This document shows, one piece after another, positions 1-59,464 of a stretch of DNA of 59,464 nt. The notes beneath the pieces are model-generated. The model made no database searches. It saw nothing but the letters and a program-made list of their open reading frames with translations, and was not told the origin of the DNA. A program made the position numbers and the translations under genes. Within the stretch, counting starts at the first letter, position 1. Each line of letters starts with the position of its first letter. Source of the stretch: Pirellulales bacterium (lineage in GTDB: Bacteria; Planctomycetota; Planctomycetia; Pirellulales; PALSA-1355); assembly GCA_035496575.1 (NCBI GenBank), contig DATJEN010000073.1, positions 1 through 59,464 on the forward strand, written 5' to 3'.

Positions 1-668
1 GCTTCGGCGAGCTGCTCAGAGAGGCTCGGCTTCAGATCGTATTGCGAGCGCAGCGTGTCGCGCAGCTCGATCAGCCGTTGCACGAGCTCGTCGTCTTCGA
101 ACTGCTCTTCAGCGTCGTACTGAATGAAAAGATCGCGGAAGCTCTGCAGACCGCGGTTGAGCTCGACAAGCGATTCTTCAGGTCCCATCTCTTCCAAGGT
201 CGCCAGCGATACGGCCTGGGTGCGATGGAACAGGACGAACGGGCGATATTGCTCGTGAGAAAGAGTCCACTCTTCGTCGGGCGAATGGTCACGCACGAAG
301 TCCATGAACGCCAGCGTGTGGTCGGCATCATTTGCCGCGCGACGAAACTCGCGCAAGGCCAGCCAGCACACCCGGCGATGATAAAACTGCATGAACTCGC
401 GGTCGGCTTCAGCACATTGCTCGCTGGTGAGCTCGAAGGGCTCGCGCGATTTGGCCGCGATTCGCTGCAAATAATCGAAGTACGTCTTCGATCCGCTGGG
501 ACGAGTGCCATCCGGCCGGCCATCGGTCTCGAGCTGCAGCAGGCCCATTTCGACCCGCATTTGCACGACTTCGCGGCCATCGGCCGCCCGCACGAGCCGA
601 GCGCTAATTTCGCCCGGCTGATAAGGCCACTCTTGCAAGACTCGGTCGATGTCGTGACGCCTGGCCAT
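1..668 (-). CDS. conserved hypothetical protein, C-terminus cut by the left window edge (absent from ORF track)
   Basis: The minus-strand frame is open from the ATG (cat at 666-668) to position 1. Translation MARRHDIDRVLQEWPYQPGEISARLVRAADGREVVQMRVEMGLLQLETDGRPDG...EQFEDDELVQRLIELRDTLRSQYDL has normal composition. The listed ORFs 42..1100(+) and 71..580(-) look like R/S/A-rich shadow frames. Confidence 0.6.
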   Translation of the reverse strand, partial: MARRHDIDRVLQEWPYQPGEISARLVRAADGREVVQMRVEMGLLQLETDGRPDGTRPSGSKTYFDYLQRIAAKSREPFELTSEQCAEADREFMQFYHRRVCWLALREFRRAANDADHTLAFMDFVRDHSPDEEWTLSHEQYRPFVLFHRTQAVSLATLEEMGPEESLVELNRGLQSFRDLFIQYDAEEQFEDDELVQRLIELRDTLRSQYDLKPSLSEQLAE

Positions 669-713
669 CGCTCGTTTTACTGGATCTCCAACCGAAAGCC
701 CCTTAACACCAAC

Positions 714-719
714 ATTATA
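714..719 (-). promoter_or_regulatory. -10-like TATAAT (minus strand) about 45 nt upstream of the ATG at 668
   Basis: Plus-strand attata at 714-719 is TATAAT on the minus strand. No canonical -35 sits at 17 nt (a TTGACC lies only 8 nt away). Confidence 0.25.
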
Positions 720-817
720 GTAGCGGGGGTCAATACGGGCCACTGGCGGGCTCAGTCGCTCGGCGCTGCCGGCGCGACACTTGGTCGCGTGGCCCGGCAA
801 TTTTTAGCGCGAGCGGT

Positions 818-1357
818 TCACTCGCTCCGTCGCTCCTTGCTGAAAAACGCTGCTGGAAGAAGCCGAGTCGGGAATTTCGCATCCGTGCCGCCCGCGATCG
901 CCTCATCGCCCGCGCGCACGCCCGTGGGCTTTTGCCGCTCGGCCGGAGAACCCTCGGAATCTTTCAGCACCATCGCCGAGCCGTCCGACTGTTCGACCTT
1001 CGCGCAGCAATCCGGGCACAGGTTCTCCACGACCCATTTCACGGTACACACTTCCGTGGTGTTGTCTTTCTTGATGAGCTTTTTCCGCGTGCGAATGTGA
1101 GCGCAGGTTGGCGTATACACCCATTTCTTATGCCCGCATTCATCGCACTCCTTCGTGCGACAGCTCTTGCCGGGCACGCAGAAATCTTCGCACTCGCATT
1201 CATATTCGGTCTTGGTGACTTTTTTCTTGCTGGGGACGCACCGGCAGACCTTGCAGCAAGAAGCCTGGCAACCGCAATCATCGCAATGGCAGAAAATGCC
1301 GGCTCGACTGATAGTGGCTGTCAGCAGAAACAGGACCAGACACAGAAAGGTCTTCAT
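818..1357 (-). CDS. secreted cysteine-rich protein (19 Cys after the signal peptide), unknown function
   Basis: I trimmed the track ORF 818..1492 to the internal ATG at 1357, which gives the signal peptide MKTFLCLVLFLLTATISRAG. The mature part is CHCDDCGCQASCCKVCRCVP...ECECEDFCVPGKSCRTKECDECGH...LCPDCC. Confidence 0.7.
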   Translation of the reverse strand: MKTFLCLVLFLLTATISRAGIFCHCDDCGCQASCCKVCRCVPSKKKVTKTEYECECEDFCVPGKSCRTKECDECGHKKWVYTPTCAHIRTRKKLIKKDNTTEVCTVKWVVENLCPDCCAKVEQSDGSAMVLKDSEGSPAERQKPTGVRAGDEAIAGGTDAKFPTRLLPAAFFSKERRSE

Positions 1358-1583
1358 GACGTGGTTCCTAGGCGGGAAGTGATGAAGGGCGGGAAATGCG
1401 GGCGCCGGACCAGCGCGCCCAATCGCCACGTGTGGAATAATCATCGGACGCGGCACAACTCGGACTCTTTCGAAGACCGGCCCCGCCCGCAAGCTTTACC
1501 CCGGCGGGCCCACAAGAGTCTGCCCAGCCGCCAAAGTTTGCCACGATTGGCTGCGGGTGCATGCACCCACGGGAACGAACCTC

Positions 1584-1589
1584 TATAAT
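1584..1589 (+). promoter_or_regulatory. -10-like TATAAT upstream of the acyl-CoA dehydrogenase gene
   Basis: ctcTATAATtcgg lies 66 nt before the ATG at 1656 in the divergent intergenic region. No clear -35. Confidence 0.25.
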
Positions 1590-1655
1590 TCGGGGCATCC
1601 TTTGGTCACTCAAAATCGCTCGCCACCCGGCGAGCCGTCCGGCGGGAACAAAACC

Positions 1656-3434
1656 ATGAAAATGGACCACGAACAACAGATGGCCCAAGCTGAGGAAGTG
1701 CTGGGCGAATCGATCAACGAGGTCGGCTTTGCCAAAGGGCTATTCTTCGGCGAATACTTCGATCACAAGCTGCTCCCCTACCCCGATCTCAAGCGCGACC
1801 CGCGCGTCGAGGGCATGGTTGCGCGGCTACGTGAGTTCTGCCGCGACGAAATCGATGCCGCCGCGATCGACCGCGATGCCGAGATTCCCAAGCGCGTAAT
1901 CGATGGCTTGGGCCGCCTGGGCTTGTTGGGCGCGTGCGTGCCGCAAGAGTACGGCGGGGGCGGGTTCAGCCAGATTTCCTACTGCCAAATGATCGAAGTG
2001 TTGGGCGGCCATTGCGGCAGCACGGCCTTGTTCGTGAACGCGCACCACTCAATTGGCCCGCGCGCGCTGGTGCTGTTCGGCACTCCCGCGCAGCAGGCCT
2101 ATTCGCTGCCGAAGATGGCCACCGGCGAGTGGCTCAGCGCCTTCGCTCTCACCGAGCCTGAGGCCGGCAGCGATGCCGCCAACGTGCAAACAACCGCCAC
2201 CCCGACGCCAGACGGCAAGGCCTATGTGCTCAATGGCCAAAAGCGCTGGATCACCAACGGTGGAATCGCGCACGGCTTGACCGTCATGGCGCGCACGCCC
2301 GTGCCGGGCAGCAAGGAAACCAAGATCACCGCCTTTTTGGTGACGCCCGACATGCCCGGCTTTGAAGTTGTCGAGAAACGGATGCCCAAATGTGGCGTTC
2401 GCGGCACGGCGACGTCGCGGCTGGCGTTCCACGACATGGTGGTGCCGAAGGAAAACGTTCTAGGCCAGCTCGGTAAAGGGTTGCGGATCGCGCTCACGGT
2501 GCTCGACTTTGGCCGCACGACCTTCGGCGCAAGCTGCACCGGCGCGGCCAAGTTCTGCGTCGAACGCGCCACGGCCCACGCGCTCAAGCGAGTTCAGTTC
2601 GGCCAGCCGCTGGCGAATTTCGAGCTGGTCAAGGAAAAGCTCGCCTATATGCAGGCCCAGGCCTACGCCATGGAGGCGGCCACCTACGAGACCGCCGCGC
2701 TGATCGACTCGGGCGAAGGCGACTTCATGCTCGAGACCGCGATGCTCAAGGTGTTTTCGACGGACGCTCTGTGGCGAATCATCAACGACACGATCCAGAT
2801 CTTCGGCGGCAAGGCGTACTTCTCGGACGAGCCCTATGAACGCATGATGCGCGATGCGCGCATCAACATGATTGGCGAAGGCGCCAATGACGTGCTGCGC
2901 GTTTTCACGGCGCTGGTGGGCATGCGCGACGTTGGCTTGCGGCTCAAGGGCGTTCTGGATGCCGCCAAAAGCCCGCTGCGCAACTTTGGAAAACTCAGCG
3001 AGTTTGCCGGGCGCAAGATCGAGGCCTTTTTCAGCTCGCCATCGGTGGACGTCCATCACACGGAACTAGAGAACGACGCCATGCGGCTGGGCCGCTGCGT
3101 GGGCGCGTTCGGCACCGAGGTCGAAGGCGTGCTAAGACACTATCGCGAGAGCGTGTTCGATCGCCAGTTTGCGTTGGCGCGAATCGCCGATGCCGCCAAC
3201 GAGCTGTACGTGAGCGCGTGCGTGATGCGCCGGCTCGACAAAATGCTAGGCGACGGGCCGCTGGACTCCGCGCGCAAGCTGGAGCTGGAAACCGGGCGCT
3301 ACTACCTATGCACCGCTGAGCGCCGCATTCACCGCCACCTGGAAGACCTGTGGATCAACGATGACGAGGGGGCGGTGCGGCTGGCGGATATGCTGCTGGC
3401 AAAACATCGCACGGACGGTCCCCAGCACCGCTAA
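1656..3434 (+). CDS. acyl-CoA dehydrogenase family protein (long, VLCAD/ACAD9-like architecture)
   Basis: About 592 aa from the ATG at 1656 (MKMDHEQQ). ACAD-like blocks include FALTEPEAGSDA, WITNGGIA and IQIFGGKAYFSDEPYERMMRDARINMIGEGANDVLR, followed by a C-terminal extension. Confidence 0.9.
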   Translation: MKMDHEQQMAQAEEVLGESINEVGFAKGLFFGEYFDHKLLPYPDLKRDPRVEGMVARLREFCRDEIDAAAIDRDAEIPKRVIDGLGRLGLLGACVPQEYGGGGFSQISYCQMIEVLGGHCGSTALFVNAHHSIGPRALVLFGTPAQQAYSLPKMATGEWLSAFALTEPEAGSDAANVQTTATPTPDGKAYVLNGQKRWITNGGIAHGLTVMARTPVPGSKETKITAFLVTPDMPGFEVVEKRMPKCGVRGTATSRLAFHDMVVPKENVLGQLGKGLRIALTVLDFGRTTFGASCTGAAKFCVERATAHALKRVQFGQPLANFELVKEKLAYMQAQAYAMEAATYETAALIDSGEGDFMLETAMLKVFSTDALWRIINDTIQIFGGKAYFSDEPYERMMRDARINMIGEGANDVLRVFTALVGMRDVGLRLKGVLDAAKSPLRNFGKLSEFAGRKIEAFFSSPSVDVHHTELENDAMRLGRCVGAFGTEVEGVLRHYRESVFDRQFALARIADAANELYVSACVMRRLDKMLGDGPLDSARKLELETGRYYLCTAERRIHRHLEDLWINDDEGAVRLADMLLAKHRTDGPQHR

Positions 3435-3444
3435 GCGAGGCGAT

Positions 3445-3864
3445 TCACTCGCGCTCGACCGCGCGGCGCAGCCGTTTCTTCTTGCCTAGCGCTTGCTTCG
3501 TTTCGATGCGGCGAGCCACGGCGGCCTTGGTTGGCCGGGTCGCTCGGCGCTGCCGCGGCCTTTGTGCAACCGCCGCCAGCATGACGCGCAACTTCTCCAG
3601 CACGTCGTTGACGTTGCGGCCCTGGTCGCGAAACCTCTGGCTGCTCAACAGCAAGTCGCCTTCGCTCGTCAGCCTGGTTGCATAGCGCGTGACAAAGCGA
3701 TCGAGCACATCCGCGGGCAGCCCGACGCTCTGGCTCGGCCTCCAGCGCAGCACGGCTTTGCTGTTGACTTTGTTGACGTTCTGCCCGCCCGGACCGGAGC
3801 TGCGCGCGAAGCTCCACTCGAATTCGGAATCTGGGATCTGGATTTTCGCGTTCACGGTCAACAT
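3445..3864 (-). CDS. arfB: alternative ribosome-rescue factor / peptidyl-tRNA hydrolase ArfB
   Basis: 139 aa with the GGQ motif (SSGPGGQNVNKVNSKAVL) and a basic C-terminal tail (KKKRLRRAVERE), the YaeJ/ArfB architecture. Confidence 0.9.
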   Translation of the reverse strand: MLTVNAKIQIPDSEFEWSFARSSGPGGQNVNKVNSKAVLRWRPSQSVGLPADVLDRFVTRYATRLTSEGDLLLSSQRFRDQGRNVNDVLEKLRVMLAAVAQRPRQRRATRPTKAAVARRIETKQALGKKKRLRRAVERE

Positions 3865-3982
3865 GGCGGTATTGCCGGTGTCCTTTGCTCAAGCGGCGCG
3901 TCGTGACGCCTGACGAGCGAGCGTCTGATGAAGTATAGTAGGCAAACTCTGCTGAAAGCAGGCCGAAGGAGCCCGGACGAGC

Positions 3983-5398
3983 ATGCGAGTGGTCGGGGTT
4001 TTGTTGCTGTGCTGCCTTGGTTGCACGCTCGCCGCTTGCGCGCAAACTGGCCGAGAGACGGCTGAAGTTCGCACGGCCGATCGCGAACAGACTGGCACCG
4101 ATTGGCCGCGATTCCTGGGTCCGACCGGCGACAGCAAGTCGAGCGAGCGCGGCATTCTCACGCGCTGGCCGGCCGAAGGCCCAACGGTCGTGTGGCAACT
4201 GGCCTTGGGTACCGGCTATTGCATGCCGACGATTTCCAACGGGCGGCTACTTCAATTCGATCGGGCGGGCGACCGCGCTCGCCTGCGATGCCTCGATCCG
4301 GCGTCCGCGAAGCTGATTTGGACGTTCGACTACGAAAGTGATTTTGAAGATCTGTACGGCTACGACAATGGCCCACGTTGCTCGCCCGTTTGCGACGACG
4401 ATCGGGTTTATATCTTTGGCGCGGAAGGAATGTTGCACTGCCTGAGCGCGGCCGATGGGAAGGTCATCTGGAAGATCGACACGGCCGACGAATTCGGCGT
4501 GATCCAGAATTTTTTCGGGGTGGGGAGCACGCCTGTCATCGAGGGCGATCTGCTGATCGCGCACATCGGCGGCAGTCCGCCGGAAAGTCGTCGAGCGCCG
4601 CCGGGCCGCTTGGACCTGGTGGCTGGGAACGGCACCGGCATCGTGGCGTTCGACAAGCGCTCGGGGCAAGTGAAATACAAGCTCACCGACGAACTGGCCA
4701 GCTACGCGAGTCCCACGCTCGCCACGATTGATGGCCGGCGCTGGTGTTTTGTGTTCGCGCGCGGCGGCCTGGTCGGTTTTGAGCCCACGACTGGAAAGCT
4801 CGATTTTCAGTTTCCGTGGCGCGCCCCGATTCTCGAAAGCGTCAACGCCAGCAACCCCGTCGTGGTCGACGACGTGGTTTTGATTTCCGAAACCTACGGG
4901 CCCGGCGCTGCCCTGCTGCGCGTAAAGCCCGGCGAAGCGCGCGTGGTCTGGTCCGACCGCGAACGCCGCCGCGATAAGTCGTTGCAAACGCACTGGAACA
5001 CGCCGGTGCATCACGAAGGTTACCTCTACGGATCGAGTGGACGTCACACGGAGAATGCCGAGCTGCGCTGCGTTGAGCTGGCGACGGGCCGCGTTGCCTG
5101 GAGCCAAGAAGGCCTGACGCGCTGCTCGTTGCTCTATGCCGACGGCCACTTCGTTTGCCTGGGCGAAAATGGCGTGCTGCGGCTTATCAAGGCGAACCCC
5201 AAGAAGTACGATCCTGTCGCCGAAGTGGTTCTGGTCGACAAAGCCGCGGGTGACAATCCGTTCGGCTTTCGAGCTTCGCGCATGCTCAAGTATCCCGCGT
5301 GGGCAGCTCCGCTACTGTCCCATGGATTGTTGTACGTGCGCGGAGCCGATCGGTTGGTTTGCCTGGTGCTGATTCCCCGCGGCCGACCCGACAAGTAG
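3983..5398 (+). CDS. PQQ-like beta-propeller repeat protein (BamB-like fold), probable lipoprotein
   Basis: Signal/lipobox MRVVGVLLLCCLGCTLAAC, then repeated propeller blades (DRVYIFGAEGMLHCLSAADGKVIWK..., GLLYVRGADRLVCL). GAAGGAG sits upstream of the ATG. Confidence 0.8.
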   Translation: MRVVGVLLLCCLGCTLAACAQTGRETAEVRTADREQTGTDWPRFLGPTGDSKSSERGILTRWPAEGPTVVWQLALGTGYCMPTISNGRLLQFDRAGDRARLRCLDPASAKLIWTFDYESDFEDLYGYDNGPRCSPVCDDDRVYIFGAEGMLHCLSAADGKVIWKIDTADEFGVIQNFFGVGSTPVIEGDLLIAHIGGSPPESRRAPPGRLDLVAGNGTGIVAFDKRSGQVKYKLTDELASYASPTLATIDGRRWCFVFARGGLVGFEPTTGKLDFQFPWRAPILESVNASNPVVVDDVVLISETYGPGAALLRVKPGEARVVWSDRERRRDKSLQTHWNTPVHHEGYLYGSSGRHTENAELRCVELATGRVAWSQEGLTRCSLLYADGHFVCLGENGVLRLIKANPKKYDPVAEVVLVDKAAGDNPFGFRASRMLKYPAWAAPLLSHGLLYVRGADRLVCLVLIPRGRPDK

Positions 5399-5474
5399 TG
5401 GGGTCATGAGCGACGGTTGCAATTGACGCGGTCTTGGATGCATTGAAGCCGAATGGGCAGAGGTACAGTAGCAA

Positions 5475-6875
5475 GTGATGGTTGACACGCAGAATTACGA
5501 CTTCGTGGTGATTGGAACCGGCCCCGGTGGCGAAGGCGCGGCGATGCGCGCTGCCAAGGCCGGCAAGAAGGTGGCTGCGATCGAACGGTTCACGCAAGTT
5601 GGGGGTGGTTGCACGCACTGGGCCACCATTCCCAGCAAAGCCCTGCGGCAAGCCATCTATCACATGAACTTGTGCAACAACAGTCCCATCTACAAACGGA
5701 TGGACCTGCAGCCCAAGTTTTGCTTTCCCGATTTGTTGGCTACCGCCAACGCCGTCATCGCCAAACAAGTCGATCTGCGCGAAGGCTTTTACGATCGAAA
5801 CGACGTCACGCTCGTCGCTGGGACGGCGCGTTTTGTCGATCCACACACGATCGAGATCGAGAATGCCGGCATGACGACACAGCGCATTTCAGCGACGGCA
5901 TTCGTGATCGCCACCGGGTCACGCCCGTTCCGTCCTAAGGATGTCGATTTCTCGCACCCGCGCATCTTCGATAGCGACACGCTTTTGACCTTGGACTGGA
6001 CGCCCGCCAGCATCACGGTTTATGGGGCCGGCGTCGTGGGTTGCGAGTATGCCTCGATGTGGCGAAACATGCAGTCCCGCGTGCAACTGATTAACACGCG
6101 CGACAAGCTACTGGCATTTTTGGATGACGAGATCATCGACGCGCTCAGCTACCACTTGCAGGAGTGCGGCGTCCGCATTTTGCAAAATGAAGAGTACGAG
6201 CGCGTCGAGGGCACCGACAATGGAGTGATCTTGTACCTGAAGAGTGGCAAGAAGGTTCGCTCCGACGTGTTGCTGTGGGCCAACGGCCGTTCGGGCAACA
6301 CCGAAGGCTTGGGACTGGAACAGGTCGGCATCACGCCCAATTATCGCGGGCAGATCGACATCAACGAACATTATCAGACCGCCCAGCCGCATATCTACGC
6401 CGTGGGCGACGTGGTCGGCTATCCCTCGCTGGCTAGCGCCTCGTACGATCAGGGACGCTTCGCGGCCGGCCACTTTTGCGGCGACCCCAACCATCGCCTC
6501 GTCCAGAACATCCCGACCGGCATTTATACCAGCCCGGAAATCTCTTCCATCGGAAAGACCGAGCGCCAGCTAACCGACGAAAAGGTGCCTTACGAAACCG
6601 GCAAGGCCATGTTCAAACACCTCGCCCGCGCGCAGATCACCGGCCAGGATGTGGGCATGCTCAAGCTGTTGTTTCACCGCGAAACGTTGGCGCTGCTGGG
6701 CATCCATTGCTTCGGCCAAAACGCGGCGGAGATCATTCACATTGGGCAGGCGATCATGTCGCAGTCCGGCGAAGCCAACACACTGCGATATTTCGTGAAC
6801 ACGACGTTCAACTATCCCACCATGGCCGAAGCGTATCGCGTGGCGGCTCTGAATGGGCTTAACCGGGTGTTCTGA
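5475..6875 (+). CDS. sthA: Si-specific NAD(P)+ transhydrogenase (soluble pyridine nucleotide transhydrogenase)
   Basis: Resembles E. coli SthA along its whole length: [64 protein letters not shown]. The start is the GTG at 5475 or, more likely, the ATG at 5478. Confidence 0.93.
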
Positions 6876-6894
6876 GCGCTTCGATGGCGCTCGG
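6872..6894. terminator. hairpin in the 47-nt gap between convergent sthA and the sugar isomerase gene
   Basis: GAGCGC (6874-6879) pairs with GCGCTC (6887-6892) over a 7-nt loop, extendable to 8 bp. There is no U-run, so function is uncertain. Confidence 0.25.
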
Positions 6895-6922
6895 TATCGG
6901 CCAGGCTAAATTGTCGGCCGGG

Positions 6923-7729
6923 CTAATTGGCGACCCAGCAATCGAACGCCTGCTTGGACGTTTCGAGCAGTTGCTGATAGTCGCGGATCTCGATCTCCTC
7001 GCCCAACAGCTCCACGTCGAAGTAGCCCTGGTAGCCTGACTGGCGAAAGGCCTTGACCATGCAGGACAGCGGCAGAGCCCCTTCGCCCAGGCAACGGCGG
7101 TTCTGTTCGCGCTCTGGCGGGCATTTTCCATCGCCCAGGTGCACGATGGCCACATGCCGCGCGATTCGAGGAATCTGGGCCAGCACGCTGGCATCGTGGC
7201 CAAGGTGATAGGTGTCGAACGCCAGCTTGAAGTATGGGCTGTCCACCTGGTGGACCAGCGCCGTGCCGTCTTCCAGGCTGGTCACAAAGGTCCAATCCTC
7301 GGCGCAGCCCTCGTGCATGGGTTCCACCGCTAGCACGACCCGCAAGGCCTCGGCCAATGGGAGCAGCTCTTGGATGGCGCTCAGAAACAGCCGCCGGGCG
7401 TGATTCTGCGTGTGGCCATTACGGGCACCGCTGTAGATCACGAGGCATCCAGCCTTCAGCTTTGCGGCCAAATGCAGGGCTTCCGTCGCGTCCAGCAGGC
7501 TCTCCGAATAGGTATGGCCGTCGCTGCCGGTGAACCCGCCGGCCCACAGCAGATTCGAGACGGCCAGGCCACTATCGGCCAGGAGCTCGATTCCTTTTTC
7601 CTCGCCGAAGTCCGCGAGCTTTTGCCGCCACACGCCCATGGCTTCGATGCCAGCGGCTTTATAGTGCGCCACGTCCTCGGGAAACGACCAACGATAGGTC
7701 GTCATTTCGTTGACTGACAGCCCCGCCAT
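6923..7729 (-). CDS. sugar phosphate isomerase/epimerase (xylose isomerase-like TIM barrel)
   Basis: 268 aa with family-typical blocks: AAGIEAMGVW, LVIYSGA, LAVEPMHEG, FDTYHLGHD. Confidence 0.8.
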   Translation of the reverse strand: MAGLSVNEMTTYRWSFPEDVAHYKAAGIEAMGVWRQKLADFGEEKGIELLADSGLAVSNLLWAGGFTGSDGHTYSESLLDATEALHLAAKLKAGCLVIYSGARNGHTQNHARRLFLSAIQELLPLAEALRVVLAVEPMHEGCAEDWTFVTSLEDGTALVHQVDSPYFKLAFDTYHLGHDASVLAQIPRIARHVAIVHLGDGKCPPEREQNRRCLGEGALPLSCMVKAFRQSGYQGYFDVELLGEEIEIRDYQQLLETSKQAFDCWVAN

Positions 7730-7946
7730 GCATTGCCCCGCTGAAATGCGTCACTCTCCAGGTCAAGCGTGCGGTTCGGACGCTTTTCGCGGCTGGCTAG
7801 TATGCAGCGTTGAGGCCGATGTGTAAAGCGATGAAGGTCTAAGTGCATGGCCCATCGCAATGAAGGTCATGCCCACGCCTGATGGCGCGCTGCTCGAGAT
7901 CAAGACAGGGCGGAAGAACCCGTCGCCCGCTGAGCAAGCGAGGTGC

Positions 7947-8858
7947 TTAGCGAGCAGGTTTCGACAAGCGCCAGGCCACGATCCACTGCTGGCCATCGCG
8001 CCGCATGCGATAGTTGGAGACGAGCCGCTTCTCCATGTCACGCATGTGACCACCGCCATAGAAAATGGCGAGCTTCTTTTTGCCTGCGGCGACTTGCTCG
8101 TCAAACTTTTTGAGCGCGACTTTGTTGCGCTCGCTCAGAATCGTCGAGCCCTGCGGGCCATCCAGCGCGTCCATGGCCCACTGCATGCCTTCGAACTGTT
8201 CGGCCATGATTCGCTTGAGCGCGCCGGCACGATCGCGATCGAACAGGGCCGCAAACAGGTCAAATTCGCTCGACTTCCCGTTTTGCTGCGATTGTTGCGC
8301 CATGGCCTGCCCCATCAGCCGGGCAAACATGGTAAAGAAGCTCTCGCCGCGATCGCTCATGGACTTCGCGAAATCGTCCGGCGACATGTCGGCATGCACC
8401 ATGTTCGCCTTGGTGTAATCGATGTGTTGTAACTGATGCTCCAACCCCAGCATGTCTTTCAAGCCGTTCTGGAGCATGGCCACGGGGTGACCACCCGGCT
8501 TGGAGCCCTTGGGCAGCCGCGTTCCAGGAGGCGCGACCAACTCATACAGCACCGCGTCGTAGCCCTCGAACAGCTTGTTGAGGGTCTCGTAGTAGTCCTT
8601 CTCGCCCACGTGCACGGCCGCGATCAGGTCAACCGACAGGCCCTTGTGGGCCGGATCGTCCGACACCAGGTGCACCACCGCGGTTTCCAAGGCCCGTGGC
8701 TGGCCGGACCCCTCGCGATCGAGCCGCAGGTAATCGCTCGCCGCCGGGGCGTCCTTTGCAGGAGCCTTGACCGTGTCCGCGGCGTGGGCCGTCGCAAGCG
8801 CCAGTAGCATTGCCAGCAGTGAGTTGAGCGCCAGGCGGACGCGGAAACTGAGCATCAT
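7947..8858 (-). CDS. secreted TraB/GumN-family-like protein
   Basis: Trimmed to ATG 8858 (signal peptide MMLSFRVRLALNSLLAMLLALATAHA; GAGGA SD upstream). The LIAAVHVGEKDYY and LAIFYGGGHM blocks resemble the TraB/GumN fold. Assignment is tentative. Confidence 0.5.
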   Translation of the reverse strand: MMLSFRVRLALNSLLAMLLALATAHAADTVKAPAKDAPAASDYLRLDREGSGQPRALETAVVHLVSDDPAHKGLSVDLIAAVHVGEKDYYETLNKLFEGYDAVLYELVAPPGTRLPKGSKPGGHPVAMLQNGLKDMLGLEHQLQHIDYTKANMVHADMSPDDFAKSMSDRGESFFTMFARLMGQAMAQQSQQNGKSSEFDLFAALFDRDRAGALKRIMAEQFEGMQWAMDALDGPQGSTILSERNKVALKKFDEQVAAGKKKLAIFYGGGHMRDMEKRLVSNYRMRRDGQQWIVAWRLSKPAR

Positions 8859-9213
8859 GGCAGAATCCTCAGGAAGAAATGGGCTCGCTCGTTCATCAGT
8901 ATAGGCGTGCCCGGGCAAGCGAACAAATTGAGCGAGTCAGCATGCCAGCGGGCCTGGTGCCTGCGGTGCTGGCCCGGGCGCGCGAAGCGGAAGCCGCATG
9001 CGGCGGGCACCTAAAGCTTCTGCAAGGGCACGTTTGACGACCCAGATTGCCGCGTCCGCCGACCCTCACACGGAACAGTCACCTTTTTCGGAAGAGCTTG
9101 CCTTTCCTGCTTAATTCCCGTGACAGGCGCGACCGATATTACCGTCACGCCCAAGCGCGGCGTCCTTTGGCGGGACAGACTGCGCGGAACAGAACAGCGC
9201 GAGCCCAAGCGGG

Positions 9214-10722
9214 ATGTGTAACATGTTCATGAAACGCACGGCAATCTGCCTGTTGGCGTTCGGAGCCCTGGTAATGGGGATCTCGGGCAGCTTCGCGCAA
9301 GTGCCCGCCAACTCCAACCTGGACTATGAGACACCGCAGCCCCGTTATGAAAACGGCAGTGCGCCGTTTGCGGAGTCCGATCCGCGTTCACACAATTCGT
9401 GGCTGCCGTTCAAGCCGGTCGGCGTTCAACCCAGTTGGGATTGGTTCGCTCCGGCGGACACGAGCAGCTATGGCAACGGGCCACGCTCGAAGATTGGTTG
9501 GTTCTTCAGCTTCGAGCGCGTGCTGTGGTCGTTGGGGGCGCCCAAGCCGGCATTGATCGGCGACCCGAACGCCTCTTTCGCTCAACCCTTTATAACGCCC
9601 AGCTCTAGCACCGCCGATACCGGTTTTTTGACGGCCAACCCAGCTTGGGGTAACCGCTGGGAAATCGGGTTCGTCGACAACGACAACTATGGCTGGCTGG
9701 TGAGCGTGCTCGACCATGTCTCGCAAGGCCAGCACAAGGTCTTCGAGAATCCGCTGATTCAGTTCGGCGACCCAAATAATCTGCTCAGCGGTTTTGTGCC
9801 GGCCTTGGATCCGGTAACGGGCGGCATTATCGACGCGGACTTGAACCACAACAATGTCTTCGGACGGTCCGGTCTCGACTTGGGACGTCCGAACCCCGCG
9901 GTGCCTCCGCCGTTCTTCGTACCGCCGCCAGACGGCCATCCCGATACGCCAGCGCCCACCGACAACGGCGATCGCGTGCAGTTTCCGATCATTTTCAACT
10001 TGCTTGACGTTAAAAACATCACGCGCTTGAACGGTATTGAGATCATGCGCATGTACCGGGCCCCGCGGATGCACAATGGTGGCTTCTTCGACGTGCTGTA
10101 TGGTGTTCGCTATTTGCAGATCGACGACACGTTCAAGGTGTTCGGCACCAATACGGTCAATACCGTGATCACCGATATCTTCACGGGAGCCACGACTGGG
10201 ACCACCACCATCGATACCACCAACCCATTGGCCGATAGCGCCTTTTCAATCCGCGCCCAGAACAATGTCGTGGGTCCGCAGATCGGCTTCCGCTATGCAA
10301 ACACCCGCGGCCGCTGGACGAACTCGATGGAAGCCCGTTTCGAGGCCGGTGCCAATTTTCAGAATGTGCATTTGAAATCCTCGCTGGGCAGCCAACTATT
10401 TAACAACCCGACATTCACCACTTCGGTCCAGAACATCTTCGTGGGGAGCAATATCAATCTTTTGCACGGCTTCGGAAGCGACGTGCACGCCCACGCCGTT
10501 ACCTTCTCGCCGGTTGGCGAACTCCGTTTCCAGACGGTGTGCGCGGTCACAAAGAGCGTGGGCCTCAAGTTCGGATACACCGGCCTCGTGGTGGGCAACA
10601 TCACGCGTGCCAGCAATCGTATCGATTATTCCCAAAACAACCTGATTAGCATCACGGGCGGCGGAATCCACCAGCTCTTCTTCTCGAACGGTGTCAACTT
10701 CGGCGTCGAAATCAATCGCTAG
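9214..10722 (+). CDS. outer-membrane beta-barrel protein (BBP7-like, planctomycete type)
   Basis: Signal peptide MKRTAICLLAFGALVMGISGSFAQ, then alternating beta-strand-like segments up to the C-terminal FSNGVNFGVEINR. Possible starts are 9214, 9223 or 9229. Confidence 0.55.
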   Translation: MCNMFMKRTAICLLAFGALVMGISGSFAQVPANSNLDYETPQPRYENGSAPFAESDPRSHNSWLPFKPVGVQPSWDWFAPADTSSYGNGPRSKIGWFFSFERVLWSLGAPKPALIGDPNASFAQPFITPSSSTADTGFLTANPAWGNRWEIGFVDNDNYGWLVSVLDHVSQGQHKVFENPLIQFGDPNNLLSGFVPALDPVTGGIIDADLNHNNVFGRSGLDLGRPNPAVPPPFFVPPPDGHPDTPAPTDNGDRVQFPIIFNLLDVKNITRLNGIEIMRMYRAPRMHNGGFFDVLYGVRYLQIDDTFKVFGTNTVNTVITDIFTGATTGTTTIDTTNPLADSAFSIRAQNNVVGPQIGFRYANTRGRWTNSMEARFEAGANFQNVHLKSSLGSQLFNNPTFTTSVQNIFVGSNINLLHGFGSDVHAHAVTFSPVGELRFQTVCAVTKSVGLKFGYTGLVVGNITRASNRIDYSQNNLISITGGGIHQLFFSNGVNFGVEINR

Positions 10723-10788
10723 GCAACCGACCGACCATTTGGGCCTGAAGCTGGTGGTTGCGATCGTTTGGTTGGCGCGCGATGCTTG

Positions 10789-10800
10789 AGCAGGCCTGCT
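10789..10800. promoter_or_regulatory. perfect 12-bp palindrome AGCAGGCCTGCT upstream of the SDR gene
   Basis: Read directly from the sequence, 54 nt upstream of the ATG at 10854. Operator candidate only. Confidence 0.2.
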
Positions 10801-10853
10801 GAATCATCCCGCATTGGAAGTTGCCGTGGACAAATCGCGGCCGTCTCCTCCCC

Positions 10854-11828
10854 ATGCTGACTCTGGTAACCGGCGCGACCGGCCTGCTGGGCAATAACGT
10901 CGTGCGCCACTTGCTCGCGGACGGACATTCGGTACGCGTGTTGGCGCGAGGGCAATCCGATCCGCGGCCGCTGGCGGGATTAAACGTCGACGTCGCCCGC
11001 GGCGACATCTGCGATCGCGACGCCGTGGTTCGTGCCATGGCGGGCATCGAGCTCGTGATCCATGCCGCCGGACACGTGCACATTGGCTGGACGGGTTTAG
11101 CCACGAGCCGCTTCATCAACGTTGAAGGCACGCGAAACCTGGCCGAAGCGGCCTTGGACCAGCGCGCTTGTTTCGTGCACGTATCGAGCCTCGATGCGCT
11201 TGGGCTGCCGGCGGCCGGGTGCACCGCCGACGAAGAAACGGCGCCCGTGGGAGGCGTGCTATGCCCGTATGTCGTCACCAAGCGCGAGGCCGAGCAGGTG
11301 GTGCTAGCTCTGGCGGACAAAGGGCTCGACGCACGCATCGTGAACCCAGGTTTTATGATCGGCCCCAATGACTGGAAGCCTTCCTCGGGTCGTATGCTGC
11401 TGCATGTCGCCAAAGGTTGGGGATTGTGGGCTCCCCTGGGCTCGAACAGCTACTGCGACGTGCGCGACGTGGCCTCTGGCATCATGGCTGCCGTTGAACG
11501 CGGCAGGCAGGGCCGGCGGTACATCCTGGCCGGCGAAGTCCTCAGCTACTTTCAAGCGTGGCGAGTGTTTGCCGAGGTGACGGGCGGCACGCCACCCGTG
11601 TTTCCGGCCGGTCCACTGGTTCGGATCGGCGCGGGCGCGTTTGGCGATCTGATGGCGCGCGTGACCGGCCGCGAACCAGACGTGAACTCGGCAGCCACGG
11701 CGATCTCGGCGCAAAAGCGCAACTTCTCGAGCCAGCGCGCGCGAGACGAGCTCGATTACCGGCTACGACCCTTGCGGCAAGCCGCCGCCGATGCCTGGGC
11801 CTGGTTCCGCGCGAATGGCTACGTGTAG
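10854..11828 (+). CDS. NAD-dependent epimerase/dehydratase-family SDR reductase
   Basis: Trimmed to ATG 10854 (MLTLVTGATGLLGNNVV Rossmann motif). Catalytic YxxxK is present in PYVVTKREAE. About 324 aa. Confidence 0.85.
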   Translation: MLTLVTGATGLLGNNVVRHLLADGHSVRVLARGQSDPRPLAGLNVDVARGDICDRDAVVRAMAGIELVIHAAGHVHIGWTGLATSRFINVEGTRNLAEAALDQRACFVHVSSLDALGLPAAGCTADEETAPVGGVLCPYVVTKREAEQVVLALADKGLDARIVNPGFMIGPNDWKPSSGRMLLHVAKGWGLWAPLGSNSYCDVRDVASGIMAAVERGRQGRRYILAGEVLSYFQAWRVFAEVTGGTPPVFPAGPLVRIGAGAFGDLMARVTGREPDVNSAATAISAQKRNFSSQRARDELDYRLRPLRQAAADAWAWFRANGYV

Positions 11829-11831
11829 CTG

Positions 11832-14800
11832 CTAGACTCGGCGGCTTGCGTGATAAGTTTCGGCCGCGGGCGCTGCGTGCACGTCATCGCCATGACCGTT
11901 GGCGCTCCGCGAGTGCTGGAGGTACGCCGGGTTGATTTTTTCGAGCTCTTCGCTCACGGCCTCAACCGTATCGCGAATCTGCGCTTCGCTGTGCTCGGAG
12001 GTGACGAAGAATCGCAGCCGAGCGGCTTTCTCCTCCACGGCCGGATGCAGAATCGGCTGCACATTGATCCCGCGCTCGAACAAGGCCTGCGACAAACGTA
12101 AGCAGTCGGTCGAATTGCCCAAGATGACCGGCACCACGGCGGTGCCATGGCTCATGCCCGTGTTCAGGCCGCGTTGGCGAGCCAGCGTCAGGAACAGCTC
12201 GGCACGGGCGCGCAGGCGGGCCACGCGCTCGGGCTCATCTTCGATCAGCCGCAGCGCGGCAAGCGCGGCGGCCGCGTTCGATGGACTGATACCCGCCGCG
12301 AAGACAAAGCTGGGCGCCGTATACTTCAGGTATTCAACCAGCGTGCGGCTGCCCGCGATGTAACCGCCGCAGCTTCCGAACGCCTTGCTCAACGTGCCCA
12401 TCCAGATATCGACGTCGCGCGTCGAAACGTCGAAGTGCTCGCCGATTCCACGGCCGGTCGCTCCCAGCACGCCGATGGAGTGGGCTTCGTCGACATACAG
12501 CAAGGCCTTGTGCCGTTTCTTCACTTCGATGAACTGCGGCAAATCGGCGATATCGCCGTCCATGCTATAAACGCCTTCGATGGCGATCACCACACGGCGG
12601 TAAGCCGGCCGTAACTCAGCGAGCAGCTTGTCGAGCGCCGCCCAGTCGTTGTGCGGGAAAGCACGTCGCCGAGCGCCCGAGAGCATGGCGCCCTGCAAGA
12701 TGCTGTTATGGGCCAGCGCATCGTGAAGGATCAGATCGCCTGGCCCGAACAAATGCCCCAGCGTGCCTTCATTCGTGCTGTGCCCGCCCACGAACATCAG
12801 GGCGGCCTCCACGTCCAAAAATCTCGCGAGGGCCTGCTCGAACTCGAGGTGGATGGTCTTCTCGCCGGAAACCAGGCGGCTAGCCGACACGCTTGTGCCG
12901 TAGCGGTCGATGGCGCGTTTGGCGGCGGTCTTCACGCGAGGATCACCGGAGGCACCGATGTAGTTGTAGCTGGCGAAGCTCACCATCTCGCGGCCGCCGA
13001 TTTGCGTCGTGTCGTTGATGATCCGTTCGTGAACTTTGAAGAACGGATTCATGAACCCGGCGCCCGTGATCTCCTCCATCTGTTGCTTGAGCCGTAAATA
13101 CTCGGGGAAGCACTCGATGCGGTAGCTCTCGGGCGGAACTTCGCGGGGGGCCTCGCGATGATCGCGCGCATGGGGCGTGGGGCCGAGATACGCCTCGACC
13201 GCGGCCGCCACCTCGCGACAGCTCTCGATCTGAGGCAGCACGTCCTCGGGAAATCGGCCGCCGTAGGTCTCTTCGAGCGACGCGATGATTTCCATGCGCT
13301 CGAGCGAGTCGAGGCCAAGCTCGACAATCGAACTATCGAGTGTCAGGCCAACCGCGCGCTCCTTGGCCACCCGCCGCACGTGCTCCATCACGATTTCCGC
13401 CGTGCTGGCACTGGCCAATGGCTTGCGTGGCGCTTCGCTGGCCGGGACGGTGACGCGCCGCTCGCGAGTCGCCGCGATCTCGGTTGGCGTGGCCGGCTGA
13501 GCGGCTTCCCAGCTCTTCCACTCGGCCACGATGTCCAGCGCGCCGTCCAGGAAAGCTTGTTTGCAGGCGTGTCGTTGAATTTTTCCGCTCGAGGTCTTGG
13601 GAATACTGCCGGCTTTGATCAGAACGACGGCCTCGAGCTGCAGCTCGTGCTCGCTGGCGACCTCTTTGCGGATGACATCGAAAACGCCGTCGAGCTCGCG
13701 CTGCTGACGCCGTTCAATCTCGTGCACGATAACCAGCCGGTCGGTGCTGCCGATCTCGACCGTAAACGCCGCGCCATTGCCCGGTCGCAAGCGCGGATGC
13801 GACCTTCCGACCGTCAATTCGATGTCTTGGGGATAGTGGTTCAGCCCGCGAATGATGATCAGGTCCTTGAGGCGACCGGTGATGAAGAGCTCGCCATCCT
13901 TCATGAAGCCCAAATCGCCGGTGCGCAAAAACGGACCCTCTCCGGTGTCTTTCAGGTAGGCGCGGAAGGTGCGATCGGTTTCTTCCGCCCGATTCCAATA
14001 CCCTTGCGCTACGCTGGGCCCGCACACCCACACTTCGCCGACATGATCCGTGGGAACCGCCAGCATTTTGTCCGGGTCGGCGATCACGATCCGTTCGTCG
14101 AGCAAGTTGCCACCGCTGCCCACGAGTTCGCGAGCGCCCTCTTCGTCAGCCAGCGCGTCGAGGACCTGGTTCGATTCGAGCGCCAGGGCATCGAACGTGC
14201 GCACCACCGGAGGCGCGGCTTTGAATCCACCGGAGACAATCAGCGTCGACTCGGCCATCCCATAGCAGGGATAGAACGCCTCGCGGCGGAAGCCAACCGG
14301 CTCGAACATCTTCGTGAATTGGTCGATCGTGTCGGCGCGCACCGGCTCGGCGCCATTGAACGCCAGGCACCAATTGCTGAGATCGAGCGTGGCGAGCTGA
14401 TCGGGCGTGATCTTGCGCACGCACAAGTCGTAAGCGAAGTTGGGGCCGCCGCTGATCGTGCAGCGATATCGCGAAATGGCCTTCAGCCAGCGATACGGTT
14501 TCTGCAGAAACGACATCGGCGACAGCAGCACGTTGGCCTGACCGATATACAAAGGCTGCAGAATCCCGCCGATCAGCCCCATGTCATGGTAGCTGGGCAG
14601 CCAGAACACGCCGCTGCCGCTGCGCGTGTGCTCGAACGCGTAGGCGATCGAGGCCGAGTTGTGCATCAAATTCGAATGATTCAGGATCACGCCCTTGGGC
14701 GTGCCGGTCGAGCCCGACGTGTACTGCAAAAACGCCAAGGTGTCGCCATGCACGTCCGGTTGGCCCCATTCGTTTTCAGAACCGGCGGGCAACTGGTCCG

Positions 14801-15266
14801 TGCACAGCCATGCAATTTGCTTGAGGCTGGGGCTTTGGTCGAGCACCGATTGAACCCGTTCCCACACGGGAAACGTCGTCAGCGCGATCTTGGCTTGTGC
14901 GTCGTCGACAATCGCCTGAATCCGCGATAGCGAGCGGTTCCTTCGCGGAGGATAGGCCGGCACGGCAACCACCCCGGCATATAAGCAACCAAAAAAGGCC
15001 GCGATGAATTCCAGCCCCGCCGGGTACAACAGCAGCGCGCGTTCGCCTTCCAGATCCATGGCCTGCAGGCGGCCCGCCACAGCCCGCGCCTGCCGATCCA
15101 GCTCCTCATAGGTCCAATGAACCTCCTCCGTCTCGCCGTCGACCAGGTACGTAAACGCTCGGTCGTGGGCCTGATGCGCAGCCCGATGCCGGAGCAGGTC
15201 GACCAGGTTCGAGGGTCCGAAAAAGGATCCGGGCAGATGATCGCGGTGCACGTCTGGTGAACTCAC
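11832..15266 (-). CDS. tri-domain fatty acyl-AMP ligase / carrier protein / PLP-dependent alpha-oxoamine synthase (BioF/Spt/Kbl family) fusion
   Basis: 1144 aa with a GTG start at 15266. Adenylation core FLQYTSGSTGTPKGVILNH. Carrier motif LGLDSLERMEI (Ser654, codon 13305-13307). AOS domain with DEAHSIGVLG and GTLSKAFGSCGG (Lys961, codon 12384-12386). Confidence 0.9.
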   Translation of the reverse strand: MSSPDVHRDHLPGSFFGPSNLVDLLRHRAAHQAHDRAFTYLVDGETEEVHWTYEELDRQARAVAGRLQAMDLEGERALLLYPAGLEFIAAFFGCLYAGVVAVPAYPPRRNRSLSRIQAIVDDAQAKIALTTFPVWERVQSVLDQSPSLKQIAWLCTDQLPAGSENEWGQPDVHGDTLAFLQYTSGSTGTPKGVILNHSNLMHNSASIAYAFEHTRSGSGVFWLPSYHDMGLIGGILQPLYIGQANVLLSPMSFLQKPYRWLKAISRYRCTISGGPNFAYDLCVRKITPDQLATLDLSNWCLAFNGAEPVRADTIDQFTKMFEPVGFRREAFYPCYGMAESTLIVSGGFKAAPPVVRTFDALALESNQVLDALADEEGARELVGSGGNLLDERIVIADPDKMLAVPTDHVGEVWVCGPSVAQGYWNRAEETDRTFRAYLKDTGEGPFLRTGDLGFMKDGELFITGRLKDLIIIRGLNHYPQDIELTVGRSHPRLRPGNGAAFTVEIGSTDRLVIVHEIERRQQRELDGVFDVIRKEVASEHELQLEAVVLIKAGSIPKTSSGKIQRHACKQAFLDGALDIVAEWKSWEAAQPATPTEIAATRERRVTVPASEAPRKPLASASTAEIVMEHVRRVAKERAVGLTLDSSIVELGLDSLERMEIIASLEETYGGRFPEDVLPQIESCREVAAAVEAYLGPTPHARDHREAPREVPPESYRIECFPEYLRLKQQMEEITGAGFMNPFFKVHERIINDTTQIGGREMVSFASYNYIGASGDPRVKTAAKRAIDRYGTSVSASRLVSGEKTIHLEFEQALARFLDVEAALMFVGGHSTNEGTLGHLFGPGDLILHDALAHNSILQGAMLSGARRRAFPHNDWAALDKLLAELRPAYRRVVIAIEGVYSMDGDIADLPQFIEVKKRHKALLYVDEAHSIGVLGATGRGIGEHFDVSTRDVDIWMGTLSKAFGSCGGYIAGSRTLVEYLKYTAPSFVFAAGISPSNAAAALAALRLIEDEPERVARLRARAELFLTLARQRGLNTGMSHGTAVVPVILGNSTDCLRLSQALFERGINVQPILHPAVEEKAARLRFFVTSEHSEAQIRDTVEAVSEELEKINPAYLQHSRSANGHGDDVHAAPAAETYHASRRV

Positions 15267-15473
15267 ATCGTGGGACTATGGATAACGCAAGCTGCGCATG
15301 GGCGGCTTATCCCTTAGCATCGGACCGCACACGCCCGAGACCGATTTCTCGTTTCGCGTGGCGTTGCAGCTTTCCAGGGAACCCGGGGAGGTGCTGGCAG
15401 GTGATGTGCGTAGCCCCCTGTCTTGCGGCCGTCAGGCTCGCTCTAACCGAAAAAGTTCAGCATCTTGGACCGA

Positions 15474-15500
15474 TACAAAATACCACGCTTGCCCAGCGTG
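15474..15500 (-). terminator. hairpin plus U-rich tract between the 73-aa gene and the FAAL-fusion gene
   Basis: Minus strand reads CACGCT-gggca-AGCGTG followed by GTATTTTGTA. It lies about 90 nt downstream of the stop at 15588. Confidence 0.4.
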
Positions 15501-15587
15501 TTCAAACCACGGGAAGCGACGTTCGGGCCGGTTTCTTGTGCGAATTGGCAGGGTGGTTTGAGGATCGCACAGTCGGACCCGTGAGGA

Positions 15588-15809
15588 TCAGTTCCAGTCG
15601 AGCCCAGTCAGCTTCTTGATGCGGCTCGTGTAGTCGCCGAGCAGGCCTCCGATGACGCTCCATCCGCCACGTTGCATGAGCTCGATGTCGCCCTGCGGGT
15701 TGATGCGAATTTTGCTGTCGTCTTTGACACCGGCGGCGCGAAGCTGCCTGACCTCATTCTCGTCGGTGAGCTTGAGCAACGTGGCGCCGTTGATTTCGAC
15801 GAATTTCAT
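15588..15809 (-). CDS. small conserved hypothetical protein (73 aa)
   Basis: MKFVEINGATLLKLTDENEVRQLRAAGVKDDSKIRINPQGDIELMQRGGWSVIGG... has a clean ATG and balanced composition. I recognise no family. Confidence 0.55.
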   Translation of the reverse strand: MKFVEINGATLLKLTDENEVRQLRAAGVKDDSKIRINPQGDIELMQRGGWSVIGGLLGDYTSRIKKLTGLDWN

Positions 15810-15901
15810 GGATGACTCACGTCGTGATGGAACGCGAAAACTTGTGGCCCATCATAACCAACTCGCGCGCTGAATTGAATCATCGGCCCTAAATGGCCCG
15901 C

Positions 15902-16807
15902 TCACTCGGTCATGATTCGAACGGCGTGGCTGAGCTTGATAATGGTGTCCACGTCCAATTGCTCGGCGCGCAGCTCGGGCGAAATTTGATTTTCGGCCAA
16001 TAGGCGGTCGATCGCTCCCTTGTCGAGGCGCTCCTTTAGCCCCGCATGCAGCTCGCCGCGCAGCAGCTTGCGGCGGTGCAAGAACAGCGAGCGCACGAAA
16101 TCGTGAAAGAATTGCAGGTCGCCAATTCGGCCGCGCAGGGCGGGATCGATCTCGATGCGCACGATGGCCGACGTCACCTGGGGGCGTGGCCAGAATACGC
16201 TGGGCGGCAAAACGCGAACCAGCTCCACGCGGGATTGGCTTTGGATCCATACGCTCAGCGCGCCGTAATCCCGCGTATCCGGTCTCGCGGTCATGCGATC
16301 CGCCAACTCCTTCTGAATGGTGACCGTCATGCTGTGCGGCGCTGGCTCGTGAAGAAGCAAGTTCGCGATCACCGGAGTGGCCACGCTATACGGCAGGTTT
16401 GCAACCAGCTTCAGCCGGCGCCCCGGCGCGGCGCGCACTTGGCGCTCGACCTCCTCGATCACGCGCGGATCGATCTGGCTTTTGCTGCGCAGCACGTCCT
16501 GCGCAAGCATGAACACGTTTTCGTGTCCGAATAGTTCCTCGGAGGCGATCTGCCGCAACTGCGGGTCGATTTCAACTGTGACGATGGCCGCAGCCAGGGG
16601 CGCCATCAGCGCCGATAGAGCGCCGGTTCCAGTGCCCACCTCGAGCACGACGTCGGTGGATTCCAACTTCGCGCGCTCGACAATCAAACGCTGCAGATTC
16701 AGATCGATGAGAAAATTCTGCCCGTGCCGTCGATTCAGCCGCACTCCGGCCTCGGAAAAGCGGCGCGCCAAATACGAAATCGTCTGGTGGTCGGGAGAGC
16801 CGGGCAT
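15902..16807 (-). CDS. rsmA: 16S rRNA (adenine1518-N6/adenine1519-N6)-dimethyltransferase
   Basis: HGQNFLIDLNL, the SAM motif VLEVGTGTGALS and NLPYSVATP are KsgA/RsmA signatures. Confidence 0.9.
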   Translation of the reverse strand: MPGSPDHQTISYLARRFSEAGVRLNRRHGQNFLIDLNLQRLIVERAKLESTDVVLEVGTGTGALSALMAPLAAAIVTVEIDPQLRQIASEELFGHENVFMLAQDVLRSKSQIDPRVIEEVERQVRAAPGRRLKLVANLPYSVATPVIANLLLHEPAPHSMTVTIQKELADRMTARPDTRDYGALSVWIQSQSRVELVRVLPPSVFWPRPQVTSAIVRIEIDPALRGRIGDLQFFHDFVRSLFLHRRKLLRGELHAGLKERLDKGAIDRLLAENQISPELRAEQLDVDTIIKLSHAVRIMTE

Positions 16808-16857
16808 TGGAGTTGCCTACCGCGCGGTGCTGGGATGACGCATTCCGCGCCGCAATC

Positions 16858-17457
16858 TCAATGGGGTGCGTCCTGGTCAAGCTGCTTCTGCGCATATTTG
16901 GCCAAGAGATCCGTCTCCAGGTTCACCTTGGCGCCCGGCGCGAGTGATCCCAGCGTGGTCATCTCCAACGTGTGAGGGATCAAGGCGACGCTGAAGCTAT
17001 CGGCGTTCACGTCCACAAGGGTCAGGCTCACCCCATCCACTGCAATCGAGCCCTTGGGCGCCAGGTAGCGGCCCAACTCCCGCGGATACTCAAACCAAAA
17101 TGTCGACCATTCGCGGTCATCCTGGCGCTTGAACAAGCGACCGAGCCCTTCGACGTGTCCGCTGACAAAGTGACCGCCGAGGCGGTCCCCCACGCGCAAC
17201 GAGGGTTCCAGGTTGACACGTGATTCGGCCCGTAATTCGCCCAGATTCGTGCGGCTGAGCGTCTCGGGCCCCACCTCGAAAGCCAAGACCTGGCCCGCTT
17301 GCTCGACGATTGTCAGGCAGCAACCATTCACCGCGATACTGTCTCCCAGTTTCGCGTCGGCGGCAACCAGCGGGGCATGTAATTCGATCCGCGCGCCCGG
17401 TCCTTCGCGCGTGATCGCGCGCAAGGTGCCCAGCTCTTGCACAAGCCCTGTGAACAT
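16858..17457 (-). CDS. ribE: riboflavin synthase alpha chain
   Basis: Begins MFTGLVQELGTL and has the duplicated barrel (GDSIAVNGCCLT / GSIAVDGVSLT). 199 aa. Confidence 0.9.
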   Translation of the reverse strand: MFTGLVQELGTLRAITREGPGARIELHAPLVAADAKLGDSIAVNGCCLTIVEQAGQVLAFEVGPETLSRTNLGELRAESRVNLEPSLRVGDRLGGHFVSGHVEGLGRLFKRQDDREWSTFWFEYPRELGRYLAPKGSIAVDGVSLTLVDVNADSFSVALIPHTLEMTTLGSLAPGAKVNLETDLLAKYAQKQLDQDAPH

Positions 17458-17477
17458 GCGCGTGCTCCGCGGGACGG

Positions 17478-18347
17478 TCAGAAAATGGGATCGTGTGCTG
17501 CGCGGCGGTAAAACACACGTTGCGCCGCATAGCGCAGCGGAGCGGCCAGCACGAAGATGCAGCCGATGATCGGACCCGAGTAGCCCCGAATCGACATGAT
17601 GGCCACGAACGCGAACACCAGCGCCACAATATGTCCAAAGCTCCGCTGACCGCGCAACACCTGGTTCACCACGTGCGGGTAAGGAATACGCGAGACCATG
17701 AGTAGCGCCACCAGAAGCGCGAAAAACGGCAGGATGGTTTGCACCCAGGTGTCGATCTCTTCCGCGTACATCAATGTCGCGCCCTCGCGGCGCAGCTCAT
17801 AGAACAAGATGGCGAATCCGGCGATCGATGCGGCGGCGGCGGGCGAGGGCAATCCACTGAAGTTCATGTGGTCGTCTTCTTCGCCCGACTCGACATTGAA
17901 CCGCGCCAGGCGCAATGCCGCGCAGGCGGCAAACGCCGCGGCAATCAGCCAGATCTTGTCGTGCGAATAGGTGAAGCTCGGACACATTTTCACTAACAAG
18001 AACCCGGGCGCCACCCCGAACGATACCACGTCGCATAAGCTGTCGAGCTGCGCGCCAAAATCGGAGCTGCTGCGGGACAGCCGGGCCACGTGGCCATCCA
18101 ACGCGTCAAAGATCATGGCCAGAAAAATCAGCCAGCCGCTGAGCATGATATTGTGCGTGTCATTAGTTGGATCGAGTTGCTTCATGACTCGCGTCGGGTT
18201 CTTGAAGACGATGTCCACCGCTTGAGGCGGTTCCAGCGAGGTGGGCCGTTCGACGCGCGCAGCGACCACAATGGCAAAAAAGCCACAGATCAGGTTGGCC
18301 AACGTAAAAACCGTGGGGAAGACGGCGACGGTGCGAATTTTGTTCAT
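17478..18347 (-). CDS. pssA: CDP-diacylglycerol--serine O-phosphatidyltransferase
   Basis: CDP-alcohol phosphatidyltransferase motif DALDGHVARLSRSSSDFGAQLDSLCD in a polytopic membrane profile. Its ATG overlaps the psd stop (ATGA at 18344-18347). Confidence 0.9.
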   Translation of the reverse strand: MNKIRTVAVFPTVFTLANLICGFFAIVVAARVERPTSLEPPQAVDIVFKNPTRVMKQLDPTNDTHNIMLSGWLIFLAMIFDALDGHVARLSRSSSDFGAQLDSLCDVVSFGVAPGFLLVKMCPSFTYSHDKIWLIAAAFAACAALRLARFNVESGEEDDHMNFSGLPSPAAAASIAGFAILFYELRREGATLMYAEEIDTWVQTILPFFALLVALLMVSRIPYPHVVNQVLRGQRSFGHIVALVFAFVAIMSIRGYSGPIIGCIFVLAAPLRYAAQRVFYRRAAHDPIF

Positions 18348-19327
18348 GCGTGTGTCGGCTCAGACTCCCCCAATGAATGCTTGTAGCTGGCCAGAATCGT
18401 ACTGCCGGCCTTCACTTTCTCGTCCGCGAGCACTCGAATCTCCAGGGATGGATCGTCCGGACAAATCAGCTCCGTCCGCGAGCCCAGCTTGATCATCCCG
18501 AATTTGTGTCCGCATGCAATGCGTTCGTCACTACGCAAATTGCACACAATGCGGCGGGCGAATAATCCAGCGATCTGGCGGACCACCAGCCGGCGATGCG
18601 GCGGATCAAGCTCCTCCAGCCCAATCCACAGATTCTCGTTTCTGAGCGTGCTCTCGGGATTGAGTGCGTTCAAGAATTGCCCCGGAGAATATCGCAATCG
18701 AAGGACCCGGGCAGCCGCAGGTGAGCGATTGACGTGTACGTTGAAAATCGAAAGAAAAATACCGATGCGGACGGCCGGACCGCCGATGAATTCGTCGTGC
18801 TCGAGCCGCGTGATCTCGGCGATGACTCCGTCGGCAGGTGAGACGAGTAGGCCCGGCTCGCTCGGCACCCGCCGCGGCGGATCGCGGAAAAACCAAACTA
18901 CCAGCCCACACACGACAAGCGGCGGCACGGCCAGCAGCCAGTGAAACCACCCGCCCAATACGGCAATCGCAATGAGCGGATAGCTCATCAATTGCAATTC
19001 GGCCAGGCCCCAGCGGGCAAACGGCAATCGCTGGCGCCAGCGAAACGGGTCATCCCGTTCGTCCCAGTCGCAATCGCATACGTTTCGGCAGTACTTGAGA
19101 TCGCGGGGATCGAGGATTGGGTGGGGAGCACCCTCGGTCGAACCATGCCGGAGCGCCGCCATTCGCCGAACATAGCCCGCTCGGAATGTCCGCAAGTACC
19201 CGCGACGCAACCGGCCCCAGGCCAATTCAATTCGGTAACATGCACCACCGCCGGGCTGCACGCTGCGCAAATTCTGCGGAAGCGGCTCGGCCTCAAGGCA
19301 CGGGGAAGTGGGTTCGACTTTGGTCAT
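18344..19327 (-). CDS. psd: phosphatidylserine decarboxylase (short Psd type) with an approximately 113-aa N-terminal extension
   Basis: The core reads LLVSPADGVIAEI...IFLSIFNVHVNRSP...MIKLGSRTE. The N-terminal 113 aa (18989..19327) are basic and Cys-containing and look coding by codon pattern. Confidence 0.8.
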   Translation of the reverse strand: MTKVEPTSPCLEAEPLPQNLRSVQPGGGACYRIELAWGRLRRGYLRTFRAGYVRRMAALRHGSTEGAPHPILDPRDLKYCRNVCDCDWDERDDPFRWRQRLPFARWGLAELQLMSYPLIAIAVLGGWFHWLLAVPPLVVCGLVVWFFRDPPRRVPSEPGLLVSPADGVIAEITRLEHDEFIGGPAVRIGIFLSIFNVHVNRSPAAARVLRLRYSPGQFLNALNPESTLRNENLWIGLEELDPPHRRLVVRQIAGLFARRIVCNLRSDERIACGHKFGMIKLGSRTELICPDDPSLEIRVLADEKVKAGSTILASYKHSLGESEPTHA

Positions 19328-19498
19328 TTCTCGCTCATTCTCGCGGGTCGGCTACGTCAATCCTACCTGCCCCCCATTGCATTGAGAAGGAAAGCAGCCG
19401 CTCAACACGCCTTAGGGGCGACCGAGGGGCATGCCGCAGCCCGAGCATCTGGCATATACTGAGGGAATCTTTGCACTGTGAAACGTTGATCTATTGCC

Positions 19499-20596
19499 AT
19501 GCGCGAGCTCGTTCATCAATTGTTTGGCGCAAGTGACGCTGGCCGACGTGTCGCTTGTTGTCGGCTCGTTGAGACGCGCGGATCGACGCCACAAAAGCCC
19601 GGCGCCGCCATGCTGGTTTTCGAAGATGGCTCGCAGGCCGGCACCCTGGGCGGTGGTTGCGTGGAAGCCGAGGTCAAGCGACAGGCCCTCGCCACCCTTT
19701 CAAGCCGCAGCGCGTCGGTCGTTACCTTCCAACTGGATGACGATTACGGCTGGGATGACGGGCTGATTTGCGGCGGTCGGATGCAAGTGCTCATCGACCC
19801 GCTGGCAGAGTCCAGCGATCGCGACTATTACTCGATAGTTCAGCGGCTCGCCGACCAAGGCGCAGGCCTGACCGAAGCCATTGTGTTCGACACCGAGGCG
19901 AGCGGACTGCCCGCCGGCGCTACGTACATGTTCGATGAAGCAGGTGAGCTGTTGGCACATGTGCGCGGCCCCCTTGAAGGAGGCGCGCCGCCCCATGCGG
20001 TTCGCGCTGGCGTCGTGCCGCTTACTACCCGTCCGCGACCTTCCGCCGCGCACGGAGTTGCCTATCTGCCTTTGTTGCCTCGCTGCCGGTTGTTGATCGT
20101 CGGCGGCGGGCACGTCGGGCAGGCGGTCGCCGGTTTAGCCGCGGAGCTGGAGTTCGACGTGTGGGTCGTCGATGATCGCGCCGAATATGTGACCGAGGCC
20201 CGCTTCCCAAGCGCCGAGCGTCGCATTTCGGGCATCATTGGCGAGATTCTGCCGTCGATCGAAGTGACTCCCAACACCTACTGCTTGATTGTGACGCGCG
20301 GCCACAATCACGATGAAGAAGCGCTCTATCACCTCGTCGATCGTGGCGCCCGTTACGTGGGCATGATCGGCAGCAAGCGCAAGATTAAGCTGATTTTCGA
20401 CGACTTGCTGTCCGAGGGCATCTCGCGCGAGCTTTTGAACCAGGTCTACGCGCCAGTCGGCTTAGATATCGGATCGCAAACGGTCATGGAGATCGCTGTC
20501 AGCATCACCGCCGAGCTCGTGGCCCACCGGAACCTGGGCGTGGCCGGCAATCACACTCGCAAGCGGCAGTTGGCACACAGCGGCCTGTCCACATAG
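19499..20596 (+). CDS. XdhC/CoxI-family molybdenum-cofactor insertion accessory protein
   Basis: N-terminal XdhC_CoxI-like block (ETRGSTPQKPGAAMLV, GTLGGGCVE) plus a Rossmann-like XdhC_C block (LLIVGGGHVGQAVA, YVGMIGSKRK). Confidence 0.85.
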   Translation: MRELVHQLFGASDAGRRVACCRLVETRGSTPQKPGAAMLVFEDGSQAGTLGGGCVEAEVKRQALATLSSRSASVVTFQLDDDYGWDDGLICGGRMQVLIDPLAESSDRDYYSIVQRLADQGAGLTEAIVFDTEASGLPAGATYMFDEAGELLAHVRGPLEGGAPPHAVRAGVVPLTTRPRPSAAHGVAYLPLLPRCRLLIVGGGHVGQAVAGLAAELEFDVWVVDDRAEYVTEARFPSAERRISGIIGEILPSIEVTPNTYCLIVTRGHNHDEEALYHLVDRGARYVGMIGSKRKIKLIFDDLLSEGISRELLNQVYAPVGLDIGSQTVMEIAVSITAELVAHRNLGVAGNHTRKRQLAHSGLST

Positions 20597-20652
20597 CACG
20601 CCATTCATTTTCAGTTGGCCCGCCACTCGCGCTTGCCTAACGAGTAATCGAC

Positions 20653-21267
20653 ATGCAGAGCTTCGGGATCGTTCCGGCCGCTGGTCGCAGCAGTCGCATG
20701 GGAACTCCGAAGTTGCTTTTGCCTTGGGGGGATGAGACGCTCATCGCGAGCGTTTTGCAGGCTTGGCGCTCGAGCCGCGTCGCTCGCGTGGTGGCCGTCG
20801 TTCATCCGGAAGACGACGAACTTGCGCGTGTGTGCACTCGCGCGGGGGTCGAGGTCGTGCAGCCGGCAACTCCGCCGCCGGACATGAAAGCTTCGGTTCG
20901 CGCGGCGCTTGCGCATTTGCAGAAACTAAAGCCAGATCACGAAGATGCGTGGCTGGTCGCACCGGCTGATATCCCCGGCATCACGGCCGAGCGGATCGAC
21001 ACGATGATCGCAGCGTACGAATCGGACGCTCGCGATCGCCCAGCGCACGCTGATCTGTGGGTGCCGGTCCATGATGGCCGGCGAGGTCATCCCCTCCTCG
21101 GCCAGTGGGGCATCGCTCGTGCGCTCGACGATTTGAGCGAGAACGAGGGGGTCAGCGCGCTATTCGAGCGGCTGCGCGTGCAAGAGGTAGAGCTGCCGGC
21201 AGCACCACTCGACGACGTGGACACGCCCGCCGATTACGAGAGGCTGCGCCCCGGCCAATCAGGGTGA
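20653..21267 (+). CDS. MobA-like NTP transferase (molybdenum cofactor cytidylyltransferase MocA-like)
   Basis: GIVPAAGRSSRMGTPKLLLPW is the N-terminal signature of the MobA/MocA family. 204 aa. Confidence 0.8.
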   Translation: MQSFGIVPAAGRSSRMGTPKLLLPWGDETLIASVLQAWRSSRVARVVAVVHPEDDELARVCTRAGVEVVQPATPPPDMKASVRAALAHLQKLKPDHEDAWLVAPADIPGITAERIDTMIAAYESDARDRPAHADLWVPVHDGRRGHPLLGQWGIARALDDLSENEGVSALFERLRVQEVELPAAPLDDVDTPADYERLRPGQSG

Positions 21268-21345
21268 TTACGGGCGGCGACCCTTTTCTCGATCTCACGC
21301 CGCTCATACCTTTAAGACAAGAAACGGGTCGAGCCGGAACGGACG

Positions 21346-23874
21346 ATGATGAGGCGATCTTTGAAGATGCGGTGCACCTGGCGCGCGGCCTGGCTTGCCC
21401 TGGCGGCGTGCGCCGCGATTTGCCCACGAGGCGCACTGGCTGCGGATCCTGCTCCCAGCAACGGGAGTAATATCAGCCCGAGCAACAGCAAGGTGCCGCC
21501 CAGGCCAAAGCCGCCTTTTGAAACCTTCCGCGTTTTTTCCGAGCCCAACGAAAAATCTTTTACCGATCCAAAGGCCAAAGACGGCGGGCGAATCGTTCAG
21601 GCCATCAAGCCCAATCATTGGGCGAACGTGCTGGTGGAAACGAAAGCCAACCAGTTCGACTTCACGGGCACGCTGATTTCCGCGGCCCTCGATAGCCAAC
21701 AGCGGCCGATTCCTCTCGAGCGCAATTCGTTTTCTTTGGCGACCGAGCGCGCGGCTTCACTTCCCAAGGGCCAGCGGAAGTCGATGGAGGCGTTAGTGTT
21801 TCCTGCGCGTTCGCGGCACACGACGACCCAGGTTTCAAACCGGCTGGAAACAGCGCAACACGTCGACGATTCGCCTGCTTATGGCGACACGCTGTCGCAC
21901 ATGCCGAGTTATCAATATTTCATGCTCGTGTTGGCGCGAGACCCCGATCGCTACCGGTATTTGAAGTTGCTCGACAGTGTTCGCTCGCGCGGCATCTCCA
22001 ATGCCCAAAGTCTCGATGAGGCGGCGTTCTACCGGCTCATCATGCCGCCCACCAATCTGCCGCTGGCTCTGCCCTCGCACCCGCTTTGTTGGACGACGAT
22101 CGCGGTTCTGTTGTGGGATGACGTTCCCTCTGGCGCAGTGGGGTCCGACCAGGAGCAATCGCTGATCGATTGGCTGCACTGGGGCGGCACATTGGTCGTG
22201 AGTGGGCCGCATTCGCTGGATACTCTGCGCGGGACAGCCCTGGCGTCCTACCTGCCTGCCACGTCGCTCGGCACTCGTCCGCTCGATGCGACGGCGCTTG
22301 CCGAGCTGAGTTCGAGGTGGACGGTTGCGAATGCGCAGGGTGAGCGGACGGAGCTTGCGCCCGCCGCAGCCTGGTCCGGAGTGGAATGGAACAAGGACCT
22401 TGCCGCCGAGTTTGTCCCAGGCACCGGCAACCTGGTGGTCGAACGCAGGGTCGGGCGCGGCAGAATCGTATGCACGAGCTTTGCCTTGAGCGAGCCTGAG
22501 CTGTGGCAATGGCCGAGCTACGACAGCTTTTTTAATGGCGCGATCTTGCGCCGTCCGCAGCGCACGTTCGATCCTGTCACAGGCGGATTCCGGCTGGTCG
22601 AAGGAGACACGTTCGACCCGGCACTCGTCACCAAGGTGCGATATTTGAGTCGAGATGCCATCGACCCGCACGCGGACGAAACCGTTCCGCTTCGGATGGC
22701 CCTCGACATCGGGCCACAAGGACCCGCCTGGCTGTCGCCGCGTCGCGATGAGGCCAGCGGCCGCGAGGGGCTTCTGCGACTGGATCAGGCTGACCTCTAC
22801 AAGACGGAGCCGGGCGTGGCCGCCTGGAATGATTTCAGCGGCGTCTCCTCGGCGGCGCGACTCACGCTGCGGGAAGCGGCCGGCATCACCGTCCCCAATC
22901 GACGCTTTGTGTTGTGGATGCTGGGCGTGTACTTGATCGCCATCGTGCCGCTCAATTGGCTGTTCTTTCGTTTGCTGGGACATGTGGAATGGGCCTGGTT
23001 TGCAGTGCCCATTTTCGCGGTGGGTTGGGGCGGCGCGGTGATCTGGCTGGCCCAGTTGGACATTGGCTTCGCCCGCTCGCAAACGGAAGTGGATGTGCTG
23101 GAGCTGCACAACGGCTACTCGCGCGCGCATCTGACGCGTTATGCCGCGTTGTATAGTTCGCTGTCTTCGAGCTATGACGTGCAGTTCGACAGCCGCTCGG
23201 CCGTGGCCCAGCCCTTCTCGCCGGATGTCGAGTTGCTAAAAGACCAGGGCGTTTCGACCGTCGTCCTGCAATCGGGCGACGAGCCGCACTTGCGCAGCTT
23301 TCCTGTGTCGTCAAACGCTACCGGAATGTTGCACACAGAAGAAATGTTCGAGCTCGATGGCCCGCTCGTGCTGAGCGAATCGGCCGATCAATTGTTGCTT
23401 GAAAACCGCACGGGCTTTGCACTCTCGGGCGCGGCGATCTTGCGCCGCGGCCAGGACGAGGATCAAGTCGCAGGCGAGGTGGCATGGTTGGGTGAAGTTG
23501 GCGCTGGAGCAACTCGCGAGGTGCTTTTCGAGCCATATCGGGCACGAGTCCTGCAGCGGGCGCGGGCCTCGAACAGCCTGACCGCCTCGCGCCGACTGGA
23601 AGGCTCGCTGAGCCTGCTGCGGCTGCTACGATGTACTGAAGATCTCGCGGCGCTCGAGCCCGGCGAAGTCCGGCTCGTGGCCTGGTACGATGGCGCCATG
23701 GAAGGCATGCACATCGAGCCTTCCGCACCGCAGGCCCGGCGCGCCACACTTGTGATTGCGCATCTGGGTTTTGCGCCCTTGGAACCGCCCGCGCCCGACC
23801 TTAGCTTGCGCGTCGATAGTCCGCGCAGACCGGCAGTGGACGAGCCAGCGGCCCCCATTGAGGCCACGCCATGA
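21346..23874 (+). CDS. large exported membrane-anchored protein (842 aa), unknown function, possibly GldG/ABC-accessory-like
   Basis: Signal peptide (WRAAWLALAACAAICPRGALA). Two adjacent TM helices (FVLWMLGVYLIAIVPLNWLFF, WAWFAVPIFAVGWGGAVIWLAQL). A LIDWLHWGGTLVVSGPHSL block resembles class-I amidotransferase-like accessory domains. The stop overlaps the next ATG. Confidence 0.7.
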   Translation: MMRRSLKMRCTWRAAWLALAACAAICPRGALAADPAPSNGSNISPSNSKVPPRPKPPFETFRVFSEPNEKSFTDPKAKDGGRIVQAIKPNHWANVLVETKANQFDFTGTLISAALDSQQRPIPLERNSFSLATERAASLPKGQRKSMEALVFPARSRHTTTQVSNRLETAQHVDDSPAYGDTLSHMPSYQYFMLVLARDPDRYRYLKLLDSVRSRGISNAQSLDEAAFYRLIMPPTNLPLALPSHPLCWTTIAVLLWDDVPSGAVGSDQEQSLIDWLHWGGTLVVSGPHSLDTLRGTALASYLPATSLGTRPLDATALAELSSRWTVANAQGERTELAPAAAWSGVEWNKDLAAEFVPGTGNLVVERRVGRGRIVCTSFALSEPELWQWPSYDSFFNGAILRRPQRTFDPVTGGFRLVEGDTFDPALVTKVRYLSRDAIDPHADETVPLRMALDIGPQGPAWLSPRRDEASGREGLLRLDQADLYKTEPGVAAWNDFSGVSSAARLTLREAAGITVPNRRFVLWMLGVYLIAIVPLNWLFFRLLGHVEWAWFAVPIFAVGWGGAVIWLAQLDIGFARSQTEVDVLELHNGYSRAHLTRYAALYSSLSSSYDVQFDSRSAVAQPFSPDVELLKDQGVSTVVLQSGDEPHLRSFPVSSNATGMLHTEEMFELDGPLVLSESADQLLLENRTGFALSGAAILRRGQDEDQVAGEVAWLGEVGAGATREVLFEPYRARVLQRARASNSLTASRRLEGSLSLLRLLRCTEDLAALEPGEVRLVAWYDGAMEGMHIEPSAPQARRATLVIAHLGFAPLEPPAPDLSLRVDSPRRPAVDEPAAPIEATP

Positions 23875-24797
23875 TCGAGCTCGTCAGCTTCACCAAGAAA
23901 TACGGCGACTTTACCGCCGTCGAGAACCTCAGCCTGCGCATCGCGCCGGGCGAAATATTCGGGTTCATTGGTCCCAACGGCGCCGGCAAGAGCACCACCA
24001 TCCGCTTCTTGACCACGCTGCTCACGGCCACGCACGGCGAGGGAATCGTGAACGGCTTTAGCGTGACCAAGGAACCGCTCGCGGTGCGCCGTAGCGTAGG
24101 CTACATGCCCGACAACTTCGGCGTGTACGACGGCATGAAGGTGTGGGAGTTTCTGGATTTTTTCGCCGTGGCCTACCAGATTCCGCGGAGCAGGCGAAAG
24201 CAGGTCATCGAGGACGTCCTGGAACTGCTCGACCTGTCGCACAAGCGAGACGACTTCGTCAATGGCCTGTCACGCGGCATGAAGCAGAGACTGTGCCTGG
24301 CCAAGACCCTGGTGCACGATCCGCCCGTCTTGATCTTGGACGAGCCTTCGAGCGGGCTCGATCCGCGGGCGCGCTTGGAGGTCAAGGCGCTGTTGCGCGA
24401 GCTGCGCCGCATGGGCAAAACCATTCTGATCTCCAGCCACATCCTTACCGAGCTGGCCGATTGCTGCACGTCGATCGGCATCATCGAGCGCGGACAGCTC
24501 TTGATGCATGGTCCGATCGAGGATGTGTATCGTCAGATCCGCGGCAATCGCGTGGTGGAGATTCGCTTTCTGGATCAGATGGAGCTCGGCCTGTCGATCA
24601 TTCGCCAGTGCGCCGCCACGCGCGACGTGGTCGTCGAAGATCATCAGGCGACGATCGAGTTGTCGGCGGATGATCAGCAAGTGGCCGAGCTGCTGGAAAG
24701 CTTGTCGCGCGCGGGCGTGCGCATGCGCTCGTTTCATGAAAAGGATCCGACGCTGGAAGACGTGTTCATGCTCGTCACGAAGGGGCTCGTGATCTGA
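23871..24797 (+). CDS. ABC transporter ATP-binding protein (ABC-2/NatA-like, with C-terminal accessory domain)
   Basis: Walker A GPNGAGKST, signature LSRGMKQRL, Walker B VLILDEPSSGLD and H-loop SSHIL are all present. ATGA overlap with the upstream ORF at 23871-23874. Confidence 0.9.
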   Translation: MIELVSFTKKYGDFTAVENLSLRIAPGEIFGFIGPNGAGKSTTIRFLTTLLTATHGEGIVNGFSVTKEPLAVRRSVGYMPDNFGVYDGMKVWEFLDFFAVAYQIPRSRRKQVIEDVLELLDLSHKRDDFVNGLSRGMKQRLCLAKTLVHDPPVLILDEPSSGLDPRARLEVKALLRELRRMGKTILISSHILTELADCCTSIGIIERGQLLMHGPIEDVYRQIRGNRVVEIRFLDQMELGLSIIRQCAATRDVVVEDHQATIELSADDQQVAELLESLSRAGVRMRSFHEKDPTLEDVFMLVTKGLVI

Positions 24798-24813
24798 GCA
24801 GGGTTCAAGTCGC

Positions 24814-25353
24814 TCAGTTGATCACGACGAGCTGCCAGGGGCCGGGGTCGCGGCGTTCCCATTCCTTGCGCGCTTCGCTGAGCCCAAAGGCGCACAGCTC
24901 GAACTCTTCGCTGAGCCGCTCGAGCAAGTCGGAGTCAACTTCTTCCTGCTCGGTCGGAATGGTGCTGGCAATGTAATAAGCGCGTTTGCCCTGTTGGCAG
25001 TAATCCGAGAACTGCCCGTGCTTCAAGTGGCTTTTGCCGTGCGAGGCGCCCAGCGCCTCGGGATAGACGCCGGTCCAGAACAGCGTGTAGTCGCCGATGT
25101 GGCGGTGCACCTCGCGACGCGCGTTGCCAATCCGCGCCTCGGCTTCGGCCAGCATTTGTCCGACTTCCCCCAGACGGTCGCCCGATACGCTACGAAGTTT
25201 GAACAACGAATCGCAACGGATGAAACGCGCGAGCAGGTCGGCCATGTAGTCGACCAGCGGCGGATCGGCGATTCCCAAACGCGACTCAAACGCGTACTCC
25301 GCCACTCCCGCGAAAAAGTCTCTCAAGGGCGCACGGGGATTATCCGCGGTCAT
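24814..25353 (-). CDS. conserved hypothetical cytoplasmic protein (179 aa)
   Basis: Strong SD on the minus strand (GGAGGAGG, 8-9 nt before the ATG at 25353). Balanced composition. I recognise no family. Confidence 0.6.
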   Translation of the reverse strand: MTADNPRAPLRDFFAGVAEYAFESRLGIADPPLVDYMADLLARFIRCDSLFKLRSVSGDRLGEVGQMLAEAEARIGNARREVHRHIGDYTLFWTGVYPEALGASHGKSHLKHGQFSDYCQQGKRAYYIASTIPTEQEEVDSDLLERLSEEFELCAFGLSEARKEWERRDPGPWQLVVIN

Positions 25354-25659
25354 GTACTAGACCTCCTCCGGTTCCACGCCAGCTACCCATCGGATTCGCA
25401 TCCTTCGGGGCAGCTATGGCCTCGAGCGCCGCGCTTGCGCTGGGTCGCAAATTCGACGCCCGACGAGTCTACTTGCATTTAATTCGGCGCACCCCATAGG
25501 GTCAAGTTCAGCTTATTTGCCGCTCTCAGCTTAGGCGAAACGAGCCGAACTTAGCTGGTGAGCTTGCGGCGGCCAGTTATACTGACGGCCGGACGGCTCA
25601 CCACACCGCCTCACACAAGCTTAGCCCGAGGTTCAACCGCGGCTCGCCAGGTTTGCTCG

Positions 25660-27807
25660 ATGTTTCGGATTGACGACCACCCCTATTGGCTCTGCGACCG
25701 CATCACCCGCCGCGAGCTGATGCGCATTGGCGGGCTGAACCTGCTTGGCCTCTCGCTGCCGACTCTGCTGCACGCCGGCCGCGCAAGCGCGGCGACCGCC
25801 GGCAATCCGCCGACCTTCGGGCGGGCGAAAAATGTGATCTACCTTTGGCTGCAAGGCGGCCCGCCGCAGCACGAAACTTTTGATCCCAAGCCCGCCGCGC
25901 CGCTCGAAATTCGCGGACCGTTCAACCCCATCGCGACCAGCGTGCCGGGCATTCACTTTTGCGAGCTCTTGCCGCGCACCGCCACCCTTGCCCACAAGCT
26001 GGCCGTCGTGCGCTCGATGTCGACCGACGACAACACCCACGACACGAGCGGCTATTGGGTGCTGACGGGCGAGAAGTATCCGTCTGGCAGCGCCCGCGAG
26101 ATCAAGCCCAGCGATTGGCCCTATTTCGGTTCGCTGGTAAAGATGCTCAAGCCCAGCGAGCGCGTGCCAGCGCTGTCGAGTGTCTGGATCCCGGACATCA
26201 TGCGGCTCAACGACAACGTGCGGCCGGCCGGGCAGACGGCCGGATTCTTGGGAGCACAATGGGAGCCCGAACGCTTCATCGGGGATCCCGCCTCGCCCGA
26301 CTATCACGTGGAAGGGCTGGCTCTGGGCGACGATATCTCGGCCCTGCGCCTGCAAAGCCGCGTATCGCTGTTCGAACAGGTCGGCCGGCATTTGCAGGAA
26401 GCCGGTCGCTCAAGCGCCACGCGCAACTTTGATGAAATTCGCCAGGCCGCGTTCGGCCTGCTGACATCCGGCAACGCACAACAAGCATTTGACGTGCGAA
26501 GCGAGCCGGACGCCGTTCGCGAGCGCTACGGAAAGAACCGCTGGGGCCAATGCGTGCTGCTCGCACGGCGCCTCATCGAGGCCGGCGTGCGGCTCGTTCA
26601 CGTCGGCTGGCCGCGCGAACCGGGCGACACCGCCGTCGACAACCCGCTGTGGGATACCCACGCCCAAAACGCCGACCGCTTGCAGGACGTGCTATGTCCG
26701 ATGTTCGATGTCGGTTTTTCCGCGCTGATTGAGGATCTCGACAGCCGCGGTTTGCTCGACGAGACCTTGGTTGTCGCCATCGCGGAGTTCGGACGAACGC
26801 CCAAGATCAACCCGTTTGGCGGGCGCGACCACTGGGGCCACGTGTTTAGCTTTGTCATGGCGGGCGCTGGGATCAGTGGCGGCCAGGTTTACGGCTCGAG
26901 CGACAAGACCGGGGGCTATCCACTGTCAGCCCGCGTGCAGCCGCAAGAGCTCACGGCCACGATCTTCCACCTGCTAGGGATTGGCCACGAAGTGACGTTT
27001 CGCGACCGCACGGGCCGCCCGCTGGCGGTCAGCAAGGGCGAACCGCTGTGGAAACTGTTGGGCACGAGTCCGGCAACGACCGAGCGGGTCACGCCTGGGG
27101 GCGACCTCGCTCTGGTGCCCGCCTACGACGACCGTCAGATCGTCGACACCGACTTCGAATCCGCTGTGCCTCTCACTCCGCATGGGTCGGCCGATCGCCA
27201 CAAGCGCTGGCAGGCTTCGCCAGTCGGCGAGCAGCTTGAGCCCGGGGCGCTGACCGTGGCCCTGCAGGAAGACACGAAGTCTTCGCGTTCTGGCCGCCGG
27301 CATGCCGTGCTCGGCTTCGCGGCGCCCCCCGCGGGCAGCACGGTCGAATTCACGGTGGGCCAGCGTGCCATGCTCTCGCAGGAAGTGCGCAGTCCTCGTG
27401 CGGGAAGATTCACCTTTTCGGCGCACGCCGCTTGCGCAAGTAGCGACGCGGCGTTCTATCGCGAAGTGTTCTCCAAGCACTTTGCTTGCCGGTTGGTGAT
27501 TTTTGGTTTTCTCGATTTGAAGAAGGACCACCGAGAGCAGCGGCGCTTTGCGACGATCGATTTTCAACCCACGTGGTCCGACGGCCCGCAAGCCCGCTAC
27601 GAGAAGTTCAGCGTGTCGGCAACGCTGCGCAGCCAGGATGGGGGCGCGATGGAGACCAGCCGCGGCATCGGCGTGGCGATCGTGGTCGAGTGCGTGCGGC
27701 CGCTGAGCTTGCCGGCATCGAACGGCTCGCCGTTCGCCATGATACACATCGATGACGTCGAGCTGGTGTTCGATCCCCGCCCGCGCGACGACAGCGTGAC
27801 GGTCTAA
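25660..27807 (+). CDS. DUF1501 (sulfatase-like) protein with TAT signal and an approximately 250-aa C-terminal beta-sandwich-like extension
   Basis: Trimmed to ATG 25660 (MFRIDDHPYWLCDRITRRELMRIGGLNLLGLSL). DUF1501 blocks are YLWLQGGPPQHETFDPKP, EFGRTPKIN...GRDHWG and SDKTGGYP. The tail ends MIHIDDVELVF. Confidence 0.85.
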   Translation: MFRIDDHPYWLCDRITRRELMRIGGLNLLGLSLPTLLHAGRASAATAGNPPTFGRAKNVIYLWLQGGPPQHETFDPKPAAPLEIRGPFNPIATSVPGIHFCELLPRTATLAHKLAVVRSMSTDDNTHDTSGYWVLTGEKYPSGSAREIKPSDWPYFGSLVKMLKPSERVPALSSVWIPDIMRLNDNVRPAGQTAGFLGAQWEPERFIGDPASPDYHVEGLALGDDISALRLQSRVSLFEQVGRHLQEAGRSSATRNFDEIRQAAFGLLTSGNAQQAFDVRSEPDAVRERYGKNRWGQCVLLARRLIEAGVRLVHVGWPREPGDTAVDNPLWDTHAQNADRLQDVLCPMFDVGFSALIEDLDSRGLLDETLVVAIAEFGRTPKINPFGGRDHWGHVFSFVMAGAGISGGQVYGSSDKTGGYPLSARVQPQELTATIFHLLGIGHEVTFRDRTGRPLAVSKGEPLWKLLGTSPATTERVTPGGDLALVPAYDDRQIVDTDFESAVPLTPHGSADRHKRWQASPVGEQLEPGALTVALQEDTKSSRSGRRHAVLGFAAPPAGSTVEFTVGQRAMLSQEVRSPRAGRFTFSAHAACASSDAAFYREVFSKHFACRLVIFGFLDLKKDHREQRRFATIDFQPTWSDGPQARYEKFSVSATLRSQDGGAMETSRGIGVAIVVECVRPLSLPASNGSPFAMIHIDDVELVFDPRPRDDSVTV

Positions 27808-28607
27808 CTCTCGAGCGCGGCCACCAGGCTGGCCACATAGTCGCCGATGTCCTTGATGACTTCGGCGCGAGGCTTTTCGGCCGTTGCCGCCACCCGCCGC
27901 ACGATCGCCGAGCCCACGATCAAGCCGTCGGCCACGGGCGCGAGTTTTTTGACGTGCTCCGGCATGCTGATGCCGAATCCGATGCAGATGGGCAGCGGCG
28001 TCTGTTCGCGCAGCCAGCCGACGTTTTCAATGAGCTGCTGGGGGATTTCGTTGCGCTCGCCCGTGATTCCAGTGACCGAAACGTAGTACAGGAACCCGCT
28101 CGAGCGTTCCGCGATTCGCAGCGCACGGTCACGCGGAGTGGTGGGGGTGACCAACTGGATCAAGCTGAACTCCGCCGCCCGGCAAACTTCAGCCAGCTCG
28201 GCGGATTCCTCCACCAGCAGGTCGGGCACAATCGCGCCGGCCGCCCCGGCACGCTGGGCGTCGGCCACGTATTGCTTCAGGCCATGCCGATGCACGATGG
28301 CATAGCTGACCATGGTGACCACCGGCGCGGTTAGTCGCGGTGTCACTTCGCCGAGCATCCCAAAAATCTCGCCCAGCTTGATATGCTTCGCGAGTGCCCT
28401 CGTGTACGAAGCCTGGATCACGGGGCCGTCGGCAATCGGATCGCTGTAGGGAATGCCCAGCTCGCACAGGCTCCCGCCGCGCGCCACCAGCTCCGCCAGC
28501 AGCGCCGCCGTAAATTCGAGATCGGGATCACCGGCGGTGAGAAACGGCATGAGCGCTTTGCGCTTCTTTTGCCGTAAAGCTGCAAACAAATCGTCGATGC
28601 GGGACAT
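27804..28607 (-). CDS. trpA: tryptophan synthase alpha chain
   Basis: LMPFLTAGDPDL, ELGIPYSDPIADGPVIQ and YYVSVTGITGE are present. Its stop overlaps the DUF1501 stop (CTAA at 27804-27807). Confidence 0.93.
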   Translation of the reverse strand: MSRIDDLFAALRQKKRKALMPFLTAGDPDLEFTAALLAELVARGGSLCELGIPYSDPIADGPVIQASYTRALAKHIKLGEIFGMLGEVTPRLTAPVVTMVSYAIVHRHGLKQYVADAQRAGAAGAIVPDLLVEESAELAEVCRAAEFSLIQLVTPTTPRDRALRIAERSSGFLYYVSVTGITGERNEIPQQLIENVGWLREQTPLPICIGFGISMPEHVKKLAPVADGLIVGSAIVRRVAATAEKPRAEVIKDIGDYVASLVAALES

Positions 28608-28638
28608 GTAACTCTTGCTCGAACGAAATCAAAACCCG

Positions 28639-29853
28639 TTACTTGCCCGCGGCTTGTGCCTGCATGAGGCGAGCAATCTCGGCGGCGTCCTTGTCTCCGC
28701 GGCCTGACAGGCAGACCACGATGGTCTGATCGGTGCCGCGCTTCCTGGCCAGCTCCATGGCTTGCGCCACGGCGTGCGAACTTTCCAAAGCCGCCAGGAT
28801 ACCCTCGCTGCGCGCGAGCGCGTGGAACGCGGCAAGCGCGTCCTGATCGCGGCAATAGGTATAGCGGACACGGCCCGTGTCTTTCCAGAAGCTGTGTTCC
28901 GGGCCAACGCCGGGATAATCCAGCCCAGCCGAGATCGAGTGCACGTCGCAGGTTTGGCCATCCTCGTCCTGCATCACATAGCTGTAACTGCCGTGCAGCA
29001 CGCCGGGGGCGCCGTAGGAAAGCGGCGAAGCGTGGTCGCCTGGCTTTTCAGACCTGCCGCCGGCCTCGACGCCCACCAGTTCGACGCCCGCGTGTTCGAT
29101 GAACGGATAGAACATGCCGGCCGCGTTGCTGCCGCCACCGACGCAGGCAACGACCGCATCGGGCAGCCGCCCCAACTGCGCGCGCGATTGTTCGAGGGTC
29201 TCGCGGCCAATCACGGCTTGAAAATCTCTCACGATCAGGGGGAAGGGATGCGGCCCCACGACCGAGCCCAGAATATAGTGTGTCGATTCGACGGAGCTCA
29301 TCCAATCGCGCATGGCTTCGTTGATGGCATCGCGCAGCGTGCGCGAGCCGCTCGTCACCGGCCGCACTTCGGCGCCCAGCAAGCGCATGCTGAACACGTT
29401 GGGCTGCTGCCGGCGGATGTCCTCTTCACCCATGTAGACAACGCATTCGAGGCCAAACCGCGCGCAGGCAGTTGCGGTGGCGACGCCGTGCTGCCCTGCC
29501 CCGGTTTCGGCGATGACCCGCTTCTTGCCCATCCGCAAGGTGAGCAGCGCCTGCCCGAGCGTGTTGTTGATTTTGTGCGCGCCGGTGTGATTGAGGTCTT
29601 CGCGCTTCAAATAGATCTGGGCCCCGCCGCACGCCTGACTCAACCGCGCGGCGTGATAGAGCGGGGATGGCCGCCCGACGTAATGCCGCAGCAGATTGGC
29701 CAGCTCCTTTTGAAACGCCGCATCCAAACGGGCCTTGTTGTATTCGACCGCCAGCTCGTCGAGCGCGCGCGTCAGTGTCTCGGGCACGTAGCGGCCGCCA
29801 AATGGGCCGAATCGCCCGGCCTGATCGGGAACCTGCCTGGTCGCGGTGTTCAC
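28639..29853 (-). CDS. trpB: tryptophan synthase beta chain
   Basis: [15 protein letters not shown], the PLP lysine block [14 protein letters not shown] and GVEAGG are present. GTG start at 29853. Confidence 0.95.
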
Positions 29854-29927
29854 AGATTAACTCGTGCGAAAAAGATTCGAGCCTGGCCGCTGCGCGGGTT
29901 CGAGCGGATGGGAACAACCCATTGTCC

Positions 29928-29941
29928 TTGTGGGCCCACAA
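29928..29941. promoter_or_regulatory. perfect 14-bp palindrome TTGTGGGCCCACAA in the trpB / small-ORF divergent region
   Basis: Read directly. A further GGTTGTGG half-site copy lies at 29965-29972. Candidate operator, or a pair of alternative hairpins. Confidence 0.3.
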
Positions 29942-30041
29942 ACCGGCAAGGGGCGGCACGCGGGCGGTTGTGGTTGCGGACTTTGGTCCAAACCCATGTG
30001 GGATTGGACAACTCAAGCCGGCATCGGTTCTGGGGTGGCTG

Positions 30042-30047
30042 TAGAAT
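30042..30047 (+). promoter_or_regulatory. -10-like TAGAAT 6 nt upstream of the ATG at 30054 (leaderless-type arrangement)
   Basis: ggctgTAGAATgcgagcATG. There is no SD and no convincing -35. Confidence 0.3.
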
Positions 30048-30053
30048 GCGAGC

Positions 30054-30233
30054 ATGAGCGACGATGATCTTGCCGAGCTGAAACAGAAAAGCGCGGAGCT
30101 GGAACAACGGCTCAAAAAACTCCGCGGCCAGACCGAAGTGTCTCCAACGCATCGACCAGAGCCGCGCAAACGGACGGTCGCTGATAAATTTCGCGATCTG
30201 CTAGAACTGCTTGGATACTGGGTTGGCTTCTGA
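30054..30233 (+). CDS. small protein (59 aa), N-terminal coiled-coil-like, hydrophobic C-terminus; below the ORF-track length cut-off
   Basis: Hand translation gives MSDDDLAELKQKSAELEQRLKKLRGQTEVSPTHRPEPRKRTVADKFRDLLELLGYWVGF. Its TGA (30231-30233) overlaps the next ATG (30233) as TGATG. Confidence 0.45.
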   Translation: MSDDDLAELKQKSAELEQRLKKLRGQTEVSPTHRPEPRKRTVADKFRDLLELLGYWVGF

Positions 30234-30739
30234 TGATCGCCCCTAAGCGCCGTTGGCTCACCCCAGCTCGCCTGAGTTGGTGTATTGCATATTGGCTGGC
30301 AGGGTTCGCCTTTTGGCTTCCCAGTATGGCTGTTCATGCCGTACGCGGCGAAAGTTTTGGCTCAAACCCGTTGGACATACCGGCTGTCACGGTGTTTCCG
30401 GTGGCCGGATCGTGGCTGGCGCTGGAGTTGCTTGAGCTGCTGACACTCCAACGAGAGGTCGCCTCTCGTCGTGGCGCAATCGCAATCCTGATGCTGCTTG
30501 GAATCTGGATGCTCGGCCCGGCCTACATGATCGTTTCCAATGGCTTTGCCGGGCCTTTTATGTGGATGTTTCTTTTTGCTGGGTTGCCATTCACGTTTGT
30601 AATTAGCACCTATGACGGAACACTCGGAGCACTCGCTATCGTGACGGTTTGGTTCATCCTCATCGCCGCGCTCGAACTGACCCGCACCTTAGAGCAGCGA
30701 CCTGCACATCACGACCCTGAGCGCCGCTGGTACTGGTGA
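30233..30739 (+). CDS. polytopic membrane protein (168 aa), unknown family
   Basis: Four to five hydrophobic helices (WCIAYWLAGFAFWL, VTVFPVAGSWLALELLELL, AIAILMLLGIWMLGPAYMIV, FMWMFLFAGLPFTFVI, LGALAIVTVWFILIAAL). Confidence 0.6.
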   Translation: MIAPKRRWLTPARLSWCIAYWLAGFAFWLPSMAVHAVRGESFGSNPLDIPAVTVFPVAGSWLALELLELLTLQREVASRRGAIAILMLLGIWMLGPAYMIVSNGFAGPFMWMFLFAGLPFTFVISTYDGTLGALAIVTVWFILIAALELTRTLEQRPAHHDPERRWYW

Positions 30740-30776
30740 ATGCGTGGGACACTTCCAATTCCCATCCCTGCCGCAG

Positions 30777-30923
30777 ATGGCCATTGCGGGGCTGGTCGCA
30801 TTATTGTTCGCCATCGCGGCCGGAACGGTATGCGTCCTACTTATCGCGGGCATATCGAGCGCACAGAACGCCCTCGTCCGTTTCTTTGCTTGGTTGTTCG
30901 GACGCGATGGAACCGACCACTAA
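30777..30923 (+). CDS. small single-TM protein (48 aa), below the ORF-track cut-off
   Basis: Hand translation gives MAIAGLVALLFAIAAGTVCVLLIAGISSAQNALVRFFAWLFGRDGTDH, with TAA at 30921-30923. An alternative in-frame GTG at 30744 would give 59 aa. No SD. Confidence 0.35.
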   Translation: MAIAGLVALLFAIAAGTVCVLLIAGISSAQNALVRFFAWLFGRDGTDH

Positions 30924-30968
30924 GCCGGTCAACACACTAAGGGACACCCACTATCCCGGCACGCCACT

Positions 30969-31253
30969 TCACACCAGCTCCGACGGATGGCCGTCCCGTG
31001 TCGCCAACGGCAGCACCTTGGGCTGATAGATTTGGGTATAGGCAAATCCCTTGCGATGGGCGTCGACCGCCTCCTGCGATTCCCAATGCTCGTTGAGCAG
31101 GAACTTTGTGCGGTCGGCTGTCGAATGATAAACCTCGAACCGCCGGCAGCCCGGCTCCTGCCGCGAGCTTTTGGCCGCCTCGAGTAGCAGGCCGCGCACG
31201 GTTTCAACCTGGCTGGGGTCGTTGACCGTCAGCCACACGTTCAGATACAGCAT
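30969..31253 (-). CDS. antibiotic-biosynthesis-monooxygenase (ABM) domain protein
   Basis: Trimmed to ATG 31253. MLYLNVWLTVND...GCRRFEVYHS...FLLNEHWESQEAVDAHRK is the classic ABM ferredoxin-like pattern. 94 aa. Confidence 0.8.
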   Translation of the reverse strand: MLYLNVWLTVNDPSQVETVRGLLLEAAKSSRQEPGCRRFEVYHSTADRTKFLLNEHWESQEAVDAHRKGFAYTQIYQPKVLPLATRDGHPSELV

Positions 31254-31391
31254 GATCGCTCTCCGCTGGAGTGAGGTTCGCGCCAGTACGCAACTCGTGC
31301 AAAGGTGCTGCCAGATTATCGAACCGCTCGCTTGGGCTCCAGTCGTCCGCTGCCGTGCGGCTGTTCGATGGCTGGAATTGCCAGGCACTCG

Positions 31392-31397
31392 TAGAAT
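31392..31397 (+). promoter_or_regulatory. -10-like TAGAAT upstream of mutM
   Basis: actcgTAGAATtgg lies 37 nt before the GTG start at 31435. Confidence 0.25.
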
Positions 31398-31434
31398 TGG
31401 AATCCGTGTGTGAGTTCAAGCGGAGCGCCATGAC

Positions 31435-32262
31435 GTGCCGGAGCTGCCTGAAGTCGAAACGATGCGTCGCGGGATCCTGTCGGTGGTCGGCAGGCGGATT
31501 GCCGAGGTCCGCTTGCCGCGCTGCCGGAAGCGGCCGATTTTGATTGCCCCCTCGCCCGCCACGCTGCGGCGGCGTGCGGTGGGCCAGAAGATCGTGGCCG
31601 TCGATCGTGCCGGCAAGCGGGTCGTCTTGCGGCTTGCATCGGGGGACGCGATCGTGTTTGAGCCCCGCATGGCTGGGCTGGTCCTGCTGGGCACTCCGCC
31701 GACCCGGGAGCATCTGCGGCTGCGCATTGTACTGGACGACGGCCGAGAAGTCTTGTTTTGGGACCGCCGCGGATTAGGGCTCGTGCGGCTGGTGCGGCAG
31801 GACGAGTTTGAAAAGCACTATGGCGCCGCAAAGCTCGGGCCCGACGCGCTTGCGCTATCGTGGCAGGAGCTCGCGGCGCGTTTGGCAAAGAGCCGCCGCC
31901 CGATCAAGGTGGCGCTGTTGGATCAGGCGGCGCTAGCCGGTGTCGGCAATCTGTACGCCAGCGAGCTCTTACATCTTGCGCGGATCGACCCCCGGCGGCC
32001 TTGCAATGAATTATCCAAGGCCGAGTGGCGACGCGTGCACGCCGCCATGCTCGAGGTGCTGCATGCGGCGATTCGGCACGAGGGCTCCACGCTGGGCGAC
32101 GGAACTTATCGCAATGCGCTCAACGAGGAGGGGAGCTATCAGAACCACCACCGGGTGTACGATCGCGCGGGCCAGCGCTGCGAGCGCTGTCGCCGCGGCG
32201 AGATCGAGCGCATCGTGCAAGCGCAACGCTCGACGTACTTCTGTGCCAGATGCCAGAAATAG
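31435..32262 (+). CDS. mutM: formamidopyrimidine-DNA glycosylase
   Basis: N-terminus (M)PELPEVETMRRG. C-terminal zinc finger CERCRRGEIERIVQAQRSTYFCARCQ. GTG start. Confidence 0.92.
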   Translation: MPELPEVETMRRGILSVVGRRIAEVRLPRCRKRPILIAPSPATLRRRAVGQKIVAVDRAGKRVVLRLASGDAIVFEPRMAGLVLLGTPPTREHLRLRIVLDDGREVLFWDRRGLGLVRLVRQDEFEKHYGAAKLGPDALALSWQELAARLAKSRRPIKVALLDQAALAGVGNLYASELLHLARIDPRRPCNELSKAEWRRVHAAMLEVLHAAIRHEGSTLGDGTYRNALNEEGSYQNHHRVYDRAGQRCERCRRGEIERIVQAQRSTYFCARCQK

Positions 32263-32302
32263 CGTGTTCGTAGCTTCCGTGCGCCCTCGCCGCACCTTCT
32301 GC

Positions 32303-32308
32303 TACAAT
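32303..32308 (+). promoter_or_regulatory. -10-like TACAAT 8 nt upstream of the ATG at 32317 (leaderless-type arrangement)
   Basis: ctgcTACAATcgagggccATG. Confidence 0.3.
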
Positions 32309-32316
32309 CGAGGGCC

Positions 32317-32571
32317 ATGAACGCGCCAATCATTTTTGCATCAGACTATGGCCCAGTGGTGAGAGATGCATTGCGGGCCTTTGTTATCCTTGCGGCCGTC
32401 GCGAGCTTGCTGGGGGCAGGAACCGCAGCCGCGGCAGTCCGTCTTTCGCATCGCAAGCGGGTGTGGTGGCTTACGCTGATCTTTGCCGTCCTATGGCTAT
32501 CGGCAATTTGTTGGTTTTACGGCGGAGTTCCGACCACTTGGCGACAAGTAATCGGGCAAGAGCTCCGCTGA
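32317..32571 (+). CDS. small membrane protein (84 aa, two TM helices)
   Basis: MNAPIIFASDYGPVVRDALRAFVILAAVASLLGAGTAAAAV...VWWLTLIFAVLWLSAICWFYGG. Confidence 0.5.
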   Translation: MNAPIIFASDYGPVVRDALRAFVILAAVASLLGAGTAAAAVRLSHRKRVWWLTLIFAVLWLSAICWFYGGVPTTWRQVIGQELR

Positions 32572-32577
32572 AGATTT

Positions 32578-32649
32578 TTCTCAAGGCTGGCACCTCCAGA
32601 GCGGCAACACCTGCCTGACGCGCCTGTCAACGCAGCTTCTCAAGGGTGG
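32578..32649 (+). repeat. two direct copies of TTCTCAAGGnTGG (32578-32590 and 32637-32649)
   Basis: Read directly. The first copy starts 7 nt after the 84-aa ORF stop. The second overlaps the GGTGGAG SD of the 47-aa ORF. Confidence 0.7.
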
Positions 32650-32657
32650 AGATCGAT

Positions 32658-32801
32658 ATGGACTCATTCGCCATGTTTGGTTTCATTTTCGGATTGATGG
32701 GGTTCGTACTTGGCACGAATGCAACGGCCAAATTCTCCCAGCTCAAGAAGGAAGTCGAGGAGCTTCGCAATCGACTTCCTGAACATCCTCCCGCCTTATA
32801 G
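32658..32801 (+). CDS. small single-TM protein (47 aa) with a C-terminal charged helix; below the ORF-track cut-off
   Basis: Hand translation gives MDSFAMFGFIFGLMGFVLGTNATAKFSQLKKEVEELRNRLPEHPPAL. SD GGTGGAG lies 6 nt upstream. TAG at 32799-32801. Confidence 0.4.
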   Translation: MDSFAMFGFIFGLMGFVLGTNATAKFSQLKKEVEELRNRLPEHPPAL

Positions 32802-32808
32802 TGGCCCC

Positions 32809-33114
32809 ATGAGCGAAGGCCCTGAACAAGTCGAAACAGCTCCCGAGATGACGCATAGCCGCGCCATCAACCTGGCATTTCGCTGGTCTGTGGGACTCAT
32901 ACTCGTGCCTTACTTCTTGCCGCTTGGGAGGCTCGGAGGTGGAGGCGCCATCCAGTTGGTCATCCCTGTCATCGCGACGCTTCTGGCAGCGTCATGGGTC
33001 CATCATTCATGGAAGGTTGCTCTCTGGATGATTCCCATTACGTGCGCTCTGCTGGCCCTCGTGTGGTTTCTCCTGCTGATCTTGTTCATTATCAGCGCAA
33101 AACATCCCGGCTAA
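32809..33114 (+). CDS. small membrane protein (101 aa, about three TM helices)
   Basis: Trimmed from track ORF 32710..33114 to ATG 32809, 7 nt after the 47-aa ORF stop. MSEGPEQVETAPEM...WSVGLILVPYFLPL...IQLVIPVIATLLAASWV...LLALVWFLLLILFIIS. Confidence 0.5.
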   Translation: MSEGPEQVETAPEMTHSRAINLAFRWSVGLILVPYFLPLGRLGGGGAIQLVIPVIATLLAASWVHHSWKVALWMIPITCALLALVWFLLLILFIISAKHPG

Positions 33115-33235
33115 TTTCAGAGTGACCCACTACCCGGGTCGCTCAAAATTTGCATTCCCTGCGGCGTTTGTGTTTAATGCCAGCGCCCTCACCACCAACC
33201 TGAAATTCGAACCAATGCGTTCCAGGAGGCCCAGC

Positions 33236-34258
33236 ATGTCCGTACACCGCATTTGCCCCGATTGTGATTCGTCGGATGTCTCGCGTCGCACATTTTTGAA
33301 AACCGCCGGCGCGACGGCGCTGGTCGTGGGCGCGGCCGGCGCGGCCAAGTTGCCCGACTTCGGTTCCTCGCCGCCAGAGACGGTCACGAAGCTGCTCTAC
33401 GAATCCTTGAACGATGAGCAGCGGAAGGAGATCTGCTTCGCTTGGGATTATGTCGACGATAAGCGCGGACTTTTGCGAACCCGCATTTCGAACAATTGGA
33501 ATATCACCAAGCCAAACATCAGCAGCGACTTCTACAACTCCGACCAGCAGGCGATGATCAAGCACATCTTCGAGAAGATCGTGCAGCCGGACTGGCACAA
33601 GCGCATCTACAAGCAGCTCGAAGACGATGCCGGGGGATATGGCGAGCAACAGAGCATCGCGCTGTTTGGCAAGCCGGGCGAGAAATTCGAATTCGTGATG
33701 ACGGGCCGGCACATGACGCTGCGCTGCGACGGAAACAGCGCCGATCACGTGGCCTTCGGCGGGCCAATCTTCTACGGTCATGCCGCCAGCGGCTTCAACG
33801 AGAAGCCCAATCATCCTGGCAACGTGTTCTGGCACCAGGCGTTGGCCGCGAACAAGGTCTATGAGATGCTCGACGACAAACAGCGCAAACAGGCGCTGGT
33901 CGACAAGCTGCCCAAGGAAGAAGCCGTGGCGTTCCAGGGCCCCAGCGGTCAGTTCCCCGGCATCAAGGTGGCCGAGCTCTCCAGCGATCAGCAGGCGTTG
34001 GTGAAGGATGTGCTGAACAAGCTGGTCGAGCCCTATCGCGACAGCGATCGCGAGGAGACGCTGGCTTGTCTCAAGGCGCAAGGCGGGCTCGAAAAGTGCT
34101 CGCTGGCGTTCTATAGCGAAGGCGATGTTGGCAATGACAAAGTGTGGGATTGCTGGCGAATTGAAGGCCCTTCGTTCGTCTGGTATTACCGCGGGGCTCC
34201 GCACGTTCACGTGTGGGTGAATGTGGCTGACGCGCCTGACGTGAAGCTCAACGCGTAG
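33236..34258 (+). CDS. DUF3500 domain protein with TAT signal
   Basis: AGGAGG lies 6 nt before ATG 33236. TAT motif SRRTFLKTAGATALVVGAAGA. The C-terminal WRIEGPSFVWYYRGAPHVHVWVNV is DUF3500-like. Confidence 0.8.
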   Translation: MSVHRICPDCDSSDVSRRTFLKTAGATALVVGAAGAAKLPDFGSSPPETVTKLLYESLNDEQRKEICFAWDYVDDKRGLLRTRISNNWNITKPNISSDFYNSDQQAMIKHIFEKIVQPDWHKRIYKQLEDDAGGYGEQQSIALFGKPGEKFEFVMTGRHMTLRCDGNSADHVAFGGPIFYGHAASGFNEKPNHPGNVFWHQALAANKVYEMLDDKQRKQALVDKLPKEEAVAFQGPSGQFPGIKVAELSSDQQALVKDVLNKLVEPYRDSDREETLACLKAQGGLEKCSLAFYSEGDVGNDKVWDCWRIEGPSFVWYYRGAPHVHVWVNVADAPDVKLNA

Positions 34259-34264
34259 AATGAA

Positions 34265-34327
34265 GGGTCAGGGGTTTGGGATTGGGGTTCCGGGTTGGGA
34301 TCGTCCCAATCCCTTATCCCTGGCCCC
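34265..34327 (+). other. G-tract block (six G3-4 runs, 34265-34299) directly followed by a C-tract block (four C3-4 runs, 34305-34327); imperfect long hairpin / G-quadruplex-capable element
   Basis: Sequence is GGGtcaGGGGtttGGGattGGGGttccGGGttGGGAtcgTCCCaatCCCttatCCCtggCCCC. The inner 9-bp stem is 34292-34300 with 34304-34312, loop tcg. Confidence 0.5.
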
Positions 34328-34331
34328 AGTG

Positions 34332-34363
34332 TCTAGATTCGCATCTAGATTGCCGTCTAGATT
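34332..34363 (+). repeat. three tandem copies of TCTAGATT with 12-nt period, ending 4 nt before the ATG at 34368
   Basis: gTCTAGATTcgcaTCTAGATTgccgTCTAGATTccccATG. Copies are at 34332-34339, 34344-34351 and 34356-34363. Confidence 0.85.
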
Positions 34364-34367
34364 CCCC

Positions 34368-35783
34368 ATGCGGTCGATCAAGGCCTGCTGCTGGTTCGTT
34401 TTGCTAACAGCCTGTTTGGCTGCGACGGTTCGCGGTCAGGAGCGTTCCGCCGCCCCGCGGTCGAACGGCGAGTGGCTGTTCGAGCGCGTCACGCTGACCG
34501 ATGGCAAATCCTATCAGGGCCTGGTTCAGACCGACGGCCGCACGGTCGTCGAATTTCTTGAAGTGCGCCGGCCGCCGGGCAAGCCCATGTCGCTCGTGGT
34601 TCGGCCGATCGAGCGCAAGGCCATTAGCAAGCTCGAGCGTCTGAAGCCCGCCGAGCGCGAGGAGCTGTCGCGCAAGCTGCAGGCCTATAAAAGCCGCGCG
34701 GTCATCGAGGGCCGCAGCCGCGATGACCTGACGCTGACCGAGGCCGAGCATGACGGTACGCACGTGTGGCGTTTCGAAGGCCGCTTGTTCACGCTCGAAA
34801 GCACGGCCGACGAGCAAATGACCAGGCGCGTCATTGTCCGGCTCGGACAGATTTTCACCGCCTATCGCCAGGTGCTCGCGCCGCGTCGGCGAAGCGAGAC
34901 GCCGATTGAGATTCGCATCTTTGGCGCGGGGCAGGAATACCGTGCCGCGCTCGTGACGCTCGGCGTGGCGGTCGCAAACCCCGCGGTGTACCTGCCCGAG
35001 AGCAACGCGATCCTGGCCGGCAGCGAGCTAAACCGGTTTGCGGCCGAACTGGCGGCAGTGCAGCACGAGCATCAGCGGATCAAGGGCCAACTGGATGCCG
35101 AGATGGCCGAAGTGCCTGGTCGCATCAAGCAACTGGGCGCCGATTTGAAGGATGCCGGCCTTCCCGCTGCCGAGCGCATGAAGATCCTGGTCGCGGAAGG
35201 CAAGAAGTGGGATGACCACCGCAAGAACATCCGCCGAAAAATCGGGGTCATCGATCGCAAGAACGCGGCCCGTTTCGACGAAGTGTCCGCGCGCATGTTC
35301 GAGCGACTCGCGCACGAGGCCTTTCACGCGTACCTTGAGCTGTATGTTTACCCGCGCGACTCGTACGACGTGCCGCGCTGGCTTAACGAAGGCCTGGCGC
35401 AGACGTTCGAGGCCGGCCTGCTGGAAGCCGAATCGTTGCGCATTGACGCGCCAAATCCCAGGGCACTTGCCGAGCTGCAAAACGATCTGCGCGGCGAAAG
35501 GCCGCTAGCGCTCGCGGAACTGCTCAATGCTGGACCGCAAACTTTTCTGACGGCCGAGGGCAACGAGCGAGCCGCGCCCCAATACTATGCCTACTCATGG
35601 GGCCTGGCTTATTACCTGGCCTTCGACCAGAACGTGCTCGAGTCGGCAGCCTTCGAGCAATATCTGACCGCCTCAGCCGGAATGCCGGCCGTGGAGCGAT
35701 TCGAACAATTCGTCGGCAGGCCACTGCCGGACTTTGAAAGCAAGTGGCGGGCCGCCATGCTCGCGCTCAGGGCCGCCCAGTAG
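34368..35783 (+). CDS. DUF1570-like secreted protein with an HExxH zincin motif
   Basis: Trimmed to ATG 34368 (signal peptide MRSIKACCWFVLLTACLAATVRGQ). HEAFHAY ... WLNEGLAQTFE resembles the peptidase-MA-like DUF1570 core. Confidence 0.8.
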   Translation: MRSIKACCWFVLLTACLAATVRGQERSAAPRSNGEWLFERVTLTDGKSYQGLVQTDGRTVVEFLEVRRPPGKPMSLVVRPIERKAISKLERLKPAEREELSRKLQAYKSRAVIEGRSRDDLTLTEAEHDGTHVWRFEGRLFTLESTADEQMTRRVIVRLGQIFTAYRQVLAPRRRSETPIEIRIFGAGQEYRAALVTLGVAVANPAVYLPESNAILAGSELNRFAAELAAVQHEHQRIKGQLDAEMAEVPGRIKQLGADLKDAGLPAAERMKILVAEGKKWDDHRKNIRRKIGVIDRKNAARFDEVSARMFERLAHEAFHAYLELYVYPRDSYDVPRWLNEGLAQTFEAGLLEAESLRIDAPNPRALAELQNDLRGERPLALAELLNAGPQTFLTAEGNERAAPQYYAYSWGLAYYLAFDQNVLESAAFEQYLTASAGMPAVERFEQFVGRPLPDFESKWRAAMLALRAAQ

Positions 35784-35800
35784 CGGCGTTTGCGGCAAGA

Positions 35801-38434
35801 TTATTCTGCGGCGAAGGAGTCGATGGCTCCCAGCAGCCGGCCCGTGATCTCTTGCAATCGCTGCTCGTCCAAAATTTTGTCGCCCTGCTGGTCGGTGACA
35901 TAGAACACGTCGACGACCTGGTCCAGATACGTGCCGATCTTGGCGAGCGAGACCGAAAGGCCCAGCTCGAAAAGCGTGCGCGCGATCGTAAACAACAGTC
36001 CCATGCGGTCGGACGCGAACACGTCGATGATCGTAAATCGGTCCGAAGTGTTGTTGTCGATGCGAACCCGGGTCGGCAACTTTTGATACGCCGCGCCGAT
36101 GCGGCTTTGCCAAATCTGGCGAAAGGCGGGCGTCGCACCTTGCGGGGATTTGAGCGACTCGACCAAGGCGCAGGCTATTTTTTCGATTCGCTCCAGCGGC
36201 GGCTGCTCGGCATAGTCGGGATCGTTCACGCAGAAGCGGTCCAGAATGAGGCCGTCGGCAAGCGTGTTGATTTCAGCCGAGAGGATTTCGAGCCCCTGAC
36301 TCGCCAGCGCGCCGGTCAGCCGGTGGAAAACGCCCGGCGCGATCTGCTCCTGGGTGCCGACCACGAACTCGAGTGTCTGGCTTTCCGGCAGATAGCGGCC
36401 GCGCGCGTGCGCATCGCCGTGCGACAGGCTGTGCAGATCGCGCAACTCGGCCACGATTCGCTCCGGTGGTGAGCCGCATGCGTAGGCGCCGGGCAAGGCG
36501 TCGATCTGTCGGGCATACCACTGCAGATCGGCATCGTGCGCCAATTGCGACCGCAACAACGAGCGAACGCGCTCCACGCGCTCGCTGGAGGCCGTGGACG
36601 GTGCATCGCCGCCCAGGTGCTGCATCGCCCGGCGGTAGAGGTCGCTGAGCACTTCGGCCTTCCAGCCGTTCCACACGCCGGGTCCCACCGCCGCGAAGTC
36701 AGCGGCCGTGACCACGAACAGCATGTCCAGCACCTCGGGCGAACCGACCTCGACCGCGAAGCGAACCACCATCTCGTCGTCGCCCGTGTCGCGCCGGAAA
36801 GCCAGGTGCGACATCAACAGGTGCTTGTGCACTAAAAACTTGACCGTTTCGGCTTCGCGCAGTGGCAACCGCAAGCGTGCCGCCGTCTCCTCGGCGATGC
36901 GCAGCCCGACCTCGCTGTGGTCCTCTGGAAAGCCTTTGCCAAGATCGTGCAGCAGCAGTGCCAGGTGCAGCGTTCGCTTTTGTTTGATTCCCTGATAGAC
37001 GCGGCCCAGCAGCCCGGGGTCAGTCACAAAATCAGTGGCCCTTTCCACGGCCAAAATGCAGTGCTCGTCGACGGTGTACTTGTGATAGGCGTTGAATTGC
37101 AGCAAGCAGCGGGCGTGGGAAAACGCCGGAATGATCTTTTCCAAGACGCCCAGCTCGTGCAGCCGCCGCAACAACTCGCCCAGCCTGCCGGGCTGCGAGA
37201 TGAGGGACAAAAACTGCCGCGTGGTGGCAGGGTCGATATCGCTGTTCTGCTTGGGCACGGCCGCGCGCACCGTTTCCCACGTGGCAGGTTCGATGCGCTT
37301 GTCGTGCAAGTTCGCCAGTTCGCAAAGCCTCAACACCTCGCTTGGGCTTTGCTTGAGCTTCGCCAGACCGCTCTTCGTGGCCACGACCTGCGTGGGCGTA
37401 ATTCGATAGTCCCCCTGCACCTGGTGGCTGAAAATGGTCCCCAAAATCCCGCCCCACACGTTGCCCGGCCGCGCGTTGGCCACGAAATTGCTCACAATGC
37501 TCCGCACGGCCCGCGTGTGGCGAAAGTATTCGCTCATGAACTGCTCGACGGGCAGGATGCCGTCGGTGCCCTCAAACCCATACAGCGGGGCAAGCCGGAG
37601 TTGCTCGGCCCGATCGAGAACGTCGTTGGGCTTCTCGGCGTGAAAGTGCAGCTCGTTGCGCAGTCGCAGCAAGAACTCGGCCGCATCGCGCAATACGCGT
37701 TGATCGTCCTTGCTGATGACGCCCAGCAGTTCGAGCGCGTCCGGATCGGCCACTCCATGTCGCGAGAATCCTAGCCAGCGCAGCAACTGCAGATCGCGCA
37801 ACCCTCCCCGCGTGCGCTTGATGTTGGGCTCCAGCAAGTACACGGTTTCGCCGAACTGCGCCCGCTCTTTGCGTCGCGCGGCGACGATCTCGGGGAACAA
37901 GGACTTGTAGCGGGCTGTGGTGCGATGCTGAAATTTTTCCGTGAAGCTGGCAAACAGCTTCTCGCTGCCGGCCAGAAACCTGGCCTCCATCAGCGAAGTG
38001 CAAATCGCGACGTCCTGGCCCGCGAGCGTGCAAGCCTGGGCCGGGGTTCGCACGCTTTGTCCGACTTCGAAACGTGCATCCGACAGGTCGCGCAACAATC
38101 GGCTGGCCAACGGTACGACCAGGTTTTCGGCGCCTGGCTGGTGCAGGATCATCAGATCGACGTCCGAAAAGGGCGCCACGTCGCGGCGGCCGAATCCGCC
38201 ATGCGCGACCAGGGCCACCTGCGCGCGGCAAGCGCTGGCGTCTTCCGGCCACAGGTCGGCCAGCGCCGCCTCGTACAACTCGAGGACGATCGTGTCCAAA
38301 AGCTCGGTGAGTCGTGCCGAGACCTGAATGCCGGGCGACCCCGCCGCGTGTTGGGCACGAATGGTTTCGCGCCCCTGGACAAGCCGCTCGCGCGCCTGCA
38401 AGAGCGAATCTCGAAAAACGGGGGTCGTGCTCAT
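35801..38434 (-). CDS. glnD: [protein-PII] uridylyltransferase/uridylyl-removing enzyme
   Basis: 877 aa. Nucleotidyltransferase block (GGFGRRDVAPFSDVDL), HD domain (HLALLLHDLGKG) and two C-terminal ACT-like repeats. Sits directly downstream of glnB. Confidence 0.9.
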   Translation of the reverse strand: MSTTPVFRDSLLQARERLVQGRETIRAQHAAGSPGIQVSARLTELLDTIVLELYEAALADLWPEDASACRAQVALVAHGGFGRRDVAPFSDVDLMILHQPGAENLVVPLASRLLRDLSDARFEVGQSVRTPAQACTLAGQDVAICTSLMEARFLAGSEKLFASFTEKFQHRTTARYKSLFPEIVAARRKERAQFGETVYLLEPNIKRTRGGLRDLQLLRWLGFSRHGVADPDALELLGVISKDDQRVLRDAAEFLLRLRNELHFHAEKPNDVLDRAEQLRLAPLYGFEGTDGILPVEQFMSEYFRHTRAVRSIVSNFVANARPGNVWGGILGTIFSHQVQGDYRITPTQVVATKSGLAKLKQSPSEVLRLCELANLHDKRIEPATWETVRAAVPKQNSDIDPATTRQFLSLISQPGRLGELLRRLHELGVLEKIIPAFSHARCLLQFNAYHKYTVDEHCILAVERATDFVTDPGLLGRVYQGIKQKRTLHLALLLHDLGKGFPEDHSEVGLRIAEETAARLRLPLREAETVKFLVHKHLLMSHLAFRRDTGDDEMVVRFAVEVGSPEVLDMLFVVTAADFAAVGPGVWNGWKAEVLSDLYRRAMQHLGGDAPSTASSERVERVRSLLRSQLAHDADLQWYARQIDALPGAYACGSPPERIVAELRDLHSLSHGDAHARGRYLPESQTLEFVVGTQEQIAPGVFHRLTGALASQGLEILSAEINTLADGLILDRFCVNDPDYAEQPPLERIEKIACALVESLKSPQGATPAFRQIWQSRIGAAYQKLPTRVRIDNNTSDRFTIIDVFASDRMGLLFTIARTLFELGLSVSLAKIGTYLDQVVDVFYVTDQQGDKILDEQRLQEITGRLLGAIDSFAAE

Positions 38435-38508
38435 GCGAACGTGCGCGAAAGGGGCGGTGTCGCGTGGAGATGCCTTACTCCCAGCATACTGTGCCGCCGC
38501 CTGTGGCT

Positions 38509-38847
38509 TTAGATAGCCTGCTCTCCCGTTTCTCCAGTACGAATGCGAATCGTGTTGCGCAGCTCGGAGACAAAAATCTTGCCGTCGCCGATCTGGCCGG
38601 TTTGGGCGGTGCGCAGAATCGTGTCGAGCACGGCCTGCAAGCTGTCGTCAGGCACCGCCACTTCGACCTTCACCTTGGGCACGAACTCCACCTTGTACTC
38701 GGTGCCGCGGTACATCTCGGTGTGTCCCCGCTGTCGCCCAAAGCCCCGCACGTCGGTGATGGTCATTCCGCGCACGTTCTGTGCCGATAATCCGTTCTTG
38801 ACGTCCTCGAGTTTGAAAACCCGAATAATCGCTTCGACTTTTTTCAT
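38509..38847 (-). CDS. glnB: nitrogen regulatory protein P-II
   Basis: [17 protein letters not shown]..., T-loop [15 protein letters not shown], then [11 protein letters not shown]. 112 aa. GGAGAG SD. Confidence 0.93.
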
Positions 38848-38947
38848 CGACGACTCTCCGGGCCGAGAATTGCTGCGCGGTTGCCTGGCTCCGTTCGTGG
38901 CGGCGAAGGCCTTCTCAGACTAGCGGTGGCGCCAACGGGCGTAAAGA

Positions 38948-39502
38948 CTAGCCCGGCTTCTGCCAAGGCACGTCGGAAACCCCGGCCGTCTTGTTGGCGA
39001 TTCGCGCCAGGACGAATAAAAGGTCGCTGAGTCGGTTCAAGTAGATCAACGGTTCGGAGGCCACGTGCTCGTCGGGCTGCCGCATGAGGGTCACTAACCG
39101 GCGCTCGGCGCGGCGGCACACGGTTCGCGCAAGGTGAAGTTGTGCCGCCGCGGCACAACCACCAGGCAGGATGAACTGCCGCAGAGGCTCGAGTTGCCCC
39201 TGGTAACCGTCGATCGCTTGCTCGAGGGCCGCGATGTCCGAATCGGCCACGTGCGGCGTTGGACGCCCGCCCGCCGACGGCGTCGCCAGCTCTGCGCCGA
39301 CCGAGAACAGATCGTTTTGAATCCGGGCGACGAGCGAGTCGATTTCTGGCGGGAGTTTCTGTGAGCGGGCAACGCCCAAAGCGCTGTTGAGCTCGTCGAC
39401 GGCGCCATACGCTTCGATCCGCGGAGCATCCTTCGCCACGCGCGGTCCGCCGAACAGCCCCGTATCTCCGCGGTCGCCTGTTTTCGTATAGATTTTCATC
39501 AT
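38948..39502 (-). CDS. PduO-type ATP:cob(I)alamin adenosyltransferase
   Basis: Begins (M)MKIYTKTGDRGDTGLFGG, and has FILPGG and the C-terminal NRLSDLLFVLAR. The overlapping 220-aa frame 38844..39506 is rejected. Confidence 0.9.
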   Translation of the reverse strand: MMKIYTKTGDRGDTGLFGGPRVAKDAPRIEAYGAVDELNSALGVARSQKLPPEIDSLVARIQNDLFSVGAELATPSAGGRPTPHVADSDIAALEQAIDGYQGQLEPLRQFILPGGCAAAAQLHLARTVCRRAERRLVTLMRQPDEHVASEPLIYLNRLSDLLFVLARIANKTAGVSDVPWQKPG

Positions 39503-39553
39503 GCACTTGAAATTACAGCCGCCGCGTCATGCCTGAACGTGCCCCGCGGTTGT

Positions 39554-39559
39554 TATAAT
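39554..39559 (+). promoter_or_regulatory. -10-like TATAAT upstream of the PD40 propeller gene
   Basis: ggttgtTATAATgga lies 98 nt before the TTG start at 39658, which has an AGGAG SD at 39642-39646. Confidence 0.25.
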
Positions 39560-39657
39560 GGACACCAGCAAGAAGCTGCAATTTCTCGCCTGTCTCGCCG
39601 AAAGATCCCACCGATCGCTGCGTTCCTCTCCCCCTCTTCGACCAGGAGTTCGCTGTC

Positions 39658-40707
39658 TTGAAGTCCACGAACATCCTTGCGATTGGTTTCGCATGTAGCC
39701 TTGTTGCCGCGTCGATAACACGAGCCGAATCGATCGAGCCTAAGTATTTCTCGAATCTGCGGCAGGTGACCTCGGGTTTCGTGAAGGCAGGCGAGGGCTA
39801 TTTCAGTCCCGATGGCCGCACGATCATCTACCAGGCGGTTCCACGGGGATATCCGTTCTACCAGATTTACAAACAAGCTTTGGCGCCGGGATCCGCGCCC
39901 GAGCTCGTGAGCACGGGGCGTGGCCGCACGACGTGCAGTTATTTTTCGCCGGATGGCAAGAAGATCATCTTTGCTTCGAGCCACCTCGATCCCAATCTCT
40001 CCATGACCGAAGAACAGGAGCGCAAGCAGCAAGCCGACGATGCGGCCAGCGGTCGTCGGCGCCGCTACCAGTGGGACTTTGACCCCTACAGCGACATCTT
40101 CGAAGCCGATCTCGACGGCAAGAACCTGCGGCAACTGACCGATGCCCCCGGTTATGACGCCGAAGGGGCCTATTCGCCCGATGGCAAGCTAATCGCGTTT
40201 TGCAGCAGCCGGGATGGCGACCCCGATCTGTATGTGATGAATGCCGACGGCAGCGGGGTCCGCCAGTTGACCAACCAGCCCGGCTACGACGGCGGCCCGT
40301 TCATTTCGCCGGATGGCAAGTGGGTGGTTTATCGCACCGACCGCAAACGGTCCGAGATGCTGCAGATTCACGTGATCGGGATTGACGGCAAGAACGATAC
40401 GCCGCTGACCGACAACATCGGCGTGAACTGGGCACCGTATTGGCACCCCACCAGGCCCTACATCATTTGGACCGGCGCCGATCACTCCGATCCCAATGCC
40501 CGGCCCAACTACGACCTGTGGTTGATGAAGTACGAGGAGAAGGATGGCAAGATCGCGCCCGGCCCGATCACTCGTCTGACGGATAACCCAGCGGCCGACG
40601 TGCTTCCGGTGTTCTCGCCCGACGGGAAGCAAGTCATGTGGACCAGCAATCGCACGGCAGATCACTCGAGCCAATTGTGGATTGCCGACTTTCACCTGCC
40701 GGAGTGA
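39658..40707 (+). CDS. periplasmic PD40/TolB-like beta-propeller repeat protein
   Basis: Signal peptide MKSTNILAIGFACSLVAASITRA (TTG start). Repeated PD40 units: YFSPDGRTIIY, YFSPDGKKIIF, YSPDGKLIAF, FISPDGKWVVY, VFSPDGKQVMW. Confidence 0.8.
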   Translation: MKSTNILAIGFACSLVAASITRAESIEPKYFSNLRQVTSGFVKAGEGYFSPDGRTIIYQAVPRGYPFYQIYKQALAPGSAPELVSTGRGRTTCSYFSPDGKKIIFASSHLDPNLSMTEEQERKQQADDAASGRRRRYQWDFDPYSDIFEADLDGKNLRQLTDAPGYDAEGAYSPDGKLIAFCSSRDGDPDLYVMNADGSGVRQLTNQPGYDGGPFISPDGKWVVYRTDRKRSEMLQIHVIGIDGKNDTPLTDNIGVNWAPYWHPTRPYIIWTGADHSDPNARPNYDLWLMKYEEKDGKIAPGPITRLTDNPAADVLPVFSPDGKQVMWTSNRTADHSSQLWIADFHLPE

Positions 40708-40727
40708 GCGCGGCGGCCAGCGCGAGT

Positions 40728-42329
40728 CTACTCGGCCGCCAGCACTTTAATCTTCAACTGGCCGGCGACTTGCGCGACCGGCAAGAAGCTGCTATAAGCC
40801 GAAGCGCCTTCCAGATCGGAGTCGCCGAGCTTCAAGTGGGCCGCGCCGATGCCACTTTGCCCCAGCGTGGCGTCCAAGGGAACCCACTGCCCAGCGAGGA
40901 ACATCTCGGTCCACATGTGAAAGCCAAAACCGCCCGCGCTCTCCACGTACACTAGGCCGATCGCCACCCGTGAGCCGATTCCGCGGGCGCGGGCCAGCGC
41001 GGCCAAGAGCACGGAGTGTTCCGTGCAATCCCCCTCGCGCGTTTCGGCCACTTCGGCGGCCGTGGAGAAGGCCTGGCAAAAGTTGCGCTGCGTCATGGCC
41101 CGATGCACGTAGGCTTCGAGCGCGAGCGCCACGCGCACGGGGTCCGGTTCTTGGCCGGCCGCTTCCTTGGCCATGCTTTGAATTCGCGGGTCATCGATCT
41201 GCAAAACGCTATTGGCCGCCAAAAATGCGGTCGGCGCTCTGGCTTTGGAGCCGCCATCCGGCAAATCGGCCGGGCGAAGGCTGCGCACCGTGACTTCGGC
41301 GGCATGCTCTCCGACCTTCCGTACTTCCTGGGTCGGGCCCTGCGGAAAAACCTTGAGCGGATCGCCGGACGCAAGCTCAACGAGATAGCGAACTCGTCGG
41401 GTCGCGTGCGGGTTCGCGAGCGGTGGGTCGACTTTGACGATCAAGTCGGAACCCAAATCAAATTGAGCCGGCGAACTTTCGGAAGTGGCGACGTCGCGCG
41501 TGGTGCGGAAGGACTCTTGATCGAGGGTTTCGATACGCGTCTTGATGCTCTTTCCGTTTGAGTCGGCCCACAAGGTCGAGTTGAGTGTCTGCCCGTCCGG
41601 CAGTCGTGCGACGCTTTCGATCCTTAGCAGCCTGGCCTCGCTGCCCAAGAGGCGCGTGCTCTCCAGCGATTTCGCTTCAATCTCGACCTCCGCCACCTGG
41701 TTGATCAGTGGCACCAGCATGCGCAAGGCCCGTTTTTCGCCGGGCTGCATCGGCCTGGTTTCCAACGATCGCTCGATCGCCTGGAATCCGCCTGTACCGG
41801 GCTGCAAGGGCGATCGGAAACTTTGCGTGCGCCCTTTGGTCTGCACCTCCATAACCAATTCTTGCCCTTCGACGCGCCCGCTAACCACGGTGGGCTCCGG
41901 GCCTGAATCGATCGAGGTCTTGAATTCCAACAGATCGCCCGCGTCGTTCTCGAAGCAGGACATCGCGACAGTTTGTTCGACGCGCTGGCCGAATCGAGAG
42001 ATCGCCAGGTGCGTGTTGGAATCGAACTCCTTGCCCGACGTGCCGCGCCGCTGGGCCGGCCGGATCATGGTGCTGCCGTAACCGACCTTCGCGCCCTGCA
42101 GGTAATAGGCTTCCCAGACCTCCTGCCCGGGCGGATTCTCGGCGGCACTGTTGGATTGGCATCCTGGCGCCGTCCACAAGCAGGCCATCAGGAGCAGCGG
42201 CAACGTTGCTGCAAGGAGTGGCCCTGACCGGCGCGGTTCGAAGCGGCTACCGCTAGGGGTCAAATCAGCCTCCAAGCTGGCGGGGGAATCTGCACCGAAA
42301 AGATGGGAGTTGCCCGCCGTCTTTCGCAA
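40728..42329 (-). CDS. transglutaminase-like domain lipoprotein
   Basis: The C-terminal core GDCTEHSVLLAALARARGIGSRVAIGLVY...FHMWTE...DAT carries the Cys-His-Asp triad. N-terminal lipobox-like LWTAPGC. TTG start, uncertain. Confidence 0.75.
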   Translation of the reverse strand: MRKTAGNSHLFGADSPASLEADLTPSGSRFEPRRSGPLLAATLPLLLMACLWTAPGCQSNSAAENPPGQEVWEAYYLQGAKVGYGSTMIRPAQRRGTSGKEFDSNTHLAISRFGQRVEQTVAMSCFENDAGDLLEFKTSIDSGPEPTVVSGRVEGQELVMEVQTKGRTQSFRSPLQPGTGGFQAIERSLETRPMQPGEKRALRMLVPLINQVAEVEIEAKSLESTRLLGSEARLLRIESVARLPDGQTLNSTLWADSNGKSIKTRIETLDQESFRTTRDVATSESSPAQFDLGSDLIVKVDPPLANPHATRRVRYLVELASGDPLKVFPQGPTQEVRKVGEHAAEVTVRSLRPADLPDGGSKARAPTAFLAANSVLQIDDPRIQSMAKEAAGQEPDPVRVALALEAYVHRAMTQRNFCQAFSTAAEVAETREGDCTEHSVLLAALARARGIGSRVAIGLVYVESAGGFGFHMWTEMFLAGQWVPLDATLGQSGIGAAHLKLGDSDLEGASAYSSFLPVAQVAGQLKIKVLAAE

Positions 42330-42651
42330 GCGGGCACTAGCTCATTTTATGGGAGCTGCTAGAGGGCCTTCCAGTCCATTTGGCGATCGGACCCCCGCCC
42401 TGGACCTTCACGGCCCGCAGCGCCTGCCCAGATCGCAAAATCGGGCGGCAATCGCCAAATTTGTCGGGAAAACGGCCGGCCAGCACCAACCCTGTTTCGC
42501 GACATTTACGGTTATCTCGCCGGTTCAGGATGATTGCCTCAAATCGTTCTCTCGATTCAAAACTTTTCTCGCATCGTGACCTAAGATTTCGTTGTGGAGC
42601 GGCCCAGGCTGCTTCTAACGGCGAGAAAGAAGCTTTGGATAGAGGGGCGAC

Positions 42652-43344
42652 ATGGGTTTCCTCAAGAAGTTTTTTCCGAACGTGTTTCGGGACGCGGTGC
42701 CCGCGCACGCGACGAGCAGCTTCGACCGATTGACCAGCGAACAGCTCGAAGCGCATTTGAGCGTCACGCGCTATGGCAGCTTCGTGCTGAGCGGGGCGGT
42801 GCGCCCTTCGTTTGACCTGCAAATCATTCCGTGCCAGGGCTACCGGCACGACGTCTATCGGGACGAAACGAACAAAACCACGGTGCCGGTCCTGATGGGC
42901 GCCGCCTCCAAGGAACATCTGTTCGACGTGTTCATGGACGTTCTCGATCCGTTGGGGACCGAAGTGGACGTGGTCCTTGAAACCAGCCACGATCGCGAGG
43001 CCACCGGGCACGTGGACCTGTACCGTGAGCACATCGACCTGCCGGTGCTCAAGAGCATCCTGTGGGACTTTGAGGATCTCTTGGTCAATGACGGCTGCAC
43101 CGGCATTGCGGTCTTGAACCCCGGCATTCCGCAGGAGGTGCAGTTCGACGAGCACAAGCTGCTCATCGTGTACGGATCGCAGCTCGCGGAATACGAGGCA
43201 ATCTTTGCTCACCGCAACGTGGGCTGCAACGACCAGATCAAGTTCATCACCGAGGCCGAACACGTCCATTCGTCCAGCGAGTATTACCGCGAGCAGTTCG
43301 AGCAACTTAAGATGCGGCTGGGCATCGACGCGGGCTGCTGGTAA
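42652..43344 (+). CDS. conserved hypothetical cytoplasmic protein (230 aa)
   Basis: GAGGGG SD, balanced composition, and a strong terminator follows. The antisense 344-aa ORF 42337..43371 is rejected. Confidence 0.65.
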   Translation: MGFLKKFFPNVFRDAVPAHATSSFDRLTSEQLEAHLSVTRYGSFVLSGAVRPSFDLQIIPCQGYRHDVYRDETNKTTVPVLMGAASKEHLFDVFMDVLDPLGTEVDVVLETSHDREATGHVDLYREHIDLPVLKSILWDFEDLLVNDGCTGIAVLNPGIPQEVQFDEHKLLIVYGSQLAEYEAIFAHRNVGCNDQIKFITEAEHVHSSSEYYREQFEQLKMRLGIDAGCW

Positions 43345-43369
43345 GAGCGACCGCCGAACCTGATTAACC

Positions 43370-43407
43370 AAGGCCGGGTCCGATTCGTCGGGTCCGGCCT
43401 TTTGCTT
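43370..43407 (+). terminator. Rho-independent terminator with a UUCG tetraloop
   Basis: AAGGCCGGGTCCGA-ttcg-TCGGGTCCGGCCTT forms a 14-bp stem including two G-U pairs, followed by TTGCTT. It starts 26 nt after the stop at 43344. Confidence 0.7.
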
Positions 43408-43525
43408 GCGCCGGTGGTGCTAGCGGCGCGCCGCCGAGCTGGCTCACTGGCCTGCCAGCTTGGACTTGTCCTGGGACGAGGTTTTGGTCACACTTCCGCC
43501 CCATTTCTCCCGATCACTTCCTTCG

Positions 43526-44233
43526 ATGAGCTCGATGCCGACTGCTCCGGCTAGCTGTGCCGATTTTTTGCGCGCTAGGGTGCGCTTGGCGGTGGCTTTA
43601 TGCGCGCTAGTGGCCGCCGGATGCAATGGGCCTTGGAGCGCCTCAAGTTACATGCCGCCCAAAATCGGGCTCGTGCCGCTGCCCATGCCGGAAGGAAATC
43701 CGGTCGTCGTTTCGAACCTCGACCGCGACCTGGTTTGGGACCAGGTGGTGGATGTGGTTGATGACTACTTCCGCATTGAACGAGAGGAGCGCGTCAAACT
43801 GGTCGGTGATCTGCTGACGGAGGGCCGCCTTGATACGTACCCCCGCAGTGGTTCAACCATTTTCGAGCCATGGAATAACGACACGGTCACGCCGTACGAG
43901 CGTTGGGAGAGTACCCTGCAGTCGATTCGCCGCATTGGGCTCGTGCGCGTCATTCCGACCGAGGGTGGCTTCCTGGTCGAAGTAATAGTCAAGAAGGAAC
44001 TCGAGGACGTGCCCCGCCCGGAGACTGGCGCGGTGTCGGTCGCCAATTCACAAGCGTTGCGAAACGACGACGCCTTGCGCAGGGTCGCGAATCCCACCGC
44101 CGGTCGGCAGCCTACCTTGGGCTGGATCGACCTGGGACGCGATGCCGCGCTCGAGCAACAAATGCTGGCCGAAATTCAAGCGCGGCTCAACTGTGTGCCT
44201 GCCGCCGTGCCCGCCGCAGCGAGCCCTTTATAA
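43526..44233 (+). CDS. lipoprotein, unknown function
   Basis: Lipobox LCALVAAGC after MSSMPTAPASCADFLRARVRLAVA. The start is uncertain (43460 TTG, 43526 or 43535 ATG). Confidence 0.6.
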   Translation: MSSMPTAPASCADFLRARVRLAVALCALVAAGCNGPWSASSYMPPKIGLVPLPMPEGNPVVVSNLDRDLVWDQVVDVVDDYFRIEREERVKLVGDLLTEGRLDTYPRSGSTIFEPWNNDTVTPYERWESTLQSIRRIGLVRVIPTEGGFLVEVIVKKELEDVPRPETGAVSVANSQALRNDDALRRVANPTAGRQPTLGWIDLGRDAALEQQMLAEIQARLNCVPAAVPAAASPL

Positions 44234-44254
44234 ACCAGTCCCGCGCTCGACCGT

Positions 44255-45067
44255 TTAGCGGTTTGCCGGCTGCGGCGCGACGCTTGAGATCGTCGATGTC
44301 GCCGGGGCGGCAACTTTGGCTTCCGGCAACTTGATCGTAAACGCCGTGCCCTTGCCCAGCGTGCTCTCGACGCGAATTCGCCCGTGGTGGGCTTCGATCA
44401 CGTCGCGGCAATACGAAAGCCCTAGGCCGGTGCCGCCCTTGCCGCTCGCGTCGGGACCGCTCTTGGTGGTGAAGTAGCGGTCGAAGATACGCGGCAGTTT
44501 GTCGGGCGCAATTCCCGTGCCCGTATCGCGGATGCTCAGATCAACCGTTGCGTTCGCACGATCGTGCGCGAGGCGGAGCGTGATGTGCCCGCCCGAGGGC
44601 ATGGCCTGCCGCGCATTGACCAGCAAGTTCATGACGACCTGCTGAATCTGGTTCGCATTGGCCAGCGCCGGGGGCACCGGCTGAAACTGCTTGTCGACCA
44701 CGACGCGGTATTTGGACATCTCGCGCTCCAGCAACAAGAGCGAGTCGTCCAACAGCTTGACCAGGTCCGTCGGCTCCATCCCGGCAGGTCGATTGCGCGC
44801 AAAGCCGAGGATGCCGTTGGTAATTCTGGCGGCTCGCTGGCCGGCGTTGAGGATTTTTTCGAACGCCTTGTCGCGAGTGGCCTCGTCCTTGTGCCGCTGT
44901 CCCATCTTGGCGTAGTTCAGGATCGTCATGAGCACGTTGTTGAATTCGTGCGTCGTTGTGCTTACCAGCTCGCCCAGCGCCGTCAGTTTCTGCGATTGCT
45001 CGAGCTGTGCCTTGAGCAGGCGGACCTGCTCCTCAAGGCTCGGGGCTGGCGGGGGACTTGCGGACAT
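44255..45067 (-). CDS. soluble sensor histidine kinase (coiled-coil + HisKA + HATPase_c only)
   Basis: H-box TTTHEFNNVL, N-box LLVNARQAM, G1 IRDTGTGI and G2 GTGLGL are present. No TM or recognisable sensor domain. Confidence 0.85.
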   Translation of the reverse strand: MSASPPPAPSLEEQVRLLKAQLEQSQKLTALGELVSTTTHEFNNVLMTILNYAKMGQRHKDEATRDKAFEKILNAGQRAARITNGILGFARNRPAGMEPTDLVKLLDDSLLLLEREMSKYRVVVDKQFQPVPPALANANQIQQVVMNLLVNARQAMPSGGHITLRLAHDRANATVDLSIRDTGTGIAPDKLPRIFDRYFTTKSGPDASGKGGTGLGLSYCRDVIEAHHGRIRVESTLGKGTAFTIKLPEAKVAAPATSTISSVAPQPANR

Positions 45068-45322
45068 GCGGGCAGACGCTCCGAGATTGATAGCCGCTTT
45101 GACCAGCTTGGCCCGATGCGTGGGCGCGACGCAGTTGCCCCAGCAGGCTGCACTTGCCCCGCTTAGCTCGCTTCGTGCTTAAGCCTTGTGGCGGTCCAGA
45201 TTTGACACACCTGGGTATCGTCGACTTTGGCTGGCCAACTATAGGGCAAGCCGCTACAATCCCGCCCCCCTGACAGCAGCCGAGTGCGGCTGGGCCGTTG
45301 TTATCTCGCGAGGAACACGCAC

Positions 45323-45571
45323 ATGCATACCGTCGAAATGCTGGAACAAGCCATCGCCCGGGCCACGGCGGCCGGCTTCATTGTGCGGCAAGACTGGCTT
45401 GGCGGAGCGACCGCCGGTGCTTGCGAGTTCAAAGGTCGCAAGTGGTTGTTCCTCGACCTGGCGCAAAGCCCGACCGAGCAGCTAAACCTGGTGTTAGGCG
45501 CCCTGGCGCAAATGCCTGCTGGCAGCACGCTGCCTGATCCGGCAGCGCCAAAGTTGCCCCACGCTGCCTAG
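45323..45571 (+). CDS. small hypothetical protein (82 aa)
   Basis: MHTVEMLEQAIARATAAGFIVRQDWLGGATAGACEFKGRKWLFLDLAQSPTEQL.... Trimmed from 45284. No family recognised. Confidence 0.45.
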   Translation: MHTVEMLEQAIARATAAGFIVRQDWLGGATAGACEFKGRKWLFLDLAQSPTEQLNLVLGALAQMPAGSTLPDPAAPKLPHAA

Positions 45572-45577
45572 CATCCT

Positions 45578-46210
45578 CTATTTTGCTCGATAGAGGCCAT
45601 GTGCCTCGATATATTTCTCGACCGCCCGGGGCGTCCGATAGCGGATGCTTTCACCGGCGGCGACCCGGCCGCGAATGTCGCGAGCGCTCAAGTCGATGCG
45701 CGGCATGCGCACCTGGTGGCTTTGAATTTGGGCCAGCCGCTCGGGCGAGACCCAGGGTTCAAGCACGCTGACGTCGGGCGGTGCGTCGTCTTTGTCGTCG
45801 GCAGAGCCCAGACTGCGCTCGACGGCGATGGGCGTGCTGAGCTGACAGATGATGTGGGGATCCTTCCAGTTCGGAAGATCGACCAGCGAATCGGCTCCCA
45901 GCAACAAGTACATTTCGCGCGAGGGATCTTCCTGGTGGAAATGCGCCAAGGTCTCGGCCGTATAATTCACCCCGCCGCGGTCGATCTCATATCGCGAGAT
46001 CGCAAAGGCCGTGTGCCCGCCGATGGCCAGTTCGAGCATATCCAGCCGCGCCGCGGCGGGCGCCAGATCGGCCTCTTTCTTGTGCGGCGGAATCGCAGCG
46101 GGCACAAACCACACCTGCTCCAGGCCAAGCTGCTCGCGGCACGACTCGGCCAACAACAAGTGGCCGTAATGCACCGGATTAAAGCTGCCGCCGAAGATTC
46201 CCAACCGCAT
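45578..46210 (-). CDS. nadD: nicotinate-nucleotide adenylyltransferase
   Basis: Begins MRLGIFGGSFNPVHYGHL, and has the ISRYEIDR and ISARDIR blocks. Confidence 0.9.
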   Translation of the reverse strand: MRLGIFGGSFNPVHYGHLLLAESCREQLGLEQVWFVPAAIPPHKKEADLAPAAARLDMLELAIGGHTAFAISRYEIDRGGVNYTAETLAHFHQEDPSREMYLLLGADSLVDLPNWKDPHIICQLSTPIAVERSLGSADDKDDAPPDVSVLEPWVSPERLAQIQSHQVRMPRIDLSARDIRGRVAAGESIRYRTPRAVEKYIEAHGLYRAK

Positions 46211-46299
46211 CGGATCACCTTATATCGTTCGACCGCGCGCTCGCTGTCGAAGCGTCACCCCCCGCGCCAGCGGGCCGAACGCAGCATACATTAGGGAAT

Positions 46300-48585
46300 A
46301 TGAAGCGCGAGCAACAGAGCCTGTTCGATTTGAAGCCCGCCCCGTGGGAGCTCGATGATGCGGGCGAACAACTGGTGGCGACCATTGTGTTTGCTCGCGG
46401 ACCTCAAGACCCATTTGACTACCTGGTGCCCGACGCGCTGCGCGGACACGTTGGCCCGGGACACAGGGTGCGAGCACCCTTGGGCAAAAGCGGGCGGTTG
46501 GCGCTCGGTTATTGCGTTCGCGTGGTCAACTCGCAACCGCCGGGCCATTTGAAAGCCATCGAGAGCGTCGTCGACGCGCGGCCGCTTTTGAGCGCCTCGA
46601 TGCTGCAACTGACCGAGTGGATGGCCGAATACTATTTGTGCTCCTGGGGACAGGTGCTCGAAAGCGTCGTGCCTGGCGGCGTGCGAGTACAGGCCGGCAC
46701 GCGTAACACGCATTTTGTATCGCTGCCGAGCCATGTCCATGCTCGTTTAACGCGCCTGAGACTCACCGCGACGCAAAAACGCGTCATGGAGCGGCTGGCC
46801 GGGCGCGGTGAACCGATGCCGATTCAGCAGCTCGCCAAAGCCGCCAGTTGCGGCACGAGGCCCATTCGTTCCATGGTGGCCAAGGGGCTGCTGGCGATCC
46901 ATTCCGCCCGATTTGATGCGCAGGCCGCGGCGCCGCCCGAGGCTCACGGGCGCGAAGAGCATCTGACGCTCAACACCGACCAAGAGCGAGCCCTGGGCGC
47001 CATTCTGTCGGCCCTGGACAGTCGCGAGCACCGCGCCGTTTTGATGCATGGCGTCACCGGCAGCGGCAAAACCGAGGTCTACATCCAAGTCATCGAGCAG
47101 GTGCTGCGCTTCGGGCGGCAGGCAATCGTGCTGGTGCCGGAGATCAGCCTGACCCCGCAGACCGAAGCGCGCTTCCGCTCGCGTTTTGGCGCGGTGGCGG
47201 TCTTGCACAGTCACCAATCGGATGCGGAGCGGCGCCGGCAATGGGATCAGATCGCTTCGGCTAGCGTTTCCGTGGTGGTGGGCGCTCGCAGCGCCGTCTT
47301 TGCGCCCACGCCCAATCTGGGATTGATCGTCCTGGACGAGGAGCACGAGACATCTTTCAAACAGGATTCGGCCCCGCGCTATCACGCCCGCGACGTAGCG
47401 CTCGAGCGGAGCCGAGCCGAGCGAATTCCGCTGGTGCTGGGCTCGGCCACGCCATCGCTCGAAAGTTGGCAGCGAGCGCTCGCGGGAACCTACGAGCTCG
47501 CCTCCTTGCCAAAGCGAGTCCTGGATCGGCCCCTGCCCGCGGTCGGAACGATCGACTTGCGTTTGGATCAGTCCGACCGCCGCGGGCGAGGCGCGATCAG
47601 TCGCCAATTGCGGCTCGCCATGGAAGAATCGCTCCAGGACGACGGGCAGGTCATCTTGCTGCTTAATCGCCGTGGCTATTCGACACATATCCAGTGTCCC
47701 GCATGTGGCCTGGTGCTGCGCTGTCCGCATTGTGCGATTGCCCTCACCCATCACTTGCAGGTGGCACAGGCCGTCTGCCACTACTGCGACTACCAGGAGC
47801 GCGCCCCGCGCCAGTGCCCTCAGTGCGGGTTCGAAGGCATTCACTATCGCGGAGTGGGCACCGAGCGACTGGAAGCGGAGGTCAACGCGCGGTTCCCGAA
47901 CTACGCCTGCCTTCGCATGGACACCGACACCATGCGCAAGCCTGGCAGCCACGAGCGGGCCTTGGCGAAATTTCGCGATGGCGCGGTGCGAATTCTGGTC
48001 GGCACGCAGATGATCGCCAAGGGACTGGATTTTCCAAACGTGACGCTCGTGGGTGTCATCAACGCGGACACCGCGTTGCACTTTCCGGATTTTCGCGCCG
48101 CCGAGCGCACGTTTCAGTTGGTGACTCAAGTTGCGGGACGCACCGGTCGCGGAGAACGCGGGGGGCGCGTGTTGGTGCAAACTTTTTCGCCGGAGCATCC
48201 AGCGATCGTGGCCGCCGTGCGGCACGATTATCAGCTATTTGCAAGCCAGGAGCTGCCGGTCCGAGAATCGCTCGGCTATCCGCCTTACGGTGCGATGATC
48301 CGCCTGGTCGTGCGCGGACGCGGAGAAGTGGCGACCGGCGAGTTCGCGGGCGAGATCGCGCGACGGTTAAAGCAGAGGCTCGAAAAAGTCCCATCGCCGT
48401 CGCGGGTGCTGGGTCCGGCGCCTGCCCCCATCGCGAAGATTCGCGGCAATTTTCGCTTCCAAATCCAGTTGCAAAGTTCGGACTCGCGGCAACTGCGCCG
48501 AGCCATTCGCGAGGAGACCGCCATGCTAAAACCGCCCGACGACATCCAGTGGATCGCCGACGTCGACCCGATCGACATGCTGTAG
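46300..48585 (+). CDS. priA: primosomal replication-restart helicase PriA
   Basis: Walker A GVTGSGKTEVY, DEEH box, Cys-rich Zn region CPACGLVLRCPHCAIALTHH...CHYCDY...CPQCG, and the C-terminal GRTGRG. Confidence 0.93.
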   Translation: MKREQQSLFDLKPAPWELDDAGEQLVATIVFARGPQDPFDYLVPDALRGHVGPGHRVRAPLGKSGRLALGYCVRVVNSQPPGHLKAIESVVDARPLLSASMLQLTEWMAEYYLCSWGQVLESVVPGGVRVQAGTRNTHFVSLPSHVHARLTRLRLTATQKRVMERLAGRGEPMPIQQLAKAASCGTRPIRSMVAKGLLAIHSARFDAQAAAPPEAHGREEHLTLNTDQERALGAILSALDSREHRAVLMHGVTGSGKTEVYIQVIEQVLRFGRQAIVLVPEISLTPQTEARFRSRFGAVAVLHSHQSDAERRRQWDQIASASVSVVVGARSAVFAPTPNLGLIVLDEEHETSFKQDSAPRYHARDVALERSRAERIPLVLGSATPSLESWQRALAGTYELASLPKRVLDRPLPAVGTIDLRLDQSDRRGRGAISRQLRLAMEESLQDDGQVILLLNRRGYSTHIQCPACGLVLRCPHCAIALTHHLQVAQAVCHYCDYQERAPRQCPQCGFEGIHYRGVGTERLEAEVNARFPNYACLRMDTDTMRKPGSHERALAKFRDGAVRILVGTQMIAKGLDFPNVTLVGVINADTALHFPDFRAAERTFQLVTQVAGRTGRGERGGRVLVQTFSPEHPAIVAAVRHDYQLFASQELPVRESLGYPPYGAMIRLVVRGRGEVATGEFAGEIARRLKQRLEKVPSPSRVLGPAPAPIAKIRGNFRFQIQLQSSDSRQLRRAIREETAMLKPPDDIQWIADVDPIDML

Positions 48586-48754
48586 GCGTGCGGCCGACTG
48601 GCCGATTGACGGCAACATTCCCCTTGGAGTTTGTCATCCGTCCGTCATAAAATAGAGAAGCTGGCGCGAGCTGACCGGGCGTGGTCCTGACGCCGATCCG
48701 TTCCCGACCAACGTTGTGCTAGACACAAATCCCTTCTTTGCCGCGAGACGGCGC

Positions 48755-50509
48755 ATGTCGTATCGTTCGCTCAAACGAGTCCTCGGCGAGACGAGCCTTG
48801 AGCGCAAGTTTCTCACGTTGTTCGGATTCTCGTTGCTGATTTTGATCGCCGGCAGCTTCTGGTGGTACGGCAAGAGCACCGAGAAGATCGTGTACGAGTC
48901 GAGCCGCGAGACCGCGCGCAGCCTCGTGGAAACGGTCATTCTGATGCACCACACCAAGGTGCAAGACCCCGATTTCATCGTGCTTTTAGACGATTTGAAG
49001 CAGGGTCTCGCCAGCCGCGAATACCGCTGGGAATTCATTCGTCCCGTGCAAGAGGGCCCCAATGCGCCGCGAGACGAATTCGAGTGGGACGTCATCAAGC
49101 AATTTCGCCGCACCGCCCGACCCGAAGACGGCCGAGTGCCCGATCGAGAGTTTTTCGAGGAGCTAGCCGCGCACGAATACCGCGAGCGGCGCGACGTCGT
49201 GAATGGCAAGCGCGAATACCAGTTTTATACGCCCATTCGCATCACGAAGAACGGCTGCGTGGTCTGTCACGCCAGCCTGGGCAGCCTGGCCTTGGCGGAT
49301 GGAATGCCACCGCAGGAGATTGGCGACCTGGTGTCGGTCGCGAAAGTTTGCCTGCCGGACGACAAGACGCAGTATGCGCTGAACCTTAACAACGCCGTGT
49401 TGCTGGGTACAGCCATCATGACGACTTTCTTGGCCATCTCGGCCTCGTACTTGATCGTGCGCTACGTGATCGTCAAGCCGCTCGCCCACTTGCGCGACGT
49501 GAGCGACCAGATTACCCGGGGCGACCTCTCGCTACGTGCCGAGCTGCATACGGGCGACGAGTTCGAGCGCCTGGCGACCGCGTTTAACCGCATGTTGCGT
49601 CAACTGGCCACCAATCAGGAAGAACTGAAGCACGTCAATGACAACTTGAACGTGAAGGTCGACGAGCTGGCGCAGGCCAACATGCGTCTGTATGAGATGA
49701 ACCGCCTGAAGAGCGACTTCTTGGCCACCATGAGCCACGAATTGCGTACGCCCCTCAACGCGATTATCGGTTTTAGCGACGTGCTCGAGTCGATCGCCTC
49801 GCTGGACGAGAAGCAAAAGCGGTACGTGCGCAACATTCAGACCTCCGGCAAAGTGCTGCTGGAGATGATCAACGACATTTTGGACCTGGCGAAGATCGAA
49901 AGCGGCAAGATGGAGGTCCGCCTTTCCGACTTCCGGATTGCCCAAGTGATTACGGCCCAGTGCGACATGGCACGGCCGCTCACCGAGCGCAAAAACATCG
50001 ACCTCGAAACGGAGATCGATCCGGACTTGCCGGACATGTTCCAGGATCAGGCGAAAGTGCAGCAGATCTTGAACAACCTGCTTTCGAACGCGATCAAGTT
50101 CACGCCGGAGGGGGGCCGGATCATCGTCAGCGCGCAGCTCGGCGGGCCCAACGATCTGTTGCTAAAGGTGACGGATACCGGCGTCGGCATCGCCGAAGAG
50201 GACCAGGTCGCGATTTTTGAAAAGTTTCGCCAGGGCAAAACCGTGCTCGGCGGCGGCAACGCCATGACGCGCGAATACTCAGGCACGGGCCTGGGCCTTT
50301 CGATCGTGAAGGAGCTGTGCAAGTTGCTGGGGGGCGAAATCTTCTTGGAAAGCGAGCTGGGCAAGGGCAGCACCTTTACGGTGCGCCTGCCGCTCGCGCG
50401 CGCGGATCAGCCCCGCATCGATTCGGCGCTGCCGAGCTCGGTGGAAGAACTTGGCAAATCCCGCCGCGGCGACTTGCCGCGCGTCGAAGCGCCGGCCGCC
50501 ACTGGCTAA
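48755..50509 (+). CDS. membrane sensor histidine kinase with DUF3365/Tll0287-like c-type-haem sensor domain, HAMP, HisKA, HATPase_c
   Basis: Trimmed to ATG 48755. TM helix FLTLFGFSLLILIAGSFWW. CXXCH = CVVCH (49256-49270). Second TM then HAMP. H-box SHELRTPLN. G-boxes DTGVGI and GTGLGL. Confidence 0.85.
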   Translation: MSYRSLKRVLGETSLERKFLTLFGFSLLILIAGSFWWYGKSTEKIVYESSRETARSLVETVILMHHTKVQDPDFIVLLDDLKQGLASREYRWEFIRPVQEGPNAPRDEFEWDVIKQFRRTARPEDGRVPDREFFEELAAHEYRERRDVVNGKREYQFYTPIRITKNGCVVCHASLGSLALADGMPPQEIGDLVSVAKVCLPDDKTQYALNLNNAVLLGTAIMTTFLAISASYLIVRYVIVKPLAHLRDVSDQITRGDLSLRAELHTGDEFERLATAFNRMLRQLATNQEELKHVNDNLNVKVDELAQANMRLYEMNRLKSDFLATMSHELRTPLNAIIGFSDVLESIASLDEKQKRYVRNIQTSGKVLLEMINDILDLAKIESGKMEVRLSDFRIAQVITAQCDMARPLTERKNIDLETEIDPDLPDMFQDQAKVQQILNNLLSNAIKFTPEGGRIIVSAQLGGPNDLLLKVTDTGVGIAEEDQVAIFEKFRQGKTVLGGGNAMTREYSGTGLGLSIVKELCKLLGGEIFLESELGKGSTFTVRLPLARADQPRIDSALPSSVEELGKSRRGDLPRVEAPAATG

Positions 50510-50588
50510 GCCTTTCGACTCGCGATCGCTCTCCCACGGCGCCACCCTCCCCTGCCTTTTTGTGGCGAATTGGCTACCATGAGCCGCC

Positions 50589-51065
50589 ATGCCGTCCGCA
50601 AGCTCTTCTCTGCCGCTGGTCGAACTCTTCACGGATGGCGCATGCAGTGGCAATCCAGGGCCAGGTGGCTGGGCCTTCATTTTGCGGCATCCCGCCTCGA
50701 ACAAGGAGCTGGAAGCGTTCGGAGGCGAAGAGACCACCACCAACAACCGCATGGAGCTCACCGCGGTCGTGCGTGGGCTGGAAACGCTGAAACGCCCCTC
50801 GCAAGTCAAACTGATGACCGATAGCGTCTACGTCGGCAAAGGCTTGATGGAATGGCTGCCGAAGTGGAAGGCGAACGGCTGGCGTCGCCGCGAGGGCAAG
50901 CAGTGGAAAGAAGTGAAAAACGAAGATCTGTGGCGCGAGCTCGACGCGCTCATCGCGCGCCACCAGCTTAGCTACGTGCGTGTCGCAGGCCACAGCGGGC
51001 ATCCGGAAAATGACCGCTGCGACGAATTGGCCGTGGCCGCGTATCAGCAATTTCTGAAACGCTAG
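50589..51065 (+). CDS. rnhA: ribonuclease HI
   Basis: ELFTDGACSGNPGPGGWAFIL, TTNNRMELTAV, MTDSVYV and VAGHSGHPENDRCDELA are present. Confidence 0.9.
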   Translation: MPSASSSLPLVELFTDGACSGNPGPGGWAFILRHPASNKELEAFGGEETTTNNRMELTAVVRGLETLKRPSQVKLMTDSVYVGKGLMEWLPKWKANGWRRREGKQWKEVKNEDLWRELDALIARHQLSYVRVAGHSGHPENDRCDELAVAAYQQFLKR

Positions 51066-51120
51066 GATCAGCCAACCGCCGCTGGCAGTCCGCCCCGCGC
51101 CATGGCGGTACAATTGGGGG

Positions 51121-53205
51121 ATGCCTGTCCGCTCCGAGAATGCGCCGTCGGTCGAGCTAACCACACGCGTCCAGTTTTTGAAGGGATGCGGCGCCGCGCG
51201 CGCCGAGCGCCTGGCCGCGCTGGGAATCCATACCGTCCGCGACTTGCTGTTTTATTTCCCGCGCGACTATCGCGACCTGACCAAGCTGTCATCCATCGAG
51301 GAGTTCGAAGAAGGACAACTGGCTAGCGTCTCGGGAACCATCGAAGAGGCCGAGATTTCGAGCCGCGCCGCCGGGCGCTCCGTGTTGGGCGTGCTCGTTC
51401 GAGTGGGCGGCGACCATCTGCGCGCCGTTTGGTTCAATCAGCCTTTCCTGCGAGACGTTTACCATCGTGGGCAGACCGTTTTGGTATCCGGCAAACCGAA
51501 GCGGCGCTCGACGCGTTGGGAGATGGTCCACCCCAACGTGCGCGTGCTCGATACCGACGAGCCTCCCGCAGGGCAGTTGTTGCCCGTCTATCCGCTGACC
51601 GAAGGACTGACCGAGCGCCATGTCCGGCAACTGGTCGAGCGGGCGCTCGAAAGCTGTGCGGATGCCTTGGAGGAAGTGTTTCCCCCGGACATGCTGGCGG
51701 CGAAATCGCTGGCCTCCATTTCTGAGGCGGTGCGGCACATTCACTTCCCGCCCGACCATGAGGCGCTCGCTCGAGCGCGGCGTCGCCTGGTTTATCAGGA
51801 GCTGCTTGTTCTGCAATTGGCGCTCGCGCTCAAACGGCATGAGATGCACGAATCGCGTCGTGCCTTTGCGCTTGAGCCGTCGGCCAAGATCGATTCCCGC
51901 ATTCGACGGCTATTGCCATTTGCCCTCACGCCTGGTCAGAACCGCGCCATCGAAGAGATTATCGCTGACATGGGCCGCGACAAGCCGATGCACCGGTTGT
52001 TGCAAGGCGACGTGGGCAGCGGGAAAACGATCGTGGCCGTGTATGCCATGCTGCTGGCGGTTGCGCGTGGCGCTCAGGTCGTCTTGATGGCCCCCACCGA
52101 AGTTCTCGCTCGGCAGCATTTAGAGACGCTCGACCGCTTGCTGGCCGGCAGCCACACGCGGCTGGGGCTCGTGGCGGGCGGACAAACTGCAAAGAATCGC
52201 GCCGAAACTCTGGCAAGCATCGCGTCGGGCGAGATCCAAATCGTCGTCGGTACGCAGGCCGTGATCAGCGGCGAAATTGCATTCGCTCGTCTGGGACTGG
52301 TGATCATCGATGAACAGCACAAGTTCGGGGTTCATCAGCGCGCGGCCCTCAAACGTTTGGCCGTCAGCCCTCATTACCTGGTGATGACCGCGACCCCCAT
52401 TCCGCGCACGATCAGCATGACCTTGTTCGGTGATTTGGACGTCACGGTTTTGACCGACCATCCGCCGGGCCGTCAGAACGTACATACGTATCTGCCGACG
52501 GACGATGAACGACCGCGCTGGTGGGAGTTTGTTCGCAAGAAAATCGCCGAGGGCCGGCAGGCATACGTCATCGCGCCCGTGGTCGAGGAAAACGAGGAAC
52601 GCGCGAGCTTAAGTGCGATGCACGAGTCACTCGCCAACGGCGAGCTCGAGGCCTTTCGCATCGGCGTCGTGCATGGCCGCATGTCGCCCGCCGAGAAACA
52701 GGACGCGATGGAAGCGTTTCGCCGGGGGGACTCGCAGGTGTTGTTGGCCACCTCGGTCGTGGAGGTGGGCATTGACGTCCCCAATGCGACGTTAATGACC
52801 ATCGAAGGCGCGGAACGATTTGGTCTGGCGCAATTGCATCAGCTGCGCGGTCGGGTCAGCCGCGGCAAATTCGTGGGTTATTGCACGCTCTTTACGGCTG
52901 CTCGCACGACCGAAGCCGATGCTCGCTTGCAAGCCTTCGTGAGCTCGACGGACGGATTCTATCTGGCCGAAGTGGATTTCGCGCTGCGAGGGCCGGGCGA
53001 TCTTTTGGGCACGAAACAACATGGGCTGCCACCTCTGAGAATTGCCGATCTCGTGCGGGATGTCGAGGTGTTGGAGGAAGCGCGCGCCGACGCATTGGAG
53101 CTTGTCAGGCAGGATCCCGAGCTTGCCAAGCCGGAACACGCGCGGCTGCGGCGAATGGCGCTGGCTCGTTACGGCAGCGTGCTCGATTTGGGCCACGTCG
53201 GATAG
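51121..53205 (+). CDS. recG: ATP-dependent DNA helicase RecG
   Basis: Wedge/OB N-terminal region, then [27 protein letters not shown] and [12 protein letters not shown]. Confidence 0.93.
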
Positions 53206-53249
53206 TCACGCGCTTGCCGAAGCAGCGTGGGCCATTTAAGGTAGCCAGA

Positions 53250-54614
53250 ATGACCGCTCGGCGCTGGATTTCGTTCGTGGCGTTGCTCGCCTTGTGCGTG
53301 CTGGAGCTCGTTTGGGCTGGACTGGCTGACGAAACGACATCAGCTCCCGAGGGCTGGCGCGCCGAATCTCCGCGGGATGAGATACGTCCCGCCTTCAGCT
53401 ACCGCACAGAGGGCGGACCGCATGGCCGCGGTGCGCTTGTCATCTCGGCCGACCGACGCGAAGGCTTGCAGGGCGCGTGGACAAAAACTTATTCGATCAC
53501 AGGCGGAGGATACTATCGCTTTAGCGTGCTGCGCCGCGTGGCGGACGTGCCGCTTGCGCGTCGCTGCGCGCCGGTGCGGATCTTATGGCAAGACGAGCAA
53601 GGCCGTGTGGTTTCGCGAGATGAGCCGGTCACCACCCATTTGCGCCAGGGCCGCATCGTGCCCGCCGAGGCCGAGTTTCCCGCCGATGGCGAAAGCGATA
53701 TCCAGGGCTGGGCCGAAGTTTCTGGCGTGTACCGCGTTCCAAGTGCTGCTCGACAAGCGGTCGTCGAGCTCACGCTGCAATGGTGCCCAGGCGGCAGCGT
53801 GGAATGGAGCGAAGTCAAGCTCGAGCCATGCTCCGAACCCGCGCACCGTCGCGTCCGCCTGGCAACCGTGCACTTCATGCCGAAAGGCAACTCGACGCCG
53901 GCGGAAAACTGTATTGCCTATGCCCCCTTCGTGCGTCAGGCGGCGCAACGAAAGGCCGACCTGGTGGTGCTCGGTGAAACGCTGACGCAGACGGGATTGC
54001 CAAAAACGTATGCCGACGTGGCGGAGCCCATCCCAGGTCCTTCCACCGAGTACTTCGGCTCGTTGGCCAAAGAGCACGATTTGTACATCGTGGCCGGACT
54101 GGTCGAACGCGATAAGCATCTGGTTTACAACACGGCCGTGCTGGTAGGGCCAGACGGCAAGCTCGTCGGCAAATATCGCAAGGTCACCCTCCCGCGCGGC
54201 GAGATCGAGATGGGCGTCGCGCCCGGCCACGAGTATCCGGTGTTCGGAACGCGTTTCGGCAAGGTTGGCCTCATGGTTTGTTACGACGGATTCTTTCCCG
54301 AAGTGGCTCGACAGCTCGCGATTGGCGGCGCGGAAGTGATCGCCTGGCCGGTGGCGGGCTGCAATCCTCTGCTGGCCGAAGCGCGCGCCTGCGAAAACCA
54401 CGTGTACCTGGTCAGCAGCTCGTATACCGACGTCAGCGACAACTGGACAATTACCGCGATTTATGACCGCCAGGGGCGTCCACTGGCGCAGGCCAAGGAG
54501 TGGGGCACGATCGCCGTGGCCGAGGTTGATCTCGCCGAGCCCACCTATTGGTGGAATCTAGGCGACTTCAAGTCGATGATCGAACGCCATCGGCCGGAGA
54601 CGCCATCGCGGTGA
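53250..54614 (+). CDS. exported carbon-nitrogen hydrolase (nitrilase superfamily) with an N-terminal beta-sandwich-like domain
   Basis: Trimmed from track ORF 52881..54614 (which overlaps recG) to ATG 53250. Signal peptide [24 protein letters not shown]. Glu-Lys-Cys triad context: [24 protein letters not shown]. Confidence 0.85.
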
Positions 54615-54620
54615 GTATCA

Positions 54621-54690
54621 CCGCAGTCGAAGTGCGGAAAGTCGTGGCCGCTCGCTCGAGACCCGTGTACCTGCGGCCTTCGACACTGCG
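54621..54690. terminator. long-range inverted repeat in the convergent gap between the C-N hydrolase gene and mqnE
   Basis: CGCAGTCGAAG (54622-54632) pairs with CTTCGAC-ac-TGCG (54678-54690), giving 11 bp with a 2-nt bulge. No U-run. Confidence 0.25.
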
Positions 54691-54699
54691 TCGCGAGAC

Positions 54700-55833
54700 T
54701 CAATTCGCTTCGACCAGCTCGGCCGTTTGCCAAGTGTTGCCATCGCGGATCACGCGATGATAGAGCGTGTCGCGCTCGACCGGCTCGCGGCCAGCTTCCA
54801 CGACGAGCCGCCGGATGTCTTCGACCGACAGTACTTCGGGCGTGGTCGCGCCCGCGTCGTGATAGATCAGCTCGTGCCGCACGGTGCCATCCAAGTCGTC
54901 GGCCCCATAGGCCAGCGCCGTCTGGGCCGTGCCGATGCCCAGCATGATCCAATAAGCCTTCACATGATCGAAGTTATCGAGCATTAAGCGGCCGACCGCC
55001 ACGGTGCGCAGATCCATCACGCCCGAGGCCTTTTTGATATGGCTCAAGCCTGTGTTATCGGGATGGAAAGCCAGCGGGATGAAGGTTTGAAATCCGCCGG
55101 TCTCATCCTGCAGCTCGCGCAAGCGGATGAGGTGGTCGACCCGATGGAATGCGTTTTCGATGTGGCCATAGAGCATGGTGGCGTTCGAGCGAATTCCCAG
55201 CTCGTGCGCGGTGCGATGAATGTCGATCCAGCGGCCGGCGTCAGCCTTGTGTTCGCAGATCTGGTCGCGCACTTCCGGATGGAAGATCTCGGCGCCGCCG
55301 CCTGGCAGGCTGCCCAACCCTGCCTCGACCATCTCTTCCAAAACGGAACGAATCGGCCGGCCGGTCATGCGAGAAAACCAGTCGAGCTCGACCCCCGTCC
55401 AGGCTTTCAGGTGCAATCGCGGATACGCCTCGTGCAGGATGCGCACCAGATTTAAGTACCATTCGTACTTCATCTGGTGGTGCAGCCCGCCGACGATGTG
55501 CATTTCGGTGGCGCCGCAGTCGACCGCCTCCTGCCCCCGCGCAAGGATCTGCTCGTCCGACATTAAGTAGCCTTTCGGGCTGCGCAGGTCGGAGCGGAAG
55601 GCACAGAACACGCAACGATACACGCACACGTTGGTGGGGTTCAGGTGCGTGTTGATGTTGTAGAAGGCTAGATTGCCGTTCTTCCGCTCGCGCACCAAGT
55701 TGGCAAGCTCGCCAACTTCCGAGAGCGGCACGTCGGGCCGATAAAGATACAGGCCATCTTCGAGTGATAGACGCGCGCGGGCCTCGACTTTCTCACGAAT
55801 CGAATTCAGCGTGGGTTCGGTCGCTCGGATCAT
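54700..55833 (-). CDS. mqnE: radical-SAM menaquinone (futalosine-pathway) enzyme, MqnE-like (aminofutalosine synthase); MqnC not excluded
   Basis: CxxxCxxC is present in NVCVYRCVFCAF. About 377 aa. It neighbours prenyltransferase, UbiX, UbiE and UbiD genes. The MqnE versus MqnC call rests on recollection of the NxxxNPTN context only. Confidence 0.7.
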   Translation of the reverse strand: MIRATEPTLNSIREKVEARARLSLEDGLYLYRPDVPLSEVGELANLVRERKNGNLAFYNINTHLNPTNVCVYRCVFCAFRSDLRSPKGYLMSDEQILARGQEAVDCGATEMHIVGGLHHQMKYEWYLNLVRILHEAYPRLHLKAWTGVELDWFSRMTGRPIRSVLEEMVEAGLGSLPGGGAEIFHPEVRDQICEHKADAGRWIDIHRTAHELGIRSNATMLYGHIENAFHRVDHLIRLRELQDETGGFQTFIPLAFHPDNTGLSHIKKASGVMDLRTVAVGRLMLDNFDHVKAYWIMLGIGTAQTALAYGADDLDGTVRHELIYHDAGATTPEVLSVEDIRRLVVEAGREPVERDTLYHRVIRDGNTWQTAELVEAN

Positions 55834-55888
55834 CGTTTGCGCGGGCGGGATGTCGGGAAGGATTGGGCAAATGGCCCATCACACAATT

Positions 55889-56809
55889 TTAGCCTATCAG
55901 CTTGGGCGAACTGAACAAGTCCAGGCTGGCGACAAGAAATAGTCCGATGCTGACCACGGCATTCACCTGGAAAAAAGCCATGTTCACGCGAGTCAGATCA
56001 TCGGGCCGAACCAGCCAATGTTCGTAAATCAAAAGCGCCGCCACCGCGATCACGCCTGAAATGTAAATCCAGCCCAACGGGTACACGGCTGGCAGCAGGG
56101 CCAAGAGCAGCACCATTCCCAAGTGGCAACCCGCCGCGATGCGCAAGGCCATCGGCACGCCGAGCCGGGCCGGAACGCTAAACAGACCCGATGCGCGGTC
56201 GAATTCGACGTCTTGGCACGCGTAGATCATGTCGAACCCGGCGACCCACAAGAGCACGGCGCCACCCAACACCAGGGCCGGCAGCAGATCGAGGGGATCG
56301 GCGAGAACTTGCTCGCCGCGAATCGCGATCCAGGCGGAAATCGGCGCCAGCATAAGTGCCGCCCCGAGCCAAAAGTGCGCTGCGGCCGTGAACCGCTTGG
56401 CGAAGCTATAGCCCAACAGAAATGCCAGCACTGGCAGCGACAGGAAGAGCGGCAATCGATTCGGCAGAAACAAAGCTGTCGCCGCCACGAAGCCCGCCGA
56501 GCACAACACCGCGAAAACCACCACGCTCGAGGTGCGCAAGGCACCGGAAGGCAAATGCCGACTCGCGGTGCGCGGATTGCGCGCGTCGAGCTCTCGATCG
56601 GCCAGCCGGTTGAACGCCATGGCGGCGCTGCGCGCCATGGTCATGCAAATCACAATTCCCACAAGCTGCTGCCAGCGCCAGTCGACCGCCGGCGTGGCGC
56701 GCGCGCCGGCCGTCCAAGCCATCACGGCAGCCAAGAGCGCAAAAGGCAGCGCAAAGAGCGTATGGCTGAAGCGGATCATCTCCAAGAATTGCCGCGTCTG
56801 CCCGAGCAT
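55889..56809 (-). CDS. UbiA-family aromatic prenyltransferase (MqnP-like)
   Basis: Polytopic, with NRLADRELDARNPRT (Asp-rich motif 1) and YACQDVEFD (motif 2). I prefer ATG 56809, 2 nt after the ubiX stop, over the track GTG at 56824. Confidence 0.85.
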   Translation of the reverse strand: MLGQTRQFLEMIRFSHTLFALPFALLAAVMAWTAGARATPAVDWRWQQLVGIVICMTMARSAAMAFNRLADRELDARNPRTASRHLPSGALRTSSVVVFAVLCSAGFVAATALFLPNRLPLFLSLPVLAFLLGYSFAKRFTAAAHFWLGAALMLAPISAWIAIRGEQVLADPLDLLPALVLGGAVLLWVAGFDMIYACQDVEFDRASGLFSVPARLGVPMALRIAAGCHLGMVLLLALLPAVYPLGWIYISGVIAVAALLIYEHWLVRPDDLTRVNMAFFQVNAVVSIGLFLVASLDLFSSPKLIG

Positions 56810-56811
56810 CG

Positions 56812-57501
56812 CTAGCTTCCCCACCGCCGAACCAGCGAGTGGTCAATGTTCAGTTGGTCGCAAATCCGGGCTACGACGAAATCGACCAGGTCGCGAATGC
56901 TTGCCGGGCCATGATAAAACCCAGGCATCGCCGGCAGCACGATCGCACCTGCCTCAACGGCTCGTCGCATGTTTTCCAACTGAATCGACGACAGCGGTGT
57001 CTCACGCGGCACCAACACGAGCGGGCGCCTTTCCTTGAGATGCACGTCGGCGGCACGATGGATCAGATTCTCGCCCGTGCCGTGCACGACCGCCCCCAGC
57101 GTGCTGCCGGAGCAGGGACAGATCACCATGGCATCGGTCAAGAATGAGCCGCTCGCGATCGGTGCGACCAGGTCGGCATAATGGTGATACGTCAGTTTTC
57201 CTTCGCGGCCATGTGAAGCTGCCGCGGAGCCGCTGAGCACGTCGGAAATCGCTGGCGGCATCTTCTTCCGAGCCGGTGAATCCTTCGCGACCAGCAGCAA
57301 GCGCGCGTCCAGCTTGTCGAGCTCAAGCTCCAGACCGAGCTCGTGGGCCAGCACCAGCCGCGCGGCCGGACTGATTGTAAGGTGCACGTGCCGATCGGCC
57401 ACGAGCAGCACTTCCAGGAGCCGCAGCGCATAGATCGCGCCGCTCGCGCCCGTGATGGCCAGGACCACACTTTTGTCGGCAGATTTACGTGCGTCGTTCA
57501 T
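56812..57501 (-). CDS. ubiX: flavin prenyltransferase UbiX (MqnM-like)
   Basis: VLAITGASGAIYALRLLEVL, MVICPCSGSTLGAV and PAMPGFY are present. ATGA overlap with the upstream ubiE stop. Confidence 0.9.
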   Translation of the reverse strand: MNDARKSADKSVVLAITGASGAIYALRLLEVLLVADRHVHLTISPAARLVLAHELGLELELDKLDARLLLVAKDSPARKKMPPAISDVLSGSAAASHGREGKLTYHHYADLVAPIASGSFLTDAMVICPCSGSTLGAVVHGTGENLIHRAADVHLKERRPLVLVPRETPLSSIQLENMRRAVEAGAIVLPAMPGFYHGPASIRDLVDFVVARICDQLNIDHSLVRRWGS

Positions 57502-58205
57502 TTCACGCCTACATACAAGGTGGCTATGCCAAAGGTCAATGGGAACGCGGTGGCCTGGCTCGCTCCAGCGGCTCGAATCCGATCCAAGAGCGCCTGGCCT
57601 GATGGAAACTCGGACACGCTTTCAGGCAGGTAGTGATAAGCGTCCCTGCCCCGCCGCACAAACAGTGATGCCACAAGCGGCAGCACGCGGCGAAAGTACC
57701 ATCCGTACAACGCACGCATCGGCCGCCAGGCGGGCATCGAGAACTCAAGCACGGCAATGCGGCCTCCAGGACGACACACGCGCAGCATCTCGCGCAGTCC
57801 GCGGTCGGTGTCGCTCACGTTGCGCAAACCAAACGCGACCGAGACAATCTGAAACTGGTTGGCGGGAAATGGAAGTGTCTGAGCGTCGGCTTCCACAAAC
57901 GCCAGTCGTTCGGCTTGAGCCTGCGCCGCCTTTCCGCGCCCAATCACCAGCATCGGGTGACAAAAATCGGCGCCGACCACGCGCAGCTTTCCAGCCGCTG
58001 CCCGATAATACGCAAGCGCCAAGTCGCCGGTGCCGGTACACAGGTCCAGAATCGGCAAGTCGCCGTCGGGCGGAACTTTGGCCACCGTGCGCCCCCGCCA
58101 ATATACGTCGACGCCGAGCGATAACAGATGATTTAGAAAGTCATAGCGCGGCGCGATCTGCGCAAACATTCCTCGCACGCGCGCGTCTGACTTGTCGACC
58201 GCCAT
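57498..58205 (-). CDS. ubiE: demethylmenaquinone/ubiquinone C-methyltransferase
   Basis: VRGMFAQIAPRYDFLNHLLSLGVDVYWR, the SAM motif ILDLCTGTGDLA and FGLRNV are present. Confidence 0.9.
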   Translation of the reverse strand: MAVDKSDARVRGMFAQIAPRYDFLNHLLSLGVDVYWRGRTVAKVPPDGDLPILDLCTGTGDLALAYYRAAAGKLRVVGADFCHPMLVIGRGKAAQAQAERLAFVEADAQTLPFPANQFQIVSVAFGLRNVSDTDRGLREMLRVCRPGGRIAVLEFSMPAWRPMRALYGWYFRRVLPLVASLFVRRGRDAYHYLPESVSEFPSGQALLDRIRAAGASQATAFPLTFGIATLYVGVK

Positions 58206-58272
58206 GGAACCTCTCGAAGTTGCCGCGACAGAGCTGCCGCCAACTGCATGATACCCGCGAGACGCCCCGCTT

Positions 58273-59464
58273 TCAGGGGCTCTCGGCTTCCAGCTTATAT
58301 TCGCGCCAGCGGGCCGTGACGAGTTGCCGCACCTGGTCGGTTATTTGCGGGCTGTTTGCGGGCATGGATGTGTCTTCGGCCGGCACTTTCGAGGTGGCAT
58401 CGATGGCCACATGCCGGGCCAGGCCGCCCAGCGTGTTCGCACGGTTGGCCGGATGCGCCGGAGCGTCGAGCCAGAACACGTCCCGCTCGGGGACGACATT
58501 CTGACTGATTGAGGCAAGCACCGCCTCGACATTGTGAACGTTGTGAGTTTCATCGACGACGACCACGAATCTCGCATGGCGGAGCATGTTGGAACCCCAC
58601 AGGGCGGCCGCAACCTGCCGCGCCTGGTGAGGATAACGCTTTCGCAGAGCCACAAAGGCATAGCTGCGTCCGCCGCCGAAATGCGGCACGTGCAGATCGA
58701 CCACGTCCGGGGCTATCGCGCGAACAGCGGGCAGCAGCATCCGCTCGCGCAGCAGCAACAGCACGGCCGATTCGCCACGCGAGCCCGTTTCAAGCGTGAC
58801 GGGCACGATGGGGTGACTGCGGTGTGTCAGGGCCGTGACCTGGAACGGATTAGCCGCGTCAATGAAGTGCGCGTCGCCATTTTGTTCCACCGCGGAAGCG
58901 TTACGAAGCTCAAAGTAGCCTTCGATCACCAATTCGCAATCGGCCGGCACCTCCAAATCATGCGTGCGGCACTTCACGACTTCCAAGCTCTTGCCGCGCA
59001 CCAGGCCAACGATATGCAGTGGGTCGGCTTCGGCCGGTATATCAAGGTAGGCAGCCGCGGAAGCAGCCGGATCGCCGCCGACCAGCAAGGCAGCCGTCAC
59101 GCGCTCGCTGGTGTCGCGATGCTGTGCGAGCCGCCTTTGGATCTCGCCTTGATCTTCGTCCGTGACGCGCAGTCGCGCGCCATCGATGGGAGAAATCGAA
59201 CAGACGAGCACGTCGTGCCCCTCACCGGCCAATTTCGGAATGAGCAATCGAACGCCGGCGAGAGACGGCTCGGCGTTCAACCACGCTTGAATCCAAGGCA
59301 ACACGCCGAGATCGATGTCGCGCCCCAGCCGCACAATTTGCTGGCACGGCGCTGACTTGACCTGCTTGGGCCGAAATTTGTTGACGCCCGCCTCGTCGGC
59401 ATTCGTCTTCAGCCGATCGAACCAGTTGCGCGGCGTGTTGCGCTCAATCAGAGAATCAATGCGC
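58273..59464 (-). CDS. UbiD-family decarboxylase (menaquinone biosynthesis decarboxylase, MqnL-like), N-terminus beyond the right edge
   Basis: The track starts this ORF at GTG 59334. The same frame stays open to 59464 (hand translation ...RIDSLIERNTPRNWFDRLKTNADEAGVNKFRPKQVKSAPCQQIVRLGRD...), a typical UbiD N-terminal region. Confidence 0.85.
   Translation of the reverse strand, partial: RIDSLIERNTPRNWFDRLKTNADEAGVNKFRPKQVKSAPCQQIVRLGRDIDLGVLPWIQAWLNAEPSLAGVRLLIPKLAGEGHDVLVCSISPIDGARLRVTDEDQGEIQRRLAQHRDTSERVTAALLVGGDPAASAAAYLDIPAEADPLHIVGLVRGKSLEVVKCRTHDLEVPADCELVIEGYFELRNASAVEQNGDAHFIDAANPFQVTALTHRSHPIVPVTLETGSRGESAVLLLLRERMLLPAVRAIAPDVVDLHVPHFGGGRSYAFVALRKRYPHQARQVAAALWGSNMLRHARFVVVVDETHNVHNVEAVLASISQNVVPERDVFWLDAPAHPANRANTLGGLARHVAIDATSKVPAEDTSMPANSPQITDQVRQLVTARWREYKLEAESP

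Follow-up and report, generated by a model that had tools for sequence, protein, structure and literature searches.

A FAAL-ACP-AOS fusion protein of a soil planctomycete is a probable single-polypeptide counterpart of AasR-AcpR-Spt

The 59,464-nucleotide stretch of DNA analysed here (the window) comes from a soil planctomycete and carries a gene whose 1144-residue product joins fatty acyl-AMP ligase (FAAL), carrier protein and alpha-oxoamine synthase (AOS). One polypeptide holds three activities that other bacteria split among the proteins starting sphingolipid synthesis. The fusion is probably a self-contained Spt-like long-chain-base synthase, a fused counterpart of AasR-AcpR-Spt. The features of the locus are as follows.

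9214..10722, plus strand: BBP7-family predicted outer-membrane beta-barrel (Pfam BBP7, E 2e-14)
10854..11828, plus strand: extended (epimerase/3-beta-HSD-type) SDR, candidate pathway ketoreductase (Pfam Epimerase)
11832..15266, minus strand: FAAL-ACP-AOS tri-domain gene, 1144-aa ORF with probable start GTG at 15251
11958..12989, minus strand: PLP-dependent AOS domain, Schiff-base Lys961 at codon 12384-12386 (Pfam, tree)
13197..13391, minus strand: carrier (ACP/PP-binding) domain, phosphopantetheine site Ser654 at codon 13305-13307 (Pfam)
13527..15191, minus strand: FAAL domain, residues 26-580 (Pfam, NCBIfam, structure match, insertion)
15477..15505, minus strand: promoter-like TTGAAC-N17-TATTTT, TG one base ahead of the -10 hexamer, overlapping a hairpin
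15591..15809, minus strand: 73-aa ORF with homologues upstream of relatives' fusions

The architecture itself was already known. It was catalogued in 2013 as 'A-CP-PLP2 (AOS)' proteins, with substrate and product marked '?' (Milano et al. 2013; PMC3870968), and the Spt-like genes of Planctomycetota were surveyed in 2024, with Spt-like proteins in 138 MAGs, some of them parts of longer proteins (Ding et al. 2024). Blastopirellula marina A3ZWL3 and other proteins of the 2013 set have the family and architecture of the window fusion, with no structural difference, and the B. marina DSM 3645 orthologue (L053) is 59% identical to it. The 2013 work (PMC3870968) is a catalogue with homology models and leaves aside function, genomic context and any link to an SDR or acyltransferase.

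The ORF and its three-domain reading (acid activation, carrier, AOS), as given in the original prediction, are correct by ORF list, Pfam, residues and FAAL insertion. Pfam AMP-binding, PP-binding and Aminotran_1_2 all exceed their gathering scores, and every motif quoted in that prediction sits where it was placed. The N-termini of homologues align to residue 6, the position of GTG 15251 five codons into the ORF, and the protein is therefore probably 1139 rather than 1144 aa. More than 120 full-length homologues (63-94% identity) have an identical architecture. Apart from Arg1085 of the AOS (120/121), no catalytic residue varies among 121 homologues, and mean identity is 69-78% in the domains versus 23-55% in the linkers. 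All three domains are under purifying selection. Across Pirellulales the fusion is conserved as one gene, sits among housekeeping neighbours and was apparently inherited vertically.

By its sequence features the N-terminal domain is FAAL-type. Pfam AMP-binding (residues 26-424, E 1e-62) covers its N-terminal part and AMP-dom_DIP2-like (residues 468-580) its C-terminal subdomain; the adenylate-forming motif FLQYTSGSTGTPKGVILNH is at residue 179, and all 121 sequences keep T183, K191 and K562. The top NCBIfam models and top structures are FAALs. The choice between FAAL and acyl-CoA ligase, left unsettled in the original prediction, falls to the former, as comparison with E. coli FadD shows the FAAL-specific insertion of about 26 aa. 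The domain scores 671 bits with PDB 7R7E, being about 60% identical to that PKS fatty-acid loading domain, and 277 bits with E. coli FAAL 3PBK; it is 34% identical over 538 aa to the 'fatty acyl-AMP ligase' of the E. coli BL21 spt cluster. Alignment with the Picosynechococcus sp. PCC 7002 FAAL (PDB 7R7E/F/G) runs end to end, insertion region included. Unlike the window FAAL, this loading domain, which we take to be part of the olefin synthase, feeds a KS in a PKS. PDB 7R7E is the FAAL domain of the PCC 7002 PKS, and its substrate is given as unknown in a 2025 FAAL review (PMC11837247).

The carrier domain (PP-binding, residues 626-690; 37 bits versus a cutoff of 20.8) holds Ser654 within LGLDSLERMEI. 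This serine is invariant (121/121 sequences), and mean identity is 78% in the domain versus 23% in the linker before it.

The AOS domain (Aminotran_1_2, residues 760-1103, E 5e-50) has DEAHSIGVLG at residue 926 and Lys961 within GTLSKAFGSCGG; His853, Asp926, His929 and Lys961 are all invariant. A neighbour-joining tree, in which deep nodes are weakly supported (33-59%), places it in a clade of carrier-protein-dependent AOSs (bootstrap 94/100) outside BioF, Kbl, ALAS and the known Spts (Sphingomonas, Roseomonas). It scores under the curated NCBIfam cutoffs for BioF, Spt, Kbl and ALAS. Since it is far below the cutoffs of three Spt models (score/cutoff 315/640, 279/500 and 225/670) and by pairwise score as near Kbl as Spt, serine is a tentative substrate. 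Val79 of ThAOS is a determinant of amino-acid selectivity (PMC11906848). Its equivalent, Ser796, is invariant in the 121 homologues; this position is Ser in SPT and BioF, Val in Kbl and Thr in ALAS, which argues against a glycine-only AOS.

We infer the chemical steps, chain length, amino acid and final lipid from what was observed: the identities of the domains, their intact sets of catalytic residues, purifying selection, tree placement, linkage and fusions. The FAAL domain would adenylate a free long-chain fatty acid and then load the acyl chain onto its own carrier, at the phosphopantetheine of Ser654, a step that would need a PPTase in trans. On the AOS, whose PLP is held by Lys961, the amino acid would form an external aldimine and undergo decarboxylative Claisen condensation with the acyl-S-carrier. 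The product would be a long-chain 2-amino-3-ketoalkane, specifically 3-ketosphinganine where serine is used. The neighbouring SDR could then reduce the 3-keto group before or after N-acylation of the base. Where relatives have a YghO/bCerS-like N-acyltransferase at the locus, this enzyme might N-acylate the base to a dihydroceramide-like lipid.

The closest functional parallel is AasR-AcpR-Spt with 'epi', a CerR-type SDR, and 'aca'/YghO, a bCerS-type N-acyltransferase, from Caulobacter crescentus and E. coli B (Olea-Ozuna 2021; Padilla-Gomez 2022, PMC9386255; Stankeviciute 2022), where AasR loads AcpR only and Spt prefers acyl-AcpR (PMC9386255). The E. coli BL21 cluster (yghO, FAAL, epimerase-family SDR, ACP, spt) is an unfused set of exactly matching composition. 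The protein families agree, and so does the logic predicted for the fusion: free fatty acid is put on a dedicated carrier by a FAAL-type enzyme and condensed with an amino acid by one of the AOS family, with linked genes for an epimerase-family SDR and, in relatives of the window, for a YghO-like acyltransferase. In contrast, AasR, AcpR and Spt are separate proteins, and identities between the window proteins and their counterparts are only 25-34%. Counted against a long-chain-base synthase are an AOS that neither falls in the known Spt clade nor reaches Spt cutoffs, the window's want of a YghO-like gene and the convergent SDR; the window product is predicted. A literature search found no lipid-chemistry evidence of sphingolipids in cultured Pirellulales.

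The product of the same enzymology may instead be a metabolite, small and diffusible or specialised, and not a sphingoid lipid of the membrane; the SDR and acyltransferase would then be tailoring enzymes. Candidates are a CqsA/LqsA-type alpha-amino/alpha-hydroxy ketone signal and an alkaloid or aminolipid natural product. AOSs of PKS pathways include prodiginine RedL/PigH and saxitoxin SxtA. The AOS domain groups with those ending PKS assembly lines (P0136, P0174) and with stand-alone AOSs near large PKSs (L081, L082), which off-load a carrier-tethered acyl group as an amino ketone, in cis or in trans; they share its 94%-supported clade at 47-61% identity. The nearest structure to the FAAL is likewise a PKS loading domain, and in L100 (fusion, FA_hydroxylase, adh_short SDR) NRPS genes adjoin the fusion. 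However, a single conserved, apparently vertical gene among housekeeping neighbours is atypical of secondary-metabolite clusters, the linked genes belong to both families used in ceramide synthesis, and the CqsA model scores 165 against a cutoff of 428, so a metabolite is rather unlikely. Unlike PKS assembly lines, the window fusion lacks KS and AT, so that a minimal load-and-condense module would use the fatty acid unextended.

The SDR has TGATGLLG and YVVTK, as originally described, and matches Pfam Epimerase (E 2e-31). The mechanical ORF start is TTG 10821, but ATG 10854 gives 324 aa, the length of nearly all homologues. Its stop codon lies 3 nt from that of the fusion in convergent orientation, as had been noted, so the two are not co-transcribed. 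Adjacency, proposed as a test of the pairing, is kept in the window sub-clade but not across Pirellulales (2-3/80 species loci): the SDR is missing beside the fusion in about 77/80, and a distance of about 0.5 Mb separates the two in one relative of 72% identity (L092/L094). Together with its top NCBIfam matches (HpnA first, 230 bits; SdmB, 168 bits; OleD among the next), this allows that a long-chain amino ketone is the fusion's product while the SDR is an unrelated, for example HpnA/SdmB-type triterpenoid, enzyme kept beside it by lineage-specific synteny.

An unrelated SDR is improbable, as several lines of evidence tie the two genes together. The characterised E. coli B sphingolipid-cluster SDR, 'epi', has an equal HpnA/OleD/SdmB profile, their direct likeness being weak (30% over 210 aa), and the scanned parts of the window showed no genes for hopanoids or sterols. 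The window SDR is 30-36% identical to SDR domains fused right after the AOS in four representatives: P0135, a FAAL-(ACP)-AOS-SDR (Rosetta-stone) fusion, and P0140, P0136 and P0174, longer fusions with a C-terminal AOS-SDR (FAAL-ACP-KS-AT-AOS-SDR in the last two). The AOS-SDR pairing thus recurs independently, in four-domain-type fusions and in L098, where a co-directional SDR lies 7 nt downstream of the fusion. At the level of gene order and domain fusion, the link between SDR and fusion holds.

No YghO-like gene is present in the 59 kb, bearing out the original statement that the window lacks a ceramide-synthase-like acyltransferase. YghO-like proteins are widespread in Pirellulales, and a YghO/bCerS-like N-acyltransferase gene adjoins the fusion in L104, L059, L099 and L002. 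The close relative L104 (fusion 70% and SDR 65% identical to the window's) has the order BBP7, SDR, YghO-like, convergent fusion and 73-aa ORF, that is, the window locus plus an acyltransferase. Its YghO-like protein is 35% identical to EcYghO (E 3e-86), and the orthologous SDR is 80 nt upstream of that gene on the same strand, which also speaks against an unrelated SDR. L093 has a 79-aa remnant of a YghO-like gene between SDR and fusion. Other lineages show linkage of an operon type: besides L098 and L100 with their SDRs, in L099 the gene 38 nt upstream of the fusion is YghO-like, and L059 has the order fusion, YghO-like, convergent SDR. As relatives keep reductase and ceramide-synthase-like genes beside the fusion, it is a credible candidate route to ceramide-like lipids in Planctomycetota.

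Biotin synthesis, with the FAAL loading pimelate on the carrier and the AOS acting as BioF to give 8-amino-7-oxononanoate, would suit the best single NCBIfam AOS model (BioF TIGR00858, 355.7 bits), the JGI name of homologues ('8-amino-7-oxononanoate synthase') and the existence of BioWF, a natural acid-activating/AONS fusion (PMC9544090), but is very improbable, since the score is under the BioF cutoff (426.45), the AOS falls outside the BioF pair, in the clade of PKS-linked AOSs, rather than nesting in BioF as the original prediction had allowed, bioA, bioD and bioC are near the fusion in no locus and bioB in 2/80 (7-8 kb off), the linked SDR and N-acyltransferase have no role in biotin synthesis and the FAAL resembles a fatty-acid loading domain. 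BioWF also joins an acid-activating enzyme to an AOS; as far as its description goes (PMC9544090), it is set apart as a CoA-dependent pimeloyl-CoA synthetase/AONS of another activating family, with no carrier domain and a biotin role.

The most conserved neighbour of the fusion is the BBP7-like ORF, convergent and at most 2.5 kb downstream in 25/60 species loci; it borders the locus in L093, L095, L096, L101 and L104 as well, and a functional link is only putative. The 73-aa ORF has no Pfam match. Homologues lie upstream of the fusion in L092, L093, L096, L104 (73 aa; the L104 copy 56% identical) and L095 (71 aa), and also occur in 8/80 species loci.

A terminator hairpin upstream of the fusion had been proposed. 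The hairpin and T-tract exist at 15484-15500, but not above chance: 3 terminator-like sites were found in the region versus 4.7 expected from shuffles, and the fold is no more stable than shuffles (z = 0.06). In L001, and in part in L010, the overlapping promoter-like hexamers are kept, but the stem is not. This class of promoter-like motif occurs in 6/79 upstream regions versus 0.7 in shuffles.

The ORF at 11832..15266 (minus strand, 1144 aa) was confirmed, and its three-domain reading in the original prediction is borne out by Pfam, with all matches far above their gathering scores:

Residues 26-424: AMP-binding (Pfam, E 1e-62)
Residues 468-580: C-terminal AMP-binding subdomain (Pfam)
Residues 626-690: PP-binding (Pfam)
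Residues 760-1103: Aminotran_1_2 (Pfam, E 5e-50)

All motifs and codon coordinates reported at first are correct, including those of the carrier serine (Ser654, 13305-13307) and the Schiff-base lysine (Lys961, 12384-12386). Alignment of N-termini shows that homologues begin at GTG 15251, so the fusion protein is probably 1139 aa long. Ser654 is invariant in the 121 homologues aligned, and conservation is 69-78% in the three domains as against 23-55% in the linkers, indicating that selection acts on all three domains. As far as domain identity is concerned, the sequence evidence is decisive. Pfam finds AMP-binding, PP-binding and Aminotran_1_2 only, with no KS/AT or condensation domain, and the fusion is thus not a type I PKS or NRPS module; relatives containing KS-AT exist. 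Opposite the fusion lies a 590-aa antisense ORF (13158-14930, plus strand), a by-product of the high G+C content with no evidence of a gene.

The N-terminal domain is a FAAL, or fatty acyl-AMP ligase. Its adenylate-forming core, matched by Pfam AMP-binding and the C-terminal subdomain, has TSGSTGxPKG and the A10 Lys invariant in the homologue alignment. FAALs carry a specific insertion in the N-terminal domain that is absent from acyl-CoA ligases (PMC8460268), and all five family members aligned have approximately 26 additional residues relative to E. coli FadD, between YGMAES...VSGG and VGSGG. NCBIfam scores were 463 bits (PRK05850) and 426 bits (FadD32) for FAAL models, and 165 (PRK06187) and 128 (FadD) for FACL models. 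The top PDB matches were all FAALs, the best being 7R7E (671 bits), the FAAL domain of a PKS from Picosynechococcus PCC 7002. On the choice between FAAL and acyl-CoA ligase, left for checking in the original prediction, insertion, models and structures all point to FAAL. No curated subfamily fits, as the fusion misses the cutoffs of the named FAAL subfamilies (463/775, 430/922, 393/600 and 426/975, score/cutoff in NCBIfam); for comparison, AasR of E. coli B passes PRK09192 (870/600). Acyl transfer to holo-ACP and rejection of CoA would accord with the fusion of a carrier domain whose Ser654 is invariant.

In the PLP-dependent alpha-oxoamine synthase (AOS) domain, Lys961, the PLP-stacking His853 and the Asp926/His929 pair are invariant in the 121 homologues, and the carboxylate-binding Arg1085 is kept in 120 of them; all five residues align with counterparts in SPT, BioF and Kbl. 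Every named AOS equivalog in NCBIfam has a cutoff that the domain falls under, while controls pass the Spt (serine palmitoyltransferase) model (Roseomonas Spt 613/500, E. coli B Spt 599/500).

Scores of the AOS domain against named AOS equivalogs (NCBIfam, score/cutoff)
BioF (TIGR00858): 355.7/426.45
Spt CFB: 315/640
Spt BetaP: 279/500
Spt AlphaP: 225/670
Kbl: 303/460
ALAS: 263/339
CqsA-type: 165/428

Annotated records and PDB alignments supplied the tree references: E. coli BioF and Kbl, Sinorhizobium BioF and ALAS, Ralstonia Kbl, Thermus AONS/KBL, Sphingomonas SPTs and the Roseomonas Spt, which passes the Spt model. In an NJ tree (100 bootstraps, few Spt references, all from Sphingomonas and Roseomonas, weak deep nodes), the AOS domain falls in a clade with 94/100 bootstrap support that excludes BioF, Kbl and the known Spts. 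The Spts of Sphingomonas and Roseomonas group separately with 100% support, without the window's domain. Some tri-domain proteins, for example one from Anaerolineae, cluster with true Spts, indicating that the fusion arose around more than one AOS lineage. Since the AOS domain lies outside the known Spt clade, L-serine is at most a plausible substrate. Val79 of ThAOS was shown by experiment to be a determinant of amino-acid selectivity (PMC11906848). Its equivalent in the fusion family is an invariant Ser, as in SPT and BioF (Val in Kbl, Thr in ALAS), which argues weakly for a substrate bearing a side chain.

In Caulobacter and E. coli B, AasR (a FAAL-type acyl-ACP synthetase), the dedicated ACP AcpR and Spt act together with an epimerase-family SDR ('epi') and an N-acyltransferase ('aca'/YghO) (PMC9386255). 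The E. coli BL21(DE3) cluster comprises yghO and the genes for a fatty acyl-AMP ligase, an epimerase-family SDR, an ACP and spt. The best-supported reading is that the fusion is a self-contained, fused version of the AasR-AcpR-Spt step, with all of its chemistry predicted from sequence. The dedicated ACP and FAAL-type acyl-ACP synthetase are fused here, whereas they are separate in E. coli B. Linkage to a candidate CerR-type SDR and a bCerS/YghO-type acyltransferase is as in Spt systems, although the YghO-like gene is found only in relatives and the SDR alone in the window. The fusion would load a free fatty acid, tether the acyl chain and condense it with an amino acid to a long-chain 2-amino-3-ketone. 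The neighbouring SDR may reduce the ketone and, in relatives, a YghO-like enzyme may carry out N-acylation, in either order. One polypeptide should lead from free fatty acid plus amino acid to a long-chain base precursor.

That the same chemistry yields a specialised metabolite or signal rather than a membrane lipid is considered rather unlikely. The members of the 94/100 clade are other tri-domain proteins, C-terminal AOS domains of PKSs and stand-alone AOSs beside large PKSs. In the window, the phosphatidylserine synthase and decarboxylase genes pssA and psd (17478-19327, minus strand) share a strand with ribE, rsmA and the fusion and are upstream of all three, and in one relative (L002, 15279-22486) a YghO-like gene heads the matching psd-pssA-ribE-rsmA string, 8 kb from the fusion. 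These arrangements hint at a membrane-lipid neighbourhood.

Other arrangements were seen in several further loci and proteins. On a Pseudomonas plasmid (L081, 1353-10206) and a 3.5-Mb Sinorhizobium replicon (L082, 1289-10266), a PKS of the fully reducing type (KS-AT-DH-ER-KR-ACP, about 2500 aa) is followed by a stand-alone AOS, 57% and 47% identical, respectively, to that of the window. On the plasmid, the PKS-AOS pair adjoins capsule-type, GNAT, LTA-synthase and SDR genes. P0121, a metagenomic protein of 2624 aa, is a double module: after FAAL-ACP-AOS come another FAAL-ACP and a class-III aminotransferase domain. At L100 (7001-15444), a FA_hydroxylase-family gene and an adh_short (classical) SDR come after the tri-domain gene in the same orientation, and genes for an NRPS condensation protein and for an A-PCP protein are convergent with it. 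The arrangement resembles an operon for a hydroxylated long-chain base, which might feed the NRPS.

When YghO of E. coli BL21(DE3) was used as query against all loci, full-length homologues were found beside tri-domain genes, and YghO-like proteins are widespread in Pirellulales. In L059 the fusion is followed 59 nt downstream by a YghO-like gene and then a convergent SDR; in L099 the YghO-like gene lies 38 nt upstream of the fusion. Both SDR and YghO-like genes are linked to the fusion in L059 and L104, and a YghO-like gene in L099 and L002. L104 (fusion 70% and SDR 65% identical to those of the window) has the order BBP7, SDR, YghO-like, convergent fusion, 73-aa ORF, its YghO-like protein showing 35% identity to E. 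coli YghO (E 3e-86). It is the window's locus plus the acyltransferase. In L093, a 79-aa N-terminal YghO-like remnant (13375-13605, minus strand; 61% identity) lies between SDR and fusion and overlaps the extended 3' end of a 1196-aa fusion ORF, evidence that the acyltransferase has been deleted from the locus in some lineages. The window itself, as first noted, has no ceramide-synthase-like acyltransferase: no YghO-like match or remnant was found in its 59 kb.

The neighbouring SDR (10854..11828, plus strand) is an extended SDR (Pfam Epimerase and 3Beta_HSD) with the motifs TGATGLLG and YVVTK. Its start at 10854 gives 324 aa, the length of nearly all homologues, and it is convergent with the fusion, 3 nt separating its end from the fusion stop codon, as originally described. 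Adjacency to the fusion, on which a functional pairing had been proposed, did not hold across species: among the best 80 of 571 stretches, L001 and L047 alone have the SDR adjoining the fusion, and L059 has it nearby (three loci at most). It did hold within the window's sub-clade, with AOS-SDR fusions elsewhere. SDR and fusion orthologues share contigs in at least 23 cases (SDR identity 63-95%), some of these contigs being only 5-15 kb, and the order BBP7, SDR, convergent fusion recurs in L093, L095, L096 and L104. In one relative (72% identical), the SDR is about 0.5 Mb from the fusion. An SDR domain of the window type is fused straight after AOS in four representatives, P0135 (FAAL-(ACP)-AOS-SDR) and the longer P0140, P0136 and P0174, which end in AOS-SDR; these show 30-36% identity to the window SDR. 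In L098 such an SDR lies 7 nt downstream of the tri-domain gene on the same strand. The conclusion 'SDR not conserved', drawn from the 80-locus survey, was dropped after the shared contigs and AOS-SDR fusions emerged. The window SDR is 30% identical to 'epi' of E. coli B over 210 aa (E 2e-14). As 'epi' has the same NCBIfam match profile (HpnA, OleD, SdmB), an 'HpnA-like' label is no evidence against a role in a ceramide pathway. That the SDR is functionally unrelated to the fusion, as its scarcity across the 80 loci might suggest, is improbable.

Biotin synthesis, the role implied by the database name '8-amino-7-oxononanoate synthase', was rejected as scarcely credible on phylogeny, model cutoffs and neighbours: the AOS domain lies outside the E. 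coli-Sinorhizobium BioF pair and below the TIGR00858 cutoff, so is not simply BioF, and no bioA, bioC or bioD was found near the fusion in the 80 loci, with bioB 7-8 kb away in 2 of them. The database name is very probably wrong for the fusion family.

The FAAL-ACP-AOS architecture is found in more than 120 protein clusters (63-94% identity), and at the 50%-cluster level in dozens more tri-domain representatives and longer relatives. When species-representative genomes were scanned, 571 stretches were confirmed; the 80 best are full-length genes from Planctomycetota, mostly Pirellulales, and include Blastopirellula marina DSM 3645. In Pirellulales the gene is mostly alone amid housekeeping genes. 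In 25 of 60 loci its most conserved neighbour is found convergent and no more than 2.5 kb downstream; in the window this is:

9214-10722, plus strand: BBP7-family predicted outer-membrane beta-barrel

BBP7 also flanks the SDR/YghO-like/fusion locus in L093, L095, L096, L101 and L104, and it is conceivable that the barrel handles the lipid product. A tentative and less likely extension is that a non-serine amino acid, or a chain other than C16-C18, gives rise to outer-membrane lipids of a class specific to planctomycetes, long-chain bases or ceramide-like, with BBP7 as a dedicated partner for placement or transport; with the N-acyltransferase lost from the locus, the window's lineage might build up free amino alcohol or find another way to acylate it.

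A 2013 catalogue (PMC3870968) lists the architecture, the Blastopirellula marina protein among its examples, with '?' as function, and a 2025 review of FAALs makes no mention of AOS or PLP partners (PMC11837247). Spt-like proteins were reported in 138 Planctomycetota MAGs, some matches being parts of longer proteins, and co-localisation with CerR/bCerS served to define an Spt-like clade; Planctomycetota were proposed as potential sphingolipid producers from metagenomic homology only (Ding et al. 2024). Searches of the literature turned up neither a FAAL-ACP-AOS protein characterised by biochemistry or genetics nor a lipidomic study reporting sphingolipids from cultured Pirellulales. To our knowledge, bacterial sphingolipid synthesis has been elucidated in a few Proteobacteria and Bacteroidota only. 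The present finding has good support from comparative genomics and is not conceptually new. It provides a concrete, testable gene set in Pirellulales (the fusion, a candidate reductase and, in relatives, a bCerS-like acyltransferase), and as cultured strains, Blastopirellula marina DSM 3645 for one, have orthologues, the prediction is open to direct test. A self-contained enzyme that loads, tethers and condenses would also suit biocatalysis of amino ketones or alcohols from free fatty acids without acyl-CoA.

Two features were found upstream of the fusion:

15477-15505, minus strand: sigma-70-like TTGAAC-N17-TATTTT, with TG one base before the -10 hexamer
15591-15809, minus strand: 73-aa ORF

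A hairpin at 15484-15500, first taken for a terminator, is present; as a terminator it is not above chance, and its stem is not conserved. It forms the spacer of the sigma-70-like motif; L001 has the hexamers too, equally far from the start, and the closest relatives keep the hexamers and not the stem. The terminator reading was abandoned on these grounds. Motifs of this class occur in 6 of 79 upstream regions (0.7 expected). Separate transcription of the fusion, as originally suggested, would fit a terminator or a promoter alike. No riboswitch or other RNA was matched by Rfam in the window at gathering scores, or in 15200-15950 at E ≤ 1. The 73-aa ORF has no family match; L092, L093, L096 and L104 (73 aa), L095 (71 aa) and Blastopirellula marina (L053) have a homologue upstream of the fusion, as do only 8 of the 80 species loci. 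Two long-read MAGs that share the window's synteny, L095 (11121-14235) and L096 (9144-11093), have the fusion broken into several called genes, which could reflect frameshift errors or pseudogenisation.
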